The notes under the pieces were generated by a model. It saw only the letters and a list, made by a program, of their open reading frames with translations, was not told the DNA's origin and did no database searches. A stretch of DNA of 62,805 nucleotides, filler included, from Klebsormidium nitens (lineage: Eukaryota > Plantae > Klebsormidiophyceae), in NCBI GenBank assembly GCA_000708835.1. It is 4 parts of 4 records of this genome, joined end to end, with 100 filler letters (N's around TTAATTAATTAA, not from the genome) between each part and the next. Parts side by side here need not be neighbours in the genome. Positions count along the whole stretch, not along the records: positions 24,404 to 43,809 come from DF237935.1; 3 more parts are not named here. One strand, 5' to 3'. The translations under genes and the position numbers were made by a program. Shown here piece after piece: positions 1 through 62,805 of this stretch (its first letter is position 1; every line of letters starts with the position of its first letter).

Positions 1-1302
1 AGGCCGTGACTCGGAACACTCCATATACATTGTGTGAACTTGATTGATTGAATATCACTTCCAACAACGCTGTGTTTCAACAATGTCTTCTAATGCTCCA
101 AAGTGGTGGAATGCTAAGAACAAATCGCGAATAGCAGCATTCGAGGAACAAAGTTGACCTCCTTGTTGGCTTCCGCAAGGACTTTCTCTCACACTTCAAC
201 TTCGAGCAACTACACTTAGGCTACACAGCTAGGGTACCGCGGTCAGGGTTCCGGTCGGTACTTCCGACCTAGACCACAAATTTTCAAATTCACCGTCGCG
301 TAGACTTGCTACTACCGCAGCAGTCCGGTAACACCGCCGTTGGTTCCGGAGGCTGCCGTTGGCCGAGATGTCAGAAAATTTGCAATTCATGAACTCAAAC
401 TCAATTCTAAGTTACGGCCGAGTACGGTCGTCAGTATTGGGTACCAGAGATTGTCACGGAGACTGACGTCGGCGATAGATAACCGCAACTCGATCGGTAA
501 TCGGTCGATACGGCCGATACCCACCGTAGGTTGCTTGTGAACCCTTCTTAAGAGGTGCAAGCCTGAAAGTCTTGCTTCCATAAGACATCGAACCCCGAAC
601 CTCACGGTTCCGCATTTTTGTTGGAGATAAGTACTTCAACTTATCCACCTAGGCCATCCCTGCGCAGGGTACTCACGGGGGCATGTGACCGGAGTGAATC
701 TCCGGTTCCGCATTTTTGTTGGAGATAAGTACTTCAACTTGACACGTTTCCACTTCCCTCTTACAGGTTTTGTCGCTTCTAACCGTGGAAACCGTGGTTT
801 CTCGCGCGAGGGGGGAGGACCTGGACGTGGCGGCCGTGGGCCCTCGTTTTTCCGTGGTGTCGGCCGTGCGCACCGGACGTGGCGGCCCTGGGCCCTCGTT
901 CTTCTCATGGAGGTGGCCGTGGAAGCCCCCTAGCCGTGGTGGTGGTCGTGGTTCCGCCCCTAACCGAGGTGGCGGCCGCGGACCTGCTAACTAGGCGTTG
1001 ACTTTGGGCAGAGCAGATACGTGACCCTCTCTTTCATGAGTTGGATAGTACAATCTGCATAGTGGTCCTTAGTTTCCACATCGTGACCCGAACATTGGAC
1101 TTGACGGTGATACTGTGCTTGATATCAAAACATGGATTACAATCAAGGCAGTACTTCGAGTCCGACCCTTACATTCGTTGCGCGAATCATTGCACGATTC
1201 CGGGCACTCTGACTCTGCACCGCAACTCGTGCGTGCATCATACTTGCCGACAGGCGCGCCCGCCTTTGTCGAGCCGTTTTATATAGCCGAACTAGACACC
1301 AT

Positions 1303-2524
1303 GTCGCTGCTGAATGTACGGCATGGTACGGGACTTTTTACAGGACTCTCGGATGGCCCGAGTATCTTAAACTTGCGCCAAAATATGCGACGCTCAAGAC
1401 GGAGCTCAAGCTCTAGTCGAATTCTAAGCTTATCAACGATAATGACAGGTTCAACCTGTTCATGAAGTTCTTCGCTTGCGGGGCGCGCGATCAGGCCGCC
1501 CACCTCGAGCGTGAGATGCACCAAGAATTGCGCAAGCGCAACGCCGCTCATGTCGACTTATATCTACGGAATAAAGCGACATATGAGAGGGCGAAGACCA
1601 AATATGACTTTTAATCGTCCGAAGCTAAGGCAGCCGCGACCGAAACCGTTCGGCCGGAGCCGCATGTGGACTCCGAAGTCTATGACCAGCCGGACGAGAA
1701 GTTCATGGCTATGATGGAAAAGCTTTATTCAGAGAATTTGGCAATTCGGATGGATAATTTCGTTCATTATATCGCAACGCTCCGAGTAGACTATCGCAAG
1801 CCTGGTACAGCGCATGCAGTCATTGGAGCGTGCTCTCGACCGCCCTGAGAAGATGGCCGTATTCAAGCTTATAGCGACTATGCCCCGCCACTTGGGCGAG
1901 GAAGTTACGCGCCAGTTGAACGCCACACTGCAATGGAGCTTGAGGAATGGACCATAGAGCTCGTGGGCCGAGTTGCAATAATGATTGCCCGCGCTACGAC
2001 TCGGGCCAATCTGTGGACGACCAACATGCAGCCCAAGCCATGCAACCGCACAGCCAACGCCGGCTGCAAGGCCGAACGGCCGAAGGCAGGAGGGCTCTCA
2101 TGATCATGCACATCCCAAGCACGATCACCGGTCCATCATATGCCACAATTGCAGAGAGGCGGGTCGCAAACGACCCCAATGCACTAAGCCGCTTATAGTT
2201 TGGGGAGCTTTGGCTCGCACTGACGCCAGGGGAGGCTCTCAAGATCCGAAAGGGTTATAGTGCTGGCGCTGCCTACAGTACGGCCACATGGCCGCGCAAT
2301 GCACAGATAAGCAAGCTGAGGTCTCTCGATCTGGCGCCCTCAAGTTATGGTGCGATATTCACAAGCTGGATTCGCATAACACAGCCGATTGCAGACAGGC
2401 TTCGCGCGCTGAAAATGCCAAGCCCATTGCTGTTCGAGTTGCCCAGGCGCCCACTACGGACAGCCGAGGCATGCCTGAGCCTACTCGGGCAAAGCTCCTA
2501 GAGCTCTGGCGAGGCTCATCATAA
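1303..2524 (+). pseudogene. Retrotransposon gag remnant with CCHC-type motifs
   Basis: Fragmented ORFs 1666-1848, 1985-2260 and 2288-2524 carry the CxxCxxxG(H>R)xxxxC and WCxxHxxxxHxxxxC motifs. Confidence 0.7.
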
Positions 2525-3179
2525 CCCGAATGCCTCCAAGGCTGTGATCGTTCGTTCCCGTGCGAGGCGCCCATGTTGCACCAGTGCACTCACGACTTAC
2601 CAAGAGGGTCTGGGACAAGGATGAGAGGCTCAGAGGACCGTTGTCCAACATCCCGCTCGGCTTCATTCCAAAGGAGTTCTCGCGCGAGCCGCACAGACGG
2701 CCGCCTGGAATGACGACAGTACCTGAGGGTATGGTTCTTGTCCTTGAGGCTGAGCCGGATGTGCGCGCTGCGCTAGAGCCTGTTCCCACTGAGATATTGC
2801 CTGTTGAGATTGCTCCTGGTGCGATATACGACCAGGCTGTGCTGTCGTCCTTAAGCCGCCGCCGTTTGCGCCTAACACTGTAACTGATGACACATTGTTT
2901 TATTGAGCTGCCGGCAGATGCACCCGCGCGCCAGAGCATGGTATACGAATCAAGTGTGCCACAGCCCGCGCTGACACCTGAGCAGGTCACTGCGCCGACG
3001 CGCCGAGGCAAGCCTCGGGCAAAGCTTGCTGCATTTCAGGACTTGTACAATCTAAAGAACCTGAATATAGGTGCGCTGCTCAGCCACTTGCCATGAAGCT
3101 ATCACAGCGACCAAACGGCGAGCGGCCCGGGTTTCACCGCTCGCCGCGCATTGATAATCCAGGGCCGAAGCATGCGATG

Positions 3180-3603
3180 TTAATCAATGTACGCGCACTG
3201 AACAACTTACTGCTCGATAGCGGAGCCAAGGCCGTAATCACTGGTCGCTTGGGCGCTGCAGCTATGGGTATCACACCCGACATGATCGCTCCAATGGCCA
3301 TCATGATCCGCACCGCTACGGGTAACCTGACCAAGCGGTTGGGTCGAACTAGGAAGCCACTCAGCTTTTGTGCTGAACTTTGGAGCTGCCGACGAAGTCA
3401 CTGTCATGGCGCATGTGGTAATTTTAAACCAGCAGGCCGCAGACACACTGATTGGTATGAGTATCGTTGGACCAGTGGGTCTTGACTCCCGCTTCAGAAA
3501 GAAGCGCGTACCTAGAGAAAGACGGGCATGCGCCCCGCAAGTGTTCTTGCGTGCCAAGTTCCCGGTCGATTACGATTTTCCCTTCGCCAATCCAGGCGGC
3601 TAG
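3180..3603 (+). pseudogene. Retroviral-type aspartic protease remnant
   Basis: NNLLLDSGAKAVITG; catalytic DSG at 3216-3224; frameshifted downstream. Confidence 0.75.
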
Positions 3604-4439
3604 GTCCTTCGATGTGACGGTTGGCCAGCTTAAGCAAAGCGCTGGCAGGTTAATCTCAATACACTAACGGCAGCCATGTGTGGAAACCATGGTTGAAGGC
3701 ATTTTTGGACGAAGGCGCTTGCTCTGTAAAAACGATATCTTTCTTCTCAAGACAGTTCTGTTTGCTGGTTGAGAATTCGCACTTTGAATGGTCCCCGCAA
3801 TGTTCTGTGTCTTGTTCCAGTCACCACTTTGCCAAGTCTTGAATCGTGGAAAGGCTGCTTCGAGGAGTGGCCTCAGGCGTCTCGTAGCCGCATCCTGTCA
3901 ATATCCAGGACTGCTGTGCACTTGTCGGATTGCATACTACGACCACATAGTAGAGTGCCATGCACCCTGCCAACCAATTCTGGTCATGTCATAGACTAGC
4001 AACATCATGCTACCCGTGAACGTCACATCACTGACTAAGCATATATATCTCGCACTCTGCGAACTATTCGGTGGCGTAATTAATCAAGCTTGCATTAAGT
4101 ACGTCACATCAATACAGTGCTTATATGCTGCAACGTGGCATACGCGCGAACCCGAAGGTTACCCTACTGGTGACGATGTGCGGTTAAACTTAACCATAGC
4201 CCATCTGTCACATTCAAGCTCGCGTTGGCTTTCCGGGTCTGCGCCATGCGCAAGACATTGAGTTCGCTTGCAGCCGCATCGCAACCTTCCCGGCGAAGGC
4301 TCTGCAAGAGATCACTGAGATCTTTGACCGAAACATGCGCAAGCCAACCACTCGAGACAAGGCCCCTCCTAATTCGGAACCCCGCATACCAGCACCTACG
4401 GCCTCTGAGCCAAAATCAACCAAGCTGAAAGACAAGCTG

Positions 4440-5438
4440 GCCACACTTGGAACATGCTTGGTGGTTCTGGAGTTGTTCTCTGGCCTCATGGCCACAACCG
4501 AAGCGCTGCTGGGCCAATGAATAATTGTTCGCAAGGTTTATGCCTGCGAATTGGTCGCTAAAACCAGAAAGATCGCCATGAGGCGACTGGCCGTCCTGCA
4601 TACGCTTTATCCTCAGCTGCTTAGCACTGACGCCATCAAGGATGTCGAGCAGCTGTCTGAGGATGTACGCCACATCAACGCGGGGACACTTGGCCGGCCT
4701 TGGACGGCCCGACCTCGTAGTGCCGGGTTTTCTGCCAGGGAGTCCCACGCGCCGCAGATCATTCACCTGGACTGCGTGACGCACGGACCGTCCTCTTCGA
4801 GAAGGCCGTCCGACTTGTCCATCTCATCAACGAGATTTGGCCAAAAAAGCCCTGCGCCTATATGTTCGAAAACGTTGACGCAAGCGATCACCCGCAACAC
4901 TACGTTCAAGACGAATCCAACAATATTGAGAAGGGGGTCCTAGGGCACCCCTTCGCACTTCAATGACGCGGTCGCCGTTGTCCATCGTCTGCGCCGCTGG
5001 TGCCGTCCAATCTCTTGAATGAGATGGTCAAAAAGAAGTTCAAGCACCGCAATCCTGACCAGTACGTACAGCGCATTTTGGAGCTAGGCCGTAAGGCCCA
5101 GTACGCCGGGCACAATCATGCTCCTGGCCGGCACTCCGCAATCGTGCCTGGTGAGCCGCTCGGCGCGCGCTCTCGACTTTCGTAACTGCCCGAGGCTCTC
5201 ATGCCTACCAGTTTGGACAGCAGAGCATGATTCACAAAGCTGACGGCTTCTGGGATGAACCCCCCGGTCTAGAACGCGAGCGCGCTATGGGCTTCATGGA
5301 CGACCTGACCACTCACTCTGTCCCTCCATCTCTCAGGCCGACCGGCGACGGATCCTGGGAAGCACAATGGACATGCACAGCCTCCACTTTCTGATTGGCA
5401 GCATCCAATGCTTCCAGGCAGCCTTCTTCACCAATTGA
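4440..5438 (+). pseudogene. C5 DNA cytosine methyltransferase carried by the retroelement (degenerate)
   Basis: Motif I VVLELFSG (4461-4484); II KVYACE (~4534-4551); III EDVRHI; IV GRPDLVVPGF-/CQG with a 1-nt frameshift at the catalytic PC (~4705-4745); VI YMFENV (4859-4876); VIII HRLRRW (~4983-5000); IX DEPPGLERERAMGF (~5254-5295); X RRILGSTMDMHSL (~5345-5385); stop at ~5436-5438. Confidence 0.88.
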
Positions 5439-7501
5439 CGGTTTGCCCGGCGCAACGCACTCGAGTCAGAGCGTTGTGACCAGATAGACGACGGCACTGT
5501 TCCACTAAAACAGGTTGCCAAGTTCGTGCAAGCTGCGCATCCCTGCAGACCCTAGCACAGCCCTAGAAATTTCACCCGAGCTAGAGGGGGGGGAGAGGAG
5601 GAACGCCATCAGAAGGAACGGCTCCAAGGGAACCTCCGGAAGCGAGGCCTTCGAGTAAACTTTGGAAGAGCGCTTCTCGCGAGAAGACCGTGAATGAGAT
5701 GCCGTTCAAGTCAGCCCTGAAAGAGGGGCTTCAGAACGAAGATGGGAAGAAAGCTAGCCGCTTAAAGAGGGCGTCAGACTATGTATACGTCCTTTTGCTG
5801 CATTCCGAACAATCCGGAAGCTTGCAAAAAACCGACTCCAGCACATTGGCCAGCGTGTTTGCTTTTTCCGGATGACGTCAGTGCGACGTTGAACATTTTA
5901 GCCTCTGCACAGCGCTTCGGGTCCCGGTGAGACCTTTTTCGTTGCCAGATGTGCGCAATTTTTTGGGGCAGACTCCAGTCACCAGTTTCTTCTTTTCTTG
6001 CAAGAAGTTGAAACACGAGGGCACTTTGCAGCACCTTCCAAGGCATGGAGGCGCTTGCTCTCTTCCGGGTCGGGCTTGAGCAGAAGCTCCCCGCACATGC
6101 AATTATTCATGTCCTGGAAGTCTCAGAGGGCTCCAAATCTTGTATGCTGAACTCAAGGGTGGGTTTCTGTGGCAAACAGCGGATGGTAAGTTGGCAAAGT
6201 CCTGGAGCAAGGTAGCTCCTTCAATGGCGGCCGCTGAGGTCCATCAGACAGTTACTAGGCTTGAGTGGGTTGCTATGACCAAAGATCTTGTTCAGTGGTA
6301 TGTTGCCCTGTGAGGAGAAGCTAGACCCAAAAATCGCAGCGGTTGCGCTGTCCGCCGCCGAGATTGATGTGCCAAAAGCGAGAACTAATTTAGTTGCCTG
6401 GATGAATGCCACTCCTCTCACTACGGACGAGGAGATGCTGCAGCTTCGTGGCATTGCTAAAAACCAGCTTAATGATCCAGAGAACTGGCCAATTGGAGAT
6501 CCAAGTAAGCAAAAAGAGAATTGGTTCAAAGCTAAAAATCTAACCATAGAGGTAGCGGATGAATTGGACACAACCTTTGGAGAGGCCCTTTGGAAGGCAC
6601 TGCTTGGACACGCAGTTCTCCTGATGCGAAAGACAATGGTGGAGCGAAGCTCAATCGTGGTGAGCAAAATGAGAAACTCTGCCCGCATGATTTTGTTTTT
6701 AAGGGGATGATTGCGAATTTGATTCGAGTCCACAGTCTTGACAGTGTCCCCAATGCGTTGATCTCATGGAAAAAGCACCTTTTACGCTAACTCAGGCTTG
6801 TGCATTGTTTCTTACATGAGTGAATATGTCACACTGGCAATGCATTGCGTCCAAATTTTGAGAAGACTCCCACTTGAAGACTGCCCTTCTGCCAAAACAA
6901 ATCTGAGAACCTCTGCAATGCTCTGATCAGCAACATTGTCAGTTGTTATTCCTCACCAGCACCAAGTGGCTGTTGTGAGCCTTTGTGACTTTCTCTGATC
7001 ACATAACAGTGGCAGATTGTGTTCGGATACATGTGCTTGACATTGATAGGCATGCTTTGTCGAGTCAGTGGTATCACAAAACTACGGCATCTTCATTTTG
7101 ACTTGGTTCTTTCTGTACTGCTCACTTCACGCATTCCTCAAGACAGCGGCTGATTGAATTTTACTTTTGACACGTGTATCATTTCAAATCTTGATCAAAT
7201 CAGTAACCTGCCTGAAGCTCACGCTGTTCATCTTGTTGTGAATGAGAATTATGTGATGTAGTCTGAATTCTGAGAGCGGACCGTGAAACTCTTATAAGTC
7301 TGTGCTCCCCTGACGGCAATGAGATCTTTGAATCTCACCAGATAAATTGACACCCTGCAATATCCGATTTGCAGCACCTTGACCAGTTTGTAGCCCGCGC
7401 TGTCCTCTCAATCGGCCTCAGATCCGAGGCGTGTTGGCACATACCACTCTGTGACTTCCTGATTTCCGTTCAGTCGGGACGACTTCGCCCAGTAGGGGGG
7501 A

Positions 7502-8344
7502 GGGATCATAGATGGTGTGTATGATGCATATGAGTGACATGAGATGCCATGTATTTTTCTTTTAGCCGAGTGCGCCAAGACTTGGCTGGTATATTATTGA
7601 CATGTTCACCGCAACGACCTAGACCGCTGACACTTGCATGCCGTGATACTTCGTTGCTGTAAGGGCTCGGCCCTATGCTAGTTTATTTCCCGTACCTACT
7701 TCAAGCCTGCCGCTCTATGGTGATCCCCCTGAGCCTGAGCTTCAGAACATTGCATAACTATTGAGAGGCGTGCGCTTGATATCTGCTCGCGGCCGTTACG
7801 ATCATATTCAACCGTGTGACCACATATTTCGGTGGTTGCTAACGGCGTCCAGCCATGGGGATTATGGCGACATCGACTCCACGCAACTTGTAGACTTTCT
7901 AGGCTAGTTGTGGACTGAAAGTATCAGTGTAAGACTTTGCGCGACACCCTAGACCGAAGCGACTCGCCTTCGAGTTCAGTCTCGACTTAGATATCCCGAC
8001 GACTGCAAGTACAACCTAGGAATTTTCGATTCATTCGCCAATTTTGTGCGCGTTGTGTTTTGGAGACTTCAGCGCTCCTTTGTGATGGTCAGGCTAGACG
8101 CCCTGCATCCTCTCACCTGCATGACTTAGCTAGCACCTTCAAGCGCTTTGACGATTCCACCCTCCACGTTTGCCTACTGTTTGCCACCCCCTGTGCCGAG
8201 TGCCTCGTTGGTGGGATCATAGATGATGTGTATGATGCATATGAGTGACATGAGATTCCATGCTTTTTTAATTTAGCCGAGTGCGCCGAGACTTGTCTAA
8301 TATGTTATCGACTTGTTACCGCAACGACCCAAGACCGCGTGACA
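7502..8344. repeat. Two diverged ~130-bp direct repeats (7502-7632 and 8213-8344), each ending in TGACA like an LTR terminus
   Basis: Both copies read gggatcatagatg...gcatatgagtgacatgagat...ttagccgagtgcgcc...accgcaacgacc...gacc...tgaca. Confidence 0.7.
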
Positions 8345-8447
8345 GCTACCTTAGGTGAAAAGGGATGAAGCGGTCGTTGGGAGGGGAAGGAAAAGGTCTC
8401 TTGAGTGGAAGTTGGGAGTGGTAGAAGAATCCGTTACCGTAGAGAAA

Positions 8448-10580
8448 ATGGCAAGGTTGGATAAGCCTTTATCCAACCTTGCCATTTTGCCCATTTTGCC
8501 CACGGCACATACCCCGGTTTTAGGGAGGGATAATTGGTCAACACGGTAGGAAAAATTCGAAGCTCTTCTTGTTTACAAAGCCTCTATGTGGCAATAGAGA
8601 GTCCGGAATTCGCGGAAAGTCGGAGAGCGTCGGACCAAGCTAGGTCCTTGATGCTTATGCACTCGGAGGATACATATCTGAAGTTGTTTGCCGGAGCGGA
8701 CACGGCGGTGAAGGCATGGAAGAAACTCCATGAGAACTTTTAGAAGACGAGCAACGCAAGGGTGGTTCAACGAAGAAAGAAGTTGACAAGATTGACGTTG
8801 ATGCCAGGAAAGAGCATGGCGGAGTACGTGGGTGAGTTCCGGGAGATCAAGATGGATTTGGAGACAGCGGGTCAAACCGTTTCCGAGGTAGAGTTGGCGG
8901 TCCATGCTTTGAATGGGTTGCCAAATGAGTATGTAGTGGAATATCTAGAGTTAAGTGACACGGAGTCCACGTTGGATACGCTTCAAAGTAATGCTCATGC
9001 AAAAGGAGCAAAAGTTGAAGAGCTTGAAAGGCGAATTAGAAGCTCCGGAGGAGAAGGAGGAGGAGAATGCGGGCAAGGCGTGGGTTGCTAAGCGGGAACG
9101 GTGGCCAAGGGGTCAAACGAGCGGGGCGTCACCGGAGGGGGAAGGAGGGACGCCCCGGACACAAGAACTTGCTACGCTTGCGGCGAGAAGGGTCACTTCT
9201 GGGCCTATTGCCGAAAGCGGAACGCGGAGTGCTTCAATTGTGGTGAGACGTGGCACATTAGCTTGGTGTGTAGGAAGCCCCCTAGGTAGTGCAAGGAGCG
9301 GCGATGAGGACCGGCCGGATCAAAAGGAGTTTGCCGGTGTGGCGTTTACGGCGTGGCGCAAAGAGGCGCGGGCGCCGGCAGGTGTGGCGCTCGTTGACTC
9401 GAGGAGCACTCGAACACATCACGGCGGAGAAGAGCAATGTGCAAGCTACGAGAGGCTTGCGCATATAGACAGAATAGGGGGCTTGGAGGGGAAACCTTGA
9501 CGGCGGTGGGGATTTTTGAAGTCGTCTTGGAGTGTGAAATGCCAGACGGTGCAAGCACGGTAACCTTGACAAAGCTTTGGCACGTTCCGGGAGCGAGGGC
9601 GAAACTTGTTTGCTATGCAAAGAGCAACGGACGCGGCAGCAAGGGTCTCCTTTGAGAGCCGGGTAGCCCGCCGTCGAGATGGGAGGTGTGGTGAGAATAG
9701 AGGGTACAACACAACGGGGTTGTGGGATATTGCAACGGTGAAGAAGGCGAGAGCATTCTTGGCGGTCAAGGGGCCGGCCGAGACGGAGGGTCGACTCGGA
9801 AAGGCGGCAAGGAAGCGCAAGTGGTAATGGTAAAGAAACGAAAGGAGTCGAAGTACATTGAGGTGGACCTTCACTCCGACGACGGAGACCCCGACGGAGA
9901 CGGAAGAGCACGGCGCAACGAAAGCCGTGGCAGCCGCCGCAGCGGAAGGCGTGGAAGCACCGGCCGACATAGCCTTGAAGGCGACGGAGCGGGTGGTGTC
10001 GCCGGACACGGGCGGCAAACGTTATTCGGATAGAGCGCGATCGGCATCTCGGAACGTTTTGAGAGCCGCCTACCGAAAAGGGGTGAATCATGCCAAGAAT
10101 CAAAGAGAGCGGGTAGAAGAGGCTAGATGTGAGCGGAATAATATTCGCGTGGGAGTGTTGTGAAACACGAAGCTGATTGACGGCCGAATTATTGAGTTAG
10201 ACTCGATAGATCTGAGCCGTAGATTCGTGAGTTTTGTCGTGTAACATCGACCGTACGCTTGTGCTTTGTGTCGTGTAATATCGACCGTAGAAATGGAGGT
10301 TTGTGTCGTTGAGTATCGACCGTCGGATTGCGTGTTGACTCGGACTGTTAGATGTGAGTCGACTCGAGTAGTATAGTACCTCGGTCACAAGTCCGAGTGG
10401 AATACATGCCGTATTGTGAGTAGTAGAAGAACCGGTTGATGGAAAGGAGTCCATATAGTTAAACCGACTGGTGGTAGTGGAAGTAGATCCGACCTTGGCT
10501 AGCGTACACCTAGGAACGGGATTATGACTTTGGGCTAATGGTCATGGATGATATTTATTCTAAAAGATGCTGCTTCAACA
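8448..10580 (+). mobile_element. Ty1/copia element, 5'-truncated internal deletion derivative (gag, Zn knuckles, protease; no integrase core or RT) with a 3' LTR
   Basis: gag ATG at 8448 (…PVLGRDNWST, AWKKLHENF, ARVVQRRKKLTRL, LNGLPNEY); CYACGEKGHFWAYC and CFNCGETWHISLVC; protease-like ALVDSRST; purine tract gcgtgggag (~10147-10155) followed by an LTR. Confidence 0.85.
10156..10580 (+). repeat. 3' LTR of the plus-strand Copia element
   Basis: Begins TGTTG right after the purine tract and ends CAACA (terminal inverted repeat); contains three ~38-bp internal repeats (…tgtcgtgtaa.atcgaccgt…). Confidence 0.7.
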
Positions 10581-12812
10581 GAGGAGGACACCTGACGGTT
10601 TAACCGTCCAACGCCGTATACGCACGCGGGCTCACTAGTTCAAACCTTGACTCGGGCCGAACCCTTATTACATTAGTTCGGTTGACTACAATCACGGAAT
10701 TCTAATACTTCCACTCAGACGAATTCTCTAGCCTCTAACTCGTCACGCTCCTTTTGCGGGTTGTCTTCTTCGCCTTTGGCGTCACCCACACGCCTCCATT
10801 GTCGCCATCGTCGCTCTTCTCCGGCGACGTCTTCTCCACTCCGTGCTCCGGCTCTTTGGCTCCCACGGCTTCAACTTGTTGTTCCCACATTTGCCCAATA
10901 CCACTCTGCAGGCTTCCGTTGCACTCTTGTGAGATATCTTTCCAACTCTTGCGACTCCACTACAGGCTTCTCCTTTGCCTGTTCCACAATGGCGGACTTG
11001 CTCTCCACTGCCGTCTCTAGGCTCTTCTTGCCCTTTCTGATCTCCTCGGACTCCCCACAACTTCGCGCACAACTTCCACAATCAGCCCGCATTGGCCCCT
11101 TTTTGAATCTGTGCGCGCGGCGCGGCCGCGGTCCGTCGCGAGCGCATGCGCGTCTCCCTTGCACGTCATCTCATTTTCCGCCCCCTTTTCGATAAGTTTC
11201 GAACTTGTGCGCGGCCCTTCGTCCGCCCCCACAAAAGTTCCCTCCTCTCGTTCGACGCCTCCATTTCTCGTCGTCCGACTCGTCTAGGTCGACATCCACG
11301 ACCTTCACCGTCTTTTCCACCACGCTTTCCGCTATTGCCGGCCTCTTTGCCGTGGCGCACACCCGATTCCCCTTGACCGGACCCCTCGCAAGGAATGCTC
11401 TCTGTTTCCCGACGGTCTCAATCTCCCACAGCCCTCCACGCTTGACTGCCTCCATCCGGACCACGCCGTCCGTTTCTATCTGCGCCGTTCTCCCCTCGAG
11501 CACCACTCGTGCTTCCGCGTTAGTCGCTCTAGTTAGCGAGAACAAACTCGCCTGTGCCCTTGGAGCGTGCCGGACCTCCCTCAAGCTTTCCGTACTCACA
11601 CCGCTCGGGGTCTTACACTTAAGCTCCACTTCTTCAATGCCCACTGCAATCAGAGACTCACCACATATCCCACGATCTTCTCGTCACGCACAAGCTTTCT
11701 GTAGCTCTTGAATGGGCTCCAATCGGCCGTGACATGCTGGGTGCTGCCCGAGTCGACAATCCACACCCCTTTGTGCACATCCCCGTCGTCGCCCCACGCC
11801 GTAATAGCTACTCCGTTTGCTTCCTTTGCAAATTCTCTCCCCTCTGCGCGGCCACTTGTGCGCGCGCTTTGTCTATACACGGCCTGTATGGCCCGTCTTG
11901 CCGCACTTGCGGCACCCCGCATTGCGCAACCTGCACTTTGCCTTCTTGTAGCCCATTTGGCCACAACAATAGCACGTTGGCGGGTTTGAGCTTCCGCCTC
12001 TCACCTCCGAGCTTCTTCCCAGCTCGTTTGAGCTTCCCCGGCCCTTCTCTGAGCTCGAGTAGCCCCTATGCTTGGCCTTGCATACGCCACCGTTCCATCT
12101 CCACCCGAAGTTCCCTCCAAAGACCCCGCTTCAGCCCTCAACTTTAGCTTCTGCTCTCTCTGCATTGGCTGGATCACATCTAGGGTTAGATCCTTTCCCC
12201 ACGCTCCAAAACTTCCACAAATGTGGCATACTCCACCGGCAAGCCTTCCAAGGCCTGCACGGCGAGCTCACCTCCGAGACAATTTGTCTCGCTGCCTCTA
12301 AATCTATCTTGAGCTCCCGGAATTCCCCTAGGTACTCTTCAATGGCTTTCCCCTTAGTCAACCTTAGACTCGTCAGCTTTCTCCTGAGCTGAATCATGCG
12401 CGCATTGCTCCTCTTCTCAAAGTCGTCCTCCAACTTCTTCCACGCTTTCTCCGCAGTGGGTTCACCCTCAATCAACTTCAGATAGGCATCTTCAGTGTGG
12501 ATCAGCATCAGCCCCAATGCTTGGCTTGACACTTTCTTTCCTCCACGGACTCCGGCTCCTCCAATGCACACAGCCATCCCTTGTATGCAAGAAGCCCACA
12601 GAACTTGGCCTTCCACGTTGACCAGTTCTCACCACACAATTGCGGAATAGACACTCTGTCTCCCGCCATTTTAACAACACTCTCCCTTGAACACAAAGAA
12701 GCCAAATCCTCCGCTCCTTTTCCTCAGAAATTCAATTGTGCGAGCATTCAAATTTTGGCCCTCTAGACAATCAAAATTGAATCTGTGCGCCCTCTTCACA
12801 ACCAAGCGTTTT

Positions 12813-12824
12813 GGGTCCATAACC
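12813..12824 (-). promoter_or_regulatory. Primer-binding site GGTTATGGACCC (copia-type, cleaved initiator tRNA-Met priming)
   Basis: Adjacent to the LTR end; one mismatch to the canonical GGTTATGGGCCC PBS of copia/Osser-type elements. Confidence 0.7.
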
Positions 12825-13305
12825 TCTTGAAACTCATGATAGGGAGTCGTAGTGTGGTTGAGTTACTCGTCATCGGGTCTTATCGTGTTGCCCGGCACCC
12901 ATGCTTATCACTCATTTGATGGCAGCCATGCATCTTAAGAGGAACACACGAAGCGCCTCACAAGCGGCTTCCTTCTTTCCACAAACTTCTCTCAGAATGA
13001 TGTATCGCAATATTGGTTTCCACCACTATAAATCTACGGGTCTCTCTTGTTCCACTAGGCTCACTAGCGTACTAGGCTCCCTAGCCTAAGTCACATAGCT
13101 CACAGTCAAAGTCAAACTTCGTCTTCGATGTCATCATCTACAGCTTACACTGACGGCCGCTCTCAACCCCCTAACCTTCAAACCGCCTCACGGTTCAACC
13201 ATCCAACCGCCGTATACGCACGCCGACACTGACTACTTCAAAGCCTAACTCGGGCCGAACCCTAATCACAGTAATTCGGTTGATTATAATCACCGAATTC
13301 TAACA
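12825..13305 (-). repeat. 5' LTR of the minus-strand Copia element
   Basis: On the minus strand it starts TGTTAGAATT and ends TCAAGA, immediately followed by a PBS. Confidence 0.75.
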
Positions 13306-13945
13306 GGAATCACAGCCGGAGAGCGGGTCTACCTCGTGGTGTGGGTGGACCACATCCTCGTGGCGCCCGTGGAGTGGAGCGGATTGCGAAGGTAAAGGCG
13401 CACTTGGCGAAGAAGTGCGCAAACTGGGGGAGGCGACGCACTTCATCAGGATGGAGCTGACGCGCGATAGGTAGGCGCCCACTATGAAGTTGACGCAAAA
13501 GAAGCTGACGGGGGAGCTAGTCGGACGTTGCGGACTGGCGGACGTGCCGGACTGGCGGACGTGCGGGCGCATAGCATTCCTTTTGGAACGGGGGAAAAGT
13601 TGACGAAAGAGGGTGAGCCCCTCGACACGAAGCGGTTTACATACAGAAAGTGTGGGAAGCCTGTTGTACCTGAGTGTGTGCACGAGGCCCGACATCGCTC
13701 AGGCGGTGGGGGCGCTTGCGGGCTATATGGTGGGGCCGACATAGGCACTCTGGCGAGCGGCGCTTGGGGTCGTGCGCAACCTCTCGGGAATGGCAGAAAA
13801 CGGGGTGACCACGGAGGGAGCGAGGAGACTCTCGTCGGTTACAGTGACGCGGATTAACACAAAAGACGTGGACACGAGGAGGTCCACAACGGGGCTACGT
13901 CTCCTGATGTACGGGGGGGCAGGCAGCTGGTCGAGACAAATGACT
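13306..13945 (+). pseudogene. Copia reverse transcriptase C-half and RNase H N-terminus
   Basis: VYLVVWVDHILV (YVDD-type motif, ~13323-13360), KLTKEGEPLD, LVGYSDAD, DTRRSTTG…GGAGSW. Confidence 0.85.
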
Positions 13946-13949
13946 GCGC

Positions 13950-14173
13950 GTTTCCTATCTCACTCGTGCACATCTTGAATTTCCCCGGTGCCAGCGCCTT
14001 GGTCATGATGTCCGCCTTCATGTCGTCCGTTCTTCTGTATGCGAACGCGCCCTCTTTGCGTGCCACGCGCTCCCATGGAGTGATGAATCATGTCAATGTG
14101 CTTCGACCGCTGCGACCGATCGGATGCTTCAGGAGCCGAATTGCCCCTTGGTTGCCGCAGTAGATCTGGATTG
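13950..14173 (-). pseudogene. Copia RNase H C-terminus, inverted relative to the adjacent RT fragment
   Basis: IQIYCGNQGAIRLLKHPI…KHID…RERVARKE…YRRTDDMKADIMTKALAPGKF. Confidence 0.85.
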
Positions 14174-14273
14174 NNNNNNNNNNNNNNNNNNNNNNNNNNN
14201 NNNNNNNNNNNNNNNNNTTAATTAATTAANNNNNNNNNNNNNNNNNNNNNNNNNNNNNNNNNNNNNNNNNNNN
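14174..14273. other. Assembly gap with a TTAATTAATTAA six-frame stop linker
   Basis: N44-TTAATTAATTAA-N44; the same structure recurs at 24304-24403 and 43810-43909. Confidence 0.97.
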
Positions 14274-14446
14274 TCGTTACAGGAAGTCTCAGTCAGCAAA
14301 GGATTAAAAGCTCGGCTGTCAAGGGCACATCGTAACAAAGGCTTAAAAAGTTGTGTTTCGTGAAGGCCACCGTCAAAGCAGACGCCCACTTTTGACTCTT
14401 TTGATAGTTTTATAAGTTGCAATAAAAGATGCCGTCCTCACCAGTG

Positions 14447-16606
14447 TCAAGCCCATACGCGTGTTTCCGCTAGCAGAACGCACTTGTTCACCTCCCCCAT
14501 ATTCCCACCCGTCACCGCGAAGACTTCGTTCCAGCGCGCGGCAATCTCTTCCTTCCGCGCTAATGGGGCTGAAGACCTCGGGAGTAGATACGTGATGAGG
14601 TACTGCCGCGTCTCGTCTTCGCCCAGATTGTCAACCGTGACAACCGTGTGCGCCTCCCGCCTCAGCCCGACTGCAAGGGAAGAGAGTGACAATGATGAAC
14701 CTCAATTCCACTTCCAACCCTAGTTGTTTCGGTATCCATCAGCACGCCCATCATATAGGCCCCGGCGAATTCGAACACCCATATCAGACCAGGTTTGTAG
14801 GGCAGCCCGTGAAAGCGGTTTGAGCATTATTAAATGCTTGTCATCATTACTTAGCGTGATACCTCTCTTGAGCAAAGCAAGACTGCCTTGTCTAGTACAC
14901 GCACGCGCATTGGCATCCAAGGAAACAAGAGAAACGAGCCAGTTGTTGCTAAGTGGGCAGCCCACTAACGAAAGCTAACATCAGCTGACAACGCTGTTGG
15001 CTGCAGAGAGACGTCTGATTTGTTGGTTGAAGAAAGACGTCTGATTGTTGGCTGAAGAGAAGATTTCTGATTCGCAGACCAAATGCAAGGTCAAGGTCTG
15101 GTCCCTGATTGACAGCCCGACGACAAGAAAGGTCTCACTGCGAACTGTCAACCCAGCTTTAGAGAGCTTTGGCTCCTCATCGACAGCCCCACTGATGACA
15201 GAGCTCTGGTGCTGATTGAAAGCTCAACTGACGAGAGGTGGCTGGTCGCTTACTGCCAGCACTAGTTGAGGAAAAGGTCTGGTTTTCAGCCGAACGGATA
15301 GACTTAGAAGATAGGCTCTTGCCTTGCTAAATGACAAGGGCTTACTTCAGAGGGCCCGTCATCCAATAGAGTGTCTTCTACTCCAAGAGGTGGAAAAGCT
15401 TGACATATTGTTCTTCCTTAGCTTGCTCAAGGCTATCCAGCACAGCTTGGTAGACCCGGATGTTAGTTTTGGCAATTTGATAAGCAATCCTCCAGGCAAG
15501 GAGAGGCAGGACTTACAGTCAGCCAGCCAATAGAAGACGAAGGTATCAGATGACGAGAATATGATGTTGATTTTGCCCTCCTGCTTCGACATTGCCACAC
15601 AGAAGGCGATGAACTGCCGCAGAGCGTCCTCCCTGTTCTTGGCCCACACTTGCAGCATGTTAATCTCGTCGACGACCAGCGACGGACGGCTGAAGGAGGG
15701 CGGGAGATGCGCAGCAAAGGCTTCAAGGTCCGAGAACAAGCGACTCAGACCCTCCTCCTTGCGGCTCATGTCAACGCTAACCTGCACACGATTTCGTCGA
15801 GTATGAGTACCATGGCACCTCTTTGATACGTATGATTGTGGAAGCAGGTTTAGAGCAGATACTACAGCTCTCTCAGAAGCAAGAAACCTGGTCTATCATA
15901 GCTGACACGTCAAGAGTTATAGAAACATGGAACTTGACAGACCGATACTACCTTCTGCTTTGCCCAACTAAAGGTCATCAAACACGCGGCACACGTGCCA
16001 GATTTTCTTGTACACTTATGAGAATGCATACTCCATTCACCTAAAGAAAAGTAGCATTGAACAGAAGGAACTTACCCAGGGCAGGTTCGGGGTCAGTCTG
16101 CCCAACCAGCGGCGGACTTGCCAGTACCACCCTCCAAGCTGGGACCGGGCTGCATTGGCGAAAGCTTCAGGAGTGCTCACGTCGATGCGCCTGCAATCGA
16201 CGAGGATCATAGGGGCAACATTCTTTCCCATCGCCCTGGCAAGCTCATTCTCCTGCTTCAGTCGCTTCAAAATTGTCGACTTCCCAGTGCTTGGAGGGCC
16301 CACAGCCACGACGAAAGATGCCCCATTCTGCCTCCCGAGCAGCGAATTGAATGCGTCGACCGTATCCTCCCTATCAAACATCGGGTCAATTGGCTCAAAA
16401 GCAAACGAGTACTCCTCTGGCGCCCTCGAAGCCGGAGGATATAGAGCATCGCCAACTCGGGGCTGAGCGGTAGGGATTGGTGCCTTAAAATCCTCATCTT
16501 CCGGAGACCCGCTGCTGCATCTCCAGACCCGTCTGCTAAGTGGTACAGGCACGCACAATGGCCTCAGCGCAGGCCTCGGCGCAGGCATCAAGAAGGTCGG
16601 GCGCAA
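14447..16606 (-). CDS. Spliced P-loop ATPase of the archaeal-ATPase/AAA_16/STAND-like class, with a possible organellar transit peptide
   Basis: Exons ~16606-16076, 15781-15517 and 14670-~14460 with GT/AG sites. MFDREDTVDAFNSLL; Walker A VVAVGPPSTGKS; ILVDCR; Walker B SLVVDEIN; IIFSSSD; VTGGNMGEV. Start codon and 3' end are uncertain. Confidence 0.75.
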
Positions 16607-17379
16607 ACGAACGCTAACTGGACAAGACGACCCCTAGAATGGATGCAGGTGCGCCCTGCACCGCAAAGCAGCCATGGCACCACTCCGGAACCGCAACAAT
16701 GCTACTCGTTTTCCTATCCAGCATCGACTTCCTAATCTCCTGTCATATGTCTGGCAGGCCGCCTTCTTTGCAGATCGACGCAAGCTCTTGTCAGTCTTGA
16801 TCTATGCCAATGGCAATCAATGAACCATGCATGAGCAGTTAACCATATGGCATTATCAGCATCTGAGAAGCGACAAGATGTAACACTGCTTGTAACAGTC
16901 TCTCTAATTCTCTGCTCAATCTTAAACTAGGTATAATATCATGTGATTTCTTGAAGTGTTAAACTCAGGCGCCGCAATTTGCACTGCGTCCATACAGGCG
17001 CAGGTACCAGTCTACGCTGTACAGTCTCTCCTTGGCCCTGGAAGGCATGATTTCATTGCCATTGCCATTGGAGGTATCCTCTTCGTCTTCGAAAAACCAA
17101 TGGTGGTGGTGCCAAAAGCAAAACCTTCCTACATGTGAATTTCGTGAATGGGGGCCAATGTCATGAGTGCTCCGTGCTGCCACCAAGCGAAGTATGTCTT
17201 AAATATGAAGCCCATCAGGCTCAAGCACTGGAGTCGAAGCTTCACACAGTCTTGTTAAGAATGGTATGGTCACAGCGATAGTAAAGGTGGTGGCACAATA
17301 CCGCCGCTCCAACTATAGCTGGAGGCACCCACTAAGATGACCACTCGCTCACCCAGCCAGCATTAAGCGCTCAAGCACC

Positions 17380-20300
17380 ATGGCGCTTCCGACACCTGCT
17401 CAGTTTCTTGTCCCCTTGCCTGGGGAAGTAGCTCTTCTCAGCTCAAGGAAAGGGCGCTGTCTGCGATGTCTGCTCTGTGCATCTACTTCGCGCTCGTCAG
17501 TCTTGGGCCCAAACAGCTACCGCGAGAAGCGCGCGTGCTTCTTGGATGATACAGAGCATGCGCTTCCAATGGGCGCGCCAATCTCAGTGAAGTTGGCTGA
17601 GGAAGCGGTAATTCGTGCATGGTTGGCGAGGAAACATGTTTTGGCCTCCAGAAACCAGCTTACGGGCTGCACAAACTCCCAGTCACTAAGATCAGAACTG
17701 GGTTCGATTGCACAATTAAGTGGAGTTCAGACATATTTACCCGATCACTTTATTAGTACTTGGTCCTTTGCAACGGCAGCAGCGAAAGTAATAGTGACCC
17801 GACGTTTGAAGATTTTCTGAGCGTGTATAAGAGTAAAAAAGATGCTGATGGAGAGGAGGAGGCGCTGCGTGAGAGCATGGCCGCGATCAAGCAGAATTTG
17901 TGCCGGCACGGTTTTTGAGGGGGCCAAGCTTGGACCAGGGGCAGTCAACAAGGTTCACACTTTCAGGTGAGGCCCGAGGCATCCTCCAAGGTTTTCAACC
18001 AGTGAACGGGCAGTACAACAGGCGGAAAGATCACGAGAAAACGCAGAGTCAGTGTTCACCGGACCCTAGTGATACAAAACAAAGACGCGCACTATTCTAT
18101 ACTGAGTGGAGTCAAAGCAATCCTGAGGGGACTCAGTTGTCTCTTGTTCAAGACTTACGGAAGGGAGTTTTCTTGCAAGCAGATTGCTGCTCAGATAGCT
18201 GACCACCCTAGAGATCAAAATCTGCAGTACGGTCAGTGAGAGCAACTTCCCAATCAATCCAACCGCAAGTTCCGTGAGCCAGAGTGTGGCGGTTCATGAG
18301 ACGATCTGCTGGACTTTTCTGTACAACCGCTGCGATCGGCATCTCCAACAGATATCATTCTAAACTTATAGGCTGCAAGACGCCTGACTTTTCACAATCA
18401 CTCACATTTCACCACCATTCTCCCCATCAGCGAGGAAGACACGCGGACGCGCTTGGCGAAGGGGTTGCCGATAGCCTGGAAAAGGAGTTTGCTCAACAAA
18501 AGGAGAAGCGGATACTCGTTCGGCGGCAGGGTCTCGACCTGTTTGAGAAGGTCAAACAGCGGGTTGAGGATCGGAGTGAGTGCTTAGCGGACGACGATCT
18601 CTGCGTCTGTAGCAGAGGTGGTGGTCCCCCTTGCCTCAGAAAGCAATGGATGACTTTCCAATTGTGTATGGTATCCTGTTTGGATGATTGTTCTAAACAC
18701 ATTGTATGTAGGTCCCCAACGCTTAGCGTAGGCCTAAAGTTTAGTAGAGGTCCCCCGGCCATATCAAACCCCTTCGCGCCGTTTCATAACCTGGATGAGA
18801 CCTCGCCAATGCTTTAACAACTCCAAAATTCAAGCACAAATCAGCAATCTACTAAAGGAAGCTCCTCTCCCCTCAGAAGAACTGAGACCGAGTTCTCACG
18901 ATCTCACAAAAGCAGCACCGCTGGAGACGGCTCTGCCCATGGCATTCAGGAAGTTTGAAGCAGTGTACTGTCTAAAGCAAAGTTCCTCTGCTGGCTCTAA
19001 CGAACAGACCTACTCTTTCTCGCCAGAATGTACGTACACCAGCTCTCCGCTCTTCGCATATACTATTATAGTGATATTTACAGTCTATCCGCATCTCCCC
19101 CCTGCAGAGGCTTACCAGTACCGTGCACTCGTTCTGAAGGGCCCCAAGGGCAGCGGCAAGTCGTCCTTGCTCGCACTGCTGGTGCACCAGTGCCGCGCCG
19201 CCGGCTGGTTAGCGCTCTACGTTCCTTCCGGAACGTCGTGGATTTCGGGGTGGTTCTACGGCAAGGACGAGAAGTCGGTCTTCTTTGACACGCCGGTGCA
19301 GGCGGAAAAGGCGCTCCAGGTGAGCTTTTCGGGGCGTTTCTTCCGTCCTTACAAAGCTTTCTTTGAAGGTCTGCGTGGGAAAGCGAGAAGCCTTTCTCGT
19401 TTTGAGTCAACCCGCCCCGTGTTATGCTGGGCAAAAGTTTCGAGGTTGTCTGGGTAGATTTCGCAGAATTTTCTGGAGACTGTACCCTTCCTTACGAACT
19501 ACGTTGTTTTACCGACACTGTGGGACAAAGACTCTTTTTGTCTCCAGCACGTGGCCCCTCTTCGTGCTGAGCAGTTTGCTTCTAGACCTCTGAAACGGTC
19601 CAAGTCCTGCTTCATTCATCAGTTTTGACGAAGCGTCAGTTGCTCAACTCTAGTCGCACTTGCCTTCTCGACCTCTGAAACGGTCTGAGTTGTGGCCCTG
19701 TCATCCCTTTTGACGAAGCGTTGGTTGCTCAGCTCTAATGGCTTCGGCCGTAGACCCGTCTTTCAATGTCTTCGATTTCGACTTGCGCCGCTTTTGTTCT
19801 TCACGAGAGGACCTGTGTCATGATGTAAGCGTTCCCGTCATCAGTCCTTCAAAAACGGAAATGATTCGCTCATGACCTGACTTTGAAGAATGTAGTTTGA
19901 TTGTACGCTCTTACTAGCTGTCCTTGTAATCAGCGCCGCTAACGCACATTGTTTCCAATGTCGCAGGCCCTGTTGGCTGCGCATGGCAAACTCCTGGAGT
20001 CGCTTCCGATCCGGGTCCCGCTGAGCGCAATCGGCTTGGTGTTTGGCGGGACCTCAACCGTAGACCTGGACACGGAAGAGCTGGCCACGGGCACACCTGA
20101 GGAGGGCAGTCTCAAGGTGAGATTGGCCCGTTGCCATAAAACGATCAGGTTTAAATAACATTTCAGCACGAAAAAGTTCGGGCTGCTTTTAAGTGAGCTC
20201 CTGAAGCAGAAAGTCTCGCAGATCTTGAAAGTCTAAAATGGGACGAAAGTTTTTCAAGATGCGGTTTCGGGTCCAGGTGTAAATTCGGGATGGTTGTGCC

Positions 20301-20646
20301 AATCGGGCAAGGGGTTCTGATACCTGCAGCCTACGCAAGGTCCAAGCGGCAGACTCTTCTTCTTTACTTCGTAGTATTCTCCGAGCCTTTGAGACTTGAT
20401 TCGGAAATGAACACTCTGCCATGCATCGACCTGAAAGTTTGCGTACAGTGTTTCAAGTGTACCAGGATTGTCGTGCTGACGTCACCACTGTCTCTAATGC
20501 TGACATCATCTCCCTTCTCCCGCTACCAGAGCCTCGTCGAGAAGGGGCTGGAGAACCAGGGGGAGCGCGCGGGCGAGATGCTCGTGCGGTTGCGGATCGA
20601 GCTGACAAGTGTCACCGAGGTGCCGGTTCTCATTGCGATTGATGAG
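17380..20646 (+). CDS. DAP3: Mitochondrial ribosomal protein S29/DAP3 (spliced; 3' exons not located)
   Basis: Exons ~17890-17966, 18431-18570 (EKEFAQQKEKRILVRRQGLDL), 19108-19320 (LVLKGPKGSGKSSLLALLVHQCRAAGWLALYVPSG…DTPVQA), 19967-20116, ~20529-20646 (VRLRIELTSVTEVPVLIAIDE). The 5' start is tentative. Confidence 0.85.
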
Positions 20647-23600
20647 GTGAGCTCGCTTTTTCTACGCCCTTCAAAGTTTTCTTCGTTACCAGCAGATGTT
20701 TGGCAAGGGTTTTGTGCACTCAACCTTGAGTCTACTTGCTGGCTTGAGAACCTCGGCAGTGGATGATCCTGCACAAGGTTGACCCACAGGGAAAGTGTAT
20801 CAACCGGCTTGTGCGAATTATGGGCCGTAGAAATCCCAGAAAGCTTGATGCTGAGGAATACATTTGAGAGCCTGTGGATCGTTCCAGGAGTGCACGACAT
20901 TCCACTGCGTTCAGAAATGGTCCCTCAAAGTGCACGATTGCTTCGACACGGTGTTGACTTGACCACTGCAAATTACAATCAAGTGGGCAAGGGAGTCTTG
21001 GTACTTATAGGCGCACCGCCGAAATGCGCTTCGGTTGTGTCTTTTATGTCTGGGGCTGCTTACTCTTTTGACGGATTTCTCTTGAGTTAGGCTGGCTTGA
21101 GGTTGGAACGCAAGCATTCACAAGCCACGTGGTTGACCAGGTTGGGCTTTGTATGTTCAACGTCAGGTTTCAAGTTGAAAAGCTGTTTCGCAGACAGCGG
21201 CGGCAAGGACGTATCTGAGCGTGGATTTCCAGCCACCAATGTTTTGCGCTCTCTGATGCCATGCGAGTGATCATCCTCCCGAGGTTTGGTTTCCGCCTGT
21301 GTTTTTCTGTGTGCGTTACTCTTGAAAGGCTTCCAGTGTTTTTGCGTTTTGAAGGCTTGCAAACTGCTTTCCAATACTTCTGCGTCAGACTCGGGAAGTG
21401 CGTCAGGGTCACTATGTAATAAGTCCTTCCGTCTTTCCAGCTTATGATAGACATGAAGCGTGGGCCGTTCTGCTTAGAAATCGTCTCAAGGCTAAGGGGA
21501 CTTCGGTCGTTTTTTTTGGAACCGGTCTGGAAAATTTGTCGCAAGAAGGAAGAGTATGTTTGCTTGGTGGCCTGCTCTGCACGTGGGAGAATCGTTGCCG
21601 GCCAAAACCCACATTCTGCTGCCTGGTTCCTGGAGTCTATGAAATTTTTGTGGGATTTTCTGGTGCTGCGGAGGCATCTGAATAAACCTCACATCGCTAT
21701 AAGTATGTTCCAATACATATGTGACTTGGCTGCTCGTGTTCAGTAAGAGTCAAGTTCGCATCGTGTAAGTTTCACTTCAGATCGGAGATTTGCTTGCGCA
21801 GATAGACTTCTAGGGATTGTAAAACCCCCAGCTCCAAATTGCAGTGGTCAGGAGTTTCAGAAATTGGCCTTTCCGGTCATCTGCAGTCCCGATGCCATGC
21901 TTACAAGGAATCTATCAACCTTGCCGTTCGTGGTCGAGGATCAGTCGCGGATATTGTAGCAGCACTCCTTCTCCCGATTCTGGTATGTTGTTGGGTCTTT
22001 CAGATTCTGGCTGGCCTTATATCGTAAGGGTCGAACACCCATGTCTGAAGTCTTTGGAAACGCTTGAGAGCTTAAGCGCAGCTCTCAATCTGCTTCGTTT
22101 GTAAACGAAGCAAACTCTTGCGAATGCTTGCGAACTCGAATCATCAGAGTTTGCAAGCTTCTTTCCAAAGCTCGTCGCAAAGAGCGAGTACCACTTTCAA
22201 CAAGAAAAGCGTCGGATTGCGGCGCTTCTTTTCTGGATCAATGTTTTGCAGCGCTTGCGTTGCATTATAGTCTCTGATTAGTTGGGGAACACGGCTGAGC
22301 GGAGGTGGTTCAGATTGACATGGTCGTTTCCAGTCACACCATATATTCCTCCCAATCGATGCGGATGTTCTTTGTGCATCCCTGGCACAAATGCCATCGC
22401 ACATGGCGAGGACGAGTTGGAGCCTTCGCCTCTCTCTCATGGGAGACGGTTTCTGAGCGTTTTCCCTCTCTGACGCCCCCGGAGCTCAAAAAGTCCAAGG
22501 GTGGCTGTTTGTATTGGCTTTTAAAGTATGTCAAGTGGCGTCGTTCAGATGGATTGTGCCACGTCAGCAAGCAGCTTGTGAGGCGGTGTGCAGGCGCTCC
22601 AGAGTAAACCGTCCTGTCCATCTCCTTTTTTCAGAATATCGGAAGGTTCTCAACTCCTCTTGCCTCCTCGCCGTTTCTCCCTCAGTCGCACTGTTGGTGA
22701 TTGGAGCTTGGATGGATCTCTCGCCTTCTCTCCTTCAGTCGTACTGTTGATGATTTGATATTGGATGTGTCCTGACTCCGGTTGAGTTGCTTTAATTAAT
22801 TAGATGTTTGGTGACAGTGCAGTGCACAGACCCCAAAGAACTTCGGGAGACTCCCATTGCAAACTTAGATAGAGCACGGCGAGTTCTTTTGCCTAACGAC
22901 CACCGAGGGCGCATGGTCACTATAAGCGAACTTACGCACGGAGCCCTTCCGTGTGGTTGCCTTGAGCAAGCTCAATCCGTAGTTAGGGTGTACGCCTTTT
23001 GGAGACATGTAGGCGGTGGCGGGGTTTTAGTGTGTGGCGAAGTGAAGGCCATGATTTTGGGCGAGGTAGGACCTTGCCTCAGTAACACTAAGGCAAACGA
23101 GTAGAGGCCCCTGAAGCCACTCATACACGATTCTCGCATGCGCAAGCGGCACTCAAACCGAAGGGATGAGGGTCAGCTAGCGGGTTTGGCGTTGCTTTTG
23201 TGCCTTATTCTGCTGGAAATGCTATGGCTTCTGAATCTCTTCTTGTAAGTCGGCAGTTTCTGAGTTTCTTGAGATCCAGGGGAAGCTGCTAGTGTGGATG
23301 TCTATCTTCAAAATCGCTACCTGTGAAGAAGACTCATTATCTTAACACGCTTCCCATAACCGGCCAGGAAGACGTGCCGGTCGTTGCGAGGTGTGTAGTC
23401 TAAGTTTGTTCTTTAGAGGCTCGTTAATCCTACCGGCGGATTTGTCGTGAAAAGCTTGGTTACGCACAGGAACGTTGTTGAGATGCTAAAGATCACAGAA
23501 GGGCAATGATGCATTGTAGCGTGATCTTTCTGGCCACGCAAATTTTCAACGTCCGCTGAAGTCGAGGAGGACGGCAGGTTTGTCCAGACGACACGTGGAT

Positions 23601-24303
23601 CAATAGACGCCACACTAGTGTTTCCAGAGTGCATCACTGGCCCGAAACGCACGTCTTTTTTAATGACGTGCATCTGTCTGCTGACCCCTCGGGCTGTGAT
23701 TTATTTGAGGATTATATAGAGAACCCTCTAAGCTTGGGGGCGCCTGATCATCAATCTTCAAGCGTTTCCACCTGTTCCTGTGCTAAGCTGCGGCTTGGCC
23801 AGAGTTCTTGCATTTAGAACGTTGCTCACGCTCGAGTGTTAGCAATATTCTGCAAAGTTAGCAATATCCTGCAAAATTCATTCCCGGGCCGGCTAGAACG
23901 GAAGGCCGTAAAGAAAGTTAAGATAAAAACCTCAAAATACTTTATGGTACTTCGAGAAGAGCAACGTAGAGACAGCCTTGGTGGTCGTTGGGGAGATTGT
24001 TTTGAGAGATGGCCCGCAATGTGCCCTGAAGCAGGGCTGTGTAGAAAGCGCTTTCTGAGAGTCCTTCTCAATTGCCTCAAGTGGTCGCTTCTAAAGCCGC
24101 TGTTGGATCGCAAAGAACTTGAGACTGCGCGTCTTCATGTTGCTAGCTAGCGTAGCTGCTACTGGAAAGTGTGAAAGGATACACACTCAAGGAATGACTC
24201 GCTTGAAATGTCTGTTATTCTGGGATCAACGTAAGGTGGAAGGGCGGTTTACTCAGGCACGTCAACTTGTTATGCGGAACTAAGAAAACTCTCATCGGAT
24301 AAA

Positions 24304-24403
24304 NNNNNNNNNNNNNNNNNNNNNNNNNNNNNNNNNNNNNNNNNNNNTTAATTAATTAANNNNNNNNNNNNNNNNNNNNNNNNNNNNNNNNNNNNNNNNN
24401 NNN
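24304..24403. other. Assembly gap with TTAATTAATTAA linker
   Basis: N-run, linker, N-run. Confidence 0.97.
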
Positions 24404-24404
24404 A

Positions 24405-24935
24405 ATGGAAGTTCCAAGAAAGGGAACGGCTTGGGGTCGAAATCGTAAGTCTCGCTCCTGACAATTTGCACAGGCTCTCTATACATGAAGAATCTCAAGC
24501 AGTGCAGATTGACAAAGCCCCACCATCGATTACAACACTCCCCCCAGAAAAGTGCACGGATTGGAGTCGATCTGAGCCGCAAGTTGTCTCGCCCCTGACA
24601 ATTTGCACAGGCTTTCTATACATGAAGACTTTTCAAGCAATGCATTTTGACAAGCCCCCGCGGCCGCCACACTAGTCCACTAGGTACTCTCCATTAAGCG
24701 CGCGGCTTGGAGTCAAAATTGTCACGTCTTGCCCAGGCGCTGTCAAATTGCACAGGCTGCTCTATGCATCGGAACTTTTTCACCTATAGCAGATTGACAA
24801 GCCTCACCATCGACGACAACCTCTTCAAAAAAGTGCAAGCCTTGGGGCCAAGCCTGGCTGGCCCGTGACAATCTGCACAATCTATCCTATACATTAAGAG
24901 AATTCAACCTATGCAGATTGACTGGCCTCTCTCTC
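24405..24935 (-). repeat. Four diverged ~140-150 bp tandem units, possibly a decayed leucine-rich-repeat coding region
   Basis: The core ctgacaatttgcacaggct…tatacatgaaga…gcagattgacaa recurs at ~24460, 24597, 24745 and 24867. The minus strand reads GFVNLHCLRFFMY / GLVKMHCLKSLHV. Confidence 0.6.
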
Positions 24936-27199
24936 GTGTACAGCTCATTTCAAACCTGAAACGGCCCAGTACTGCGGCATGGCTTGGGGGCGAAGAAGTG
25001 TCGACGACTTTTGATGCATTGGCTTGACTTGCCATATGAGACTGTCAGTACGTCAGAAAGTCACTCACTCAATAGCACGTCAACCTACTCTACTGGAGTT
25101 TTCCACAACACCACCGTCATTCAAGAGACCTGAATCAGAGAAATGGCAAGCTGCATACACATACACACCTTAGATTGCACACCAGGAGCTACTGGAGCTG
25201 GGACGGGCTGCGGCGCGACCAGCTCCTTGGTCGTTTTCTTTCAGGCTTGCTCCCACTCGCATCGGAAAGGCGCTCAGGCCCCGGCAATGCTGCCCTGCAG
25301 TGACATACGCTCATGTACTATGACACTGGCTGTACTGCATGGGGCTTAAAGGTTGCCCAGCGTCCATAGCGTATGGTTCTCGGGCCAAACCGGGCACTTT
25401 CCGTTCGGGTCAGCTGAATCCCAGATCGACGGCGCCCGGATGAACCCGGCCCATCGGACGGCTGAGAAAGTTGGGGGGAATTGGAGACTCGGCGCCGCCC
25501 CCGTCAGCCCATGCGCGCATGTCCAGCGCGCGCTAGCGCCCACTGCAAGTGCCGACTGAGTCGGCCCGGCCGCGCGGCGCCTTCTGCGACCGCCGCAGCC
25601 GGCCGCGCCGCGCGCCAGGCTGCAAGCTAGCCTAGTAATGAGAGTCCTGGCACGGCGCAGGCAATGGCTACCTCCGATGAAGCTCGGCGGTCGACTTCCT
25701 CTTTGACGAGCGCCCCTCCATCACCTTCGATCAAATACTCAAACACCGTTAAAGTCAACATGTTTCATGACCATTTTACGGATTGGGCCCATACGGCCAG
25801 CCGATGGTTCCACGATGGTCCAAAGCTCAAAAGCTCGCAACTATCCAACTATGATTGCTTCCAAGATCGTCTCTGATTTTTACAGTTCAAAAGGAGCCAC
25901 TGCAAGGACACAGTGTCATCGACTTCTTCGGATTCATTATATCATTATTGTCGAATCATGCGGTTTGTACATGTGAAGCATCAGAAGCAGAGGTTTCCGG
26001 CGACGGTCCCTGACCAGAATCAGGCTTTAATTTCCGAGTCTGTGTAACAAACGTTTGAATTGAAGAGGGGCTGGGATTCAACTGACTCCGAGAGATTGAA
26101 TTGCTTTGGCATGGTCCAAGCTGCTTAGCCACGGCGGGTTGTTTATGATCTGGCAAAAACCGAATCACGAGTACCAGTCCAAGTCTTCAGATAATCAACC
26201 ACTTATTGTGAGTCAGCGGGACTCCCAACATGTTTCCGTACCGCTTGACACGTACGCAAAGGAGGAGCGACTAGAGTGGCATTGCAGAGGCATGGCGAGA
26301 TTAGTACATGTGGAAATGTGTAAAGCTGTAGTGGGTCCCGGCTGAGGGGTCTTAGCCGAGCATTAGCCAAGGTGACTCTGCTCGATGGACTTCGAGGTAA
26401 GTCTTTTTGGATCTGGTCTGAAGAAAGAAACCATTAAACGATGGGGCGCAAGTTGTGCAAGGTTGACCTTGTGCGGGAGTCAGAATCTCGTGCCAGAGCC
26501 ACCGTTTCGCTTTGCTACGAAACTTTACGTCCCGTTCATTTACAAAGCTTTTCGAGCGTTCTTGTTGAGGAGCCTCTACGTATATACTTTGGAGTGGCAC
26601 ATAAGGCAACTGTGCCTAGCACAGCCGGAGATCGAGATCCTACTCGCCACGTGCCACCGTGGTTTCCCTCAAGCTCTCCATCGTCGATTAGTAGGTAGTG
26701 TAAATGCTTGTATGCGCCCCATGTTTGACATGCTCTACCGTGTTCAAACGAACTGGTCTACCAGAGTATCTTGGATAGTTGATTATACGCCATCTTATCG
26801 ATTCGCGACAAACGTTGCAAGCGCTCGACTGAGACAGCTGCTGAGGATTCTTCACAGCGGGATTGCGTGCGGGTTCTGAGATGGAAGTTTCTGGCACCAA
26901 TTCTCTTTTGCAGCATACCAGCATTTCGTGTATATGCATTCAAGACGTTGCTACCAGTCAGACTCTCTAAAAGTGTATCTGTGTCAAATATGTTCAAGGT
27001 ATGGAAAGAACTCTGCCTATCTGAATTGAAAAGAATGATGTAGAGGTTTCCATCACATCACTGAAAGTAAAGTACGTGCAATGAGTCACGTCTCGCTGGA
27101 AGATTCGAAAACTATTATCATAGGTGGCCGCCATGACTGCAAGTTACACGGCCGTATGCAGTAGTTCTAGAAAGATCTTCCCCTTGACCAGCGCTTGTC

Positions 27200-28976
27200 T
27201 TATTTCCCCTCGTTGCACTCTAGCTCTACCGTGCACACCGGAAGCTCGTAGTGCGGGTGAGACATTACTGTGACGTCGCCCCCATAACTTGGCGAGATGA
27301 TCACTTGCGGAACCGGCAGAAGCAGGAACAAGATCAGCGTGAATGGAGGCCCCCTGAATATTTCACCGCTCGCACACTGCTTTTGGCACTAGGGCAAGCT
27401 CGTGATTGGTGACGTTCCGAACCAGTCCCCGCCCGCTACCCTCTTTTCTGGCAGCATTCCGTTCTCCAGGATGGACGGAACGTTGGGGGGAGGAGTGCCG
27501 TGGAAGGCGAAGGTGAGCGGCGCCGTGACCTGATCGCGGGAGCCCATAAGCGATTGGAACGCACCTGCGGGGTTGAATCATCATGCGAAGTCAGGCACGG
27601 ATAACACGAATGGACGAGGTTCCATGGGCATTTCATTAGCTAAAAGCTTTCCTGCCCAAAACACCGATCCTAAATGATTTCCAATGCTTAAATATACGTA
27701 TTCGTTCTTGTAGGCTGACGTCAGAGGCGTTGTGAACATGCCGTGTACAACGTAGTCTCGTCCGCAGATCTGACGGGCATTTGTTTTGCTATGTTTATTT
27801 TCACTTTTCCCCCTTCTCCGTTCACACAGCCAATCTTGAGAGGTTATCCATGGTTCCACCTCAGCCCCAACCAACCCTACTTTCTTTCGCCGCTGTGAAG
27901 GGCGGGTACCCACCTCCCAGGTCTGCCACGTGTCCCGCCATCGCGTCCAGAAACCGCTCGTACAGCGCGCCTCCCGGCCGCGCGCGCGCGTTCACAGCGA
28001 CTCTCGAGACGCAAAGCCGAAGATGCCGTTGGCAAGTACCAATGAACGGGCTGGCAGCCGATGTTTGAACTGGACAGGACCTCATGGATGCGATCTTCGG
28101 ATTTTAGAAAGTCTAGCAGCTCCATGAGAACCTGCAAGATGGAGCAGCAGTATTGGGTAGGATACAAAGTCAACCAGAGCAAAAGGGCTGTAGCGGTGCT
28201 AGTTGAATTCTAGACCCTAAAAGTCGAATATACCTCGAGCGGCTTTAAAAATCTGGGCGCTTCTGACATCAGTTGGTTATCGAAGTATCACCTTAGCCGC
28301 TTAGGAATATCTGAGTCTTCTAGTACGTCGAGCGGGATCGGAGTATAGAGCTATAACTATGTTGAGGAGAAAAGGGCAAGCTGGCAAAAATCAAGACCGG
28401 CTCCTCATCAAGCAGAGCAGCAAAGCGGAGGCTAGAATAAATCAAAGACGGTCAAGCGCCCAGGCGCGTAGAATGTGGCGCGTAGTGACCCTGTACAAAA
28501 GCGTACGTTTGAATGCATCGTCCAACGTCGTCGATAAGGAAATCAGAACGCTTCCTGTTCAGAGTGGGGGCATCAGAAGAGGGAACATCTCGGCGCTAAG
28601 GAGTACTGGGTTGTAAAGGATTCAGAAAAACCGCCTTCTTTTCGCTTTCGTCTCCCCAGTATTTGGATCGGCGACGATGTGCATCTTTCTCCATTACCTG
28701 GCGCTTCTTCGCCGCCTCGCTCTCCGTGATCATGGCCGCGAGCGCGCGCGCGTCGTTCGGCAGCCGGTCGAACATGCACGTCGAAGAGAAGCCCCAGCGG
28801 ATGGCGCGTTCAGCGTTCGACGCCGGAGACCCGTCCCAGGCGGTCTTGAGCGTCACCACAAGGTCTTCGTCTTCAGCTTCTTTCGAGGATCTGTACGAAG
28901 AAGGGTACAGACTGTCAGAGATGATGGGCGATACGCGAAGGAAGCGTTTCGATCGATCTGGCTTCCGCAGTTTCAT
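27200..28976 (-). pseudogene. PARP-like (diphtheria-toxin fold) ADP-ribosyltransferase gene with an in-frame stop
   Basis: Last exon 27564-27200: TFAFHGTPPPNVPSILENGMLPEKRVAGGDWFGTSPITSLP*C…TLILFLLL…DVTVMSHPHYELPVCTVE. Upstream exon VAVNARARPGGALYERFLDA (~28030-27895). TAG at 27389-27391. Inclusion of the 28596-28976 exon is tentative. Confidence 0.75.
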
Positions 28977-31493
28977 AAATAACCAGGCAACTGGAAGTGA
29001 CAGCCTCTGAAAAGCTTGGCTCTGCTTCGTAAAGCGATGGACACTCGGCTAACATTCTGCTTTGCTTTCTCGACTTCAATTTTCAATCGAGGTTACTATG
29101 ATCTTCAAACGTCATTCCTTGACGTCTTCAACGACGGTTCTGAAAGCCGGGTTCTCAGCCCTACTCTGAAAACCTTAGGTCCAAATTGCAAGTCGCAATC
29201 ATCACCTGTGAGAAGCGCACGCGCGCTCCGCATTCCCGTGCTTTGCACTGTTTCGTGGCGACCTCCGCACAGTCTCCTCCAGCTGAAAAGTCGCCTCTCC
29301 CGACGCGCCTGCCGCGAGAATGGCGCGGCCAACTTTGGCATCGAATGGCTGCCACGTGCTGGAGCCGGGACGTCTCCAGCTGACCGTCAGATGCGGACCG
29401 CCTCTGACGATTGGCGGTGCTTCGGACGTCCTCGACATCCTTACAGCTGCCATCGAAGGGTAAGCAGGCTTCAACAGACAGATGGGCACAGGTTCTATAT
29501 TCCATTTCGAGAGAGTGCGCTGAAGCCTTTGAACATTGACTCGTTCAAGTGGTGATGAAAGGACGTTCAGCCCTGAGTGCAAAGCTCCAGATTTTACAAA
29601 AGATGCACCTGCTACGACGGGATGATTTATTTTGAAAACTGCAATGCCTCGAAGGATTCAGTGAGCGTTCTTTGATAGAGGAATTTTCCTTCACTTCGTC
29701 AGTCTTCAAATGTAAATCGAGCTTGCAGCTTCAGCAAACAAGCTTCTCAATAAACAACTCTCATTTGGAGCGCTAAAGTTTCTGATGGGCGAAGTTCAGA
29801 AGTAGTATCTCATTTGATGACGGCCCACATTCGTAATGCACACTCCTAAGATGATGCTGTGCTGTGACTTGACGTCACGGAATGAAAGCTAAGTTGACTC
29901 GTATCACCAAGTATCCAGCCCAGATCCCTCAAGATCAACAAGAAGTACAGGAAATAAATAGTAAATTGACACAAATCTGGTATGTCGGGCAAGGGAGCAG
30001 AGATGTACGATGACGATGATGCAAAAGAAAAAACAAATTATTTCTGAGGCATGCGCTCGCTTAAAATTTGGGCACAGTGCTGACTCCCCCAATAGATGAA
30101 GCCGAACTGCAAAGAAGCAAACTTCTGTTCCTCAAAAGGCAGTTTCTGATATCAAGGTGAGCCCCTCGCTCACTCTTCGCGCCGAAAGCTCACCTCGGCT
30201 TTTTCAGCTTTGTGATTCCTCCGCGCGCGCGCGCCCAGGAAAAATGTGCAAGGACCAGATCTGCGCTGGACCTTTTCGGACGAAGCGCCGCGCCGCCAGT
30301 CACCACCTGCACGCTAAACTAAATTGATAATTATTCTGGCCGCAGCAACGAAACCGAAAATCTCAGCATCTTCCAAACCTCCTCTTGAGCAGCGCAGAGT
30401 CACCCCGGCTCTACGCTGGCTACTTTCAAATCACTGCTCAATCTGCGGCGCACGTAGCACGTAGCTGCTCCAGCAATGTCCGATGCACCTCAATCCCTCC
30501 TGTTAAGCACCACTTTTTGGCAACTTGAAGCGATCGTTTCAGGAGGAGGGTACAGCAGAAGCCTGTGCGCATGCAGGGTGAAACCCCGCTCCGTCTCGTC
30601 AGCAAACGATCCGCCGGGCGGACGCTAGGGGCAATCCACTTTCTCGACTGACCGCACGAGACGGTGACATTCGGACGTATAGCGCCGCAGCTTTTGAAAC
30701 GCAATGATGCCCCCGCAGGTCGAGGCGGTTGTCAATATCTAGGACAATCGCAGAATATATTCGGAATTGCACCATCACACAGGTGTGTTCCGGCCAAGCT
30801 AAACATCCATTCTTCGCGTATACATTGACACTGTCCATCATGCAAGAGTCACCACGCAGGCTGCTAGGTTTTACAGCAGAGCTCAAGTCCAAATATGAGT
30901 TTTTGGAAAACCAGTCCACGAAAGGGTGCTAGCATAGGAGAAAAAGTGTATCCAGCAATATTGGTGTCAAGCGGCGGCGCTCGATGGCGTCAATGGTGGA
31001 TGACACCCAAACGCTGTTTGTGACTCTGACTGCATCTGAGGGATGTCCAAATGGTACGTTCTTGATCAGTGCCGGGCGCCTTGTTGGGTCACTTGCGATC
31101 GGTGACGTGCCATCTCCGCCTTTACGTGACACTGCATACTTCATCGATGCGTCATCCTCGTGCCCTCGTGTCCGGCGCCGCCTAGTCAGCACAAGCTGAG
31201 CCGTCCGATATGCAAATGAACGGTCGGATTGGTGACAGCTGTCAATTTGTCCCGCTGCAAGACTTCAGGCTTCCTTTCAGCACCAGGACAGACAAAGTTA
31301 AGGCTTGCATTTCAGATTTCGGAACAACTCTGCAATACTTTTCAGAGCGCAGCAATCTGGAGGTGTAAACACAAGACGCCACGGGCTCTCATCTGAAGCA
31401 CGCAGAGTCAGACCGAAAGCCGCGGCGGCCAGTGAATCTTCATTAGGGGCGCCTGCAGGCGTTGTGCGCGCATAGTATCTCTCTGCGAGGACA

Positions 31494-33340
31494 ATGGAGG
31501 GCGGCTACGAGCGCTACTGGACCTTGCAAGACTTCTTTGCGTTCAACCAGAACCTCTTAGCCCTTCGCCAACAGGTTTGTGCAAACACTCTCCCCTTTAC
31601 CATGGGAATCTGCTGCTGGTATGAGGTTCCCGGGAGTTTGGTGGAAGCTCAAGGTTTTGTTCAAAGTGACCTTTTTTTGGAAGATATTTCGATGTAATCT
31701 GATGGATTTATCATTGCCAGCACCCAGCTGACTGCGAATCTGCACAGGTATCCACGTTTTGTCAATCAAGATGAGATTCTCAAATGTACCATCACAAGTC
31801 GCCTCAGTTACCTGAGCTTTTTGTTCAACAACATGGGCACCTAGATATATGCTTAAGTTCACCACACGTGGTACTTTGAGAGAATCTTGTCATCCCACCA
31901 GAATTATCTTGAGGTTTTCCCAGAACTAGGTCGAAAACCCGCTTACTCTCTGCATCGGACTTCCTCAAGTATCAGCACTCTTTCCAATACTTAAAGAGAT
32001 GAGGACTGTTTCACCAGGTGCTGTTTCAAAGAATGGAAGCTAAAAAAACTCTTTCTCTGAAGACCAAATCAGGCATATCTCGTGCATATGCCCACAGGTC
32101 AAAGCGGGAATGTGGAACCCACCAAAATTATCTCGATTTTCTCCATTCGTTCCTTTCAAACTAACAAAAGTAGGTCGCTTCCTTCAGCATTTCAACAAAA
32201 CAAGTGTGAAAGCGTTTTACTTTTGCCATACAAAATATCAAAGTAGAATAATAAACGTGGTACAAATGTAAGCATGAATATTCTAGCTGTATCTCGCATC
32301 TCCTTTTCTTCAGGCCTGGACTCCGTTTCCTTATCTTCAATACCAAGCCTACCTGCCCCAAGCACTGGAGCCCCCAACCAAGCAACCACGCTCTGAGGCG
32401 AACGTAATCAATCGCCCCAGCCCTCCTTCAGCCAGCATATCCGACTCCTGCGGTCTCACCTCCTTCCGTTCATGTTCCGTCGCTCCGTTCACGCTTCCGT
32501 CGGAATCGTTCAGCAGCAGCAGCTGCGCGTCCTCCTCTAGTTCTCCTCGCCCGGTAGGCTCTACCGGGGATTCAAACAGGGACGACTCTAGTTCTTCCAC
32601 CAGCCGCTACGGGCCGCCGTTCAAAACGGCGCCCGGTTCTTTCGGCTCCGCTTTCGGGACGGCTTCTGAGTCCGCCACGTGTCCACTCGAGGGCTGCGCC
32701 ACGTGTCCAGTTGCAGAGCACGTGTGGTCCAACCCAGAAAGCAGTTCGAGGCCCAGACTTCCCCCGCGTTTCTGGGAGACGGCTGGAGAGAGGAGAACGG
32801 TGCGTCGAGAGAGACAAGAAGCGTTTCAAGCTGCTTACCCTCCCGCATATGTAAGATATTTCGTTGCTTTGCTCTACTGCTAAATCTTAGTTGCTCTTCT
32901 TCCTTCAAATCAAAGCTCGCTGCGCTCGCTTCTGTGCGGACGAGGTCTTTTGAAGAAGCAACCTGGAGGGCCGTCAATCATCCCGGGTACAATAGAAAAG
33001 CGCACTGACATTCAACAACGAAATGGCGCGTTCCAACTACAGGGGCCCCTGTCAAATGCCATTGGAAAATCGCTTCGCACCTGGTTCGACGCCTTGAATT
33101 AATTTCCTGGCTTCGAGTTCGCGCAGAATCGAACCGTTCCTTTTCGCGGTTCAAAGCTCGACGCTTAGAAGGTTTCAGGAGTTCCGAACTTGTCTGCAGC
33201 GGAACGCCGTTGCGCGGAACGGTCCGAACTTGCAGCGGCTCCAGACGGAGTCGCGAGCTCTGCAGCAAGCGCTGTTGACCAACGAGCCGCTCTCATTGCC
33301 GAGGCCAACTGCTAACTTCCTGCATGAAAACCCTCAGATG
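31494..33340 (+). CDS. Hypothetical spliced Ser/Pro-rich protein
   Basis: ATG exon MEGGYERYWTLQDFFAFNQNLLALRQQ ending at a GT donor (~31575); GC-rich open segment ~32330-32850 (PYLQYQAYLPQALEPP…). No recognised domain. Confidence 0.3.
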
Positions 33341-34504
33341 GTACGTCGCCATCTCTTTTTCCGCCCCGCAAGTATTGTTAAGCGAGACGGACAAACCAGC
33401 ATGTCACGAACACTTGAACCGGACACTGAAGACTGCCTGCAGGAGTTATCTCATAGCTTTTAGGCCACACGGCTCTTCCTGCCGTTTCTTTCGGTTCTTC
33501 CCTTCCTCTGATGCGGTTTTTCCCGCGTTGCTCTCCTTTTCACCTCAGTTCGCTCACTGGTTCGCCCTTCGATAGGCTCACTTCAACTCTCCCGCAAGCC
33601 TCCATCTGCTGCGTCCTCAGATCTTTGTCTTCGCTAAATCCAAGTTCGGGTACCACTGTGCAGGGTCCGTGCGCAACAGGAGCGCCCCGCGGCCGCGGCC
33701 CGAGGCACCTAGCAGGCACCCGGGAGACGGCGATCAGGCCTGCGGGCCCGCCTGAACAGATGGTCGGGAGGAAACGCCGGTTGATCGAGGCTTGGCAGAA
33801 CGAACAGCTTCAGTGAATCACTGTAGACGTGTAGGGGCACGTGCCAAAGGTCAGGCTTACTCCACTCTAGCCAATAATAGCTCGTCACTCAAACGTCGTG
33901 GAGATGCTGAAGCGGTGAAGTGCATGCAGTGCCACAGCAAAAGCCTTGGGAAAGCGAGTCTTAAGCTGAAAGACTTCACTGCATGGAATGAACGGTCGAA
34001 ACTATGATAAGCGGCCGCCCTCAGGCGCGTGGAAAAGGAGACCGTGTCGTATGCGGCGCGGCCGCATCGCCTGGCACTGCCAATCTGCACACAATCACTT
34101 ATACCTTTGTGAGCCTATCGAATATCTATACTGATAATATGTCTCCACGTATGTCCGTAATCAAATATAACAAGGGCATGCGTCCGATCGTCGAGCTACG
34201 GCGGCATGGGCGTGCATCATCTGTGCGCTTCGCACGAGGTCGGCGGGTTTTTATATGGTTTCGCCGACGCATGCCGTCACTCAGACAAGATCGATGTATA
34301 CTCAGGCGGCCGGCGATCCACAGTGGCGTCGAAGGTTGTAATTTCGGCCCGGCCCGGCCGGATGCATGACCACGTACAGTGCCGCACTTGGTACTAATTG
34401 CACCAAATGAAATATATAACCCGTGTCTAGCACGCTGGCCCCGCGTCATGTTGCAGTGCATCGCACAACATATGCAGCTGGTGTTGATTCAGGTCCGTGA
34501 TTTA

Positions 34505-34670
34505 CATCTTTACGCAACGTGTCCGAGACCGTCCTCGCCAGCGCAACGTGTCTGAGACCGTCCACGAGACCGTCCTCGCCAGCGCAACGTGTCTGAGACC
34601 GTCCACATCTTTACGCAACGTGTCCGAGACCGTCCTCGCCAGCACAACGTGTCTGAGACCGTCCTAGCGA
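34505..34670. repeat. Short tandem repeat of gcaacgtgtc(c/t)gagaccgtcc(tcgcca/ac)
   Basis: About six imperfect copies can be read directly. Confidence 0.85.
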
Positions 34671-35017
34671 GCGAGGGCCATGTTCATGCCTTCAACAATG
34701 ACATGGGCCTGATATGCACACAATCTGCAAAACTGTCCGACCACCCATGTGCGTCAGAATCCAACCAAAGTGCCGTCATCACAGATCTGGGGACTGCAGT
34801 ACGTACCAGCATGCATTTAATGCAAGCTCGCTGACATGTTGTCAGGTCGTCGCGGCGCCGTTGCAAGCGCGTGCCGATGTTGCCATGCGGGACGATAATT
34901 CTGTGCGGCTTTCCTTGTAGAGCACCGAATCCTCGCTGATCCCGGCTTAAGTTGGCTCGTGTCTCTTCAAACTCTCGAAGAAATCTAGAAAAGTGTCCTC
35001 CTGCACTTTTGAACTTC

Positions 35018-38000
35018 TCAGCTTTGCATCCGCACGCTCCGACTGATGCTCGCCTTGATACCACTCGTCTCGCCGCCATACCCGCTCATATGCGTCTTCG
35101 CCTCCCTGACTTGGCCCTTCCGGTTGATCACCGCCTTGGCATGCCGCATCCGTTGCTTAACCCTCGGGTTCTTAATCGCCTTCTTCCTATGCGGTGTCAG
35201 CCCCTTGTTCTTCTCAATCTGTTTATTTATCCCCCGTTTCCCCTCCGCCAAATCGTCCTCCGCCGCAAATCGCCCGGTTCCACGGTCGTATTTCGCGGCC
35301 TTTGCGGCCCTCTTTAGCTGGCTCTGCTCTTTGGCGGATTTGTAGAAGTCGTCTTCGAACTCGCCCGACGGCCCGGCCTCGTCCGGCTCGCTGCCGGAGG
35401 GGGATCCCCCCCGCGGGATCCGGACGTCGTGCTTCTTGCGGCGCTCGCCCAGCGTTTCTCGGACGGGCAGGTCTGCGTCGCCTGTGGAAAAGAGGTCAAG
35501 GTTGAGGAAAAGTTAAGGTTGAGTGGTGTAACCTCCGTTTTATGAAGCCGGACCCCCTCGAATCGATCCTTCGTCTGCTCATATCAGAGTCAGATTCTCC
35601 AGAAGAGAACGAGTGGGCCAGAGACTGCGTCTGGCAGCATCACAAAATCTCCAGAACTAAACCCCACTTCTCGATGTTGATGTTCGTGCAGTGCTTTCTT
35701 TGCTTCGTAGCACTTCGCACTAGGTACCGAACAAACTGGCTGTGACGTACGCATCACAACAGGGTCTCAACCAGACGTAATGTCTCAAACATCAGCAAGT
35801 AGACCCACACCCGATTCCAGCGCTTCGCCATCAAACTGAGGAAGTTTGAAGCGCAGCCGCTCTGCCGATGCTCACTTCTCAGCAGGCACGCGTGCCAAAC
35901 ATTTTTCATGCGAGAGCCAAGCAAGACGCGTTAAGAGGGACCATCCTTCGGAAAGAAAAAGCTTTCCGCGAGAAACCCCGTCGAGAGTACACGCTTGGAA
36001 GCAGGTCAAAACCATACGGTAACGCATCTTAAGTTTCCAGAAGCCGGTCAACAAATAAGCCCCTCTGCAACGCGCAATGTAAACCCCCTCGATTCGACCG
36101 CAACGGAAACAAGGCGCTCTTGAGCTTGAACAGAGCTCTTTGTCGACCAATCCCGTCACTGCTCAACACCCGCGCCTCTACGCAAAAACCGGTACACACA
36201 ACGCTTCTCTCCGTCCCCTCACCTGACAGCACGCGGGCCCTCTTTTCCGGCCGCGCCTCCTCCATCGCCGCTTGTCCCATCTTCTTCCGCTTCAACAAGT
36301 CCTCCGGCGGGGCCCCCAACTTTCCCCCCTCCTCTCGTTCGCCCTCCGCCACCAGATCCGCCACGTCATCATCGAAGTCGTCCAGCATATCCGACATGCC
36401 CGTGAGCCGTTTCACACTCTTTTGCCGCGCCCTCTCGGCCTTGGTGAGCGGCACGCGTGTGAACAGGTCCTCCTCGGCCTCGGCGCGCGCGGCCAGGCGC
36501 GCGCGCTCGCGCAGCAGCCGCTGGCTCTCGGCGCGCACCGCGTCCTCACGCACCTCCTCGGGGCGGCCCTCAATCTCCTCCGCCAGCGTGCGCAGCTGCA
36601 AGAGTTGTTTCAAACTTTCACTGTGATTTTCTCGATACAAGAAACTACGACTTTAATCAGGTAGATACGAACAAAGCCCTCATAACACCTCCTTGGGGCC
36701 GCCCTCCATCTCCTCCACCGACGTGCGCAGCTGCAGAAAACGTTCAAAGGCTTATAAATGTTTGAGACAAACGACGGGAAAAAGAAAGAGGATTCCCTTT
36801 TGAGTCAGTGGAATCACATCGTAGTGCAATCACAATCAACGTCCTCGAACCTGCGGCAGCCCTCGATCTCCTCGGCCGGTGTGGGCAGCTGCAAAAGCTT
36901 TCGAGAAACTTTTTTTCAAACCTTCGGTGCAATAAGCGTTTAGTCAATCAATCTGAAGGACTGAGCGATGCAGTCAGGATCAGCGTCCCCCGAGCACCCT
37001 CCTCGGGGCGGCCCTCAAACCCCTCCACCAGAATGCGCAGCTGCAGAAGCAAGTTTTACAACGCTAGGTATCTGAGGTTTCCACATCGTTTCGACGATTA
37101 GAGTACACCCTATAGCAGCGCCAGGCCCTGAGCGCACTTCATCGAGTCGCCGTCAATCGCTAAATCCGTACATCAGTTTCGGGCTGCGAAAGTGAAGACA
37201 CGACACATTCTCAAACGAGTGAGGACGCTAAATCGGTGGAGAAGTGCACGAAGTAGGGCGGAAGCACGAATCTCTCCCCTCAAGTAGTCAACTAGGGTCC
37301 ATCGAGCAAAGCATTGCTTCGGCTTTGACACTATCTTACCATTTTTAAGGCAGAAAGGGGAGAAGCAGACGGTAGATCGAATAAGGAGGGATCCATCCAA
37401 CCACTTTCGAGAAGGGGGGCAATCACGTCGCTACTCCGAATTGCAACGCTGGACAAAGCGGTTGCCTGAAGAAATTCTTGACAGGCACAAGCTATTTGCA
37501 GTAACTAAGCATGAGGAGGTAGAACTACTGCTCAAAAGAACTCAAGAGGAACTTCGGGCTCAACCACAGAGGCATGCGACAGACGACAAAAGTCTGGTAG
37601 CAACCTTGGAACAATCGCTCAGTCAAAGGCCAAAAGTGGGCAAGCTTCGAAGCATCAGCGGCTCCAAATAAGGACACAATAGAATCGCTTGGCATCAGCC
37701 TTTTCCCGCAGAGGGGTCCTCAGCATGGTACACGCGCACCAATACAGAGTTTGAGGCAATATGGAATCATCACTTGCCAAGGAGATTGAAACAAAACGTG
37801 TAGACATGAAATACGTCGGATCGTTCTCAACCCTGAAACTCAGACCAACAAATCACAAAATTGTGGAAATGCGACAGCATCGCCAGACATTGTTGAACCC
37901 CCCCTACAAAAGAGAGGCTTTTCGAGTGAGAGGATGCACACTGCAAGGATTTCCGAGGCTGACTGGCCCAAGAACGGTGGGCCGACCGGAAACGAAAAGT

Positions 38001-41000
38001 GAACACTGACGATGTAGAAACAGCAGGAAAAATGACAATACAACACAAGGAAAAGTTGACGCCTATTGCCGGACATGCACTCACCAGTGCGCTCCTGGAA
38101 GCCCTCCTCGCCGACTCTTTCTTCGACCGCTCCTCCTTTCGGTTTCGCTTGTCCGGATCCTCCGCCATAGCTGCAAAAATAGAGCAGAGAAGCCTTTGTA
38201 AGTACTGCAAATGCAATACGCCCAGAGTTGCCACCCGCCCAGGGAGGAAAACGTCTATATGAGCACCCGAATATGCGGCAGCTGATATCTGATGCCTCGC
38301 ACTTTCCTGCGGAAGAACACAATTGACAAACGGCTTCAACAGTATTGCAGCAATATTCCTGCCCCCAACCAAAAGCAAAAGCGCCCGGTCGTTTCCAGAA
38401 AGAACCAACACGCCAGTGACTTCAAAGCATAGAGAGACGAACGAGATGCATGTCTTACCTGCAGGGGTCATCATAGGCGGGCGGTATAACCCGTCAGCCC
38501 CTTCCTCGTCCAATTTGGACACTAGAGCGTCCGGATTGGGGCGGTATTTAAGAGCGTCCGCAGGGGCGGACGGGCCGCCAGGTGTCGCGTCACCATTGGC
38601 TGCGGGCTCCTTGGCGGCTGCCAACAGCTTGTCGATTTGGTACTGCAGCTTCTTGTCGATCGGCCGGATTTTCTGGGGGGGGGGAAGCGATAAAACAAGT
38701 CAGACTGGCTTGCCGAGACTCGGTGGAAGATTGAAGAAGCGGATTAGCAAAAGTCTCAACAAATTCGGCTGAATTTTCAAAGAGGTCTGCCTGCTATCCA
38801 GTGCTAAACCATTGGAAATGTCTGGAAGGGGTCGTCAAAAACAATGCCCACAAGAATTGGAAAGAAGTTGAGGGCCCCTTATCCTCAAGCTAGGACCCGC
38901 CCAAACCTTCGGTTCTAGGGGCGCCCAGAATAACGCCTGACTTCAGCCCCTAGATCCAAATAGGATGCACACGACATACGCCGGGAGCTGCCGCAAACAA
39001 TCCCTCCTTTCCACATGCCTTTTGACTCAACCCAAAGAAACACCGAAACAGACCCAAAATTATTGCAGCGGCAAATACAATCACAACCCACAATTTTCCG
39101 TCGTCCTACCTCGAGGAAGAGCCGCAGTTCCACCATCCTAGTTATCACCGGGTGGTCCTGCACCGGCCGCCCCTCCGCTTTCAGCAGCAAGTAGAACACG
39201 ATGTTCTGACAGTACGTCAGAAGCAGTAAATGCTTCGCCTCCAAATAGCTGATTCCGTCCTGCGTCGCATACTTCCCGTCCTTAACCGCCCTCAAAACCG
39301 GCTGCACCTTCTCGGTTATCTCCCTTAACCCCTCCCTTAACTCCCCCAGAAGCGACACCAGCTCGGGCGCCTCGCTCATCACTGCCGCCAACTTCTCTTC
39401 CCTCGTCAACGAATCCAAATCCTTCTTAACCTCCTCTACGGTGACCCCGTTTTCCTTGACCCCCTTCTTGACCCCGTTTTCTGCTCGGTTAGCGGCCGCC
39501 TCCAAAGTCTCTTCCCCGGCATCGGGGGTTTCTTTGTCGGACTCGTCCTCGCTTTCTTGGTCGTAATCTTCGGGACGCAGAGACTGCGCGAGCTTTCGCT
39601 GCTGCTCAAGTACCATCTCTTCCTCCTCGGCGGGGGCCTCTTCATCATCGGTCAGCTCAAGATCCACGTTATCTGCAAAAAAGAACATTTTTATTAGTGA
39701 ACATTTCAAATGAACTTTGACTAAAACATGGAGATCCAAGGCGCTTGTGCATGTGCCCATCAACTAGCAAAGATCCAGGAAATTCATAGATAAGGAAGGG
39801 ATAAGGAAGCGATGATATTGGACATTAGATTGCCGCCTAAGATGACTCTGCCATAACAGCAACACCCGGGCCTAGTTTTCTGAGAGTACCTGCCCCCTGA
39901 TGATCAAACACGAGACAAGCACCTGTCGTTCAGACCAACGACTTGGGCATACCAAGTGACACCCCTTTGTTGTAAGCATTACTTCCTTCGTTTGCCAGAT
40001 GTAGATGCCGCTGCGCCCTGCATTTGATGTCTTAGTCTTTTTGAGAATATGGCGTACCTCCTCCATAGTACACCTTCTTGCTCTTTCCCCACAGCTTCTG
40101 TTCATCGTCATCTTCATCCTCTTCCTCCTCATCTTGGTTGCCCACGCCCATCGCAGCCAGCTTCTGCTTCATAAATTTGGCCTGCTTTGCCAGCTTGGCC
40201 GTCATTCCACCCAGCTCCTCGTCATCGTCTTCGTCAGGATCCTGCGCAAGAAAAAGAAAAGTCAGCACTTACTGCAGTAGGAGAACACAAAAGGACTTGC
40301 CAAGCAAGGATTAAAGATGGGCGAAAGAAGTATGCTGTATTAACGAGAGAATAGGCCGGATTGCAGCTCAAGTTAGACCAAGAGCGAGCAGGAGTTTTTG
40401 ATGCATTCGAAGGTAACTTTCGTTTGAAACAGCCCCCTAAGCATCTAAATGTATAGTTCCCAGTGTAAAAATGACTAGCTCGAGAAGTGGTGGAATAATC
40501 GGTAAAACAAGCTGTTGCAGCGTTCACAGTCTTTTTGACCATTACCAGAAAGCAAGGCGCGACCGAGATCACCTCACCATCAGACCATCAAACAATCCAA
40601 TCTGCCACTTCTTTCGCACATCCTTCCAACAAAGTCAGATTTCCATCAAGAACACCTTTCTTGCATTCCATCATTCTTAAAGAAAGCAAATCAGAAGACT
40701 CACATCATCCTCAGACTCATCATCCGACTCCGCGCCCTTCACATCGAACACCGCCTCATCTTCCTCCTCGCTCCCAGACGCCTCCAAGTCCTCTTCCGCA
40801 TTCAGACCAACTTTGTCCCGCCCCTTTGCAAACTCGTCAATCTCGTCCTCAAAGTCCTCTCGCCGGTATCCCATGTTTCCATCTGCTCGCCCCATTGTGG
40901 CACCTTTACCGCCCCTGCCGGCCTGACCACCCCCCATCGCACCTCGGTTCCCTCTACCGCCCCCGCCCCTGCCCCTGCCACTACCGCCCCTGCCCCTTTG

Positions 41001-41045
41001 GCCGCCACCCCGGCCACCCCGGCCGCCCCGACCGCCCCGCGCCAT
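35018..41045 (-). CDS. SAS10: U3 snoRNP / SSU processome protein of the Sas10/Utp3/C1D family, with a neuroguidin/Lcp5-like central segment and a Sas10 C-terminal domain
   Basis: Exons 41045-40704, 40241-40058, 39672-39110, 38672-38459, 38170-38085, 36595-36223, 35481-35018, all GT/AG. RGG-rich start; APELVSLLGEL…GISYLEAKHLLLLTYCQNIVFYLLLKAEG…HPV; GDADLPVRETLGERRKKHD; C-terminal KRGINKQIEKNKGLTPHRKK…NPRVK…YGGETSGIKASISRSVR. Confidence 0.92.
36596..37050 (-). repeat. Three degenerate tandem copies of the exon-6 splice acceptor and exon start in the upstream intron
   Basis: True acceptor at 36596-98 (LRTLAEEIEGRPEE); copies at 36731-33 (LRTSVEEMEGGP), 36889-91 (LPTPAEEIEGC) and 37041-43 (LRILVEGFEGRPEE). 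Confidence 0.85.
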
Positions 41046-43539
41046 GATTTGCGCAACTCAGAAGAGAATGTCTACAAGGGCCTACAAGGGAGCAGAAGTT
41101 TGTATCCAGTAGGCCTATGCGTGGCCTTCAAAGGAGCAGTCTCAGCTCTCTGCTCGGCTCTCTGCTCGGCTCTGCGCTGCGCTGCTCTGCTCTCCACAAT
41201 TTCAGAGCTTTCTCCATAACTTAAGCCGGTAGAACACGAGCAACAGCCATTACCGGCCGTCCGATGACCGTTATCGACGGCTGACGTTGATCGGCGAAAG
41301 TGATTTCGACGGCGTTTCTCCATAACTGCCCGCCAGCCCCCAGACCCCCGGCCTCAGCCAGGGGGTTATGGGGCTCGAGAGCGGCGGCCGTATGATAGAT
41401 TCAGGGGCAAATTTCATCATAGCTTATGCTGCAACGAAGTACCCGCATGGTCGTCGAAGGTAGATCGTTATCGAACTTAAATTTCGCCCCTGGCCGTCGA
41501 AGGTTTAGTAGGTTCGAAAGCAATTATAGGCCGCGGAATACCCAGAGGCATAACCTACCGAATCGATTTCAACCTACCGGGGCATTGATAATGGAGGGCT
41601 CAGATGAAGGAGGCGGCATTCAATCGGACGGCTATCGCAGCGACTCGATATCGTGACATCACCAGCTTCGGAATCTCGTTATGCAAGTTAACCGTCCGGT
41701 AACCGAGCTAGCTTAACCCGAATCTGGCGCCATTTTCTACCACCAGCCATAGAAAGCATGGGCGCCCCATGGCGCTTTCCATCCTTATTAAACTGTCGAG
41801 CAATCTTAGTGTCCTTTTTAGCGTTAAAAAATCTAGGTTAGGTTGTTGGTCTTACCTTAGGTGACTTGAGTCGAGCTCGGCGGGGGCACTTGCATAAGCT
41901 CGCCCGCCACTGTTCATCGTCGTGATCAGCTAACTTTCTTGCTCCGCTCTACCTCTCTGAGCTCGCCCCTACCTAGCAAAAGTGGAATGAAAAGGAATGG
42001 TGGAGGGACGAGGATGAACGAGCGATGCGAGTTCTTGGTCTTGAAGGCAGTACGGGATCAGTCTATAGCGGCAGTCTGCAAAATGGCCCTAGCAAATTTC
42101 GGTGAATCCACCCTTCTTTGTTCGACATCACTCTACTGTTCGAGCGTACACTGTGTACGCTTTGTGTACTTTCACCATGACGCAATCGGCCGCGTGGTCA
42201 CGAATCTGGGGGATCGAGCAAAAATGAGAGGCTTCGCCTCGTCAGGGGATCGAACGTGGTCGATTTGCCAAGCAAAGAGAAGCTATACGCATTATACTGC
42301 GATTACACCGGGTACCGAGTGCGCTGAACAATCAATATATATCGTGTAACATGCGCGAAGCGGCCGCCCTTCGTCCGTCGAACGTTTTATCACTTTCGAA
42401 TGATTGTTCGACGATATTTTAGAGCCTACTTTTCGCCCGGTGCAAGTCACCGCCCTTTCTTTCACACTTAAAATCGGGGGGCTGCCGCCCCCCCGAGCCC
42501 CCCCGCTCCCTCCTCTGGAGGTCTTAGCGTCGTTGCACGAAAGTGGACCATAATTTGAGACAATGAGAGAATTGCCCTGTTCCGGCCGGCCGGCGACAAT
42601 GACATTGAAAGGCTGCAAGCTGTGCTCCATCAAATTGGGGCCTACCTTGACGGCCGGATCGGTCGACACGGATCGGACGGTCGAGATACGGCAATGATTG
42701 TGACGGAATGCCCTTGACGGTAAATATGACTGGAGAGGATTTGCCACGTTAGCCCCCCGCCGCGATTTACTGGTACACGAGAGGCCCGAACGTCGAAGTT
42801 CGAACCGTACAAACTTAGGGACTTGCGACGGGCTTGCGACCGGGGCACATGGGCAGCGTTCCGAGCGGTGGTTGGTGCACGAACTTAGAAAGATGAGATC
42901 AGGCCGAAAGGCTATCTTTGTAGACTTGAAGGCCCAAAGAAATTCGGACCGAGGAGCAGGGTAGGATCTGCCGGGGCAAGTGTTACTTACGGAGCAGAGG
43001 CTTCGCTGTGGGAAGTAGAGTTGCTCAGGGCTTGAATGATGGAACTTGTGGACTCACATTGTACTGAAGTCAACAGTGGGATTAGTGAAAGCAGTGGGCA
43101 GTTGTCCAAAGGACATGTGAAAGTGGAGCCAGCCTCCTTGGAGGATTGGAGCGCATTGCTTCAGGCTACTTCAGGGTTGATTACCAGCAATGCCAGCTGA
43201 GGGCAGCTGTCAAGTGCCTCACATGCGCACAGCAGCTCTGGGTTAAGGATACGTTCTCTATATTGAAATGGTGGCAGTGATTATCTGCGGCTCACATTCC
43301 GTAAGGGCCAAGAGAGCAATGGACTCTACAAGGGCTATCTGATCAGCTCAGAAGTGCCGAAGGGGAAGCAAACAAAGCAAATTGTGTGCCTCAGTTGCAT
43401 AGAGCTCGACTCCTCGGCAGCATTGCTGAGAGCGCATATGGGCAGTCAAAATCATTCTGGGGAGCAGAAGAGATGGCGGCGCAGAGGCTGTCATTCTACG
43501 GCGACAGCATGGTGCGGCATCCTGGACCCAGTGCTTTGA

Positions 43540-44267
43540 TGTAACGGCGCTAGCTTTCCGGACCTATCGCGGGGATCCCCTGGTAGTCACGCGCACGCGG
43601 GTCGCGCACACTTGTGTCATTAACGCGCAGTGCGGCCGCGAGTTAAACCCCGAGCTAGTTCCGCCGTCGGATGGTCGGATCCGGTTGAATTCAAAACGGG
43701 CATACTGTCTGAGTCTATGCATGTGCACGTACTGCAAGTCTGCGACTCATAATATCATACACATGAGATTATGCATGCAACTCCCAAGAGGGAGCAGGAA
43801 TGAGACATGNNNNNNNNNNNNNNNNNNNNNNNNNNNNNNNNNNNNNNNNNNNNTTAATTAATTAANNNNNNNNNNNNNNNNNNNNNNNNNNNNNNNNNNN
43901 NNNNNNNNNAAGTAGACTAGAAGGATGCAAGCATGGCCACCATGTCAAGGCGCCAAGAGCTCCTCACGAGAGTCTACTCGCGAGAAGAATGGTCTCCTAG
44001 CGAGATGTCTCTGCCTAATGTATGGCGTGGTCTGAGGCTAACCGTAAGACTAGCCTATCGAATCGAATACTAGCAGACTGAGCTGTGGCTCAAGTCATAA
44101 CGACTGCGAACGTGAACTAGAGTCTGCGATAACCTGCTAAGGTAACCGCGTCTCTGCAACCTAGCTCGTAAGCTATGCAACGTCTCATAAGCTATGCAAT
44201 AACAAGCAAATCATGCAATACGCTATGCAACCGATGCTCTGCTATGCCGATGTCATACAGCGTGACA
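43540..44267 (+). mobile_element. Putative LTR sequence spanning an assembly gap
   Basis: Starts TGTAAC and ends GTGACA; AT-rich short repeats (gctatgcaa). No target-site duplication; interrupted by the gap. Confidence 0.35.
43810..43909. other. Assembly gap with TTAATTAATTAA linker
   Basis: N-run, linker, N-run. Confidence 0.97.
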
Positions 44268-45989
44268 GCGTATTGAATCATTCCGACCGCATGTAAGGCT
44301 ACTACTGGCCCGTCGGAGGACCGTTGTTACCCACAAACAAGACCAGTTATGTACCTGGTCCACACTTTGGCCTGCATGATGGGGCCGGCGATTGTACACA
44401 TGCGTGTGTCTTAACGTCCTAGCGGGGACAATCATGATTGGCGCTTTGGAATATATATATTTGAGTGCAATCAAATTCCAAAGCTGAAAATTAATCTTGT
44501 GGGATCTGCCGCCATGATGCCCATGCTGGCAGGCGGCGGCCTGCATGCACTGGGCATGACAATCATATGTGCAGCGTAATTGAAAATGCATGACACCCGG
44601 CCCGCCTCAGCACCATGTCACGTCATTGAAACACTATAAATGTAGGCAACACCGTCAGATTCACTTAAAATTGAGGCCACTGTCAACGAGACTGTCAATA
44701 GCAAACCAATTATCGGAATACACACCCTGACATGCATTTATCTTCACAGCCATTAGTAACCACCGCGCAAACTACACCGTGCTCGCAACATGTCGAACTA
44801 CAATCACAACGTCTTAAAGACTTAATGACTCACACTGTATAGGTTAGGCTTTGACTGCCACAACTAAGAATTGCAATCAAGGGGTCAACTGACTTTGTGA
44901 CGAAGTTGATTGGGGCTTCGATCCCAGAGCTTCAACTCATCTACTGTTACTGAGAATTTGAGAGCATTTCTACCATTATTGAAGGATCTTCCAATTGCCC
45001 AGTGCTTGCCAGCAAACCCGCCATTTCCTATCCACAATAGTGTGCAGATTTCAAGTTGCACACGAGCCATTGAGAAGACTTCTTCCAGGCTGGTTAAGTG
45101 CAACTGTGTCCAAACAAAGTACCGACGTCTGAATGGGATGCAACGCCGCGAAATGGTTCGAATCTGCGTCGGTAACCTTGGTGCAATAGTGGAGCACTGA
45201 TATAAGTATTAGTCGAATACCTCGGGCGTCACATAGCAATGCAACTAAATTCGATCGACATTTATGATGCATTCGCATGTGTCAAACCTTTTGAGAAACC
45301 AGAAGAGAGAAACAGATACTTGCTTCTTCATCATGCAGCGAGACGGCAACACCTGGCGCCCAGAGCCCGGCTCCACCGCAGCACCATGCAGCACGACCCG
45401 AACGCTCCATCCATCGGCAACCGACAATACGAACGGCGTCAGCACTCGTGCAACCCGCAGTAGCAGCTCGAACGGCACTCCCCAAGCGGCGCTCTCACAG
45501 CTACTGCACGGCCCCTTCTCACAGCAGCACCGGCAAAGCAGCAACATTCATGCGACCTCCTTGAACACGCAGCACGGCCCCTTCACACGATCTCAGCTAC
45601 CGAGACCACCACAGCAACCGCCGCAGCAGGTCACGTCCAACCCACAGCACAGCGGCAACACGAACAGGGCCCCTTCAGCAGCCAGCGGCGCAGCTTCAGA
45701 CCGCTCCGCACTGTGCAGAAAAGCTAGGCTTCAAGGCAAAGCTTACAGATTGAGGCTCTAAACTGCTTCACTAAGAAGTCTGCCCGTGGAAAAGGACCCT
45801 ACCTAACATCCATGCCACTAAAGGGTAGGGCCTGCACATGCCCGTCTTCAATCGTTTCGACTTCCAAAAAGTCAAGAGGAGACAACTGCCAAACCTAATG
45901 CATACTCTTAACTCACACCAAAAGACCGAAATGATTCATGCACACTGCCAATGCAGATGACAACAGCTCTTAAAGTTTCTCGGGGCCCC

Positions 45990-48900
45990 CAGGACTTCTT
46001 CCGGTTCCCGACATCCATCCTCGCACAGTTGTCGGGGATTATACCCTCGTCTCGCTCAATCCTGCAAGGGTAGAAAACAAAGTTTGATTATGCGGTACTG
46101 AAATGGGGAAAGCAGGCGCTTCGCTTCGCATCAAGGTCGCAACATTTCCAATCTGTGTCGGGGAGCATCCCAGTGGACAACCACAGCCTCTTGTCCGTAG
46201 CGCCATAACTCCGTGATCTCGAACAGTCCGTGCACCGCACTAGCAAAAGCCTTTGAGTAACTCACCTCGTCGCTCTTGACGGGGCTCTTCTTCGGAGACA
46301 CACTCCGCTTTGGCGAGACGCTCCGAGCAGGGGGCGGGCTCTTCCGGGGGCTCAGGCTCCGCTTCCGGGGAGACGGGCTGCGCGTGGCCCTCCTTGGTGC
46401 GGGGGAGGCACTGCAGCAATAAGATCGAGAGAACCGTTCGGAACCAAAAACGCTCGGATAAAACGGGGGACTAAACTCGAACCAGGGTGTCGAGAATCTG
46501 AGAAATCGGAGCCAGTCCGTTCAGTAGCAGGTTCAGAGGTGGGACCGATTTTGAGACGCATTAGGTGTCCACTAAGGTACTACTTCCATTTTGTCGTTCC
46601 GCTCATAATATTCTTCAAAGAAGTAAGCCCTGCAACCCAAATCAGACGATCGACCACAATCTACGAAGCTTGGCGTACCTCCTGCTCTCGGAGCGCTTCC
46701 TGGCTGGGCTCCTGCTGGGGGACCGCCTCCTCACGGGGCTCCGGCTGTCGCTGCGCGCCCGACGCCGCACGGGGGACTCGCTGTCGCTGCGGGCACGCCT
46801 GCGGCGGGGCGGGGTGCGGCTCCTCGAGCGGCGCCGGTCCCTGCCATAGTACCCGCCTCTGGGTCAGCGGACCCAGGGGGAACACCCCCGTGAGGCATGT
46901 TGAACGGTAACCGATTACCAGCAATGCTTTGGTCCTCACGAGGGGAAAACGTTATCCATCTCTTTAGCGGATTGTCGGACTGTACTTTTGTACAAGGCTG
47001 TGAATGGATGGCAAGGCTCGAAAGCTGCGGCTGCAGAGCATGCGGGTTGAAAAGCGGCAACGATAGCAACGGCAAATAATTCCTAAAAAATGAAAAGCAC
47101 AGCTCGGAGCTTCGACTGCAAGCAAAGCAGATGTAAAACCGAAGGTCGCTCGCTCACCTGTCATCGTAGTCGCGCTCTCGCCGCCGGTCACGCCCCCTGT
47201 CATCATCCCTGCAGCAAGGTCCCACTGGATGGTAAGATACTGTCGTCTTACGCAGATTCTTGTTTGGGCGCAGCTGAACTGCCCTGGGCCAATCTCGCAC
47301 AACTCATTGGTGAGGCCACAGCGGTAGGAAGAAAAAGAAGCACACTGGGTGAAATCAGCGCTGCCTAACACATTCCATCTCCTTCCCATGCATACATCAT
47401 GCAGATGCGGAGCAATTTGTTGGGAAGTGCAATGCGATTTTCTTTTAGCAAGCTGTCTACTTCACTTGGGGGGGCAAAACAGGCTGGAAGAACTGACCTG
47501 TCACGGTCCCGGCCACGTCCGCCACCGCCCCTACAAGCATCAAATTATAGCAATTCAGCAGGAAATTGTTAAGAGAGACGCCAGCAAATCAATCTTGCAG
47601 CCTAGCTTGTAAGTCAAATGAACCCCATCGAAAGAAGGGACAAACGAACTCGCTGATCGGACGTCTTGAACACCATCCGAACAAGAACGAACTCACTAAA
47701 CAGATGTCTTCAAGAGTGGAATCGCTGCTGCAGAACGTAAGATGAGAAGACTCCATGCAAAAAGCTTGGGGTCACCTCTGCGGGGATAATGGAAATACAG
47801 GGCATGCTATCCCGACAGTGCAGCGTAATCCTCACCATTCATCCTCATTTCTTCCATACTTGGCCCACTGGACCACCAAGTCTCGCCCGTCCAGGCTCTT
47901 CCCTGAAGACAGAGGGAGCAATCTGGTGATGACAAGAAGGAATACCACATAGCACAGAAACTTTGCATGGAGCATGGATACCCTATGATCTTCAAGGAAT
48001 CAGCTCTTTGTATCTTAAACCTCTCCATGTGTCAACTTTTCTGTGTCTGCTTGACTCCTGTGACTTGATTCCTGTGACTGATCCCGGGGTAAGAAAACTT
48101 ACCATCCACTCGCTTGATGGCTTTCTCCGCCTCGTCTTCATACTTGTAGCGCACAAAGGCAAATCCCCTAGAGGTCCCCTTCCTGTGGAAGCAGCGGCAA
48201 ATTGCAATCAAATTGCTGGACTATCTAGGTTTAGGCCACTCTTCTTCGCCCATCTTTATCAAGAAGACTACTGAATCCACTTCTCAACCACTGCGGAGGT
48301 CGACTAGAGATCCAAGTATCGGTCCTGCTCATGGAGCCATCGGTTGAGCCTCTGATAACTTTGGTATGACAAGAAGAGCATTCTGGCAGTTGCAAACTCA
48401 TTGAGCTTTTACTCACCTCCTGTCACGGGGGATGAAGATATCGACCACTTTGCCGTATCTATCAAAAAGTGGCATAAGGTCATCGGCAGTGGTCCGGAAG
48501 GATATGTTCAGGACCAGTAAGCTGTGGGTGCCTGCAAAGAAGAGGCAAAAATACTCAAGGTAAAAACAAATGTCGGTGTCTCTGCTTGCAATCGTTCGGG
48601 TGCTGGCGGCAGTGACCGAGAAGTACAACTTGAGGAGGGATGAGAAGGCAGGCAACCAAGTTCGAGCGCTAATTAAAGAATACTGAGCATGGAAAAGCAT
48701 TACGTGCCAAAGCGTCACGTTGGATGTGTTGCACCAATACCAGGGACCATATCTCTGTAAATTCAATTGCATATTATTAAACAATGACATGACAGCTCTT
48801 TGAGAGAACCATATTCGGAAACCCCCCTGATCATTTGGCGAAAGGACCAACCAATACGGCATGAGGAGTGCTGAATATAACATCGCCGGCAAAGATGATT

Positions 48901-49030
48901 GAATCAGACTGCCTCCTCAAAGGAGTACACTTGCCAGCTTCGACAAAATCCACGAGAAGATCCTCGACAAAATCCTCAAAGAAGTCCTACCTGCGATATC
49001 CGGAGGGCCGGACCTTCCGAAGTGCGACAT
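45990..49030 (-). CDS. SC35: Serine/arginine-rich splicing factor SC35 (SRSF2-like; RRM + RS domain)
   Basis: Exons 49030-48991 (MSHFGRSGPPDIA), 48531-48417 (THSLLVLNISFRTTADDLMPLFDRYGKVVDIFIPRDR), 48182-~48102 (SRGFAFVRYKYEDEAEKAI), ~47904-47835 (DGRDLVVQWAKYG), then RS/SP-rich exons at ~46850-46670 and 46410-46262. The 3' end is approximate. Confidence 0.93.
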
Positions 49031-49985
49031 CGTCACCGCTGCTGATTCGCACTCAGCAAAGCCACCTCGAAAGGCGAAGAGCTGTTCAAAACACCTGGAG
49101 CGCCAAGTCGTCTAGTACTAAAGAAGCAGGGCAGAAGCTGGGCAGCCGCAACCACTGCGTTAATTCTTGACATCTGAAGATGGTGTGTACGTTGTTCTGC
49201 TTTGTATGCGACTTCAGTCACTTCAGAACCCTTTCTCCCTTACCACCCGCGGGTTAATCTCGGGGTTAATAGCTTCTCTTAGATTTTGGTGCAGATCGAC
49301 AGGACTCCAAACCTTTGCTCGAGGCTGCATAGAAGCGGTTAACGGTGTTACCGTACCGAAACCCATCACAGTAGGTTAGAGGCATTCTGATAGGAAACCC
49401 AAAAAAGCTGAACCAAGATGAGCCCTTCCAATGCCCTTGCAGAGCTCGTATCATTCTGTCAGTGATGCGGTGAGCTTGTGCAAGCACTTCCAAAGCATCT
49501 GGCTGAGACGGGTGTGACTCGGGAGCCCTTGAGGCTTGAGGGCCAGGCGATCGACTTGGTGAGATAGAAGAGCTGCCTTGCAAGTTGGATGCTGTCCTGC
49601 AATTGGTTTGCTGTGGTGGTGGTGTTTTTATGGTTTTTTATGCACTGGTTGCTGGAACTTTGTGCGGTTTCAGTGATTCGATCCTGTCACCTTAAGCTAC
49701 CGATTGACAGAAGTAGGGAGCTGATTACAAGTAAGGATGGATACATACGTATACCAGATTGTCCCACAAACATAGAAGCTGAGTTGCCCCTTAGACAGGC
49801 TGTTCCCACCTTTCGGCATTGCTCGTTGCTCCTGCTTGGACTTTATGTTTCTGGCATTCTGCAACTTGCCTTTTCAACGTTTCAGCAGTTTACTCAACCA
49901 CTTTGTTGTCTTGTCACAGTCTTCCCAACAAGGAAGTCAAGCACTCGCTGATGTTACTGCACACTTGATTGTGCCAGGTCTTAAG

Positions 49986-51065
49986 ATGGGCAATACCTTG
50001 GCGGACAATGCGCCGTCTACCTCCGCAAAAGCCCAGGGCCCTGATACAAAACTTTCTAGTAGGACAGTGAGAAGTAGAGCTGTACCCCTGCCCGATGTAA
50101 ATACAGTAGACCGAACGTCAGTGCCGGAACAAGGGATCCTTGCATATGACTACCAAGCGAAGCAGCACGTGATGCTTTTCCCCAACCCGGAGCCTACAGA
50201 AAGGCGTCTTGTCTGGCATCGGCCAAAGAAGCCCTCATTAGGACGCTACGAGGTGGGTCGCTGCAAATCGCAGTTCTTCTACGTTTGTCCCATCTTCCTA
50301 TCTTTGGGATCATGGTCTCTAGGACCCACTTCCTCTCAACTTTCACAATCCGGGTCAAGAATCAAGCCCGGAGACAGCTTGTACTCCCAACTCACTTGGT
50401 CGAGTCTTTGTTTGTCACAGTTGCATTCCGGCAGAAGACGATCTGAAACACCAAGAAAAATGGACTTGCCTAGAAACACGTCCTTTGCTTGGGATGCCCG
50501 TAGCCTATTTCATTTCGCACCGCCTGGCTTCAAGACAATCTGATAGTGTCTTTCAGCAAAAGTAGTGAAAAAGGGACTGATTGCGTTCTACGACTCATTT
50601 TCGAAAGTTCACTGAGTGGTAGCCTTTGAAGTTCACCAAAGTCGAAGAAGAATATCACTAGAGGCTGTCATTCTACATTGACTCCCACGGTTTACTTAAA
50701 ATTCCAGAATCTATTCCTGAATGTTTGCAGGTCGCTGCCCTTGCGTTATTCTTTGGATATCGTCTATTCGAACATTGGATGCGGAAGAGGCGCCAAAGAA
50801 GGCGAAATGCACAGCGCGAGCACGGAGAGTGATGTGGAAGTATGCCCGGCAGCTGGATTGCGAACACGATAAAAAATTAGGAGACCCACGAGTCCCTTGC
50901 CAGTACACCCTCCGAGGGTCACGCGTCGACAGCGTGATCACAACTTATTGCAGATCAGGGCGATTCCTAGATGCTCAAATGTACGTGCTGTATCGTAGCT
51001 TTGTGGAGCAACAGCGAATTAAAGCTGGTCGTGAAATAGAACTCCCATTGACGGTTGCAACTTGA
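49986..51065 (+). CDS. Hypothetical protein, divergently oriented from SC35
   Basis: ATG MGNTLADNAPS… open to a likely donor near 50255; second open segment 50721-51065. No recognised domain. Confidence 0.3.
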
Positions 51066-52539
51066 AATGGTTGGCACAACCCTCAAGTCGCTGACCAGGA
51101 GTCGTTACAAAGGTCCGACAGTGAACAGCTTTCGTTGACTCGATTACGACTCATTACGCCATGCGCATGCCTCAGTGCAACGCGGTCACTATTGATTCTG
51201 AAGTATGCGTTGACGAATTTATATTACATGTTTGCGTGGCGCGGCCGCTCACTGATATGGGGGCATGCACACTTTGATCGGGCCACGCCATGCAGGCTTG
51301 TATATGATGAAGATTGCGACATGCGAGCTTGAATTTGGCGGCTACTCCGATCCGACGTCGGTCATGCCAGCGGCTGCAGGGATGTTCCAATCATCGGGGT
51401 CATGTTTCAATGGGCATCATCATTCGATTATCATTATTTGCTTGAACATGATAAAACCACTACGGAACTGATTAGTATCTTTTACGAGACCATGATTATA
51501 CAAACCGATCGACATCCTTGGCCGGTATGCACATCATATGATATTCTTGTGGTATGTCCGTGAATTGACCGAGTCTGTACGGCACATAGTCGAATTTACG
51601 CACACGGAATGAGGACAGTCAAGTTACGTACATGTCTGGCCTGAAAGGCCAGCATGCTGCGTGACTGACGAGTCGTACAAAATGATGTTCTTGCACCATC
51701 TTGCACTGCAAAGCTACCGGGAACCACTGCCGTGCGCTGCAATCAACCTCTTGTCCACATTTTATGGACAACCGTAAAGGTGACAAGACCTCCGCACCCT
51801 ACCACGCACCACATTTGTGTTAGACCAACGTTCTTTCCGTGACTGGCCATTACCGCAGAAAACTCACCATTGCAGGTTCGACGATGAACAGAATTGCTTC
51901 ACATCAAGGAAAAGTCTTTTATCTGCATAGCGAAGCCTTGAAGGTTTGCATTACAAAGAGGTGAACGGTGGCTCGGCTCCCTGATGGAGCGACCGGCGAA
52001 GCAAGAATTCCGAAGCTGCAAAGCCGAACTTGCAAGTTACAACGCTCGCCAAAGTGGGTCTTGCGATCGACAAAGGTGCCCAGTGTTGCGCAAGAGCTAC
52101 ATCGAGTTTCTCCTGTCACCGGTTCCTCCCTTTTTGTGATGCGGCCGCTTGGTATTTCTCCACGTAGCCTTCGACCAGTGCTTCTATCTGTCCATCAGAG
52201 AGAAGAGAACTCCCGTTAAGATTCGGTTTGACAAACCCAGTAACATTAAGAATCTCAGATATGGCCGAGTATTAAATACTGCGACAGTCCCCTAGAATAG
52301 GTTCAAGACTGGACTCTACGACCTCCTTCGTCTCCTCCAGTCCCTTCCCCCAGCGGGGCAGAGAAAGCGCAAAGGTTCCTTTGCTCGAGCTTCAACTGAC
52401 ACCTTCGGCGCCGTTGAAGGAATTGATCGTCGTCGAAGCACGACGTGAATCTCAAATACCAAGACAAACCAGTGAATCCGGACTGTAGGCATTTCTTTAG
52501 GATTGGGTCTGAAACACAGCTTGACCCAGTCACGCCCAA

Positions 52540-55500
52540 ATACATCACGAACTCGTCACCGCTTGCCAGCGCCCGACATGCCACAAAGGAGCCACACTCG
52601 AATCCTGACGTACCTTGCTCCTTCGTTTTGACGTCATAAACTCCCCGTCGTTCAGCTGTTTCTCCGCGGGCGTCTGCCTTTCGAGCACCTTGGCAGTCGC
52701 CTTCTTCAGAATCGTCTTGAAGTCGTCCTTGCTGATGCCTTTGGAGTTGTACACCGGCTTGAGAACCTGCACGATAAACTACACGTCAATTCCACAAACA
52801 AAAACAAGATGCTTGTAACGTTCTGACAATAGTTGACGATTGCTCATAAGACTCAAGCGAGGATTGTCCCGAGATTATCCTCGCTGATGCCTGGGAGTTG
52901 TACACCGGCTTGAGAACCTGCACGATAAACCACACGTCGGTTCCACAAACGCACTTCTAAGATGCTTGTGATATGCTGACCAAGTATTGGCGACGGCTCA
53001 GGCCACTAAGCGTTTCGGGTCCGCTGTGAGCACTTTGAACGGCGCTACACGACAGCATCAGCAAGACGAACACCCTTCCAAAGAGAACGCAACTTGGAAA
53101 ATACACTTTCAAAAGACGCAACTTGGAAAGTCGTCGTGAGCCCACATGCCTTTTGGTCACGAAAGTCTCGGTCTGCTCTAAACAATTTCGTTGTAGACAT
53201 TGCCTAGACCAGCTAAAGGTCACTCGACGCCAGTCCCTGTGTATTTGCCGCTTGAGCAACCTTGCATTAAACATCCTCGCACGCCAGAACCAACGTCTCC
53301 GCCCAATCTCCCTCACCGCAATGACGACCTCCTGGACCGCATGCTTCCGGTCCTTCACCCCATTCCCCGCGGCCGCGTCAACGCGCCGCGCCGCCTTCTC
53401 CGCGGACGCCCATGTCTGCGCTGGGTCGTACTCGTAGTTGATTCCGCTGCCTCCCCCATCATTCTCTAGGACTGGCCACCCCCCGCCGGGCCCGTTCGTG
53501 GAAGCCCCTCCACCTTGCCGCGTCTCCTGGGGCCCTCCCGCCGTGGGCCCGCCCGCCGGACCCACCCCCCCTACCGCTGGCGGGGGTGCAACCAAGCCCG
53601 CAAGAGGGATCCCCGGACTCGGTTGAGTTGCGGGAGCGTCCCTAGGGGTTTGCGACTGCCCGACGTTCTCGGCCCCCTGGAAGGCATCTTGCAGCCCCGC
53701 CAGGAGCGCCGACGCTTCGGTGATGTCAGCTTCTCCCAGCGCTGAAGCTGTCGGCCCCGGCGCCACGTCATCCTCCCCAAACGGGTCGTACTCCTCCTCT
53801 GGACTGACCGTCCCCGCCCCTACCTGCTTCGCTGCTCCTTCCGAGCTGCCCAACCCCGTCCCTGTGCTTGGCACCGAGCCTGCTCCAATCCCCTGTCCAG
53901 CGTTCATCGCAGTAGGTCCCATGGGAACGCCTGGCTGCGATACGGCCCCCGCAAAAGCAGCCACATGCCCGTTCTCGTTCTCCTTCACCGCCGCTCCCGC
54001 AACCTGCCCGTCCACTGCGCCCCTCAAGCTGCCCGGACCGCCGGTCCCCTGCACCCCCCCTGCGACGTCCTTCTCGCTCCCCTCCTTGCGCGCTATCTCG
54101 TGGCTCCCCCTCCCGTCCCGCACCCTCGGGTCCACGGGCTGCCCCTTTCTTCCCTCCGCGCCCCGCTCCTTCTCGTGGCTCCGCCGCTTCTCCAGCGCTC
54201 TCAAGTCTCCCGACGACCCCTTCCCTTTTTCGTGCCCCCGCTTCTTCCCGTCCGACGGCGGTGCACGTGCCGCCTCTGCCGGGGACGCCGTCTCCCGTGA
54301 GTTTCTCCAGTCCTCCGAGCGGAGCCGCTCGGGCGGCGCGCGCTTGTCTTCCGGCCGCTTGTCCTTTTTGGCGTACTTGGAGAAGGAGACAATCTCGGGC
54401 AGGGCCGACATGCTGCTCGTCAGGCGGTCCTCCGCGGCCTTAAGCGCCTGAGACAGAGAAGAACGTGCTTCATCAATGTCAAAATGGGCGCCGCCAAACC
54501 AGGACCTCTCTGTGGATCGGACGTTAAAGATTTAAGGGTTAGGGAAACGACGGACGAGCGTCAGTACAGCCGCGACATCCTAAAGAGTTCACTCGAAGAA
54601 GCAAAACTCTGAAATTGGGATAGTCGACGCGTGAGGGACCATTAACAAATCACGAATTGAAGATAGCCTTCCAGCAAGTTCGTGAGTCGCTGATTGCAGC
54701 GAGAGGCAGAAGGTTGACAGATGCTATTGAACCTTGCTAGTCATCAAGCGAGACGAGCGCTCAAGTACAAGTGGCAAAGACCTTGACCATCGAGACCAGA
54801 GAACCCTTTCGACCAATTCAGGCAAACTCCATCTCAAGCCATGCAACTGCATCCTCTACCGCCCCCGCGTACCTCTTCAGCGGCAAGCGCCGCCGCTTCC
54901 GCCTCCTCCGCCGCTTTCTTCAACGCCAGCTCCGCTTCTGAGAGTTCCTTCGCCGCCTCTTCCCGTACGGGCTCCTCAATCTTCACCACCTGAGTCTCCT
55001 CAGCTGTTGGCTCCGGCACTGAGGCTGCCAGAAGCTTCGGACTGACAGAGCGCTGCTGGGCGAGACGCAGCGCCTTTTGGCGCTTGAAGATGGCGATCCA
55101 GCGGTCGACTAGCTCCTTGGCGAGAACGCGGATCTCTCGGCTGGGGTGCGCCAGCGCCTTCTCGCGGACTGTCCGCGCCACGCCTGTCAGGAAGAGGCGG
55201 CCGATAAGACGACCCAGGTAGGCACTGTGAGCGCCGACGCTGATAGGGTGCCACAGCAAGCCGTTCTCCCCGCAGTGCCAGGGTCTTTCTGATAAGCAGC
55301 TTCACAAACTTGGACAGCAAAGCAGGACTCTCGCGTATGAAATGAAACGACCATTTTAAACGACGATATCCTGTTCAGAAGCTCTCGAGGCCGTCTCTTC
55401 AACAAACGCAAAGCCCAGTCAGCCTCTTCCCACCGCATCTGCATTCTGTTCAACCCAAGGTCCTGCCAAGTTGGCCAGAGCCATACACTACGATTGTCAA

Positions 55501-58500
55501 ACCATCCGCACTCTGTTGGAACCGCAATTACTGTCCACTTGGCCAAAGGCGTACACTTGAGTTCTTACCCGACACCTTGACCGCCCCCAGGTCCACCGCC
55601 GCGACCAGCAGGATTTTGAGCCCCAGCCGCAGCAGCTGCGTCCCGGACGTGTCCGCCGCCAGCGCGTCCGCCATCCAGCCGTCCAACACCTTCAGCCCGG
55701 CACGGGTGCCCGCAAAGCTTCGGAGCTCGCGGTCCGGTAGCTGCAGACAGCACATTCAAACATTAGCCCTTCGTATTGCTTGGATCTTATATAAAAGGGG
55801 GCCAGAGTATCTACTGATGGAGGCCCCAAATGTCATCCCGTCGCGAACCTGCAGCACTATGAGTAATCAGCCCTCCGTTTTGGACTTTAGAAGAAAGCCA
55901 GAATACCGACTGAGGAGGCCCCTTATGTCACCCTCCTGTTGAGTTGTGGAAGTGTTTCAGCTGGAAACCTGGTGTGCTAGTTGGGATTTGCTGATTGACG
56001 GAACTCGTGTTGTGCTTCTTTCTGACTTGAAAATCTGGTCTTGTCAAGAAAAACAACATGGAAAGGCAAGTTTGCTGGACAAAACAGTGCGTGCATCATT
56101 TGGACAAATCTTCGACAATTCGGGCCTCGTCCCAAAAGCAGCGGCCCACCTGCACCAGCTTGTTGGCCAGCGCGCTCCGACCTCCCGGAGTGCGCGTCGA
56201 CGCCAAGAGAGATTCCAGAACGGACACGCGCGTCTCGGGCGTGGAGTGCTCGACCTTGTAAACCACTTCGCGAATCTCGGCCTTGGAGTCGTCAGCGGTC
56301 TTGCGCGCCGACACGAGCGCTTCCTCTTCCGCTAAGGTGTCGCGGTTGTGCTCCAGGAGGTGCGCGATGCGGACGGCCTCGCGCAGCCCACTCAGCATGG
56401 CGCCGCCCACCGTATCGGGGTGCTCCTGAAACGAGCGAGGGGAAGTTTTTAGAAGGCCGAAGGTCTCCAGGAGACATCCGAAGGAGACACGATAGGGTGC
56501 TCTTGACATAAGTGCTAGCCGGAGCCCACCGTCGAAGAGCCTGAGGTTTGAAAAGGGGTCAAGGAAACTCTTCTGACAACGACCATGATTGTCTGATGTG
56601 TCGACATCAGGAACGTTACACCTGTTTTGACATAATCGTGTGGGCCGATTGACCAAGTAACCCGGATCCCGTTTTCAATTCTTCAAGGGCGTGGTGGGCA
56701 AAGAAGGTCTCCAAAGATAGCTTTGGGAGCTGTGGACCACATGAATGCGCAATGTGACGGAGCCAACTTGTTGCAGAGCTATGGTAATAGAAAATATGTC
56801 ATGAATTCTAATAAACCCTGAAACGAGCGCCCGAGGTCCTCACCCTACACGTGGCCTCTCCCGCAAAGAAGAGCGCCTTCTCCACGGGCGCCGCCATCAG
56901 GTCGTAGTCCTTTCCCGTTGCTCCCACCGCCACGTATGAGTACGCCCCCCGGCTGAACCGGTCGCTGCCCCAGCGCGTGACACGTGTGGTCGACGGCTCC
57001 GGCACAGCGTCGGGGCCAAAGAGCCGCCGGAGGACCGCCACTGCGTGACCGATGACGTCAGCATCGGGCCGGGCCTCAGCGGCTTGGGCTGCCTCACCGA
57101 CGATGAGCGCGAGAAGGATTGGCTGACCGCATACCCTCTGCGCAAACAGGAGACGGATAAAGTTCGAGTGAGTACTACCATAAAGGTCGTGGGTCGGAAT
57201 CAGGCTATCAGGACGACAAGCAAAATAAGCTTCATACATTCTGCCAGAACTTAATAAGCTTTCCTGAAAATGCCTTCAGAAGCAGCTCCTAGCGCGTCCC
57301 TTCGGACGAAGAATCCGTGTTCACACCCACGAGCTCCGCTCTACCGGGCCTAGATGACTTGTAAATGCAACCACGAACGACAACGAAACGAACCTCGATG
57401 CAAATCTTTCGGAGGCGCTTCGAAACATTTTCAGAAGAATAGTACAAAAGGCCGACAAAAAGATTGGAATGCCCCTCACGTGCAGGTTCCAGAACATGAA
57501 GCAGTTGCCCCGGTCGTGCCCGTCCTCCACCGCAGCCCCGAAGTAGTCCACCGACGTGTCCCAGAAACACGTCGGAAACTGCATCACCACCTTGTTCAGG
57601 TTGCCATACCCTAGCCGCTGGATGACCTCCTGCTTCCAATCAGGCAGGGGCGGGGAGAACCGCACGTCGCCCGCTTTCAAGCAGCCAAGGGGAGCGGTCA
57701 GCAGCACGGCGTCGCAGGAAAACGTCTCCCCAGCGACGGTTTTGACGGACGGGGGATCTGCCGACTTGCTGGTGCTCGGTGAAGGGGGGTACGAGATTTC
57801 GGACACCACAGAGCCCAGCCGGACGTCCAGGTCCTCTGCCAGAGCTTCGATCACGTGGCCATACCCTGTATCAATCGGACATACGTGAGCTTCCCAGTAT
57901 CAATTGACAAAAGCGCACCTTGTCTATCATGAAACTGGTCGTGGGTGCATGTCACAGGTTTCAGGCTTGATGAATGCCTCCGCTTTTGAGAGACCGGGGC
58001 GTTCGCGATAGAACTCTCCTTGTTTGAAAAGCGCTAAAAAAGGGAGGGGGGGATCAGGCAGCCTACGGGCCTGGATCTCGCAATTGCAAGTGCTCGCTCA
58101 TTCTGCAGGCCAGGGTATCGCCTGTGACCTTCTGCAAAGACCCAGTCGAGAGCAGAAAACAGCAAACCGATGTGGAGTGGTAGCCAAGACAGAAACTCTC
58201 ACCTCCCTTGACCATGCAGTGCGCCCCTCCGAAGCCCCCAAACGGATCGTCCTGGTTCCAGTGCGGCAGCGACACGAGCCCCAGCGGGGCAGCACAACCG
58301 TACTCCAAGTTGGCGTAGTGCCAATCCAGGACTCGCCTCTCCTCGGGAGTAATGAAACCCTCAACGCCTAACCCATTCTCTTCGTGATCCGTCCCGGGTC
58401 CCGCGTCTGGTTCCTGGCCCGAATGCACAACCGCCCCCGAGCGACTGCTCAGGTCCTTGGTAGCTGAACCTTCTTCTACTGGCAATCCTAGCCTAAGGGC

Positions 58501-61500
58501 GACCTCGTTTGACGTAGCTGTACCTGCTTCTACGCTCATTGCTACTGCAGTACTGACTGGCGCGAGGGCTGCTGGATCCATGTCCACATCTCCGCTGGGC
58601 CTGCTGACTAAAGGCCCATTTGGTTGTGGAGCTGATGAGGATGCAACCCGCCTTGCTTTCTGCCGCCGGGAGAGGAGCGCCGCTTCAAGCCCCTCTTCCA
58701 GCGACATGCTGGCGACTTCTGCCTTGTCGGCTGGGATAAGGGCCTGGAGTGACCACCAGAATGGAAAAAGGTTCATGAATTTCCTACATTGATGATCCCT
58801 TGATCCCACAGGATTGCCAGAGGGAAAGCTTGGTCTCAGGGCGACTTTACAACGAGGATTCGGAGCCCCCACTAGTTGACTCAGAGTTGCTCCTGCCACC
58901 GCGAACAAGACAAAGTAGGCTGCCCCCAAGGGCTCCAGTTTCTGTCACAGCCGGCGGCTTACTGCCCCCAATAATTCCCTCTACTGAGCAGTTTTGGAGG
59001 CAGTAGATCACCAACAATCTATTTGCTGCGCATGATAAACGGTTCTCACCGTATCGTCCAGCAGGGCGTTGAACTCCGCCTCAAGCGCTGTATCCACTTC
59101 CGGTGTGACAAGCGCCCCCGTGACCACATCATACAGCGGGCAAAGCTGCCCGAGGGGAACGCACTCGGTGCCCAGCTGCTTGCACACTAGTGCGCTGGGG
59201 TCTGGCTGCCTCTCCCCCACTACATCGGCCTCAATGCCGGTGATGATGCTGGCGCCAAGATCAACCGGAGCAGAAAAGGTCTTCTTGTCGGTGTGCACGC
59301 GGCCCCCCACCCGCTTGCGCGCCTCAATGACAATGACCTAGAGCAGGGCAATCAGATATGAGCTCGGAGGATTTTCTCGTGGCGGAAGAACACTCTCTTG
59401 AGCAGCCAAGCGCAGTTACAGCAGCGCACTTCACTTTGAGGAGCGAGACAGGAGAGGGCATACGAGGGAAGCAGAGAAGACATGCAGAAGAAGAACTGGA
59501 GCATGGTGTGTTATAAATAAACCTTCTCTGTCAGGCCCTGCCCAAAGCAGGTGTTCCAAAAAGCTGCCGCTGTCAACGTAGAGGACAGCGAACTCTGGCT
59601 TTCTAAACAACACCAACTCTGGTCGACCGAAAGGGACAAAAGTATGAGCACAGAATTGGACAAGCGAAAAGCAAACAGCGTACTTTCAAGATGCAGATGC
59701 ATGCTGCTTGTGTGCGGAAGCCAGGAAAGCGAAGAGCCCACGCTGAAAATAAACTCAACTCCTTTTTACAAGCATCAGGAATCATACGGGGCCCCTTGAT
59801 AATTTCAAAGGCAACAATAAGCTTTAACGGTAGAGTGCAAAACTGAAGCAACAATGACCGCCTGGAGATGATAGCACAATCGACAACGAAGTCTCAAAAG
59901 AGTAGGAGGCCGTCAACAAGGACAAAGCGTCAGACTTGGTTCATCTATGACTCTGAACATCTCAGGACACTCAAGAAGCTGGCTGCCCAGCATAGCTCCA
60001 CAATCCAATTTAGCAAGCCTCCTCCACGGCAACCAACCAGATGGCTCTGAAGGCACCACGAGAATTTTAACAACCGAGATCAGAAAGTGTGAAGCGTGAA
60101 GCATGTTTAAAGTCGGTGCCTCACCTCCAGTCCCAGTCTTTGCATGTGCCGCGCGGCAGCTAACCCTGCTGGCCCCGCCCCCACCACAACGACCCTCCGC
60201 TTCTTTCGCTCCTCCTCCTTCTTGCCCTTCTTCCCAGCACTGTCCAAGACCCCGGCCGCCTTCTCATCATTACCATCTGCAGAACCAGGCTTTTCCACCT
60301 CGGCCTTCACTGCAGGCTTCCCCTTCGCTCTCCTCAGGCCAAGGTCCTCATCGTCAGTGTCGTCCTCGACCTGACCCGTTCTCAAGAATGCCTCAATATG
60401 TGCCCTCAAAAGTTTCTTTTTGTCTGTCAAGTCCAGACCCAGCTTGGCCTCCAGCTGCTTTCTAAGCTGCCGCTCTGTCAGCGTCTGCAAATCCGCCGCA
60501 CGGAGGAGCGCCCGCAGGCCACGTACTACCTCCTTTTCTGAAACAGCTTTCGGTTCTTCAACAGGCATCGTTGCAGCCTCAGCCTTAGATGCCGTAGCTT
60601 CGTCATTTGGAACATTTTGCTCCTGCTTTACTTCCTTCGTTTCCGTCCTGTTTGCGGAAGCGTCTGCTTCCTTCTTCGAGGTCTCAACGGCCACTTCCAT
60701 TGCAGCAACTCCAGCAATTTCTATTTCACTCCCAACCAACCCGCCCTCCTCTTTGATTGCAGCAGCTGGCTCAACTATCACCTGGGTCGCATCCACTCCT
60801 CCACTGCCATTCTCGTCAGCTTCAAGAAACTCTACCGTCATGCCAACAGCATCCTCTCCCTGGCCCGCTGCTTCTAATTTGACTGGGACGTCCCCCTTCT
60901 CTGAAACTGCCCCCTTTTTCCGGGCCAGCGCACGTCTGCTACCAGCAATCCCACAGTTGATGAAACCCCGCCGGTCGAGGAACTCAAAGACCTCCCGGAT
61001 GAGAGGAGCCCCGGGGGACTCTCCAGGAGTGGCTGTGGGGGTCACCTTGCAGTCAGTGAGTTGGAGGACCCGGGATATGTCCTTCTCCCAGAGCGCCAAG
61101 ACCAGGTTCCTGTGTAAGAAACCAGAATCACATGAGTTCAATAACGTCAACATACAGCAACCTGTCTTCGAATGGAAGTTGGAAGTTAATAGAAAATAAC
61201 CATGTAGGGGACTCTGGGAGGCCTGCATGTACTTGCCAACCAAAGTCCAGCCTGAAAGGCGGTGCTTCCCAATCTGCAATTAATCCTTTGCTGACATTCC
61301 TCTGATCAAACTCAGAACCTTCCCATCTTATTACAATGTTCGATATTTGGACACCATAAGTTCGGGGACTATCGTGTTTGGACACCACGACTTTCCTTCT
61401 CCTCACCTACCTTTGACCCTTGCCCAGTCGAAATAGAAGCAACCTGTAGAAGCAAAGCTTTTGAAGAAGGCAGCGATTGCTTAGAAAGAAATCATTATCG

Positions 61501-62790
61501 GCTGCTGATCCAGACGGTCTCTGGTGACCAACTGGCTGTGGGGGAAGTCTATTCACCTACCTTGCAGCGAGGTAATCTTCTTTGCCCGCCCTTTTCTTGA
61601 GCTGCTCTTTGAACCTGATCAACTCGGATGGAAGCAGCACCTTTGCCTTAAGCCCGGCGGTGACTGCAGCAAACACCCCCGGTTCTACTTCCACACGTTG
61701 CCCCTTTGGACCTGCAAGTTGGTCAGGGGGTGTCAAGGGGCACAACGCAAGCAGCTTACTTCAGAATGGAACCTACACCAATGTAGGGCAAAATCAACAC
61801 ATGTTTGCGGGGAGTGCCTACCGAGCTTTATGCTGATTGAATGGCATCTTACATAACAAACCAAACATGTAGGGGAAAAAACACCAGAGATAGTGTCATC
61901 TTTTAGAACATCCGTAGCTTTAATCAGGGGCAATCTGTCTTTTGCAGGGTGGTTTGGGGAGGAAAAGGCAGAACATGAGGTAGGACTAGTGTTCAAGCTT
62001 TCTGCTTTGCCAGACCAATGAGACTGGAGCAACATCCTACCTGTAGCTGCGATGCCTCCTAGGAGATTCCGGCGATGGCCAGCCTTCCCCCGCTCAATCA
62101 ATGTTTCCCAATCTTCATCTCCCTCATACAGGAACTCTGCATCCCTCTTCCTTTTCAGCTGCCTTTGAACCCTCTGTACGCGCACCGGTGGTGCTTTGGC
62201 CAGAACCTCGTCTGCTGATGAAGGCGGCTTCCACTCGGGGTCAGCGGTGGCGCCTAATCTGTCAATGGAAGCCCCAGCAGCTAGCTCTGATGCTCCCGAA
62301 CCTACCATCGATGCAGGATGGCCGTCAACTGCAGCTGCTGGCAGCTGCACACCCGACTCCAGACCCGACGTCAGCATTCCGTCTGCGTCCCTTTGCAACG
62401 AGACCGACATGTGACCAGCATTCTCCGGCAGGGCTTTGTCTGCAACATCAGGCCACCCTGGCTCGTCTGGCGTCAGCTGATCTGCTAACTCCAGCAAGGT
62501 GCTTGAGTTGAGCACCACTTCTTCAATGGAGTTTGTCATCACAGCCTCCTGCACCGTCTCCTTGCCCAGGGGGTGCGGCGCGTACTCGTCGACGTCCATT
62601 GCATCGGTGCCTGCTTCCGGAAGAGGCGGCCCTGCTCCAATCAAAGCCCTGCTGGCATCCATGGCAGTAGGGACCTCCTTTTCTCCTCTCAAATGCTCAG
62701 AACCCTCCATTGCAGCACCTGCTGGTGGTCCAGGTGTATGTGCAGGGCCTCGCGCTCTCTGCGTAGCCAGCCACACTCACACACAAAGCG
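52540..62790 (-). CDS. LDL3: Lysine-specific histone demethylase LDL3-type (SWIRM, DEK_C-like insert, FAD amine oxidase, TFIIS-N-like, SRI-like C-terminus); 5' end probably outside the window
   Basis: YEGDEDWETLIE; AAVTAGLKAK; SWIRM NLVLALWEKD…FEFLDRRGFINCGI; VVVVGAGPAGLAAARHMQR; EARKRVGGRVHT…VDLGASIITG; LDWHYANLEYGCAA; LGYGNLNKVVMQFP; RWGSDRFSRGAYSYVAVG…FFAGEAT…EHPDTVGGAMLSGLREA; HPSREIRVLAKELVDRW; VLKPVYNSKGISKDDFKTILKKATAKV. Last exon boundary is uncertain. Confidence 0.92.
52727..52952 (-). repeat. 151-bp-offset duplication of an LDL3 splice acceptor and exon start
   Basis: gctgatgcct…gagttgtacaccggcttgagaacctgcacgataaac…cacgtc…ttccacaaac at ~52730-52800 and ~52883-52950. Confidence 0.9.
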
Positions 62791-62805
62791 GCCTAGAGCA
62801 GGCAC

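Follow-up and report, generated by a model that had tools for sequence, protein, structure and literature searches.

The question raised by one locus of Klebsormidium nitens is how a single gene comes to resemble two processome factors at once. An earlier note on the window (the whole stretch of 62,805 nt that was analysed, four parts of assembly GCA_000708835.1 joined end to end) had described one spliced open reading frame at positions 35018-41045 that is SAS10/UTP3-like at both ends and Lcp5/neuroguidin (NGDN)-like after its C1D-type domain. It offered two explanations: a fusion, or the form that preceded the duplication of the two genes.

Gene model and transcript

At this locus lies one genuine spliced gene, coding for the ribosome-assembly factor SAS10/UTP3 (THALLO) and carried on a single seven-exon mRNA, and its annotation as one SAS10/UTP3 gene is settled. 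Seven exons and six GT..AG introns were read from the sequence on the minus strand (41045..35018); they comprise 2223 coding nt, or 741 codons, and the interval 35018-41045 spans exactly the ATG (41045-41043) and the stop codon (35020-35018, minus strand). All six splice joints are seen in cDNA-type contigs from four runs in four studies, and single contigs of 2283-2456 nt, one per run, cover all seven exons in frame, which bears out the seven-exon transcript. The donor of exon 1 is GTGAGT and its joint (40240/40703) is present in four runs; the exon 1 stretch is 83% identical at the nucleotide level in a contig of a relative.

Intron 5 holds two further features. Three degenerate copies of the exon 6 acceptor and its first ~42 nt lie within 36689..37040 (minus strand), at 37040-36999, 36888-36851 and 36730-36689; they were spotted by eye and confirmed by DNA alignment, and a weak tblastn echo of EGRPEE falls on one of them (37028-36999). 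No splice joints occur at these decoy copies, which are unused by any spliced contig, and Tandem Repeats Finder reported nothing in the intron. The other feature, a candidate box C/D snoRNA (37688..37781, minus strand), has a C box (GTGATGA, 37773-37767), a D box (CTGA, 37698-37695) and a 7-bp terminal stem (CTTGGCA/TGCCAAG). It matched no Rfam family; contig L001 of a relative agrees with it at 53 of 53 nt, although the remaining intron does not align there. An Rfam match to sR14 at 39625-39677 was taken as chance, as it lies in coding exon 3 and below the gathering score.

SAS10 modules and the Lcp5-like body

Searches were run exon by exon or with full-length proteins of orthologues, and from them the protein is predicted to comprise four collinear modules: an N-terminal region that is acidic and rich in Arg-Gly, the helical Sas10/C1D protein-binding domain, an Lcp5-like body and the Sas10 C-terminal domain. 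Exon 1 (40704..41045, minus strand; 114 codons, ending in phase 0) encodes the ATG, an Arg-Gly-Gly-rich N-terminus, an acidic stretch and the SAS10 N-terminal motif EDEIDEF, and exon 2 (40058..40241, minus strand; ending in phase 1) an acidic region and KLWGKSKKVYYGG. The two exons match N-terminal parts of SAS10 orthologues only: exon 1 those of Closterium and Mesostigma (phmmer), and exon 2 the corresponding part of about 25 orthologues. Between the Mesostigma orthologue and human UTP3 (residues 30-180) the likeness of this region is weak (0.5 bits), with the DxVDxFH and WGxxKxxYYD motifs visible. Exon 3 (39110..39672, minus strand) encodes an acidic linker followed, at residues 108-187 of its translation, by the Sas10/Utp3/C1D helical domain, which Pfam recognizes in the middle of the protein (PF04000; E 3.6e-22, with 79 bits where the cut-off is 30). 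It starts near residue 270 of 741 and is the only C1D domain that Pfam finds in the gene. Exon 7 (35018..35481, minus strand) opens with the segment (G)DADLP...ERRKKH and continues through the Sas10 C-terminal domain to the stop codon; the PF09368 match (E 7.6e-28) extends over profile positions 2-74 of 74 and scores 97 bits, the cut-off being 25. A library search with this exon returned 1564 relatives, of which the full-length ones are SAS10 proteins.

Between the two Pfam domains lie the exons that recall neuroguidin. Exon 4 (38459..38672, minus strand) carries the first part of the body, with the KIRPIDKKLQYQIDKL helix, of which (E)KIRPIDKKLQYQIDKL straddles the exon 3/4 junction, and with YRPNP, GLYRPP (within DGLYRPP) and LKYRPNPDALVSK. 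Exon 6 (36223..36595, minus strand) carries the second part, with EGRPEE (within EEIEGRPEEV), LFTRVPLTKAE, DDFDDDVADL and EEDLFTRVPLTKAE, as well as a basic stretch. Exon 5 (38085..38170, minus strand), a short basic linker of 28 codons and a split codon whose joints are seen in contigs, has no significant match of its own and falls between the two halves of the body when aligned with algal SAS10 and neuroguidin. A post-C1D profile of plant neuroguidins aligns with exon 4 at 67.6 bits (profile positions 1-76) and, collinearly, with exon 6 at 61.2 bits (positions 108-195). Against PDB, exon 4 alone finds human NGDN (2e-4), while its weaker matches to the Lcp5 of Chaetomium (0.016) and of yeast (0.13) fall short of significance and SAS10 is not matched; exon 6 alone finds no match there, its homology emerging with profiles. 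A profile of the body region built from 12 green SAS10 proteins reaches human NGDN (1.5e-23), yeast Lcp5 (1.9e-16) and Chaetomium Lcp5 (6e-15) and matches no SAS10/UTP3 at E<=10, the solved human, yeast and Chaetomium SAS10 chains included. By these profile comparisons, the middle of the protein (~230 residues) shares homology with Lcp5/neuroguidin over practically all of the body that follows the C1D domain, a likeness far beyond chance.

The description from which the analysis started is thus upheld: the quoted motifs are all present in one spliced frame, both termini are Sas10-like, and neuroguidin-like sequence follows the C1D domain. Against green relatives, the centre is closer to SAS10 than to neuroguidin, the outcome that had been named as speaking against the earlier interpretation. 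Exon 4 scores 82 bits with its best match, a liverwort SAS10, and 75 bits with the best plant neuroguidin. The best matches of exon 6 are the SAS10 proteins of Spirogloea (99.8 bits, blastp) and Diphasiastrum; plant neuroguidin is not among the nine blastp matches listed (all at least 71.6 bits), and the best one found by phmmer reaches 49.8 bits.

Origin of the body

The same four-part architecture was found in SAS10 of dozens of species, among them Mesostigma, Picocystis, Closterium, Tetraselmis, Gonium and Psilotum, Pedinophyceae, Auxenochlorella and Cymbomonas, and Chlorokybus, Marchantia, Calypogeia, Micromonas, Spirogloea, Diphasiastrum, Chlorella and Mesotaenium. In hhalign comparisons, a neuroguidin profile aligns with green algal SAS10 over columns 13-293 (E 1.5e-70), with land-plant SAS10 over 12-291 (E 7.9e-35) and with angiosperm THALLO alone over 12-291 (E 1.5e-24), whereas with SAS10 of animals it aligns over 12-127 only and with that of diatoms over 52-125, that is, over the C1D domain and the following helix. 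On the non-green side, the comparison covered SAS10 of animals and of two stramenopile clusters, and the yeast, Chaetomium and human chains in the PDB; in the tested animal and diatom proteins and the yeast and Chaetomium chains the body is not detectable. As far as these alignments reach, the Lcp5-like body is the normal state of green-lineage SAS10. It is well preserved in algae of both the chlorophyte and the streptophyte line, in liverworts and in a lycophyte; in ferns and seed plants it has decayed. The note had called SAS10 and Lcp5/NGDN separate proteins in yeast, animals and angiosperms. Human, yeast and Chaetomium SAS10 show no likeness to the body; in angiosperms, where THALLO aligns with neuroguidin well past the C1D domain, separate does not mean unrelated beyond that domain.

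Since this architecture is common to green algal and early land-plant SAS10, it is no fusion peculiar to this genome. The idea that neighbouring SAS10 and neuroguidin genes were read or transcribed as one in K. nitens only, for which the mixed motif content alone speaks, has a negligible probability: the neuroguidin-like part sits between the N-terminal SAS10 modules and the C-terminal domain and not beside them, there is a single C1D domain, one contig per run covers the seven exons in frame, and neuroguidin as a tblastn query reveals no second copy in the piece analysed. Very probably the gene is an ordinary SAS10 orthologue of single-copy type, with a body that is lineage-wide.

Nor does the gene seem to be literally the pre-duplication form, given a C1D domain with SAS10 signatures common to animal UTP3 and a plant neuroguidin that is a full-length counterpart of NGDN. 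The C1D domain alone scores higher with human UTP3 than with NGDN (61.6 and 53.3 bits, a modest margin), the reverse of plant neuroguidin (65.5 bits with NGDN, 48.9 with UTP3); its identity is 73% with liverwort SAS10, 48-60% with plant neuroguidin and 45-52% with angiosperm THALLO. A proline in helix 2 (VQ-P-VL) is common to this gene, 27 other green and animal SAS10 rows covering the site (one gapped row aside) and human UTP3, and is replaced in seven of seven plant neuroguidins and in human NGDN. The gene thus lacks a neuroguidin-type C1D domain (one closer to NGDN than to UTP3), and it lacks the neuroguidin layout as well (C1D at the extreme N-terminus, ~300-380 aa, no Sas10 C-terminal domain). 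For plant neuroguidin, the alignment with human NGDN spans 14-280 and scores 115 bits, that with UTP3 43.7 bits, and the protein has in common with NGDN the neuroguidin-only signatures S/A-L-T and P-T. Judged by sequence, the gene is on the SAS10 side of the SAS10/neuroguidin duplication. With a SAS10-type C1D here and a plant neuroguidin resembling NGDN end to end, that duplication would predate the plant-animal split. It would have copied a gene that already had the body, which green-lineage SAS10 then kept. The evidence favours a gene in which the SAS10 paralogue still has its ancestral architecture. That green SAS10 kept an Lcp5-like body which other lineages, judged by the animal, stramenopile and PDB-chain sequences, lost is the most probable course of events, at somewhat better than even odds.

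Two other histories have to be weighed against retention. The SAS10 core could have been replaced or homogenised by neuroguidin, through exon capture or gene conversion, in the green-plant ancestor, so that the body would be derived. Among the groups tested, the body was detected in Viridiplantae SAS10 only, and the resemblance between green SAS10 and plant neuroguidin is unusually close (identity up to 60% in C1D and 54% in exon 4), both of which speak for such a chimera. The green SAS10 body is closer to plant neuroguidin than the plant neuroguidin body is to human NGDN, which fits slow evolution in plants and also later exchange between the paralogues. A tree of 116 columns of the C1D region also agrees with replacement, in that the angiosperm neuroguidin clade falls inside streptophyte SAS10 (support 93/95), a placement at odds with an ancient split, but this tree is unable to separate the histories because no non-plant neuroguidin is in it, and in the AU test monophyly of green SAS10 is not rejected (p 0.084). 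The C1D signatures and reciprocal scores pair this gene with animal UTP3 and plant neuroguidin with human NGDN, and the intron positions in the angiosperm neuroguidin body (before GVYRPP, after RPEE and after SRNG) differ from those here, the sole coincidence being at LFLE(K); replacement in the green ancestor is thus unlikely.

Even less likely is that streptophyte SAS10 gave rise to plant neuroguidin (FIP1) by a recent duplication and truncation, with this gene representing the parent form and the likeness to animal neuroguidin due to retention and convergence. The topology of the same tree agrees with it, and no neuroguidin-type protein is among the algal matches listed in the length-windowed searches, where every algal one has the SAS10-type signature. 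The exon 3 search listed only SAS10-type fragments among its algal matches, and a length-shifted search with Picocystis SAS10 only SAS10-type proteins; a neuroguidin search gave at least 120 rows, the named ones all angiosperm and the rest unlabelled at similar identity. In a metagenome scan with angiosperm-specific patterns, the neuroguidin loci, on unlabelled contigs, were all flowering-plant-like, several of them grass-like and others dicot-like, and the literature searched held nothing on a separate neuroguidin in algae. Nevertheless, plant neuroguidin resembles human NGDN over nearly its whole length, in score as in signatures, and the binding partner of Arabidopsis FIP1 is FAN, a homologue of AATF, in line with NGDN and Lcp5 (bioRxiv 10.64898/2026.06.17.732803). 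An entry in the supplement of Ebersberger et al. (PMC3919561) also lists an LCP5 orthologue for Chlorophyta, which would speak against a young origin, although this entry could refer to the SAS10-type gene itself.

Relation to known processome factors

By orthology to SAS10/UTP3, the product is probably a nucleolar factor of the small-subunit processome. From published yeast and human structures, its C-terminal domain and linker would thread through the processome (U3 snoRNP, Bms1, helix 16), and its Lcp5-like body may make extended contacts with pre-18S rRNA and uS4, as Lcp5 does. A speculative extension, to which only a small chance is given, is that green algal and early streptophyte SAS10, possibly that of this genome, has its body complete and under constraint because the function of Lcp5 still falls to it, in part or entirely. 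A separate neuroguidin would then be absent or redundant, a division of labour with FIP1/neuroguidin would show in the body's decay in ferns and seed plants, and in green SAS10 one would see what the common ancestor of SAS10 and Lcp5 looked like.

In the literature searched, the kinship of SAS10 and Lcp5/neuroguidin is that of a shared Sas10/C1D domain only (PMC3039359; PMC5085252; PMC5175352; bioRxiv 10.1101/175547). In green-lineage SAS10, the homology extends through the whole neuroguidin body, which is a modest evolutionary point. Because of this body-wide homology, automatic pipelines mislabel green SAS10 proteins; for instance, a Marchantia SAS10-type protein carries the name LCP5 in NCBI, which is a reason to check the algal LCP5 entries of orthologue tables. 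The gene opens no new kind of system, and green SAS10 offers a slowly evolving sequence set for tracing the divergence of two processome factors.

Among known systems, C1D/Rrp47 (Lrp1) is a family of short exosome cofactors with the PF04000 helical domain in common with this gene and with neither an Lcp5-like body nor a Sas10 C-terminal domain; no specific similarity to it was seen in any search run. Neuroguidin/Lcp5/FIP1 (At1g07840) agrees with the gene in the C1D domain, the KxRPxDxKLxYQxxKL helix, YRPNP, GxYRPP, (E/D)GRPEE, LFTRxP and G-L-x-D-F-x-D-(D/E), in the same order and at similar spacing. However, neuroguidins have ~315-380 aa, with the C1D domain at their start and a short basic tail at their end, whereas the present protein has ~270 residues ahead of a C1D domain bearing SAS10 signatures and a further ~150 beyond the body, among them the Sas10 C-terminal domain. 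NGDN binds an AATF/Bfr2/FAN-type partner via its C1D domain (PMC5175352), and FIP1 binds FAN via the same domain (bioRxiv 10.64898/2026.06.17.732803). SAS10/UTP3 is a nucleolar component of the small-subunit processome that binds Mpp10 and the U3 snoRNP in yeast, zebrafish, human and Arabidopsis (PMC6451133; PMC5085252; bioRxiv 10.1101/175547). The gene resembles yeast Sas10, human UTP3 and Arabidopsis THALLO (At2g43650) in its acidic N-terminus with DExDxF and WGxxKxxYY, C1D domain, GD-x-D-x-P...ERR segment and C-terminal domain, in the same order, and its 741 aa are close to the 654 aa of THALLO, whose domains lie at 242-323 and 580-654 (PMC5085252). It differs from SAS10/UTP3 in its Arg-Gly-rich N-terminus, from SAS10 of human, yeast and Chaetomium in the well-conserved, complete Lcp5-like body between the two Pfam domains, and from angiosperm THALLO in that there this body is reduced to its first helix and its distal part.

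Gene model and transcript

The gene is read from the minus strand, and its ATG at 41045 and stop codon at 35018 are the exact ends of the span that the earlier note had assigned to a single spliced gene. Read from the sequence, its seven exons (41045-40704, 40241-40058, 39672-39110, 38672-38459, 38170-38085, 36595-36223 and 35481-35018) are separated by canonical GT..AG introns and give 2223 coding nucleotides, or 741 codons, in a frame unbroken over the split codons. Contigs from four public runs of four studies, presumed to be RNA, reproduce all six joints at the predicted positions, reading CT..AC on the plus strand. In three of the four runs, one contig per run (2283-2456 nt) covers all seven exons; the depth of intronic contigs lies 10- to 50-fold below. 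Because joined contigs that lack the introns are the cDNA pattern, the seven-exon model is confirmed as one transcript and not two genes. In L001 (a close relative's genomic contig), the exon 3 protein is 97% identical, and exons 1-5 align at 83-90% nucleotide identity while the introns do not align, as would be seen for a conserved coding gene. The G+C of the 19-kb piece carrying the gene is about 52%. Two different organism labels occur among the runs, with no difference in sequence between them.

The first ~55 codons of exon 1 (40880-41045, minus strand) encode an Arg-Gly-Gly/Gly-Arg repeat of the type seen in fibrillarin and nucleolin. Reads of the runs break at this repeat, leaving the 5' end of the mRNA thinly covered; the alignment of Closterium SAS10 starts at query residue 20.

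Intron 5 contains a candidate box C/D snoRNA of ~94 nt (37688-37781, minus strand), with a C box (GTGATGA, 37773-37767), a D box (CTGA, 37698-37695), a further, internal CTGA (37723-37720) and, around the boxes, a terminal stem of 7 bp, CTTGGCA/TGCCAAG. Over its first 53 nt it shows 100% identity with L001 (6919-6971, at the L001 end), the remaining intron being unaligned, and it matches no Rfam family. The same intron holds three degenerate tandem copies of the exon 6 acceptor (TGCAG) with the first ~42 nt of the exon (LRTLAEEIEGRPEE), on the minus strand at 37040-36999, 36888-36851 and 36730-36689, ~150 bp apart. Two of the three are followed by GT, like mini-exons, and this GT corresponds to an angiosperm neuroguidin intron site (after RPEE); none is spliced in the contigs examined from the four runs. 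A weak match to the archaeal snoRNA sR14 (Rfam; 20.5 bits, gathering score 38, E 0.034) at 39625-39677, minus strand, covers the acceptor site and first part of coding exon 3, and was taken as chance.

The neuroguidin-like middle of green SAS10

Searches were run with single exons separately or with full-length proteins of orthologues. Pfam places Sas10_Utp3 (PF04000) in exon 3 (3.6e-22) and the Sas10 C-terminal domain (PF09368) in exon 7 (7.6e-28), and finds no domain in exons 4-6. In a search of all PDB chains, the top match of exon 3 is human UTP3 (5e-18), followed by NGDN (1.5e-12). Exon 4 matches human NGDN (2e-4) and, more weakly and without significance, Lcp5 of Chaetomium (0.016) and yeast (0.13), with no SAS10 chain at E<=10; exon 6 alone matches no PDB chain. 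Plant proteins of ~320 aa named neuroguidin at source are collinear with the C1D part of exon 3 and with exons 4, 5 and 6, and a profile of their post-C1D part matches exon 4 with its positions 1-76 (67.6 bits) and exon 6 with its positions 108-195 (61.2 bits). Thus, the earlier note was correct in observing a mixed character: all the Sas10-like and neuroguidin-like motifs that it quoted are present, and the neuroguidin likeness of the central segment is, as judged from these scores, statistically solid.

The note's suggestion that this mixture could be a fusion is rejected, since the same architecture is common to SAS10 of green algae, liverworts and a lycophyte. SAS10 orthologues were gathered with exon 7, which is SAS10-only and blind to their middle regions, and many full-length matches carry the Lcp5-like body, with scores of 90-139 bits across all 187 profile positions. 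By source name, these include Mesostigma, Picocystis, two Closterium strains, Tetraselmis, Gonium, the fern Psilotum, Pedinophyceae, Auxenochlorella (named 'Something about silencing protein 10') and Cymbomonas. A core-scored search adds Chlorokybus, Spirogloea, Mesotaenium, Micromonas, Chlorella, Micractinium, Parachlorella, Picochlorum, Volvox, Astrephomene, Edaphochlamys, the liverworts Marchantia and Calypogeia and the lycophyte Diphasiastrum, all with both Pfam domains.

Segment by segment in blastp, the center aligns better to SAS10 of these relatives than to neuroguidin, the outcome that the note named as counting against its reading. Exon 4 matches Calypogeia SAS10 at 82 bits (62% identity) versus 75 bits (54%) for the best neuroguidin, and exon 6 matches SAS10 of Spirogloea (99.8 bits) and Diphasiastrum (84 bits), with no neuroguidin among the best matches listed (all at least 71.6 bits); its best neuroguidin reaches 49.8 bits in phmmer. 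By exon, the named species with the closest counterparts are Diphasiastrum, liverworts, Chlorokybus and Spirogloea, which agrees with an origin in a streptophyte alga such as Klebsormidium.

In profile-profile comparisons, the neuroguidin profile aligns over the full-length core with SAS10 of green algae (columns 13-293, E 1.5e-70) and land plants (columns 12-291, E 7.9e-35), and with only the C1D domain and next helix of animal (columns 12-127) and diatom (columns 52-125) SAS10. Angiosperm THALLO alone still aligns over 12-291 (E 1.5e-24), with the YRPNP/YRPP stretch gapped out and the distal part through the DDFxDD motif retained. A post-C1D profile of twelve green SAS10 finds human NGDN (1.5e-23, residues 98-273) and Lcp5 of yeast (1.9e-16, 110-317) and Chaetomium (6e-15); SAS10 of the same three species is absent at E<=10. 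At the level of sequence, the Lcp5-like body is a normal feature of green-lineage SAS10.

Paralogue assignment and history of the body

Taken by itself, the C1D domain of the gene reaches 61.6 bits with human UTP3 and 53.3 bits with NGDN, whereas that of a plant neuroguidin gives the reverse order (48.9 and 65.5 bits). In the tree alignment, its identity is 71-73% to liverwort and lycophyte SAS10, 55-69% to algal SAS10 (77% to Mesotaenium, a partial row of 60 columns), 48-60% to plant neuroguidins, 45-52% to angiosperm THALLO and 34-40% to animal SAS10. The proline of VQ-P-VL is present in the gene and in 27/27 other green or animal SAS10 rows covering the site, as well as in human UTP3, and is substituted in 7/7 neuroguidins; human NGDN has S-L-T, like the plant neuroguidins. 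The alignment of a plant neuroguidin with human NGDN spans residues 14-280 (115 bits), that with UTP3 the C1D part only (44 bits). Taken together, these data indicate that the SAS10/neuroguidin duplication predates the plant-animal split and that the gene lies on the SAS10 side. It is very probably an ordinary SAS10 orthologue. The proposal of a pre-duplication ancestral form thus holds in part: the architecture is plausibly ancestral for the SAS10 paralogue, but with a SAS10-side C1D domain this is not the pre-duplication gene.

Within that assignment, the simplest account, and a moderately probable one, is that the duplicated ancestor already possessed the full Lcp5-like body, which would have been retained by green-lineage SAS10 and lost or scrambled in other lineages. 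Exchange between the SAS10 and neuroguidin paralogues within the green lineage is a less probable alternative. A maximum-likelihood tree of 116 C1D columns, in which the gene branches just outside Zygnematophyceae and land plants, nests angiosperm neuroguidins as a clade within streptophyte SAS10 (93/95), a topology of little weight as its neuroguidins are from plants only and its outgroups are all SAS10; monophyletic green SAS10 is acceptable in the AU test (p 0.084). Intron positions argue weakly against a recent exchange, as they mostly differ: the sites before GVYRPP and after both RPEE and SRNG are interrupted by introns in angiosperm neuroguidin genes and uninterrupted in the Klebsormidium gene. 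The sole shared site, LFLE(K), agrees within one codon, at LFLE / KIRPID in phase 0 (39110/38672 junction) here and at LFLEK | IRPID in three angiosperm neuroguidin genes (L028, L018 and L010).

As to a separate algal neuroguidin, algal matches in length-limited searches were all SAS10-type, all named matches among at least 120 listed in a neuroguidin search were angiosperm, a metagenome scan with angiosperm-specific patterns returned flowering-plant-like neuroguidin loci only, and tblastn found no second neuroguidin copy within the gene's 19-kb piece. An entry in the supplement of Ebersberger et al. (PMC3919561) gives an LCP5 orthologue in Chlorophyta; it might be this same gene, of SAS10 type, since yeast Lcp5 is a better match than yeast Sas10 for the green SAS10 core. 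Such confusion really occurs: NCBI lists a Marchantia polymorpha protein (P0394, 692 aa) that has the Sas10 C-terminal domain as well as PF04000 under the name 'U3 small nucleolar ribonucleoprotein protein LCP5', an annotation slip for a SAS10-type protein that is explained by its Lcp5-like body.

Predicted role in the SSU processome

By orthology, the product is predicted to be a nucleolar SSU-processome factor. SAS10 binds and stabilizes Mpp10 (PMC6451133), and in Arabidopsis, THALLO is required for 5' ETS processing and its inter-domain stretch for nucleolar targeting (PMC5085252). AATF/FAN is bound via the C1D domain of NGDN (PMC5175352) and FIP1 (bioRxiv 10.64898/2026.06.17.732803). In yeast Sas10, the C1D domain is solvent-exposed, long linker peptides contact Emg1, Bms1 and helix 18, and the C-terminus lies on the U3 snoRNP and helix 16, adjoining rpS9; Lcp5 lies on 5' domain rRNA, also adjoining rpS9 (bioRxiv 10.1101/175547). 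By analogy, the body of green SAS10 may make Lcp5-like contacts with rRNA and uS4.
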